The notes beneath the pieces are model-generated. The model did not search any database. It was not told the origin of the DNA and was given only the letters and a program-made list of their open reading frames with translations. A program made the position numbers and the translations under genes. Shown in pieces: positions 1 to 32,000 of a DNA stretch of 32,000 nucleotides. Source of the DNA: Candidatus Baldrarchaeum yapensis (GTDB lineage: Archaea; Asgardarchaeota; Baldrarchaeia; Baldrarchaeales; Baldrarchaeaceae); the NCBI GenBank assembly GCA_016840465.1, contig JAEOSH010000013.1, forward strand, positions 14,426 to 46,425, given 5' to 3'. The number at the start of each line of letters is the position of its first letter. The stretch's first letter is position 1.

Positions 1-255
1 TTCGTAAAGGGTTGCATATCTCTGCAGAAGCTTGACAAAGTAGCCCATATCTCCCATTATTCCCATGCCGGCGATTCCGACCCTCTCCGTGATCTTGAAC
101 ACCTTCTTCATGTACCCTTGGACGTAGTTTCTGTATGCTGCCTTCCTATCCGCGGCGAGAATAACACCGCCCTTCACCGCAATGCCGACTACGGTTCCAC
201 CTATGAAGAGGTCGAGCAGGTCTATTTGGTCCGTGTGTGAGCGCGTGTCCCACAT
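1..255 (-). CDS. psmB: Proteasome beta subunit, N-terminal part (runs off the window edge); likely non-catalytic paralog
   Basis: Manual translation (not in ORF track): MWDTRSHTDQIDLLDLFIGGTVVGIAVKGGVILAADRKAAYRNYVQGYMKKVFKITERVGIAGMGIMGDMGYFVKLLQRYATLYE. Matches the Ntn-fold beta-subunit pattern (VGI...VILAADR...KKVFKI). GGAGGGGGAG SD upstream. Confidence 0.9.
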   Translation of the reverse strand, partial: MWDTRSHTDQIDLLDLFIGGTVVGIAVKGGVILAADRKAAYRNYVQGYMKKVFKITERVGIAGMGIMGDMGYFVKLLQRYATLYE

Positions 256-346
256 GGTCCACTCCCCCTCCCAGACTCCGGAGATCCCGTATATAAAACA
301 TTTGATTCTCCCATCAGACCGCGTATTCAACCACCAACAGGAAATA

Positions 347-1570
347 TCACTGTTCCTCCACCCTTATCGCCCTACGGAATAACGTCTTGAACATGAGCAC
401 GTTCGCGCCCTGCCATCCGACGGTCTTCTTCCTCAGACCCGGGGGGACGACTATGCGCAGAGTTCCCTCCCGCTCCTCCACATCTATCGGCCTGAAGTCC
501 AAGATTCTCTCGAGAACCCACTCCACGTCACTCAGCTTTATCTGGGGGATCCTATTTCTGCAATCATTTGGGCAGTTCACGCAGAAATTGGACATCCAGC
601 ACACGTTTGCGCATGTCACGTTTGCAGTATACGCATTTGCGCAGCATGCAGACTTGTATGCCAACAGTCCGACCTCCTGTGAAACCTTGAGCGCCCTTCG
701 CTTGAGGTCCTCACCCCTTATGTAAACCTGCCTCCGCTCCACCCTTCCCACCCTCATCCTTATCTGCTTCATGTCTATGCCGGACGCGTACATTCTCTCT
801 ATGATCTTCTGAGAGACTCTCAGCGTGCCGATTATGACGCCCTCGGCACCAGCGTCCTTTGCCCTCCCGAGTATTTCCTCGAACTCTTGATCCGTCACTC
901 CCGGAATTATTGGTCTCAGGAACAAGAACGGTTTTAACCCGGCATCCCTCAAATTAGAAATCGATTCAAACCTCTTGTCCGGCGAAGGGGCATGTTTTTC
1001 CAGATTTCTCGCATGTTTTATCGTCACTATCGTGATTAGTGGACAGATTGGTGTTCCATCGGCAACGTCAACGATCCTGTCCGCGAGGTCTCTGCTTATG
1101 TACGACTTCGTCGAGAACTGTATGGGGTTCCCGAGATACTTCGAAAACGCCCTGATGTACTCTAGTGTCCTCTCGGCAACCTTCGGGTGGAAGGGCTCGG
1201 TTATGCTACCTATCGCTATGAACGTTCCGTACCTGCCCGGGACGAACCAAGGGTTCTCCAACAGGGCAAGAGTAACCTCCTCTCCGCTCAGTTCATAGGG
1301 AGATGTTCTGTCGAGGGGCTCTCCCATCTCGGCTATGTAGCAGTAAAGACATCCATATGCGCAACCGTGCGCAGTGTGAATTGTTATGCCACACGGGCGC
1401 GGAGGCCTGCGTGCATGCCCGTCATTCACCGCCTTCTTTACACTTTTCCTACCGAGGTTTCTGCGCAGTTCCTTCACCAACTCCGCCTTTAAATGGAGCA
1501 TCGCAATAGGGTTTATTACTTCCGTCTTCACAATTCCTCCCTCGTACGAGTCGCGTGACGAAATTTCCAT
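347..1570 (-). CDS. Radical SAM protein (SplB/photolyase-like archaeal family) with Cys-rich C-terminus
   Basis: CxxxCxxC motif (GCAYGCLYCY), SITEPF and FSTKS core motifs, RPIIPG motif. Exact start codon uncertain. Confidence 0.8.
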   Translation of the reverse strand: MEISSRDSYEGGIVKTEVINPIAMLHLKAELVKELRRNLGRKSVKKAVNDGHARRPPRPCGITIHTAHGCAYGCLYCYIAEMGEPLDRTSPYELSGEEVTLALLENPWFVPGRYGTFIAIGSITEPFHPKVAERTLEYIRAFSKYLGNPIQFSTKSYISRDLADRIVDVADGTPICPLITIVTIKHARNLEKHAPSPDKRFESISNLRDAGLKPFLFLRPIIPGVTDQEFEEILGRAKDAGAEGVIIGTLRVSQKIIERMYASGIDMKQIRMRVGRVERRQVYIRGEDLKRRALKVSQEVGLLAYKSACCANAYTANVTCANVCWMSNFCVNCPNDCRNRIPQIKLSDVEWVLERILDFRPIDVEEREGTLRIVVPPGLRKKTVGWQGANVLMFKTLFRRAIRVEEQ

Positions 1571-1815
1571 CTAGGAATCTCCTTGCCTGTTAACATACTG
1601 CAGTTATCACACTGCCACTTTTAGTCTATCCATTGCATCACTATACTTCTCCATCCTCGAAGTCCGGGGAAAACTTACAATCGACAAAAATTTTATGAAT
1701 ATGGCGAAAAACCCGCAAATGCAACTTTATATTTGGTCGCATTCTACGGATTTGAGGTATTTCTTCATCGGATCCTGCCTTAAAACACCCGTAGAGGTTT
1801 CAAACCTTGGTGAAC

Positions 1816-2430
1816 TCAAAGTTCCGCCTCAAGGCGCTCTAGAAGTGTCCGTTGTGCAAGTTCTCTGTTTTTCAAGCTCACATACAGCGGGACTTGCGGA
1901 AGGGGGAGTTTTCTTCCGATAATTACGCTCTTTAGCGCCTTTGAAAGCATTTCTATTCTTTTGATAGAGTCATCAGTTAGCATCGACGTTGATAGTATTT
2001 GCATGCTTGTCTTCCGCTTCATGAGCGAGATAACCTCCATGATCACGACCTCTACTGGCGTGATTCCCTTGTTGATACCCCGGCACATGGAATGCACGTA
2101 CACGTAGTACGTCTCTCCCATGAAGTCGAATCTTGCGAGGTAGCGGTCCTCCAGCCTCATAGGCTTCTTCTCGACGTAAAAGGGCCAGAGCCTGCATGCC
2201 ATCGGCTTGTCTCCTTGAATGCTGCATATTCTCTTGTCTTGGAATATGCACGCCCCGTTGACCTTCTTAAGATAGTACTTCCCCTTCCTCACGACAACAA
2301 CTTCAGGGCCGTACTTCTCGATTAACCTTTTCGCCTCATGCGGGAGAAGGCGCACCTCGAACTTCCTGCAGCACTCTCCACAGAGGATACAGGACCACGT
2401 TTTCACGAGGCGCCAGGGGAGCAGTGGCAT
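1816..2430 (-). CDS. YkgJ-family CxxCxxCC Fe-S/Zn-chelating protein
   Basis: CILCGECC, C..., CSI...KPMACRLWPF, and terminal C.GI motifs typical of the family. Confidence 0.85.
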   Translation of the reverse strand: MPLLPWRLVKTWSCILCGECCRKFEVRLLPHEAKRLIEKYGPEVVVVRKGKYYLKKVNGACIFQDKRICSIQGDKPMACRLWPFYVEKKPMRLEDRYLARFDFMGETYYVYVHSMCRGINKGITPVEVVIMEVISLMKRKTSMQILSTSMLTDDSIKRIEMLSKALKSVIIGRKLPLPQVPLYVSLKNRELAQRTLLERLEAEL

Positions 2431-2659
2431 TGACCACCACTCCCCGCATAAGTTTCAATTTGGACTCGCTGGTTAAGGATCATACTTCAGGATATAATAG
2501 AACATAATTAGATTTTTGTGATTGGTCGTATGAGAAGGGATCAGCAATTCTTCCGATCCTCATTCTCTATATTTTGACATTAAGCTTTGTTATACTTTTT
2601 CTTTAAACGAACGTTCTCAGGGTTTTAACAAGGTATCGATTTCACCGTGAGCGCATATA

Positions 2660-3157
2660 ATGGTGCCCCTTAAATCAAAATCGTCGTACATAAAAATGGG
2701 GGTAAGTATGGAACCTATCATCTGGGAGGTTTACCTTTGCGATCTTTACGATCTGTTGAGATACGATCGTGGAGAAATATCATGGAACGACGTAAAAAAG
2801 AGGAAAGTAAGATGCCTAGTTGATACCGGAGCCAGTAGAACACTAATCACGAGAAAACACTTGAAAGGACTCTCGTACATTTCACGCGGGAAAAGGGAAA
2901 TTCACGGAATATGTAAAGAGCCTGTTGATGCGAATTTGGTAAGACTTGGGATTGCAATTCGAGTAGATGACGAAATATTAGGTGCCATAGATGACGTATT
3001 TCTGCTCATAGATGAGGAGGAGGGGCGCAGAATAACGGAAGTTCTACAAACCATGGATGCAGAGGCAATACTCGGGCGCACGTCGATGGACGCGCTCGGA
3101 ATACGACCAGAACCTGCAACGAAGAAACCCCAGAGGGCACCAGCGGTGATACTGTGA
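2660..3157 (+). CDS. Clan AA (retropepsin-like) single-domain aspartyl protease
   Basis: LVDTGASRTLI catalytic motif and AILGRTSMDALGI motif. Start may be a downstream ATG. Confidence 0.85.
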   Translation: MVPLKSKSSYIKMGVSMEPIIWEVYLCDLYDLLRYDRGEISWNDVKKRKVRCLVDTGASRTLITRKHLKGLSYISRGKREIHGICKEPVDANLVRLGIAIRVDDEILGAIDDVFLLIDEEEGRRITEVLQTMDAEAILGRTSMDALGIRPEPATKKPQRAPAVIL

Positions 3158-3245
3158 CCATAGACATCCGGCCGCGAAAGAATCAAGATAAGCGGTCATT
3201 TTAAGGATGGTTTATCATTCCCGTCCGATGATGTTTTTATCTCGC

Positions 3246-4664
3246 TCAAAACGGATGAAGTGGAGTGTTTTTCCTGATATTCCCGAGGACTTTTAAGTCC
3301 ACCAAATAAATTCTCTTCTCCTTTAAAATTTCGGCGGCCTCACTACTAACTCCACCTTTATGGAAGATCACGAGCCGGGAGTGTGGGTACTCATCTAAGT
3401 GTTTTTCGAGTTGCTCTATTTTCCTTTTAGGGACATCGGTCCCGAAATAGCATTCACCTAACAGGGTTCTCCCCTCAAAGTCTATTGCTAAGACATCTAT
3501 CTGCCCATATCTGCTCTTACCCATCCCAACGTACTTAAAGGGGCCGAGCACTAATTCTCTTCCGAGTGCGTCCTTAACCCTTATCTGCTTGCCGAGCGCA
3601 CCGAGCGTTTCCCTAACAAGCGCCTCAAACCCTATTGTAGAAACTCTCTTGAAGAGTTCTATGTCCTTAGCCATCTGCGGTGTCGTAGTGAACAACACCC
3701 ATGAGGCGAAGGTTCTGTCCTTCGCAACGTAAAAAACGTTCTTCCTAGATATGAAGACCTTGGATATGAGGTCTCTCTCGATAAGGTCGGAAAGCATCTG
3801 AGGAAGGTCACTTTCACCGATTGTGCTTTCTAGGTCTTCGTACTTCTTCCTGCCGATCGCCAGGTTGTAGATCACGAGTCTTTCCGTGGGGTTCAGGTCT
3901 TCATAGAGTGAGAAAAAGTACTCGGCGAGTGTTCCTTCCGTGAATTCCATTCTTAAGGCCTCATCGAGGTCTCCGTAGAGGGCGTACGCTTTTGTTAGGC
4001 ACTCCACGTAGAACGGAACAAAATCCGCCAGTATGACGATCCTATCCTTCACGTCGTCGGGAATTTTCCATCCGTACTCCCGCTCCATCAGCGATATTAG
4101 CCCTAGGGAGTTGTTGAAGTCCAAGGGTCCGAGGTTCAGTATGAAGTCAAAAGTTCTGGCTAAGATCCTCGCCTTTCGAATTATCTTCCTTATCTCCGCA
4201 AGGCTACTCGAGGTTGCGATTACCGCCGCCCCGCAATCCATAATGCAACCTCTCAGTACCGCCGCGAAGTTCGTGACATTTCCAAATTCCCTCTTCCTTC
4301 CCAGCGTCCTGAAGAGATTCGTAAACTCGTCCAGAACGATGACGTTCACGCCACGTTCCGAAACTTCCCTAAAGAAGTTCTCAAGTGCTGTTTTGTTATC
4401 CAGTCGTCCGACATCTACATCTTTCAGGCATAATTCCTCTGCCATCTGTCTCAGAAGATCTGATCCCCGCGTTACAGTCGAACAATTTATGTATACCCCT
4501 TTGAAACCCTGCCCTTCAACCTCCTCGAGAACTTTTAACGCGAGAACCGACTTCCCTATCCCCCTTCGACCCTTTATCAGGATCTTATCACCCCTCGTGA
4601 TCATCAAGGAGAGTAACTCAAGTTCTCTTTCTCTATTAACAAAATACTTGACCTTCGGTCTCAC
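3246..4664 (-). CDS. Archaeal ATPase (AAA) with winged helix and C-terminal DUF234-like PD-(D/E)xK domain
   Basis: FVNRERE start motif, Walker A GRRGIGKS, Walker B IVLDEF, C-terminal QIDVLA...GEC. Start re-assigned to GTG at 4664 behind a GGGGA SD. Confidence 0.85.
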   Translation of the reverse strand: MRPKVKYFVNRERELELLSLMITRGDKILIKGRRGIGKSVLALKVLEEVEGQGFKGVYINCSTVTRGSDLLRQMAEELCLKDVDVGRLDNKTALENFFREVSERGVNVIVLDEFTNLFRTLGRKREFGNVTNFAAVLRGCIMDCGAAVIATSSSLAEIRKIIRKARILARTFDFILNLGPLDFNNSLGLISLMEREYGWKIPDDVKDRIVILADFVPFYVECLTKAYALYGDLDEALRMEFTEGTLAEYFFSLYEDLNPTERLVIYNLAIGRKKYEDLESTIGESDLPQMLSDLIERDLISKVFISRKNVFYVAKDRTFASWVLFTTTPQMAKDIELFKRVSTIGFEALVRETLGALGKQIRVKDALGRELVLGPFKYVGMGKSRYGQIDVLAIDFEGRTLLGECYFGTDVPKRKIEQLEKHLDEYPHSRLVIFHKGGVSSEAAEILKEKRIYLVDLKVLGNIRKNTPLHPF

Positions 4665-4944
4665 CCTAATATCCCCCTTATTAATTGACCGAGAATAACA
4701 TATCAAATGATAGGTTATAAAATTATAGGTTATCATATCATCTGTCATTATCCAACGATAAAGTTGCGGTCTTCGGTCACTTCCCGCGGAAACTCATTGA
4801 TGAAACTCGATTTAGTTTTAGATATCTCCTTTTCTTCCAAGAAAATCTTAGTAAATGGTATTTATGATATTGAAAATTGGTGATGATAGATATTGACGCT
4901 TTTTCAAGGGCGTGTTTTTTTCACCATCACAACCTTTATATCGA

Positions 4945-4966
4945 ATTTTGTTCATATGCACAAAAT
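4945..4966. promoter_or_regulatory. 22-bp palindromic operator ATTTTGTTCATATGCACAAAAT, just downstream of a TTTATA box
   Basis: 10 of 11 pairs complementary. Lies between the TATA-like element (4935-4940) and the GGAGGTG SD of the DUF5320 gene. A related copy is at 7924. Confidence 0.7.
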
Positions 4967-4979
4967 GGAGGTGATACCC

Positions 4980-5285
4980 ATGTGGTGGGGTGGCGGTCGC
5001 GGACGCGGCGGGCACCGATGGAGGTGGATGTTCTACCTTACGGGGCTACCCGGATGGATGAGGTTCGGGTTCTCGCCCGGATGGGTTGGAAGATCACCGA
5101 ACGGGCTGCCTCCCTACTTAGCGGGTCGGATGTTTGGATTTCCACAGGTACCATTCCAGCAAATGCAGATGCAGGGCCTTTCTAAGGAGCAGATGAGGGA
5201 GTTTCTCAAGCAACAGCGCGAGATTCTGCGCGCCCAGCTGAGGGAGATAGAGCGCAGGTTGAAGGAGTTGGAAGAGAGCGAGTGA
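4980..5285 (+). CDS. DUF5320-family Gly/Arg-rich protein with C-terminal coiled coil
   Basis: GGGRGRGGHRWRWMFYLTGLPGWMR signature and EFLKQQREILRAQLREIERRLKEL coiled coil. ATG at 4980 behind GGAGGTG. Confidence 0.8.
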   Translation: MWWGGGRGRGGHRWRWMFYLTGLPGWMRFGFSPGWVGRSPNGLPPYLAGRMFGFPQVPFQQMQMQGLSKEQMREFLKQQREILRAQLREIERRLKELEESE

Positions 5286-5288
5286 TAG

Positions 5289-5684
5289 ATGAAGTACTAC
5301 GTTTCTATTTGCAGTTTGGAGGACAGTGTTAGGAGGTTGCTCGCGCTAGGAGGCCACGTACGTTTCGTGAAGCTTGTCGAGTTTTCGAAATCTGCAAATC
5401 TTCCGCTATCCTCCGCTTTTCAGATTTTTAGGAAACTTCACGAGTTGGGACTCGCGAGGTACGTACCCCGGAAGGGTATAATGCTCACGGAGCACGGTAT
5501 AAGGCTCGGGGTTTCGCTCCTCAAGAAACTTATCCTTACAAAAACGTTCCTAGTGTGTGCACTGGGGCTCGACGAGGAGGCCGCGGAGAGGGAGGCATGC
5601 ACCTTAGAACATTATATAAATGAGCACGTCCTTACAAGGATAATAGAGTTCCTGAGGAACCACCATCTTCGGCAGATTGCGTGA
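5289..5684 (+). CDS. DtxR/MntR-family metal-dependent transcriptional regulator
   Basis: wHTH (KLHELGLARYVPRKGIMLTEHG) plus dimerisation helix EREACTLEH. Confidence 0.85.
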   Translation: MKYYVSICSLEDSVRRLLALGGHVRFVKLVEFSKSANLPLSSAFQIFRKLHELGLARYVPRKGIMLTEHGIRLGVSLLKKLILTKTFLVCALGLDEEAAEREACTLEHYINEHVLTRIIEFLRNHHLRQIA

Positions 5685-5725
5685 CACGGATCATTTTAAC
5701 GACAATTACAATGGGAGGTTTGCCG

Positions 5726-6151
5726 ATGCCGCAGCACAGGCACAGATGGGGATGGAGAAGACGCGGCGAAATGCCGGAGGCTAGGGGCCCAGGGAGACCT
5801 CCAAAGCCGAGAGTTATCACCGCGCTCCCCACTGTTGCAAAGTTCTCACCCACTCTTCAGGAGAACGTTCCGGTCCAGCCAAAACCGCCCATTTTCCTGT
5901 CATATGATGAGTACGAGGCCCTCAGGTTGATAGATTACGAGGGCTTGACTCAAGAGGAAGCGGGGGAGAGAATGGGCGTGTCCAGGGGGACAATATGGCG
6001 CCTTATAAAGAGCGCCCGCAAGAAGGTGTCCTCCGCGCTGATAGAAGGGCGAGAACTGGTGATCGTTCCACAGGCCCCCATAATCCTAGAGGAGAAGTGT
6101 GAGAAGGAGGAAGTGCGTGAAGAGGTGAAGGAAGAGATAATACGCGGCTAA
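5726..6151 (+). CDS. DUF134 (UPF0251) HTH protein
   Basis: GRPPKPRVI...LSYDEYEALRLIDYEGLTQEEAGERMGVSRGTIWRLIKSARKKV signature. ATG 5726 behind GGAGGT. Confidence 0.9.
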   Translation: MPQHRHRWGWRRRGEMPEARGPGRPPKPRVITALPTVAKFSPTLQENVPVQPKPPIFLSYDEYEALRLIDYEGLTQEEAGERMGVSRGTIWRLIKSARKKVSSALIEGRELVIVPQAPIILEEKCEKEEVREEVKEEIIRG

Positions 6152-6156
6152 TAGCG

Positions 6157-6756
6157 TCATACGGATACTAAGGTTTTTAGTTCCTCGAGTGATCTTATTA
6201 CCGGGGCTGAAACCTCCTCTTCCCGGCTCTCGCTCCTCCTGATTATGAACACCCGGCAACCAATCTCCCTTCCGGCTCTTGCGTCGTTCTCCCTGTCTCC
6301 GACGAATACCGCCTCCGAGGGCTCCACTTCCAGCATCTCGAGAACTCTTTGTAGCTGTACTTCTCTGAAAATAGAGTACTCGCGCGTGACGACGTTCTCC
6401 TCTCCGAAGAACTCTCCGAGTTGTGACATTGATAGGATTCTTCTGACGACCTTCCGCCCTTGAAGTGTAACGAGTGCAAGTTTTGCGCCTTTCCTGTCAA
6501 AATGCCTCAATACACCTATGGTATCGGGAAAGATCCTGACATTCTCCACCGCTCTCAACTCTTCCTCGTCCAATATGCTTAAGACTCTCCTGTACATCTC
6601 AATGTTTCCCTCCCTCAAGAGTCCTACCAAGGTTCCGAAAATTGACGTTACATGCCGCCCCAACTCCTTCGAGAGGCGTATCTTCAGCAGGGAATAATTA
6701 ACCGGCAACGCAAGCAACGTGCCGTCCATGTCGAAGATGAGTGCCTTCACTTTCAC
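6157..6756 (-). CDS. HAD-superfamily hydrolase (phosphoglycolate-phosphatase-like)
   Basis: Motif I FDMDGTL, motif II LVT, motif IV FVGDRENDARAG. Start re-assigned to a GTG near 6756. Confidence 0.85.
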   Translation of the reverse strand: MKVKALIFDMDGTLLALPVNYSLLKIRLSKELGRHVTSIFGTLVGLLREGNIEMYRRVLSILDEEELRAVENVRIFPDTIGVLRHFDRKGAKLALVTLQGRKVVRRILSMSQLGEFFGEENVVTREYSIFREVQLQRVLEMLEVEPSEAVFVGDRENDARAGREIGCRVFIIRRSESREEEVSAPVIRSLEELKTLVSV

Positions 6757-6965
6757 TTCCACTTCCTCTCCTTTCCGAATGTTCAGGTTAAAGATGAGGA
6801 CGAAATTATAAAATTTAGTGGGCAACCGCGAAGGCAAGGGTGTTTATAAAATTTGTTCGGAGAAAATAGAAATGAGATGTACAATGGGATTTTTGAAAGT
6901 GAAAGCACTTATATGGAACACATTTAAACTGGGATCGCGTCTTAGAGTTCGGTGCGGTGCGTACA

Positions 6966-7751
6966 ATGAGGACCTTTTATCGCCATGTGCTTAACATAAT
7001 AGGCATACTGACCGTCGTATGGGTACTGTTGTTCCTGATAGTGCTGATACCCGTAAAGATTCTTGTCGTACCAATATCTGTTCCGAGAGACGTGCCCCAT
7101 GCGGCATTGATCGAAGCTCTGCTCCAGTTAGCGCTCACCGGAGTTTTCGGGATAATATGGCTCGTAATATGGTACTTCCTCATAAGGTGGTACTTCAACT
7201 ACTCTCTCAGAAAACAGTACGGGAATATGCGGTCTCAAACCACCAACGGGGGTTCGGCGCAGAACTACAGCGAAATAGTATACAGACCCATCGGGATCAT
7301 CCACACCCCCTTCAAGGAACCGCGTGGGGTTCCGATACAGCCAAAGTATGCTAAGGGCATCAGGGGGACAGTTGAAGTATTCCCCGAATATGCGGAGGGC
7401 CTCCAAGACATTGAGGGCTTTTCCCACATAATTCTGATCTACCACTTCCACCTTGCGAAGAGGAAATCCCTTAAGGTAGTTCCGTTTCTTGATACAAAGC
7501 CACGTGGGATATTTGCGACGCGCGCACCTAGACGTCCTAACCCTATTGGAGTATCCGTAGTACGCCTTCTCAAGGTCGAGGGCAATATTCTCCATGTGGA
7601 AAACGTCGATATAGTGGACGGAACACCACTCCTCGATATAAAACCGTATGTCCCTGAATTTGACGCGGCGGAGAATGTGAGGATAGGATGGCTGGAGGAA
7701 AGAGTGAAGCGTGGACGCCTCGCGAGAGACGACGGTAGGTTCATGAGGTGA
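6966..7751 (+). CDS. trmO: tRNA m6t6A37 methyltransferase TrmO/TsaA with N-terminal two-TM extension
   Basis: From IVYRPIGII onward a canonical TsaA domain (GLQDIEGFSHI, GIFATRAPRRPNPIG, DGTPLLDIKPY). The first ~85 aa contain two hydrophobic helices in the same frame with no stop. Confidence 0.9.
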   Translation: MRTFYRHVLNIIGILTVVWVLLFLIVLIPVKILVVPISVPRDVPHAALIEALLQLALTGVFGIIWLVIWYFLIRWYFNYSLRKQYGNMRSQTTNGGSAQNYSEIVYRPIGIIHTPFKEPRGVPIQPKYAKGIRGTVEVFPEYAEGLQDIEGFSHIILIYHFHLAKRKSLKVVPFLDTKPRGIFATRAPRRPNPIGVSVVRLLKVEGNILHVENVDIVDGTPLLDIKPYVPEFDAAENVRIGWLEERVKRGRLARDDGRFMR

Positions 7752-7923
7752 CGATAATAAACGATAGTGTGGTACATTTTAGGGGTATTTACCTAGTTCT
7801 GGCAGATTTGCAGATTATCGAGCGGATGTCTTTTGCATCGATGTAATAGGGGGATGCCATACGCTCCGGTCGCGAAAACATCGGTGGTATGCCGTCACCG
7901 TCCCGATCAGATACTCTTTTAAA

Positions 7924-7941
7924 ATTGTGCATAGACACAAT
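7924..7941. promoter_or_regulatory. Second copy of the operator, ATTGTGCATAGACACAAT, downstream of TTTAAA
   Basis: Imperfect palindrome sharing the TTGTGCATA half-site with 4945-4966. Same position relative to TATA and SD (GGAGGTG) of the NifX-like gene. Confidence 0.6.
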
Positions 7942-7964
7942 ATCGTGCACGGGAGGTGCTACTA

Positions 7965-8378
7965 ATGCCACGGATACTAATACCCACGGAGGCACCCGGC
8001 GGTCTTGATGCTCCGGTTTCTCAGCACTTTGGCAGAGCGGAAACTTTTACAATCGTGGATGTGGAAGATGGAAAAATAGTGCATGTTGAGGTTGTGGATA
8101 ACAGGGGAATGCACTTCGGCGGAGGCGGACGTGCCGTACAGGTGGCACTTTCAGTGGGCGCCGATATCGTCATAAGCAGGGGGCTCGGAATCCGCGCCCT
8201 CTTCTTTCTGAAGAACATGGGGATAACAGTATTAACCGGAAACTTCAATACGGTTAGGGAGGCAATCTCCGCCTACCTCAGGGGTGACCTCAGGTCCATG
8301 GAGGAAGAAGATGTCTGTATGGGTGGCCATCACCGGTCAGGTTTTTGTGATAGAGGATTCCCTCCGTTTCCATATTAA
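7965..8378 (+). CDS. NifB/NifX-family (FeMo-co biosynthesis-like) protein
   Basis: VSQHFGRAETFTIVD, GADIVISRGLGIRA, AISAYLRG motifs; C-terminal CMGGHH. Confidence 0.88.
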   Translation: MPRILIPTEAPGGLDAPVSQHFGRAETFTIVDVEDGKIVHVEVVDNRGMHFGGGGRAVQVALSVGADIVISRGLGIRALFFLKNMGITVLTGNFNTVREAISAYLRGDLRSMEEEDVCMGGHHRSGFCDRGFPPFPY

Positions 8379-8393
8379 AAGTCGAAGGGGGTT

Positions 8394-9293
8394 GTGAAAA
8401 CGGCGGAGAAACCGAATAAGGAACAGGTTGGGAGCGCCGCGCCGGAAAAAGCGCATCCTAAGATAAAGTACGTTAAGGGGCGAATTATCGTCGAGAATGA
8501 GAAAATAATGAAGAACATGGAGAGGATAAAGCACCCCATTGCGATAATGTCCGGAAAGGGCGGGGTCGGGAAGACCACGGTCGCCGTGAATCTCGCAATA
8601 GCGCTTGCGTGGAGGGGTTATGTTACTGGAATTCTGGATGCCGATATTCACGGGCCCGATGTTCCAAAGATGATGGGGCTCGAGGGACAGAGACCGGTCG
8701 CGGTTCCGAACGGAATACTCCCAGTTTTCGGGCCACTTAACATAAAGGTAATGTCCATGGAGTTCCTCCTGGAAAAGCCCGACGTGCCAATAATATGGCG
8801 TGGACCACTGAAGATGCGCGCAATCGAGCAGTTCCTATCCGATGTTATCTGGGGCGACTTGGATTTCCTAATAATAGACCTGCCGCCGGGAACCGGTGAC
8901 GAACCCCTTTCTATAATGCAACTCATACCTAACCTCGAGGGCGTGATCATAGTGACCACCCCTCAGGAGGTCGCCCTCCTCGACGTGAGCAAGGCGATAA
9001 TGATGGCAAAGCGCCTGAACGTCCGAGTGCTGGGTGTCATAGAGAACATGGCCGGTTTCGTGTGCCCTCATTGTGGAAAGAAGACTAACATATTCGGTTA
9101 CGGTGGGGGAGAAAATGCAGCAAAGGAGTACAACATACCGTTCCTCGGAAGACTGCCCTTAGATCCACGGATAATGTCGGTATCGGATAGGGGGCGCCCG
9201 TTCATAATAGAGAACCCGGATAGTGAGGCCTCGAAGGCGTTCATGGAGATTGTTAAGAACATAGAAAAAGAAGTGGGCGAACTATCGCAGTGA
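8394..9293 (+). CDS. mrp: Mrp/NBP35/ApbC Fe-S cluster carrier ATPase
   Basis: SGKGGVGKT deviant Walker [33 protein letters not shown]. Confidence 0.93.
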
Positions 9294-9686
9294 TTTCTCG
9301 TATAGATGGGTAACATAACACTCATTTTTACTCTTTATGAAGTTCCGTGTACTTGCCAATTTTTGTTTTACAGGTGCCCTTCCTGACATCCGGAGATTAT
9401 TTCGGAAAAATGATTTAAAATTTGTAATTCCCAAAATGATTCTCCTTGAGTCATCTGCCTTATTTTCTAATTTTTCTAAACAGAGCATAGTCCCTTTCTT
9501 AATGCACTCTTTCATATTATCTGTTAATTGCCGTAACGAGGTTCCACATGACACCTTTTAGCTTAGTGAGACGGCATCGTCAGGAATTCGATGAAGCGTG
9601 TTGCTTTGGTCAGGTTTACTGGGCCTTACATTTTAAAGCCTTAAGACGATCTTGCATATTGCATGCAAATGTCCTAAGACGTATGA

Positions 9687-10348
9687 ATGCATTGTACGCT
9701 GGCGATAAGACGAGAGGGAGAGAATAAGGGAATCAGAATTGAAGTCAATGACCTGAAAAAGGTCGCAATTTTTACCTTCGTCAGTATCTGTATTGATATC
9801 AGCATCACTTTTTGTCTCTGGATAATGTTCGATAACGAAATGGTTCTCCTGACCCTACTCCTAATGGTGGTATTCGCGCTCACAGACCCTCCACTGTTGT
9901 ACGTCTCACGTCGGCCGGAATCGACGAGAGGATTTTTAAGATCTTATCTGTACTCTCCTAGATATCGCCGAAGCAGTGGGCGTTTAGTAAATGGATGGGA
10001 GGACTCGCTGTAGCGAGAACAAGGGACGGGACATTCTATGTGATTTATACGTTTTATGTACTGCGGGTGGCGTGCGTACGCGGGGTTATCGTGGATAGAG
10101 GACGATTATCTTTCTCCAAATTTAAAAGACTCTAGTACTTAAGAACTATGGAAGCGCCGCTCCGGGGATATGAAAAGTACGGAAACATAAAGGTTCATAG
10201 ATCAAGAGGTACGTTTTTCATCCCTTCACTCGAACATACGGGCGAACTTTACGAGATTTCGGGTTCTAGGACATTAATACTGGCTGGAGAGATCGACCCG
10301 CGAGAAATTGTTGAAAACCTCAAAGCATTGTGCTTAGAGTTTTACTAA
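9687..10348 (+). pseudogene. Possible degraded membrane-protein gene (two ORF fragments, 9687-10013 and 10148-10348)
   Basis: The first fragment has two hydrophobic stretches and the second is globular-looking. They are separated by stops/frameshifts. No family recognised. Confidence 0.25.
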
Positions 10349-10505
10349 GAGCTCCAAATAGACGCCTTTCAATAGAATAATTAATATTTTAATGTTCGTA
10401 ACCTCCCCTTTACCTCCAATATACGTTATTTTTAGTCTCCGGCAACCAGCAAGAGTCATTTTTACACGGTCCGTTCATTAGACTCCCGCTATAGGCAAAT
10501 TGAAA

Positions 10506-10551
10506 TATTACAGCAATTGTATTACACTTAAGTGAATATCATATGTGTAAT
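10506..10551. promoter_or_regulatory. Possible autoregulatory operator of the RHH antitoxin
   Basis: TATTACA twice (10506, 10520) and inverted ATTACAC/GTGTAAT (10521-10527 / 10545-10551) overlapping the gene start. Confidence 0.35.
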
Positions 10552-10744
10552 CACAATCAGGATAGATGACGAACTCATCAAGGAATTGGAGGCGATAAAG
10601 GAGAGATACAAGTTCAAGTCGCTCAGCGAGGTGGTGAGGAAGGCAATAAAGGAATTCGTTCTGAGCAGAACGCTACCATGGAGTAGCCGCGAGGAAGTCT
10701 ACCGCTACTTCCGCGAGAAAAGGAAGGCTGTGCAGGGGGTCTGA
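10532..10744 (+). CDS. vapB: Ribbon-helix-helix (CopG/VapB-like) antitoxin, 3' end truncated by the repeat insertion
   Basis: VITIRIDDELIKELEAI...SLSEVVRKAIKEF RHH pattern. The stop codon is supplied by the first bases of the inserted element. The putative original tail lies at 10975-11010. Confidence 0.8.
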   Translation: MNIICVITIRIDDELIKELEAIKERYKFKSLSEVVRKAIKEFVLSRTLPWSSREEVYRYFREKRKAVQGV

Positions 10745-10975
10745 AACAGTTTTCGGTTTAAGTAATTTTCAGGCATTTTCGTAAAAGTTTAAATGGTATC
10801 GCTCCATTATTCGGTCAGGTCGAGGCCGATGAAAAGGACGAGGTTGATGAGTACGGGTGGGTTCCGCTTCGCCGAACCAGTCCGGTGAGCGTGCGAGCGA
10901 CCGGGAGCCGTGATGGCCCACTTGGTGGCTGAAAATTACTTTAAATTGCTGAATGCTACCAAGTGGGAGAACGGT
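10739..10975 (+). mobile_element. Non-autonomous non-coding repeat element, copy 1 (237 bp; 36-bp internal deletion relative to copy 2)
   Basis: Nearly identical to 22184-22456 (5 substitutions + one 36-nt indel), with unrelated flanks. Inserted at the end of vapB. 13-bp subterminal IR AAGTAATTTTCAG (10760-10772) / CTGAAAATTACTT (10929-10941). Boundaries uncertain by 1-2 nt. Confidence 0.8.
10780..10795 (+). promoter_or_regulatory. Archaeal BRE-TATA inside element copy 1 (CGTAAAAG-TTTAAATG)
   Basis: Matches the archaeal BRE + TATA consensus and is identical in both copies. Confidence 0.55.
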
Positions 10976-11006
10976 TAGAGGACCTGCATGAGGAGGAAGA
11001 TACGCT

Positions 11007-11487
11007 GTGATATATTTGGAGGCGTCGGCTCTCTGGACAATGTACTACGGCGAGCCCGGCGGGGATAACGTGATATGGCTCCTTAAGAACTACAAGTGCT
11101 ACACCGCGGAGTGGATGGTTCTGGAGTTGTGCAGAGCGGTTGCAAAGAAGTACAACCAGGGAGAAATAAATGATAAGGAGGCGCGCTCCCTCGAGATGTT
11201 CATACTGGCGGATATTGAGAGGCTGAAAAGGGAGGGGAGGCTGGAGTTAATAAGGATAACTTGGCCCCTGGATAAGGAAGGCATACCACCTCATTCTTCC
11301 ACTCAACCTCTATGCATCCGATGCACTACACTTGGCGGCGCTTCACTCCGGCGCAAAGGTCATGCTGGTCGATGACTTCCATTTTACGAGAATGGAGGAT
11401 AAAGTTAAAGGTATACGCATAGTACTCATCACGGAGAAGAAAGATAACATTATAAAGGTAATTCACGACTCAAAAAACAGCGATTAG
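11007..11487 (+). pseudogene. vapC: PIN-domain (VapC) toxin, frameshifted
   Basis: N-terminus IYLEASAL...LELCRAV. After a +1 shift at ~11270 the frame continues IRKAYHLILPLNLYASDALHLAALHSGAKVMLVDDFHF...SD* (PIN DALHLA motif). Confidence 0.85.
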
Positions 11488-11587
11488 ACACTCATGGTTG
11501 TTCTTCTATAAATTCGCCACATGCATCCAAGAATCCCTCGTTCTTATATGGCTATGGTGCAATATTTTGTTATGAGAATATCCTCGG

Positions 11588-12856
11588 GTGTATTCCATGA
11601 AGAAAGTATTACTGCCACAGTGCGCATGGTTTGGAGACTTTGAAATGGAAATATCGTTTCCCGACGAGTGGGAGGTCAGCGTAAGGACTATGCAAGGGCA
11701 TGGTAAAAGCTCGATAAGCGAGGAACAAATAAGGCATGCTTTGAGGAACCCTATAGGAACGATGCCCCTCAGCAAGCTTGCCGAGGGGAAGAAGGACGTT
11801 GTAATAATATTCGATGATTTGACGCGCCCAACAAGGGTGTACGAGATAGTGCCGCATATAATTGAGGAACTGAGAAAAGCGGGAATAAAGGACGAGAATA
11901 TACGGTTCATATGTGCAAACGGGGCCCACGGGACGTACACCAGAGCCGATTTTACCAAGAAATTGGGAGAGAACTTCGTTGAGAACTTCGCGGTTTTCAA
12001 CCATAACCCCTACGCAAACTTGGTCTACGTGGGGGACACAAGCTATGGAACACCAGTAGAGATAAACGCGGAGGTCATGGCGTGCGATTTGAAGATCGCC
12101 GTAGGATGCATAGTTCCTCACCCCTACTTCGGATACGGCGGAGGAGCAAAGATTGTACTTCCCGGCGTCGCGGGTATGCGATCCATTTGCTTCAACCACG
12201 GGGACCTTGGAGGATACTCCACCGCAATGAACCATAGGAGGGTTCACCCTTCGTGCGATATGGCCTACGGGAGGGTAAATGAAGAAAACATACTTAGACG
12301 TGATGCAGAAGAGGCGGCAAAACTGGCGGGACTCGACTTTATAGTAAATGTGCTCGTGGATCTGCGAAGAAACTCCACAGACATATTTGCTGGGCACTTC
12401 ATCGATGCCCAGAGAAGAGGTGTGGAAGTAGCAAAGGACCACTATCGGACACCAATACTGCCCAACGCGGACATCGTCATTTCAAATGCGTACTCCAAGG
12501 GAAGCGAGGCGGCAATAGCAGCGTGGCCGGTGATAACCCTGAAAGAGGGCGGGGACATGGTGATAATAGTGAATTCCCCAACGGGGCAGGTCCCACACTT
12601 CGTTCACGGAAGATGGGGGCTCAAGAGGAGAGGTGGGGACCTCTACCTTCCACCCCTGAGACTTCTGGAGAGAGCGGGAAGGATCATCCTATTCACACAG
12701 TACCCCGAAAAGCAGCCGCCCCTTGAGATCACGATCCCGGAGAAGACGATCACCCTTAAAAGTTGGGACGAGGTTCTGGAGGAACTCAAGAACAGACATA
12801 AAGGCCGAGTGAGAGTTGCAGTGTACCCGGATGCGACGATACAGAAGCCTTTCTAA
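11588..12856 (+). CDS. LarA-family nickel-pincer-nucleotide-dependent 2-hydroxyacid racemase/epimerase (DUF2088)
   Basis: DDLTRP, NGAHG, VPHPYFGYGGGAK and FNHG correspond to the LarA catalytic His and cofactor-binding Lys/His motifs. Confidence 0.88.
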   Translation: MYSMKKVLLPQCAWFGDFEMEISFPDEWEVSVRTMQGHGKSSISEEQIRHALRNPIGTMPLSKLAEGKKDVVIIFDDLTRPTRVYEIVPHIIEELRKAGIKDENIRFICANGAHGTYTRADFTKKLGENFVENFAVFNHNPYANLVYVGDTSYGTPVEINAEVMACDLKIAVGCIVPHPYFGYGGGAKIVLPGVAGMRSICFNHGDLGGYSTAMNHRRVHPSCDMAYGRVNEENILRRDAEEAAKLAGLDFIVNVLVDLRRNSTDIFAGHFIDAQRRGVEVAKDHYRTPILPNADIVISNAYSKGSEAAIAAWPVITLKEGGDMVIIVNSPTGQVPHFVHGRWGLKRRGGDLYLPPLRLLERAGRIILFTQYPEKQPPLEITIPEKTITLKSWDEVLEELKNRHKGRVRVAVYPDATIQKPF

Positions 12857-13059
12857 CTTACCGCCATTTCTTTAATCACCCGCCCTCCGTCACTCTCGCA
12901 GATGGCGCATGTTGCGAAGATCACATATATGTGACGAGAAATTCTTAGACGGTTCTTTTTGACCATAAAACTTTTTTCTGGAGTGGAGACTATCTTGGTA
13001 TTAGCATGTCCGAAAATCGATCGACAAATTTCTCGATATCGGATAAGTAAGGTGTTCAT

Positions 13060-13988
13060 ATGTGCGGAATTGCAGGATTGCTTTTCGCATCCGGATCGGG
13101 ACCCGTTGGTGAGTACCTGATAACAATGCTCAGGGCTCTTCAGCATCGTGGCACGGACTCGACAGGGGCTGCCATCTACAGGGATAATGGGAAATCTAGA
13201 GACCTGATACTGAGAGTTCTTGCCGAGGACGTGGTGGGGGCGCTTGCAAAGATATCATCCGCGATCGCCAGTGTCGGTGGAAACATAAGAAACGTGGAGA
13301 TGAACGTTTCGATAAAGGAGGGATACGGTTACGACAGATACGAGGTCGCATATAACGGTAACATAAGGAGACTTGTGGAGGCGGTGGAAGGGACGAGGAT
13401 TGCGAAGATAATAAGCGTAGGAAGATACGTGGAAATACTGAAGGATACTCTTCCGGTCGATGAGTTCAACTCCACATTCAAAGTTTTTAAGATGCAGGGA
13501 AGTCACGGACTCGGACATATCCGGTTCTCAACGGAGAGCCGAGTAGACCTCTTTCACGCACACCCATTCCAAGACATCGACAACCCTGATATCGTTGTTG
13601 TTCATAACGGCCAGATAACGAACTACTGGAAGATACGTAGAACCCTCGAAATGAAGGGCGTACGTTTCCTCACCGACAACGACTCTGAACTAATAGTGCA
13701 CTACATCGCTTACAAGATGAGCAAGGGAATGAACTTCGAGGACGCGCTAAAGTGTAGTATTCGGGAGCTGGACGGACCATTTGCGTACATGATCGCAACA
13801 CCTGATGCCCTCGGACTTGTGCGCGATAAGTTGGGACTACGCCCCTTAGTTATGGGAGTTAGTGAGGAGGTGCTGGTGGGGGCGAGTGAAGAGGGGGCAT
13901 CCAAGCAATAGAGGCAATGTGCGGTTGTGAGTTCTCGAAGAAGTACTTAAGCCCAGGGGAGGTCGTGGTATGGCATCTGAAAAGGTGA
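13060..13988 (+). pseudogene. Class II glutamine amidotransferase (GlxB/MgsA or GltB1-like) with inserted ACT-like domain; frameshift near the C-terminus
   Basis: N-terminal MCGIAG, HRGTDSTG, GHIRFSTES, HPF, HNGQITN, DNDSE, RDKLGLRP. The frame breaks at ~13894-13901; the shifted frame continues QAIEAMCGCEFSKKYLSPGEVVVWHLKR*. Confidence 0.8.
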
Positions 13989-14332
13989 TCACTGCAAGAG
14001 GAAGAAAAACGCGGGAGATAAACCGCATGATAAAGGAGTTCGTCAGGGAGGGAGTCGATAAGATAACGATACTCGATCCCATGGGCATCGCCACCCAGGA
14101 TCCGAGGTTACGGAGAAGACTGGACGTGGAAGTTGCAACAAGGAGGATCGAGAATTTGCTGAAGGCTATGATAAAGGAGATGTGCATGATCGCACAGCTG
14201 GCCGGGAAGACGAGTCCGCTAAATCTCGAAAAGGAGGATCTGAGGGCATTGACCGTGGATGCATCGGCGATCACCGGAGTGAAACTTGTGGGTTCGGAAA
14301 GCGTCGTGAACGGGGCGAATGGTTACGAATAA
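13970..14332 (+). pseudogene. In-frame deletion fusion: GlxC (GXGXG-domain) N-terminus joined to the GlxD/GltB2 FMN-domain C-terminus
   Basis: First ~37 aa (ITARGRKTREINRMIKEFV...ITILDP) resemble a GlxC/FwdC-type start. The rest (PMGIATQDPRLRRRL...ENLLKAM...IAQLAGK...DLRAL) is the glutamate-synthase FMN-domain tail. Confidence 0.75.
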
Positions 14333-14396
14333 TTCTGCAAAATCTTTATTCCCCCGTTACCTAATTTACCTCAAACTGTGGTGAGGTAGCGGCTAG

Positions 14397-15584
14397 GTGA
14401 GTGAGGAGAGGTCCTTCGATGTAATTGTTGTTGGTGCCGGTCCAGCAGGAAGCATGGCAGCGCGGGAGGCGGCAAGGAGAGGGGTCAGGGTTCTCCTGAT
14501 AGACAAGGAGAAATTTCCGAGGTACAAGGTGTGCGGCGGTGGGGTTGCCCCCTGGGTCATAAAGAAACTCTCAGTGCCATCCGATATCATTGAAAGGCAT
14601 GCTAAGAGGATGGGCGTGTGCGCTCCGCCCTCCTACGAGGTCCTGGAGTTCGAAATGCCAACGGGATACTATCTCGTATTCAGGGATAAGTTCGATAACT
14701 ACCTTTTGAAACTGGCGAGGGAGGCAGGAGCAAAGGTTCTGGAAGGCGTCAGGGTAACCGATGTGATCTTCGAGGGAGATCTCGTTAGAGGTGTGAAAAC
14801 AACGCGCGGAGAGTTTGAAGCGAAGGTCGTGATAGCATGCGACGGGGCAACTTCCGTGGTGGCGAGGAGAGCCGGATTTTGGGATAAATGGTTCACAGAA
14901 AAGGGAGAAAGTTGGGAGGAGCACATGGCGTTCTGCGTCCAGAGCGAAATTGCACTGGACGATGAGATCATCGACAACAGAATAGGCAATAAGCTTATGT
15001 TCTTCGCGGGGTCGAGGGTTGCGCCTCTGGGTTATGGCTGGATCTTCCCCAAGAGGGGAATCGTATCCGTCGGTCTCGGAAGTGCTGTAGGGGAGTTTGA
15101 GGAGAAGCCCACCGAATATCTGAGGAGGTTCATAGAAGAACATCCGGTTGCGTCGAGGCTGCTGGAGGGTGGCAGGATCGTCAGGGCAAAGGGCTCATAC
15201 GTGCCTTTCAAGCATACTTTTAAGCCAAGCTATGATAATGGGATTCTCGTGGCGGGGGACGCGTGCGGACATGTGTCACCAATAACAGGAGAGGGGATTT
15301 TCTACGCCGTCAGGGCGGGCATGATAGCCGGGGAGGTTGCGGCAGAGAGCATTAGGAGAGGAGACCAGTCTGCCATGTTCCTGAGAGAATACGAGAAGCG
15401 GTGGCAACGGGTGATAGGTGTGCATCTTGATGTCCAGGCAAAAATATTTGAGGAGACTTATGCAAAACTCAAAGAGGTCGAACCCGAGGATGTCGATAAG
15501 TACTACGGGGAGGTTCTGAAGGAGGCGTTCCTCAAGTTCATACAGTACCTCTTGTCGTACATTTCGAGGAAAAGGAAAGGATGA
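14397..15584 (+). CDS. Geranylgeranyl reductase-family FAD oxidoreductase
   Basis: VIVVGAGPAGS, KVCGGG, GYGWIFPK, GDACGHVSPITGEGI motifs. Confidence 0.9.
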   Translation: MSEERSFDVIVVGAGPAGSMAAREAARRGVRVLLIDKEKFPRYKVCGGGVAPWVIKKLSVPSDIIERHAKRMGVCAPPSYEVLEFEMPTGYYLVFRDKFDNYLLKLAREAGAKVLEGVRVTDVIFEGDLVRGVKTTRGEFEAKVVIACDGATSVVARRAGFWDKWFTEKGESWEEHMAFCVQSEIALDDEIIDNRIGNKLMFFAGSRVAPLGYGWIFPKRGIVSVGLGSAVGEFEEKPTEYLRRFIEEHPVASRLLEGGRIVRAKGSYVPFKHTFKPSYDNGILVAGDACGHVSPITGEGIFYAVRAGMIAGEVAAESIRRGDQSAMFLREYEKRWQRVIGVHLDVQAKIFEETYAKLKEVEPEDVDKYYGEVLKEAFLKFIQYLLSYISRKRKG

Positions 15585-16298
15585 CTAACTTGTCATCTCT
15601 CTAAGGATGTTCATCATCTGCCTTCCGTTTACTAGCATCCCGGTGTCGTTGTTGAAGAAGACGTAAATTCTCCTAGGATTTTTTGACAGCATCTGCTCCG
15701 CAACTTCCCTTAATTCCTCCTCGCTGTACACGTGCGAGTACCATGCGGTTCTGCCATGCATCCTAAGGTAAATCGTCCCGTTGATTGCAAAGATCCTCCG
15801 GGGGAGATCCGGCGCATCCACGGAAACTAACGTTATCCCGAGATCTTCCGCCCACTTCTCCCACCTTTCCGAAAACCACTCAACATGCCTCCACTCGAGG
15901 GCAAACCTGTCACCCAATTCCGCCCTTGAGACGAATCTCTCTATTCTCGCAACATACGTCTCGGAGGGCTTAATAAACGGGGGTAGTTGAAAGAGGTAAA
16001 AATCGACCTTGGGGTCAAGCGGTTCAAAAAGATTCCTGAACTTTACCCATGTTTCAAACGCGCGGTTGCTCATCTTAAAAACGTGAGTTACGAACCTGTT
16101 GACCTTCACTGCCCATCGGAACGATTCAGGGGACTTCCTTGCCCACCCTAAAACCTGATTTTTGAACGGGAACCTGTAGTAACTAGCATTCAACTCGACG
16201 CAATTTAAACCGGAATTCTTTACATACCAGTCGAAAGTTCCTCCCTTGTTCCAGTGATACATCCACCCCGACGTTCCAACGTAAATTTTCATTGACAT
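15585..16298 (-). CDS. DUF72 (UPF0759) TIM-barrel protein
   Basis: IYVGTSGW, VELNASYYRFP, FQLPP, EWRH, YLRMHG, YVFFNND motifs. ATG 16298 behind AAGGTGG. Confidence 0.9.
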   Translation of the reverse strand: MSMKIYVGTSGWMYHWNKGGTFDWYVKNSGLNCVELNASYYRFPFKNQVLGWARKSPESFRWAVKVNRFVTHVFKMSNRAFETWVKFRNLFEPLDPKVDFYLFQLPPFIKPSETYVARIERFVSRAELGDRFALEWRHVEWFSERWEKWAEDLGITLVSVDAPDLPRRIFAINGTIYLRMHGRTAWYSHVYSEEELREVAEQMLSKNPRRIYVFFNNDTGMLVNGRQMMNILREMTS

Positions 16299-16560
16299 CG
16301 ATTCCACCTTCTGAAATACGCCCCATTGCCCGCCAGCAACACACAATGCGGTGCGCTACCGATACACACACTTGATTTTTGCCGTCATAAATGTTAAAGT
16401 TCCGGATTCCCGCCGACATGCAGTTACATGTCCGTAAAACTCTGAAGTGTTATGATACAAACATATTGAATTAAATGTATATACGACGTCATATTACCGT
16501 ATACCTGTGGAGTGTGGGCAGCCTCCACGCCGTTGGTAGCCACCCTCATGGGCAAATTAT

Positions 16561-18057
16561 TTGATCCGAGGAAGTGATCAGGAGGGATCGGCATTGCCGG
16601 AAGCCGCGCCACTTACAAGCAGTTTGGAGGTGCTTAAGAGCACGATCGATAGAAGACTTGTAAGATTCATACTAAGGAAACTTTCAGGGCGGTGCTCGAA
16701 AGACGAAAAGAGCAGGCTGGAGGTTGCACTGGAACTGTATACCGGTGTGAGGGACAAGGCGTGCTGGACGTGCACCCACATAGTTGCGCCGATAGTCAGA
16801 TGGGCGGTGAGCCGTGGAGGGAAAGCATTCGGGGTAAGCGATGAGCAGCTGAAGGAGAGGTTCAAGGACGTTTACTGGCGTAGGGGGCTGGTCAACGTAA
16901 TAAGGGGAATTGCGAAGTTTGGCGTTAGGAAACCGTTCACACCGGGCGCACCGTTCCTTGTTGTATGGAACTACACTCAGATGTGTAACCTTCGGTGTAA
17001 GCACTGCTACGCATCTGCTGGAAAGCCCCATCCCAATGAACTGAACACCGAGGAGGCGAAGAATGTCGTTAAAGAACTCGCAGACACCGGAGTGACAATA
17101 ATAGCGTTTTCCGGGGGAGAACCACTTATCAGGAAGGACTTCTTCGAGGTCGCGCAACTAGCGCACGATTACGGAATATTCACCGCAGTTGCCACGAATG
17201 GAACCCTGATCACCGAGGAGGTTGCTAAGAAGCTTAAGGACATAGGAATAGGCTACGTGCAGATAAGCCTGGATGGCGCGACCCCCGAAACTCACGATAG
17301 CTTCAGAGGTCTTAAGGGGGTTTACGAAAAAGTCATCCGCGCGATAAAGAACTGCGTGAAGCAGGAAGTGTTCGTGGAAGTTGCAACAACAGCCACGAAG
17401 CTGACCTACAAGGAAATTCCTGAGGTCATAGAGCTCTGTGAAAGGCTGGGCGTCAACTGGTGGATGATGTACAACTTTGTGCCCACGGGCAGGGGGAGAT
17501 TCATAATCGAGAACGATTTGAGCCCCGAGGAAAGGGAGGAGTTGCTGAGATTCCTATGGGAGAGACTGAGATCCGGGAAGAGAATGCAAGTGCTGAGTAC
17601 CGCACCGCAGTTTGCAAGGGTCGCTCTCCAGATGGAGAGAGTATACGGTAAAGGAGATGAGGAAATCATCGTTCCAACGCACTTCTATAACCCGCGTCTC
17701 CGAGGACAGTTGATAAACCTCAGCGAATTCATAGGGGGGTGCGGCGCCGGTAGGTTCTACTGCGCCATAGACCCCGATGGGACGATCACGCCTTGCGTCT
17801 TCTTCCCATTGCCAGTGGGTAACATTAAAGTGGACGATTTCGAGGAACTATGGGAGACGTGCGAGGTATTTGAGCATCTGAGGAATAGGGACTTACTTAA
17901 AGGGAACTGTGGAAGATGTGAGTACAGGTATGTTTGTGGCGGATGCCGCGCAAGAGCCTACGGATACTTCAGGGATTACCTTGCACCCGATCCCGGATGC
18001 ATAAACAACAGAGACCTGTGGGAGAAGTTGAAACTCGCAGATGTCGCATCCCATTAG
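16561..18057 (+). CDS. Radical SAM/SPASM-domain protein (PqqE/NirJ/AhbC-D-like clade) with N-terminal extension
   Basis: CNLRCKHC, FSGGEP, ISLDG; SPASM CGAGR...ITPC...CGRCEYRYVCGGCRARA. Start may be TTG 16594. Confidence 0.9.
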   Translation: MIRGSDQEGSALPEAAPLTSSLEVLKSTIDRRLVRFILRKLSGRCSKDEKSRLEVALELYTGVRDKACWTCTHIVAPIVRWAVSRGGKAFGVSDEQLKERFKDVYWRRGLVNVIRGIAKFGVRKPFTPGAPFLVVWNYTQMCNLRCKHCYASAGKPHPNELNTEEAKNVVKELADTGVTIIAFSGGEPLIRKDFFEVAQLAHDYGIFTAVATNGTLITEEVAKKLKDIGIGYVQISLDGATPETHDSFRGLKGVYEKVIRAIKNCVKQEVFVEVATTATKLTYKEIPEVIELCERLGVNWWMMYNFVPTGRGRFIIENDLSPEEREELLRFLWERLRSGKRMQVLSTAPQFARVALQMERVYGKGDEEIIVPTHFYNPRLRGQLINLSEFIGGCGAGRFYCAIDPDGTITPCVFFPLPVGNIKVDDFEELWETCEVFEHLRNRDLLKGNCGRCEYRYVCGGCRARAYGYFRDYLAPDPGCINNRDLWEKLKLADVASH

Positions 18058-18297
18058 CGAACTCTAAATAACTCTTATTTTTTGGTAATGTTTTTTATCT
18101 GGACGCAACGGTATTCTTTCTGTTTGATCATTTTTCGTCCCTTTATTTACGGGGTGCAATATGGCATCATACCGTGAACCCGTGCGGGGTAATGGGCAAA
18201 GCGTCGGTGGTGTTACCGTTCTCCGTAATCGTACGATGTTACTTTGCAATGTTTATATGCCACTGGAGTATTTTTGTTCACAAAAGGGGGTTGCTGT

Positions 18298-19629
18298 ATG
18301 GGAAAGAAGGGAGATATCGGCGACTGGGAGGATATGGCAAAGAAGTGGCTCAAACTCGTGTATGACCTTATAGAAAAACCCGAGAAGAAAGAGTTCGAGA
18401 GAGCCATGAAACTGGTCGTTGAGACGAGAAAGCTTCTGGATGAGTGCGAGTTTCCGTTGCACCAAGCGCTTGTGAATGACATGAGGATGCAACTTGCGAC
18501 GGTCGTCAATAACACGAAGTACGTCTTGGAGAACGTTCCAAAGGGCAACTATTACATAGTGATGCCCGATTTTGTAACGCACCTGACAAGGCTCGTCCTC
18601 CTAATTGCAAAAGCGATACAAAACGTTTGGTCTGCAAAGAACGGAATAGCATACGAGTATGTGCCACCTGAAGCATCAGTATACCTACCGGCATCGCAAG
18701 AGGGCTTTTTTCGTCCGGGAGTGACATCCACACCAGCAGCGCCTAGTCCGGCCCCAACTCCAACTGCAGCTCCCATGGTTACTGCGGCGCCGACTCCGAT
18801 GTCGGCATATACGGCTCCAATCCAGCCCCCGCCGTACCCTCCTCAGTATTACTACTCTAAGGCGTACAAGTATGCCTACTGGACTCCTCGTAGTAGTGCG
18901 GGGAGGAGACTTGCCGCATTATCACTTCTGACGTTCCTCCCGATGTTTCTCTCATTTCTGAGGTACAAGGCGGCGCGTGGCGGAATTTCCCCGCAGGATG
19001 TCAGCCTGTTGAAATCATTAATAGACAAATTCAATGTGCTAAGTCGTGGGGTTTCCATTCCAGGAGTAGACCTGTCGAGTGTGCAGAGTGCGCTTGCAAA
19101 CGTCGCTAATACTTTGAGAAGCACCGATATTTCCGGGCTGCAGGCATCTCTCATGAGCGCAATCGACAACTTGCAGAGAACTATAAATCCGCTTGCAAAG
19201 CAAGCGGAGAGTTGGCTCAAGGAGAACATCCCCAAGGTTGTTGAAGAAGTCAGGTCTCTCGCGTCCAGCGGGCGGCTTCCACCCGTCGAATTGAATGACG
19301 TCATGATATCCCTTAGAAACGTGTCAAATCTGGTTGGAGACCAGATAAAGGAGATACCGGGAATCGTACAGAGCGGCGTGCAACAGTTGATTGAGGTTGC
19401 GAGGGCCGCCGCACCTGCAGTGACGCATGTAGGAAGGGAGGTTGCTGAAGGAGTCAGGAGAGCGGTAAGCGGCATAGGGCTGGGTGGAATATCCCTTCCG
19501 TCTCCGGATCAGATAGACTTCGAGAAGATGACAAAGACGGCGGCGGACTTCCTTAAGGCGGCGGACAACGTGATTAAGCAGGCCACCGAGAATATAGGGA
19601 AGCTACTGAAAGACTTCTTAGGCTTTTAA
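18298..19629 (+). CDS. Hypothetical protein: helical N-domain, Pro/Ala/Thr/Tyr-rich linker, one hydrophobic helix, repeated amphipathic helices
   Basis: Long ORF with TATA (TTTATATG ~18252), AAAGGGGG SD before ATG 18298, and a T-rich tract after the stop. Confidence 0.8.
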   Translation: MGKKGDIGDWEDMAKKWLKLVYDLIEKPEKKEFERAMKLVVETRKLLDECEFPLHQALVNDMRMQLATVVNNTKYVLENVPKGNYYIVMPDFVTHLTRLVLLIAKAIQNVWSAKNGIAYEYVPPEASVYLPASQEGFFRPGVTSTPAAPSPAPTPTAAPMVTAAPTPMSAYTAPIQPPPYPPQYYYSKAYKYAYWTPRSSAGRRLAALSLLTFLPMFLSFLRYKAARGGISPQDVSLLKSLIDKFNVLSRGVSIPGVDLSSVQSALANVANTLRSTDISGLQASLMSAIDNLQRTINPLAKQAESWLKENIPKVVEEVRSLASSGRLPPVELNDVMISLRNVSNLVGDQIKEIPGIVQSGVQQLIEVARAAAPAVTHVGREVAEGVRRAVSGIGLGGISLPSPDQIDFEKMTKTAADFLKAADNVIKQATENIGKLLKDFLGF

Positions 19630-19648
19630 TTGTTAACTTTTATTTTTT
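19630..19648 (+). terminator. Oligo-T archaeal terminator-like tract
   Basis: TGTTAACTTTTATTTTTTC immediately after the stop codon. Confidence 0.4.
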
Positions 19649-19788
19649 CGATACGCGAACTTTATACATGCTTTCTGAATTCTTTTTCGAAATAATATAC
19701 GATATTCGTTCATGGGGTTCCCACTTCGGAAAACGGTGAGCATACAGATTTATGTTGACAAAGGGCCTCATTATAACCGGGTGGGAGC

Positions 19789-20925
19789 ATGGACTTCGAA
19801 ATAACTGAGAAGCAGAAGAAAATATTCGAGGAGGCCGTCGCTTTCGGCAGGGAGAAAATAGAGCCTGTAATTGCCGAGTATGATGAGAGGTGCGAATACC
19901 CCGTTGACCTCTTTAGGGAAATGGGGAAGCGCGGATGGCTGGGATTCAACATCCCGGAGAAGTACGGAGGAGCCGAGAGGGACACCATCTCCTACACAAT
20001 GCTCGTAATGGCGATTTCAAAGTACTCGGCGTCCCTAGGGCTGGCGATAGACACGCATTACCTCCTGTCTGAGGCAATAAAACTCTACGGAAGCGATGAG
20101 ATGAAGGAAAACTACCTGCCTAAGCTTGCCAAGACGGAAATCATAGGAGGATTCGCAATAACCGAGCCGACCGCGGGGTCTGATGCCGCCGGAATAGAGG
20201 GCACCGCGGTAAAAGAGGGGGATGAGTACGTCCTTAACGGTGAAAAGAGCATAATAGTGGGTGGCGCTGTTGCGGATGCGGTAATTGCGTTCTTCAAAAC
20301 GGCGCCGGAGGCGGGTGCCAAGGGAATAACAGCCTTTCTTGTCGATACAAAAACTCCTGGGATAAAGAAGGAACCGCTAAATCCCGTCGGTCTGAGGGCG
20401 TGTGGCCTCGCCAAGTACAAGTTTGAGAACGTTAGAGTCCCCAAGGAGAACGTTATAGGGCAAGAGGGACAGGGACTTAGGATAGCCCTCTCTGTGCTGG
20501 ACTTTGGAAGGATAGGGGTTGCATCCGTCGCCACAGGGATAGCGGAGGCGGCATTGGAGCGCGCCATCGAGTATGCCAAGAAGAGGACTCAGTTTGGACA
20601 GCCAATAATGAAGTTCCAAGGACTCAGGTGGATGCTGGCAGACATAAAATTAGGAGTAGAGGCGGCGAAACTCTTGACGTGGAAAGCAGCGTATCTTAGA
20701 GATAAAGGAGTAAGGTACACCGTAGAGGCGGCGATGGCTAAACTATTTGCGACCGAACTCGCAATGAAGGCTACAATAAAGGCGATACAGGTGCATGGGC
20801 ATTACGGCTTCCTCAAGGATCTGCCATTAGAGCGCTACATGCGAGATGCAAAAGGGCTCGAAATAGCGGAGGGCACCTCGGAAATACAGAGATTCATAAT
20901 AGCGAGGGCGCTATTCGGTGGATGA
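19789..20925 (+). CDS. Acyl-CoA dehydrogenase (short-chain/butyryl-CoA type)
   Basis: GFAITEPTAGSD, LDFGRIGVA, RTQFGQPI, QVHGHYG, EIAEGTSEIQR (catalytic Glu). Confidence 0.93.
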   Translation: MDFEITEKQKKIFEEAVAFGREKIEPVIAEYDERCEYPVDLFREMGKRGWLGFNIPEKYGGAERDTISYTMLVMAISKYSASLGLAIDTHYLLSEAIKLYGSDEMKENYLPKLAKTEIIGGFAITEPTAGSDAAGIEGTAVKEGDEYVLNGEKSIIVGGAVADAVIAFFKTAPEAGAKGITAFLVDTKTPGIKKEPLNPVGLRACGLAKYKFENVRVPKENVIGQEGQGLRIALSVLDFGRIGVASVATGIAEAALERAIEYAKKRTQFGQPIMKFQGLRWMLADIKLGVEAAKLLTWKAAYLRDKGVRYTVEAAMAKLFATELAMKATIKAIQVHGHYGFLKDLPLERYMRDAKGLEIAEGTSEIQRFIIARALFGG

Positions 20926-20930
20926 GGATT

Positions 20931-22106
20931 TCAGATATGTGCTCCTGTATCCGTGACTCCCATGACCTCTTCATAAACCTCTACCACTCTATGAACCACA
21001 CGATCCCAGCTGTACCGCTCCTCTACTTTCTCTCTCGCGTTCATTCCCATAGCTTCGAGTCTTGATTTGTCATTTAGAAGCCATATTATTGCATCGCTCA
21101 ACTCTCTCACGCTATGAGGTTTCACGAGAATGCCGTCGATTCCGTCGTCTATTATTTCCGGGATTCCTCCAACGCGGGTTGCAATGACGGGTTTTCCCGC
21201 TGCCATCGCCTCTATTATCACTATGCCGAAGGCTTCAGCAAATATCGACGGACAGACGAATACATCGGCCGCCATATACAGTTTTACCAAGTTTTCTCGG
21301 TCGACGTAACCCCGCAGGTCGACGTTCCTCTCGATGCCATAGGCCTTCGCCTTGTACTCAAGATAGTCCCTGAGCATGCCCTTGCCGACTATCACAAGAC
21401 GTGCATCGGGGATTTCCTTGACTACGCTCCTGAACGCGTCCAGCAATACATGGACACCCTTCCTCACAACGAGCCTTCCAACGAATAGTATTATGGGGTT
21501 GTCTATCGGGAGACACAGCTCTCTGCGCAGCTCCTCCTTGCTTTTGTTCGGCTTGAACTCCTCGATGTCGACCGCATTTGGTATCACGACGAATCTCTCA
21601 TAGTCCGGGAGCAGGTGTTTCATGAAGCGGCGCACCGCCTCGCTTACGGTTATTATTCTATTGACATTCTCCAGTGTTTTCCTTATCGGGTACATGAAAA
21701 CGCGAAGAAATCTCCAAAGGTAGTGATTTTCGTGAGCAACTCCGAGCGAGTGGGCGGTCAAAACGCTAGGTATTCCGTACTTTGATGCCACCGATACCGA
21801 GTACAGGGATATGGGTATGAAGGCGTGATGAACATGTATGATGTCGAATTTCTCACCGAGTAGGGCATCTTTGACATCGCTCAGACTCAGCGGGGAGAGT
21901 ATCTTGAGCCCCGGTATCACCGCCCCGCTTACCCTTATCACCCTTACGTTATGATGGTTGGTGTCCTCTGCCTCCTCTACTTTCTTCACAGTTATGATCG
22001 TGACATCGTGCCCCCTCTTTGAGAGGCTCTTCGCCAGTTCCCTGATGTGCGAGGAGATTCCACCTACTTTCGAGTACCAGTCACTACAAAGGGCAATTTT
22101 CATCAT
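20931..22106 (-). CDS. Glycosyltransferase family 4 (GT-B; PigA/PimA-like)
   Basis: VGGISSHIREL, IHVHH, LFVGRLVVRKG, EAFGIVIIE (EX7E), GGIPEII. Confidence 0.92.
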   Translation of the reverse strand: MMKIALCSDWYSKVGGISSHIRELAKSLSKRGHDVTIITVKKVEEAEDTNHHNVRVIRVSGAVIPGLKILSPLSLSDVKDALLGEKFDIIHVHHAFIPISLYSVSVASKYGIPSVLTAHSLGVAHENHYLWRFLRVFMYPIRKTLENVNRIITVSEAVRRFMKHLLPDYERFVVIPNAVDIEEFKPNKSKEELRRELCLPIDNPIILFVGRLVVRKGVHVLLDAFRSVVKEIPDARLVIVGKGMLRDYLEYKAKAYGIERNVDLRGYVDRENLVKLYMAADVFVCPSIFAEAFGIVIIEAMAAGKPVIATRVGGIPEIIDDGIDGILVKPHSVRELSDAIIWLLNDKSRLEAMGMNAREKVEERYSWDRVVHRVVEVYEEVMGVTDTGAHI

Positions 22107-22224
22107 ACCACCGGGTCGAAAAACGACCTCACAATAACCTTATTCGGAAGATGTTTTAATAATGGCGCTTTGTGGTGAACGGAGTCTGAAACAGTTTTCG
22201 GTTTAAGTAATTTTCAGGCATTTT

Positions 22225-22240
22225 CGTAAAAGTTTAAATG
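22225..22240 (+). promoter_or_regulatory. Archaeal BRE-TATA inside element copy 2
   Basis: CGTAAAAG-TTTAAATG, identical to copy 1. Confidence 0.55.
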
Positions 22241-22261
22241 GTATCGCTCCATTATTCGGTC

Positions 22262-22456
22262 AGGTCGAGGCCGATGAAGAGGACGAGGTTGATTAGTACG
22301 GGTGGGTTCCGCTTCGCCGAACCAGTCCGGTGAGCGTGCGGGCGACCGCACGGGATGGACTGGGTAAGGCGGGGCGGGCGACCGGGAGTCGTGATGGCCC
22401 ACTTGGTGGCTGAAAATTACTATAAATTGCTGAATGCTACCAAGTGGGAGAACGGT
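22262..22456 (+). ncRNA. Putative structured ncRNA encoded by the repeat element
   Basis: Nested stems found by eye: 22309-22318/22368-22377 (2 G·U), 22322-22328/22357-22363, 22335-22340/22347-22352; 13-bp stem 22398-22410/22436-22448 (1 G·U). Lies downstream of the internal promoter. Start inferred from TATA spacing. Confidence 0.45.
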
Positions 22457-22470
22457 ACGCGGCCCGTTAA

Positions 22471-23787
22471 TCATAGGGGGCGTATCGTGGAAATTACCTC
22501 TGCGTCGAGATAGAAGGTGTCTGCGCGGGTTATCCGGATCTCAAACTCGTAGCCTAGGTATTCTTCTCCGAGTTGGAGGACTATCGGTTTATAGGTGTAA
22601 TTGCGCGAAACAACACCACCCTTTATCCCTATTCCGGAAACCAACACCTCTCCCCGCCATCCAACCCATCTCTGGTTCCTGCGGTAGCTTATCTCCTTCA
22701 CGACCTTCGTCATGAGTCTGCTCCGCTCCTTTATTTTCCACCCCGGAACTTGAGGCTTCATCTTTGCCGCGGGGGTGTTTGGGCGGGGACCGAATCTTGA
22801 AATGTTCACAATGTCGGGCTCCAGTTCCTTGACAAGTTCAACTGTGTCCATGAACTGCTCCTCGGTCTCTCCCGGAAATCCCACTATCACGTCGGTCTCT
22901 ATCGTCATCTCTGGAATCTTCCTCCTTATTTCCTTCACTATCTGCCGGAACTCGTCCACAGTATATGGCCTGTTCATCCTGCGGAGAATCTCGTCGTTCC
23001 CCGACTGCACCGGTATATGTATGAACTTATACACCTTGGGGTGCTGGTACACCTCGAGCATCTCGTCGAGATAGTTGAGTAGGCGTCCAGGATTCATCAT
23101 GCCAATGCGGATTCTGAATTTACCCGGCACTTCGACAATTTTGCTCAACAATTCTGGGAGTGAGGTTCCGATGTCCGCGCCGTAGGCTATGGTGTCCTGC
23201 GCGGTTATCCATATCTCCCTGCAACCCTCCCTGACAAACCTCTCCACCTCTCTCACTATCGCATCTGGAGGGAAACTGAACAATCGTCCCCTGGCCAGCC
23301 TGACCGCGCAGTAGGTACAAGAGCCGAGACAGCCCTCACATATGGGAACTATCCCCACGACTTTGTTCTCCCTAAGTCGGGGTGTGCATACCTTAACCAT
23401 CTTATCTGATTTTATGTCAATGATCCCCCTTTCTCCCTCCACAATCCGGCGTGCTATTTCATGAATCCTCTGATAGGAAAATGGCCCAACGATTGCTGCG
23501 AAGTTCGGGATGCTCTTTATGATGCCCTCGAGGTTTATTTTGGGAAGACATCCGGCAACTATAACGGGCTTCCCGGTCGATGAAAGCTTCCTAAGTTTGT
23601 TCAGCACCTTAAATTCCGTTGGTACCTTGACCCCGCACGTGTTAACCACTATAATATCGGCTTCGCTCTCTGAGTCCACAATCTTGAACCCGTGTTCGGC
23701 CAGAATGCCTCTTATTATTTCGCCGTCCGCCTTGTTCTGCGCACACCCGTATGTTATTACGTGAACCTTAGTGCCATTTGAGGGCAC
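22471..23787 (-). CDS. mtaB: tRNA t6A37 C2-methylthiotransferase (archaeal MiaB-like/e-MtaB)
   Basis: UPF0004 domain (TYGCAQN, NTCGV, GCLP), CLGSCTYC radical SAM motif, IVGFPGET, C-terminal TRAM-like region. Confidence 0.9.
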   Translation of the reverse strand: MPSNGTKVHVITYGCAQNKADGEIIRGILAEHGFKIVDSESEADIIVVNTCGVKVPTEFKVLNKLRKLSSTGKPVIVAGCLPKINLEGIIKSIPNFAAIVGPFSYQRIHEIARRIVEGERGIIDIKSDKMVKVCTPRLRENKVVGIVPICEGCLGSCTYCAVRLARGRLFSFPPDAIVREVERFVREGCREIWITAQDTIAYGADIGTSLPELLSKIVEVPGKFRIRIGMMNPGRLLNYLDEMLEVYQHPKVYKFIHIPVQSGNDEILRRMNRPYTVDEFRQIVKEIRRKIPEMTIETDVIVGFPGETEEQFMDTVELVKELEPDIVNISRFGPRPNTPAAKMKPQVPGWKIKERSRLMTKVVKEISYRRNQRWVGWRGEVLVSGIGIKGGVVSRNYTYKPIVLQLGEEYLGYEFEIRITRADTFYLDAEVISTIRPL

Positions 23788-23799
23788 GGTAAACCCTCC

Positions 23800-24594
23800 T
23801 TAGTCTCGGATCATTATCCAGTAACGCCCGCCCGTGACCCTGTAGCCTAATGTCTCGTACAGATGTCTTGCAACCCCGTTATCAGAGTCCACATGCAACA
23901 TTGCAATAGCTCCCGAGTTTATCGCCTTCTCGGTAACGGTTGACGTTGCCATCTTTGCAAATCCCCTTCTTCTATACTTCGGATCGGTGAATACGTCACC
24001 TATCAGCCACACCTCGTTCATTCTGAGGTAGCAACAGGCGATCGACGCCAGCACCTCGTTCTCGAATATTCCATAATACGTCCATTTCCTTAGGCGCACT
24101 TCCGCACTCCTCTTATCCAACTTCTGCCCTTGAGTACTCTTAAGCTTAATGAAAGCTTCTATGTGCTCATCGGTCAGCCTCACCGCAACTTCCGGTTTGT
24201 ACGGTTTAAACGTTTCCGAATCGGCTACCATGTTGAGGAATCTTTTGACGTCCAAGTTCAACCCCTTTTCCTCAACCTTTCTGGTAACCACGTCAACCAG
24301 TTCATCGTTATACACCTGTATGACAGCTGCCCGCCGAACGGGGATGCGATCCACAAGAACGTCAGCATTCGATCCCCAAATGTGGACTCCGAGGAATCCC
24401 GTTGCCGGATCCTTCCATACGAGCAGATATCCGAGTATTTTGTCATTTCCCACGACTATGTGTATGTCGGAATTCTCAAGCTCGTATACAATATCGTACA
24501 TCAGGTAAACGTGAGTTAGCGGATCGGATTTGTACAATTCGACTAGCATTCGCCAGACCGGGTAATTTAACGACTTTATGCTCATGTACTCCAT
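23800..24594 (-). CDS. GNAT-family acetyltransferase (C-terminal FR47-like domain)
   Basis: IGDVFTDPKYRRRGFAK acetyl-CoA motif A and N..ARHLYETLGY motif B. Confidence 0.88.
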   Translation of the reverse strand: MEYMSIKSLNYPVWRMLVELYKSDPLTHVYLMYDIVYELENSDIHIVVGNDKILGYLLVWKDPATGFLGVHIWGSNADVLVDRIPVRRAAVIQVYNDELVDVVTRKVEEKGLNLDVKRFLNMVADSETFKPYKPEVAVRLTDEHIEAFIKLKSTQGQKLDKRSAEVRLRKWTYYGIFENEVLASIACCYLRMNEVWLIGDVFTDPKYRRRGFAKMATSTVTEKAINSGAIAMLHVDSDNGVARHLYETLGYRVTGGRYWIMIRD

Positions 24595-24856
24595 GTAATA
24601 TCATCTCACGAGAATTTTGGAGATGAGTTGTCTTTTCTCCGGACTGAATGTTAGATGTGAGAAGTATCGAGGAGAAGGGATAGAGGGGCATCAGCACTCG
24701 GCAAATTCGTCATCTGTCCTCGGAGCGTCGTCCCAGCCCTCATCATCTGCATGTAGTAAAATGTGGATCGGTACTTTTAACTTCTGCGATTTCGCGATCG
24801 TTACGTATCCTTCTTAACTCCCATTTCATAATGAAGTAGGAAAAAGTACTTTCCTC

Positions 24857-25111
24857 TCAGCCTTTATATTCGATTCTCACCCGAATGACATCCCTGCGTA
24901 TTTCCATGATTCCCTTTTCCTCCATGGCACTTACCACTTCCTTGGCCAATGCCGCAAGCCTCAGAACGTCTCTTAATTGTCTTTTTGACCCTTTTCCCCT
25001 TCTACCCGCCCTCTCTCTCAACTCAAATATCTTTTTAAGTGCCGCTCTCAGTTTTTTGTAATCCCAGTACTCTCTCCGCAGATCTTCAAACCTTATTTTC
25101 ATCCTCTCCAC
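24857..25111 (-). CDS. Small basic helical hypothetical protein, overlapping the upstream nucleotidyltransferase gene
   Basis: 84-aa ORF with a 26-nt overlap and a GGTGGAGAGG SD-like sequence upstream. Confidence 0.6.
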   Translation of the reverse strand: MERMKIRFEDLRREYWDYKKLRAALKKIFELRERAGRRGKGSKRQLRDVLRLAALAKEVVSAMEEKGIMEIRRDVIRVRIEYKG

Positions 25112-25721
25112 CTATTCCCAAATCCTTAAGCACCGTTTGTAGGAAATCGAGGACTTTTTCCTCTTTTGCACGCTTAATCACGTACTGTTTATCAATCTTC
25201 TCCCATAATACGCTCACCAGCGCGTACACTTTATCCCTGTCCTCGAGACTCTCCCAGTATTTCCAAGCAGACAAATACGTAATTATTAACTCTTCTGGGG
25301 GTTCCATGTAGATGTACTCTTCGTTTACAAATAGCTTTATCGGGCGCTTCCTCTTGCTATAGGAAGTTCCAACAATATCTATACCCTTACTGCTGAATAA
25401 GATTTCTCGTAGGAGATAGGTCCTCCCGCAGGCTTCTGATGTGCGCTTAAAGAACTCCTCGAGCGCATGCCTTGCCACAACCCCCTCGACTATTATATCG
25501 ATGTCGAGCGTCCTGTAAGTGGATCCAGTAAGAACCTCAACGGCAAATCCTCCTACGAGGATAATCCTACCTGCGCCTTCGTGCTCGAGCACAACATTCA
25601 TCCACGAAATCAAGTATAGAAACCTATGCGTTTCCGATCCTATACTTTTCGCCCTTCTAATGACCTCATCAAATTCCGATAGAAGTCTCGCGACCAATTC
25701 CTTCACGTCCAATATCTTCAC
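25086..25721 (-). CDS. Pol-beta-superfamily nucleotidyltransferase (DUF6036/AbiEii-like)
   Basis: ILVGGFAV...RTLDIDII motif and C-terminal EELI..YL...DRD pattern. Confidence 0.7.
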   Translation of the reverse strand: MKILDVKELVARLLSEFDEVIRRAKSIGSETHRFLYLISWMNVVLEHEGAGRIILVGGFAVEVLTGSTYRTLDIDIIVEGVVARHALEEFFKRTSEACGRTYLLREILFSSKGIDIVGTSYSKRKRPIKLFVNEEYIYMEPPEELIITYLSAWKYWESLEDRDKVYALVSVLWEKIDKQYVIKRAKEEKVLDFLQTVLKDLGIGGEDENKV

Positions 25722-25832
25722 TTCCTGCCTTTATACAAGGAGTCATAACTTTGTACAGAATGTTAAGAAGCAAAATGCCGGAAGTAATTTTCGGAGATGT
25801 GCCAATAGCCTCTTAGAGCAACCCAATGATCT

Positions 25833-26322
25833 TTACGTGAACGTTATAATTAATTCTTCGGATGATCGGCACCAGAAGGGGGACGCATGCATACATGCGA
25901 AGAGGTCACGTCTCACGCCGTAGATTGTGACTCCCACTTCTTCGAAGCCCAGCGACATTACGAGTTCACGTGCCTCTATGTTGTGCTCGAGAACCTCGCA
26001 CTCCACATATGATACTCCCTTTTCTTTAAAATACTTCGCAGCCTTTAGCATAAGCGCAGTTGCTATTCCCATTCTGCGGAAGCTCCTGTCCACTCCTATT
26101 GCGAGAACCACGCCCACCCTTCTTTCATCCCCATTCCGCGTCGTGAGCATTACGAAACCCGCGAGCACACTCTGCAGTACTCGGCGATGGATATCCCGTC
26201 TTTAGGAATCTTCTGAAGCTTTTCGACAGTCATATATTCGTAGGGATCGGGACTGTACTCGGAGACTCTATTGAAGAGGCCCACGAACATTTCCTCATCC
26301 CCTCCTCAAATCTACGGATCAC
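25833..26322 (-). pseudogene. RimI-like GNAT acetyltransferase with two frameshifts
   Basis: Manual translation: GTG-IRRFEEG / DEEMFVGLFNRVSEYSPDPY...DGISIAEYC / VLAGFVML...IGVDRSFRRMGIATALM...N..ARELVMSLGF. Frame shifts at ~26300 and ~26170. Confidence 0.7.
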
Positions 26323-26531
26323 AAGTACTTTCGAGAGTCCGCTATCTCTTATTTTGTTCTTTCACTTCATCAGCACCTTGAGCCCCTTTTCCATTTTCAG
26401 TACATACCTGTAATAGACGAGACGTTCGCGGGCCATCAATAGTCATCCCGAAATGTGCGGATATATCCGCATATAACGGGTTTTTAGGTCAAAAATACGT
26501 AGAATATGGATAAATGCGCTTGCTCACGACG

Positions 26532-28355
26532 TTATAAGAACTCTATATATTCCTCAGCACTTCCTTCCTCAAGGAGGGAGAGAAGCCTATCGTTATACGC
26601 CCTTCTTATGTCTCCACGCGTTATTATGCCTATAAGCTTGTGAGTTATGGGATCCACGACCGGAAGCCTGCCTATTTCGTGTTTCATCATCTTATCAAAC
26701 GCATCAAGTAGCGTTTCGTCCGGATACGCCACTATGAGCTTCCGGCTCATCACATCCTTGACCTGAGTCTTCGGTCTCAGTTCAGCCGGAGTCCTGAGCA
26801 CGTCTGTCAGTGTTATTATTCCCACAAGGTTACCCGTCTTATCAAGCACCGGTATCCCCCTTATTCCTCTCTGCGACATTATCTCCGCGGCTCTGGAGAC
26901 CGGATCATCCGGCCTTATCGTTATAACATCGCCTGTCATCGCCTCCTTCACGAGTATTGTTTTAAGAAGAGGAATCTGGTACTCACCCCTGTGAGCGGGT
27001 GACTTATGCCTAGATCGCACCTGACTCCGGTAGATGGTGTTCCTCCCTGTAATGATGTATGCGATTATTGTGGCGATCATGGAGGGGGCCAACAGGGTAT
27101 AGGTTCCGGTCATCTCACTGACCATCAGGATCACGGCGATCGGGACCTTCCCGACCCCGCCGAAGAACGCCATCATCCCCACAATGACAAAGGGGGCAAC
27201 TCCCATCCCGAAATCGGGGAAAATCATCTTGCATATGAACCAGAGGAGAGCCCCGATAGATCCTCCTATTACCAGGGCGGGAGCAAATACTCCTCCACTT
27301 CCGCCGGATCCGACCGAGAACGCGGTTGCGAGTATTTTCGCGAACGGCAATATTATCAGTATTAACAACGGTATATATGTGAAATCCTCGTAGATCATCA
27401 TCTGCAACCATCCGTAGCCGGTTCCCAACACATGGGGGACAAACAGCGCAATTACGCCGACGACAAGACCGCCTATTGCTGGCCTTAGGTATCCTGGTAT
27501 GGAGAGCCTGCGAAACGTATCATGTACAAAGTAAAACGTGCGAATGTAAAGTATTCCGAAAAGTCCGCATAAAATTCCAAGCACAGCGAAGAGTGGAAGG
27601 GTTAAAGGATCATGGAATATGTACTCGTTAGAACACTCGAATATTGGAGACCAACCAGTGAACGACGCTACTATGCAGTAGGCTATTACCGATGCTATGA
27701 AGGCGGGTATGAGGGCCTCGACCTCGAAGTCCGCGAGGTAAAGTATTTCGGCGGCAAGTATCGCACCACCAAGCGGTGCCTTGAAAATAGATCCTATTCC
27801 AGCACCTATTCCCACTGCGACAGCGATTCTTCTGTCATGTGCGTTTAGTTTCAGTACCTTCCCAAGAAGCGCTCCTATTCCCGCACCGATTTGTGCAATG
27901 GGTCCCTCTCTTCCCGCACTTCCTCCCGATCCTATTGTCACCGCCGATGCTGTCAGTTTAACGAGGGGGACGCGTGCCCTTATGAATCCCTTCTTTATAT
28001 GGTAAGCCTCTATTGCTGCATCCGTTCCATGGCCCTCAGCCTCGGGTGCAAGAAACGACACCAAAAGACCACTTATGAGGCCACCAAGAGTTGTGACTAA
28101 AGGTATCAGGAAACGTCTTTCTTCCGAGAACACAACCTCGGTGCTTCCCTCTCCCGCGGGCGCGGGTGGTGAATGACCAGCTATAGTTCCTAGGAAGAAA
28201 TCGGTACATACGTCTAATGCCACATAGAAGATACAGGCACCTAAACCGCAAACCATCCCTATCAGGAAAGAAATGGGGAACCATTTTTCGAGATATGTAA
28301 GAGCCTTCGAGATCGAATATGAACTTGAGCTTCGTGTGGTCATCACCGAATACAC
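26532..28355 (-). CDS. CLC-family chloride channel/transporter with tandem C-terminal CBS domains (paralog A)
   Basis: GHGTD, GSAGREGP, GGSGGVFAP, KVPIA...EMTG motifs; two CBS repeats. Confidence 0.93.
   Translation of the reverse strand: MYSVMTTRSSSSYSISKALTYLEKWFPISFLIGMVCGLGACIFYVALDVCTDFFLGTIAGHSPPAPAGEGSTEVVFSEERRFLIPLVTTLGGLISGLLVSFLAPEAEGHGTDAAIEAYHIKKGFIRARVPLVKLTASAVTIGSGGSAGREGPIAQIGAGIGALLGKVLKLNAHDRRIAVAVGIGAGIGSIFKAPLGGAILAAEILYLADFEVEALIPAFIASVIAYCIVASFTGWSPIFECSNEYIFHDPLTLPLFAVLGILCGLFGILYIRTFYFVHDTFRRLSIPGYLRPAIGGLVVGVIALFVPHVLGTGYGWLQMMIYEDFTYIPLLILIILPFAKILATAFSVGSGGSGGVFAPALVIGGSIGALLWFICKMIFPDFGMGVAPFVIVGMMAFFGGVGKVPIAVILMVSEMTGTYTLLAPSMIATIIAYIITGRNTIYRSQVRSRHKSPAHRGEYQIPLLKTILVKEAMTGDVITIRPDDPVSRAAEIMSQRGIRGIPVLDKTGNLVGIITLTDVLRTPAELRPKTQVKDVMSRKLIVAYPDETLLDAFDKMMKHEIGRLPVVDPITHKLIGIITRGDIRRAYNDRLLSLLEEGSAEEYIEFL
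27070..27179. repeat. 110-bp tract, 100% identical (inverted) to 30427-30536
   Basis: Base-by-base comparison of the two CLC paralogs; flanks diverge at synonymous sites. Confidence 0.9.
27679..27780. repeat. 102-bp tract, 100% identical (inverted) to 29781-29882
   Basis: Base-by-base comparison of the two CLC paralogs. Confidence 0.9.
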
Positions 28356-29217
28356 CCTGCTTTATTGATATTTTTATATGTCATTTGCCGATACTCTCGC
28401 GTGCTCGGTGCGTAATTATCTTTTATCTGGGCGTTTTTTGAGGATGTATGATACCGTGGGGAATCCCCCGTTGGACGGGTTTTATGACAGTATTATTTGC
28501 GTTAATCCCCTGATACTGTTGTTAAACCATATTCAATTTTAATAACTGATTTTACATTCTTATTTACATTCTTACAAATTCTCTCATCAGATACTTTTAA
28601 ACTTTAGTTTAAAAGTACATTTTACGAAAAGTAATACGGCAAATATCCGTATAGGGCGGGCAGTGGCGTGAGATCCGATTACAACCAGTGAATTTGCAGC
28701 AGTTTTCCAAACAGTTAAATTTTCACATCCTACTGGCAGATGACGGAACCATAAGTATGATTTTTTGATGGTGATGATTTATTTTATCATCATCTTATTG
28801 TCGCCCTTAACAACGTGAGTAAGAAGTCCGAAGAAAAGTAGAGTACTCAGCAAATCATGTAATACTCTTGTTAACGTGGTTAACGTGCTGATATGGAATC
28901 CTGCTGAACACTTCTATCCGATTTCTAGTTATAAAACTCTAAGATGCTGAAAGAATTTTGATGACTTAAAATCGTTGTAATAAAGATTTTGATGACACAG
29001 ATAAACTTCTCACTTTCTGTAATAGTTATGCAGTTATCCGACGTCAATAAAAAATGGTAGTATCTCTTCAGAAAACCAAAATTTAAAAAACCTCTAAGGA
29101 AATGATCGTTTTGGACATGAAGTCCTTCAAAGCGGCATCTATGTTGCTTATTGCGGATACCACTGATCGTGCCATCGCATTAAAGACGCCTTAGATAACG
29201 GTAATGCAAAAGCGCGG

Positions 29218-31077
29218 GTGATACATGCAATGACGTACGAGAGACGTTCCGCTCCGGGAATATTAACGTATCTTGAAAAGTGGATTCCCATCTCCGTTCT
29301 AATAGGCATTTTCTGCGGATTCGGCGCAATAGTGCTTTATAAGTTTCTCGAGTTGTGTGTTCATTTCTTCCTTTGGGAGTTGGCCGGATACCATCCACCA
29401 GCACCCGCGGGGGAGGGCTCAACGAAAGTTATATTTTCAAATAAGGCTCTCCTGATACCGCTAGTGACAACGCTCGGAGGTCTTATCAGTGGGGTGATTG
29501 TTTACAAGCTTGCACCTGAAGCGGAGGGTGATGGTACAGAGGCTGCAATTAATGTTTTTCACAATAAGGGCGGATACGTGAGACCGCAGGTCCCCCTCGT
29601 GAAACTTGTGACATCGTCGATAACGATAGGTTCCGGAGGAAGTGCGGGAAGAGAGGGGCCCATCGCACAGATAGGAGCAGGTTGCGGATCACTGATCAGC
29701 AGACTTCTAAAATTGAATGCGCATGACAGGAGGATTGCCGTTGCAGCTGGTGTCGGCGCGGGAATGGGTGCAATATTCAGGGCACCGCTTGGTGGTGCGA
29801 TACTTGCCGCCGAAATACTTTACCTCGCGGACTTCGAGGTCGAGGCCCTCATACCCGCCTTCATAGCATCGGTAATAGCCTATAGCATTTTTGCGTCAAT
29901 CGTGGGGTGGTCTCCCATTTTCCTCTGCCCCGAGGAATCGATTTTTTTGGACCCGGTGATGCTTCTGCTTTCCGCGATTTTGGGGATCATGTGTGGGCTT
30001 TACGGAATCCTATATGCGAAGACCTTCTATTATGTTTCCGAGAAGTTCCACGAACTTCCCATTCCTAGGTATGCGAAGCCTGCATTAGGCGGGCTTCTGG
30101 TTGGTATAATGGGTATTTTCATGCCCCAGATACTCGGAACGGGGTATGGGTGGCTCCAGTTACTGATACTGGGTGATTTCTCCGACATTGGCGCTCCATA
30201 CATTTCGTCAAGTTCCCCACCTCCCATGTACATGCTAATACTGATATTGACAATACTACCTCTCGCGAAGATACTAGCGACCGCGTTGACCGTCGGGTCC
30301 GGGGGAAGTGGTGGAGTATTCGCTCCCGCCCTCGTAATAGGGGGATGTGTGGGAGCTCTTTTATGGGCCATCTGCAAGTGCCTATATCCCGATCTTAACA
30401 TAAGTTTGCCCGTTTTTGTGGTAATCGGGATGATGGCGTTCTTCGGCGGGGTCGGGAAGGTCCCGATCGCCGTGATCCTGATGGTCAGTGAGATGACCGG
30501 AACCTATACCCTGTTGGCCCCCTCCATGATCGCCACCGTGCTGGCATACGTGATCACTGGAAAAAACACAATATTCCCGAGTCAGGTCCGCTCTAGGGCG
30601 GACTCTCCAGCGCACAGGGGAGAGTTCTACATTCCGTTGCTGAGGACAATACTCGTAGAGGACGTGATGACGAGAGAGGTTATAACGATAGAGCCGGAGG
30701 CTTCCCTCTCAAAGGCCGCTGGGATCATGTCCCAGAAGGGGATCAAAGGGCTACCAGTTGTTGACAGAAATGAAAACCTTGTGGGTATTGTGACGCTAAT
30801 GGATGTTCTGAAAGTTCCAGCGGAAGTGCGGTCGGAGGTTCAGGTTAAGGAGGTTATGAGCCGGAGACTCATTGTAACGTATCCCAAGGAGACGTTGTTT
30901 GACGCGTTTGACAAGATGGTTAAGAACAACATCGGGAGACTGCCGGTTGTCGATCCGCAAACGAACAAGCTTGTCGGTATAATCACGCGCGGTGACATAA
31001 GAAGGGCGTACAGCGATAGACTATTCGAGATGCTATCCGAGTGGACAAGTACCGAATCGGTGGACTTCCTGTCTTGA
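29218..31077 (+). CDS. CLC-family chloride channel/transporter with tandem CBS domains (paralog B)
   Basis: GDGTE, GSAGREGP, GGSGGVFAP, two CBS repeats; divergent from paralog A across an ~860-bp AT-rich spacer. Confidence 0.93.
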   Translation: MIHAMTYERRSAPGILTYLEKWIPISVLIGIFCGFGAIVLYKFLELCVHFFLWELAGYHPPAPAGEGSTKVIFSNKALLIPLVTTLGGLISGVIVYKLAPEAEGDGTEAAINVFHNKGGYVRPQVPLVKLVTSSITIGSGGSAGREGPIAQIGAGCGSLISRLLKLNAHDRRIAVAAGVGAGMGAIFRAPLGGAILAAEILYLADFEVEALIPAFIASVIAYSIFASIVGWSPIFLCPEESIFLDPVMLLLSAILGIMCGLYGILYAKTFYYVSEKFHELPIPRYAKPALGGLLVGIMGIFMPQILGTGYGWLQLLILGDFSDIGAPYISSSSPPPMYMLILILTILPLAKILATALTVGSGGSGGVFAPALVIGGCVGALLWAICKCLYPDLNISLPVFVVIGMMAFFGGVGKVPIAVILMVSEMTGTYTLLAPSMIATVLAYVITGKNTIFPSQVRSRADSPAHRGEFYIPLLRTILVEDVMTREVITIEPEASLSKAAGIMSQKGIKGLPVVDRNENLVGIVTLMDVLKVPAEVRSEVQVKEVMSRRLIVTYPKETLFDAFDKMVKNNIGRLPVVDPQTNKLVGIITRGDIRRAYSDRLFEMLSEWTSTESVDFLS

Positions 31078-31430
31078 TCTAGTTGCGAGACATGACGCTG
31101 ACAAAACAAATTTCCCTCCTCAATCCCACCATTTTGATTGTGGGATCGAAGACTATTTGCGCCGGTAGATCCTGCTCTTAGATGAACACTTAAAGCATAA
31201 TCAGATTAGAACGGAGATTTCGTGAATATAAGGATGTATTGCTGTTGCAGGTGAGTAGTTTCACAAAATTCATTCTTTGAACGGTAGTTTTTCTTACTAT
31301 ATGAGAATACCATTATATACATTATTTAGAACTCGAGTTTGCGGATTGGTGAGGTTAGGTGCTACATTAGGTCGTGTTGGGTTGATCGGATGCTGTTGTG
31401 GTCAAAAATATATGTCTAAGGGGAGTAATA

Positions 31431-32000
31431 TTGTCAAGAAAAGTTTCGGGAGTGGGATGGTTGCCTGCATCCCGAAATACCCTCGCATCTTCGGTGATGT
31501 TACTTCTGACGTTATTCCTGATGGTACCAGCGCTTTCCTTTGCTCCGGCCAGTGCCAGTGTTGCTGGAATTACAGAAACAACTTATAACTACAGGGGGCC
31601 AGTGTACGAGTTCATTGATGTTATTGTGGGTAAGGGCAATTCCACAATCGTGAATGTTGCGTTCAGTGGCAACACGACTCTCCCCATAAATCTGAGCAGC
31701 ACGGCGTTTGAAAAGTGCCAATCGTTTCTGTTCGTCGTGACAAAGGGTTTCTATCCTCATAGGTACAGAAAGTTCTGGCCCAGGCCCCCTCTCCAAGCTC
31801 CCCCAGGTGGCCTCTTAAGGCTTGTATTTGTGGACGTGGAGGAGAACGAGTCAAAGCAGTTGGCCAGGGATATTGCGGATATGTTCAGAACCGCGTACGG
31901 TATCAGGCTTGTGCCGTTCTTCTACAGTTATGCGATGCAATCGAAGAGAGCCATTGTTGTGTTCTTGGCCCCTCCGAACAACGTGACGCCCGTGTTTGAC
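31431..32000 (+). CDS. Secreted/cell-surface glycoprotein, N-terminal part (runs off the window edge)
   Basis: Manual translation from TTG 31431 (GGGGAG SD): MSRKVSG...SVMLLLTLFLMVPALSFAPASA|SVAG..., a signal peptide ending ASA. N-glycosylation sequons NST, NTT, NLS, NES, NVT. Open to the end of the window. Confidence 0.8.
   Translation, partial: MSRKVSGVGWLPASRNTLASSVMLLLTLFLMVPALSFAPASASVAGITETTYNYRGPVYEFIDVIVGKGNSTIVNVAFSGNTTLPINLSSTAFEKCQSFLFVVTKGFYPHRYRKFWPRPPLQAPPGGLLRLVFVDVEENESKQLARDIADMFRTAYGIRLVPFFYSYAMQSKRAIVVFLAPPNNVTPVFD

Follow-up and report, generated by a model that had tools for sequence, protein, structure and literature searches.

What is a short repeat that encodes no protein and carries its own promoter and a structured RNA, and how does it move? 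The question is posed by a 32,000-nt stretch of Candidatus Baldrarchaeum yapensis DNA (the window; contig JAEOSH010000013.1 of assembly GCA_016840465.1, positions 14,426 to 46,425), in which a preliminary description, made from the letters alone, had picked out a 'twice-repeated' element without a transposase. The window lies on contig C68 of a 2.27-Mb assembly that comprises 100 contigs and is 96% complete.

The complete copy (copy B; 22184 to 22455, plus strand, 272 bp) is delimited by the homology of six genomic copies, which starts at GTCTGAAAC and stops at GAGAACGG; metagenome contigs break at 22184-22187 and at 22455-22456, matching its two ends. The right boundary had been placed at 22456, but the copies give 22455. 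The junctions of the six copies bear out the statement that terminal inverted repeats are absent and that any target-site duplication is at most 2 nt long. The second copy in the window (copy A; 10739 to 10974, plus strand, 236 bp), mapped by repeat search and pairwise alignment, is a defective derivative. The alignment agrees with the reported spacing of 11.4 kb and the count of exactly 5 substitutions, but the comparison had overlooked 36 nt that are present in copy B and missing from copy A; this deletion is flanked by short direct repeats (GCGrGCGACCG) and leaves the three central stems of the RNA without their 3′ halves in copy A. Nor is the element limited to two copies: the genome has at least four more, on C70 (97% identity), C63 (81%), C83 and C32, the last two truncated by contig ends, together with solo left ends on C80 and C63 (two in total). 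Four metagenome runs, from hydrothermal or sediment samples, cover the element 3-10 times as deeply as its flanks, and the sequences flanking the right end differ from copy to copy. No contig in the four DNA metagenome runs joins across the element, so they supply no empty site for copy B.

The neighbours of copy A are an RHH/VapB-like gene (10532-10744), whose stop codon falls inside the copy, and an ORF at 11007-11375. As a side observation, MITEs of this kind, which are putative guide cassettes, have in this Baldrarchaeota-order genome disrupted a vapB-like operon and mostly replaced an acyl-CoA dehydrogenase gene.

The origin of the repeat became clear from a longer relative. Among 60 related genomes searched by sequence there was one other carrier, G004, a Candidatus Baldrarchaeota MAG from the same order as the genome of the window. 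On its contig C267 ~1.2 kb separates the initial 40 nt of the element from the final 227 nt, and the 1.2-kb insert between them encodes, on the opposite strand, a 345-aa TnpB-like ORF and a 59-aa ORF; the larger ORF has its stop codon in the left end, and its start is overlapped by the smaller. The parent therefore reads, in order, left end, TnpB-like gene and small gene of DNA-binding type (both minus strand), TATA box, RNA (plus strand) and right end. The left-end module of copy B (22184 to 22227, plus strand, 44 nt) stands alone beside the TnpB-like ORF in G004, and the 3′ end of that gene, on the other strand, extends into it in the full-length parent. Since a full-length parent exists with protein genes between the left end and the promoter, the element of the window is an internal-deletion MITE of a G004-type parent. 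A longer copy containing an ORF, as the preliminary description had thought might exist, was thus found, with a TnpB-like gene; the other outcome that it had considered, an ordinary MITE of a DDE insertion sequence with normal terminal inverted repeats, does not agree with this parent or with the absence of such repeats. The copy on C63 retains ~50 extra nt that match both edges of the G004 insert, and therefore it and the window element are products of two independent internal deletions, each of which lost the protein genes and kept the promoter and the RNA.

The intergenic stretch of G004 (58 nt) and of Archaeoglobus profundus contains one TATA box, nearly palindromic, at ~22 nt from where the RNA starts and ~35 nt from the ATG of the small ORF; it probably serves both directions. 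The predicted BRE/TATA promoter previously noted in the miniature element is present at 22225 to 22239 (plus strand), and all family loci displayed have a TATA box 25-35 nt ahead of the point where the conserved RNA begins.

The TnpB-like gene of the parent was not found in the genome of the window (96% complete, 100 contigs), whether the search used a single protein or a 28-sequence profile. One weak TnpB match, of 374 aa on C55, was rejected; it is an ordinary IS607-type tnpB that is broken up by a further ORF and has no relation to this family. Contigs from the metagenome runs extend past the left end into the 3′ portion of a TnpB-like gene slightly different from that of G004, which shows that the community includes full-length elements. 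Copies reduced to the RNA were found in two unrelated genomes as well, one (G061) with 7 RNA matches against one full gene and the other (G062) with 10 RNA matches, ~5 of them with an adjacent gene. Stand-alone mobilised omega-RNAs are already on record (Altae-Tran et al. 2021, as summarised in PMC10691335). To judge from that summary, such RNAs and the PATE-like derivatives of OMEGA systems resemble the present elements in being protein-less and multicopy and in keeping the ends and the guide-RNA gene; the known cases that it covers have the effector in the same genome, whereas here the effector was not found and the RNA has its own promoter.

The 345-aa protein scored 40.6 bits, above the cut-off, with NCBIfam TIGR01766 (TnpB-related), and matched guided_TnpB in part. 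Pfam searches gave no match for the TnpB-like protein or for the small ORFs, which reached RHH only below significance, and a PDB sequence search with the TnpB-like protein returned only a marginal Cas12X match. Its AF2 model (pLDDT 85.6) matches Cas12f, ISDra2 TnpB and ISFba1 TnpB. There are ~150 homologues in hyperthermophilic archaea, including A. profundus and Staphylothermus hellenicus, all carrying the label PF27229 (SSO2105_N) in precomputed annotations; nothing was found under the name SSO2105 in a literature search. An alignment of 28 sequences shows D195, E259 and D322-x-H324 without variation and neither a zinc finger nor a Cys cluster. The small ORFs of G004 and A. profundus, from two phyla, are 49% identical.

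These features fit a clade of TnpB that has been described, RIIIr-4, which lacks the zinc finger, has His in place of the RuvC-III Asp and is accompanied by an RHH/MazE-like gene (Altae-Tran et al. 2023, PMC10691335). The parent's protein likewise is zinc-finger-less, has the RuvC-III Asp-to-His change, and has a small gene of DNA-binding type just upstream; its length of ~345 aa and the occurrence in archaeal hyperthermophiles agree as well. In that study RIIIr-4 was called non-mobile, a toxin-antitoxin role was proposed for it, the search for guides covered downstream regions, and the guide was guessed to lie in the 3′ untranslated region. Unlike RIIIr-4 as portrayed there, the elements described here have defined ends, split a gene, give rise to MITEs and carry an RNA upstream on the opposite strand.

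That RNA is the most conspicuous part of the miniature element. The scaffold of ~194 nt extends from 22262 to 22455 (plus strand), with the start predicted from the position of the TATA box. A covariance model matches copy B at 22257-22455 (132.8 bits, E 6e-33) and copy A at 10812-10974 with only 98.4 bits. The 3′ end of the conserved RNA, ...GAACGG, is flush with the element boundary, where the copies lose homology. Copy B folds better on the plus than on the minus strand (-102.7 vs -77.8 kcal/mol; z -5.0, with 0 of 200 shuffles as good). The nested stems named earlier, CCGCTTCGCC/GGCGGGGCGG, CCAGTCC/GGACTGG and CGTGCG/CGCACG, are all present, as is the terminal 13-bp hairpin (helix 5; 22398 to 22448, plus strand, arms 22398-22410 and 22436-22448). 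The closing pairing TACGG/YCGTG did not hold up as the one conserved in the family, which is instead YCGU with the terminal ACGG (helix 4; in copy B the 5′ strand UCGU at 22389 to 22392, plus strand, pairs with 22452-22455); within this helix the C/T difference between the copies is, as had been said of it, compatible with wobble pairing. No canonical K-turn could be fitted by eye to the internal loop containing GA.

The wider family was gathered by iterative nhmmer with the Baldrarchaeota copies as seed, which placed the RNA at ~45 archaeal loci, and by a covariance model built from the MAFFT alignment, which gave 49 matches in 72 sources. The 63 related loci collected were oriented with the TnpB-like gene on the plus strand; in all of the 45-49 places the RNA is on the strand opposite to the TnpB-like ORF, ~180-400 nt upstream of it. 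RNAalifold, run on the MAFFT alignment of 19 sequences, predicted 31 pairs, of which 22 show compensatory changes. In the alignment fitted to the model 94.8% of cells are paired, compared with 65.5% after shuffling and at most 53% when the partners are slid, and 27 of the 31 pairs have double changes, values reached by 0 of 500 shuffles; this alignment favours the structure by construction, and the MAFFT-only result serves as the independent check. All 9 of 9 pairs in helix 5 have compensatory changes. In helix 4, CG/GC swaps occur in 16 of 42 sequences, and across subtypes CC..GG and GG..CC change together (CG in 25-26 sequences, GC in 15-16). Near-invariant U-G wobbles are found on the plus strand of the RNA only, so the constraint acts on RNA of that polarity. 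The plus-strand RNA has a secondary structure conserved throughout the family and ending at the element boundary. The preliminary description had argued for a single-stranded functional form in this orientation and had proposed covariation and Rfam searches; the better plus-strand fold, the covariation and the strand-specific wobbles all speak for that form. Rfam gave no match at gathering threshold anywhere in the window; run on the element at permissive E-values it produced only snoRNA and miRNA matches at chance level, which were rejected. ARAGORN found no tRNA in the window.

The ends of the element point to the way in which it moves. In copy B a GG in the left flank (22181 to 22182, plus strand), a putative recombination core or TAM-like motif, is separated from the element by an A at 22183, so that the flank reads GGA, while in 7 of 8 copies the GG abuts the element. 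By an eye count in which the subtypes are clades and hence stand for few independent events, left-flank GG is present in every type-1 family locus inspected, GCC in 5 of 5 loci of the subtype ending ...GGAACCC, and GAC in 5 of 5 of the subtype ending ...CAACCAC. The last dinucleotide of the RNA (GG, CC or AC by subtype) is thus that of the left flank. In A. profundus the element splits a tyrosine-recombinase (integrase) ORF whose halves rejoin in frame across one GG. A GT core (...GAACG-GT-CTGAAAC...) had been proposed; it fits the copies in the genome of the window, but it fails for the copy in G004 and for other members, where the right flank starts with C, and was rejected as the core of the family. 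Judged by these junctions, GG is the family-consistent core.

IS607 elements lack terminal inverted repeats, do not duplicate the target site, and carry GG both at the terminus and at the target (PMC6188088, PMC10690162); a 5′-TGGG TAM lies next to their left end, and their omega-RNA scaffold ends ...UCGG (Zedaveinyte et al. 2023, Chen et al. 2018; PMC10690162, PMC6188088). From the matching dinucleotide and the absence of terminal inverted repeats and target-site duplication we infer the signature of transposition by an IS607-type serine recombinase. Neither the MITE nor the full-length parent contains a gene for such a TnpA, and tblastn located one near only 1 of ~63 family loci. With no TnpA gene in the element, mobilisation is possible only in trans. 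Four IS607-type TnpA genes (MerR-type HTH plus resolvase domain) are present in the genome, all outside the element. One of the four belongs to a resident IS607-type element (TnpA gene at C96:26236-26850) whose left end, at C96:26179, resembles that of the MITE and whose right end seems to be ...ATAACGG; a pattern covering both left ends had no other match in the genome, the pattern having been written after both were seen, and a relationship between the two left ends is only suggestive.

We compared the elements with IS607 elements that have TnpB and an omega-RNA or reRNA, namely the C. botulinum IStron with TnpA-S and TnpB (PMC10690162), the ISFba1 TnpB-reRNA complex (PDB 8iaz) and IS607/IS1535 (PMC6188088). 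Common to both are the lack of terminal inverted repeats and of target duplication, GG at terminus and target, a G-rich motif abutting the left end, a scaffold ending ...CGG at the right boundary, and a partner with the TnpB fold. The present elements differ in that tnpA is absent, the nuclease gene runs in the opposite sense to the RNA and to the left/right polarity, a separate TATA promoter is provided for the RNA, which in the IS607 elements is excised from the tnpB transcript, and CC or AC takes the place of GG in other subtypes; also, the scaffold has no detectable homology to theirs, the covariance model having no match in the resident canonical IS607 loci.

Taking these results together, we favour as the probable explanation, with appreciable room for error, that the repeat serves the RIIIr-4 'RHH/MazE-TnpB' clade as an omega-RNA-like guide cassette, carried on a MITE of an archaeal transposon. 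An internal deletion took exactly the two protein genes and left the 44-nt left end, the promoter and the RNA. An IS607-type serine recombinase supplied in trans would move the element, crossing over at the dinucleotide common to the right terminus and the target (GG). The RNA would be the guide RNA, equivalent to an omega-RNA, of the TnpB-like protein, transcribed from its own promoter and read through the right end, so that the flank adjacent to that end would become the guide; the putative guide source here is 22456 to 22475 (plus strand), with the position taken from omega-RNA architecture and the length assumed. There is no T-run terminator within the element. The nuclease would cut an empty donor site, composed of the left-flank GG motif and the flank matching the guide, and the element would be restored by homing, while the small upstream protein may repress the shared divergent promoter. 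The earlier idea of a non-autonomous, RNA-encoding mobile element mobilised in trans and possibly serving as a guide or scaffold cassette accords with the TnpB-like parent and the covarying plus-strand RNA, guide function remaining the putative part.

Five considerations lead to reading the RNA as a guide: its partner has the TnpB fold and would need one; the element yielded no other conserved non-coding RNA; the 3′ end of its conserved part coincides with the right boundary; directly next to the other end there is a conserved motif, as expected of a TAM; and the MITEs keep the RNA together with its promoter. The RNA is like the omega-RNA or reRNA of TnpB in its conserved secondary structure and, in relatives, its constant association with a TnpB-fold protein, but unlike it in being upstream and on the opposite strand (in all 45-49 matches) rather than downstream of tnpB or overlapping its 3′ end. 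We found no description in the literature consulted of a TnpB guide RNA on the strand opposite its nuclease gene. Relative to that literature, what is new is where the RNA lies, on which strand and with what promoter, together with the evidence for mobility.

The main alternative is that the true guide RNA is canonical, lying on the strand of the nuclease where the TnpB-like ORF ends and sharing sequence with that 3′ end and with the left end, while the divergent RNA does something else, such as regulating the two-gene operon in an antitoxin-like or antisense manner, the proteins being a toxin-antitoxin pair as has been proposed (PMC10691335). All characterised TnpB omega-RNAs are downstream on the same strand (PMC10691335), and a conserved GTTTC motif occurs just past the stop codon. 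Four-fold-site identity, moreover, is mildly raised in the last tenth of the ORF, at 0.51 compared with 0.36-0.45 over most of the gene (it is 0.57 in the first tenth, where the small ORF overlaps). This constraint covers only ~100 nt, however, and is explained by the left-end inverted-repeat arm located there, which weakens the case, and only 9-45 nt separate the stop codon from the boundary. The core dinucleotide ends the divergent RNA and not the ORF, as in IS607 omega-RNAs, and it is the region of the supposed canonical guide that the MITEs discarded in two independent deletions, while the divergent RNA and its promoter were kept. The divergent RNA does not overlap the protein genes and so cannot be their antisense. 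On this evidence we regard a canonical guide as unlikely, while still deserving of attention.

The subterminal repeats raise a different use for the RNA. The 12-bp subterminal inverted repeat reported earlier is present, with its left arm (AGTAATTTTCAG) read directly at 22206 to 22217 (plus strand) and its right arm at 22410-22421 within the loop of the 13-bp hairpin, accompanied by CTGAAA/CTGAAT motifs; in IS607 elements TnpA binds short subterminal repeats, and the intermediate is a double-stranded circle. The RNA might serve transposition, as a bridge-RNA-like or end-recognition molecule that would pair with the left end through its hairpin loop and set the crossover site with its terminal nucleotides: here 12 of 12 nt in the loop of the terminal hairpin are complementary to the left end, similar loop/left-end repeats of different sequence recur in about half of 27 family loci, and the core dinucleotide is base-paired in the RNA and covaries with its partner. 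Yet in half of the loci there is no significant repeat, and inverted repeats at the two ends are what ordinary protein-binding sites in double-stranded DNA look like. IS607 serine recombinases need no RNA (PMC6188088), and the associated protein has the TnpB/Cas12f fold, not that of a recombinase. The IS110 bridge or seek RNA offers a parallel as a structured RNA that is encoded by the element, has its own promoter near one end and a loop complementary to an end, and goes with a 2-nt core; its partner is a DEDD recombinase, of which the genome has no intact gene, rather than a TnpB-fold protein, and the RNA here is directed outwards at one end of the element, bridge RNAs lying at the other. 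A role in transposition thus seems improbable, and the chance is similarly slim that the RNA recognises both transposon end and target in the manner of a bridge RNA, linking the TnpB-like protein or the recombinase to RNA-directed transposition.

It is very improbable that the RNA is a host non-coding RNA, box C/D-like or otherwise bound by L7Ae, carried by chance on a mobile element: four conserved GAUGA boxes and weak, sub-threshold Rfam C/D sRNA matches (E 1.6-7.9) hint at one, but no Rfam family matches at threshold (best 14.6-15.2 bits, E 1.6-3.9, far below gathering scores), the RNA was found nowhere but in mobile copies and next to the TnpB-like gene, its number per genome varies from 3 to 10, and a sequence search did not find it in 59 of 60 related genomes.

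An IS200/IS605-type element (Y1 TnpA, single-strand 'peel and paste') or an IS110-type one deserves hardly any credence, although the hairpin near the right end, the absence of target-site duplication and the 2-nt common core recall them, as the genome has no Y1 TnpA (PF01797; control genomes gave matches) and, for DEDD transposases, only one interrupted fragment of 24.8 bits, below cut-off, as nothing at the left end corresponds to the right-end hairpin, and as a core at terminus and target that switches between GG, CC and AC fits a serine-recombinase crossover. IS200/IS605 PATEs go with a Y1 TnpA in the genome, have a subterminal hairpin at each end and insert on the 3′ side of a 4-5-nt target, a set to which the element does not conform, and it fits neither family, as the preliminary description had maintained.

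If the omega-RNA-like reading is true, it would change the picture of RIIIr-4, which is one of five major TnpB clades and has been presumed to be an immobile toxin-antitoxin pair without an identified guide RNA, since guides were sought only downstream of the gene. The clade would be a mobile IS607-type element and not a domesticated gene pair. With the divergent RNA as guide, it would also be a very compact RNA-guided system (~345 aa, zinc-finger-less and thermostable) that has a defined scaffold and a predictable TAM. The guide of an OMEGA system would then be uncoupled from the transcript and the strand of its nuclease, an arrangement otherwise typical of CRISPR tracrRNAs.

On contig C70 of the window's genome, in the region 10645-11363 (locus L002, 1346-2064), a copy of the element is flanked by what is left of a single acyl-CoA dehydrogenase gene, its N-terminal part on one side and its C-terminal part on the other; about 250 codons have been lost. 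The C70 event is an element-associated deletion, not a simple insertion.

In the window at 10532-11375, the defective copy A adjoins the end of a gene for an RHH/VapB-like antitoxin (Pfam RHH_1, 30.6 bits), whose stop codon now falls within the element. It separates this gene from a downstream 122-aa ORF, thereby splitting a presumed toxin–antitoxin operon, and its promoter is directed into that ORF.

Elsewhere in the window (26584-31022) are two long imperfect inverted repeats of 608 and 565 nt, 72–76% complementary, which match two divergently placed paralogous ORFs of ~610 aa each (26532-28355, minus strand, and 29218-31077, plus strand).

Two solo 44-nt left ends, each followed by unrelated sequence, were found in the window's genome on contigs C80 (5959-6231) and C63 (370-412), and the C80 junction was recovered in all four of four metagenome runs. 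These left ends may therefore serve as a common left end for different cargo, or may be deletion relics. In a Desulfurococcales MAG (locus L048), a full-length element is closely followed on its downstream side by two additional, weaker copies of the RNA (2685-2852 and 3264-3422), which suggests that RNA-only derivatives inserted there in nested or tandem fashion.

On contig C55 of the window's genome (locus L084, 769-2654), a resident IS607-type tnpB ORF continues straight into a 257-aa ORF with an HTH and a LAGLIDADG-like appearance. An intein, or a homing endonuclease inserted within or beside tnpB, may account for this second ORF. At one family locus (L035), a gene for an IS607-type TnpA (332-940, minus strand) lies 230 nt past the 3′ end of the RNA and is read in the same direction. 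The product is 82% identical to the TnpA encoded on C55, although the two genomes belong to different lineages, and this likeness at the sequence level hints at horizontal spread of the IS607-type transposase.
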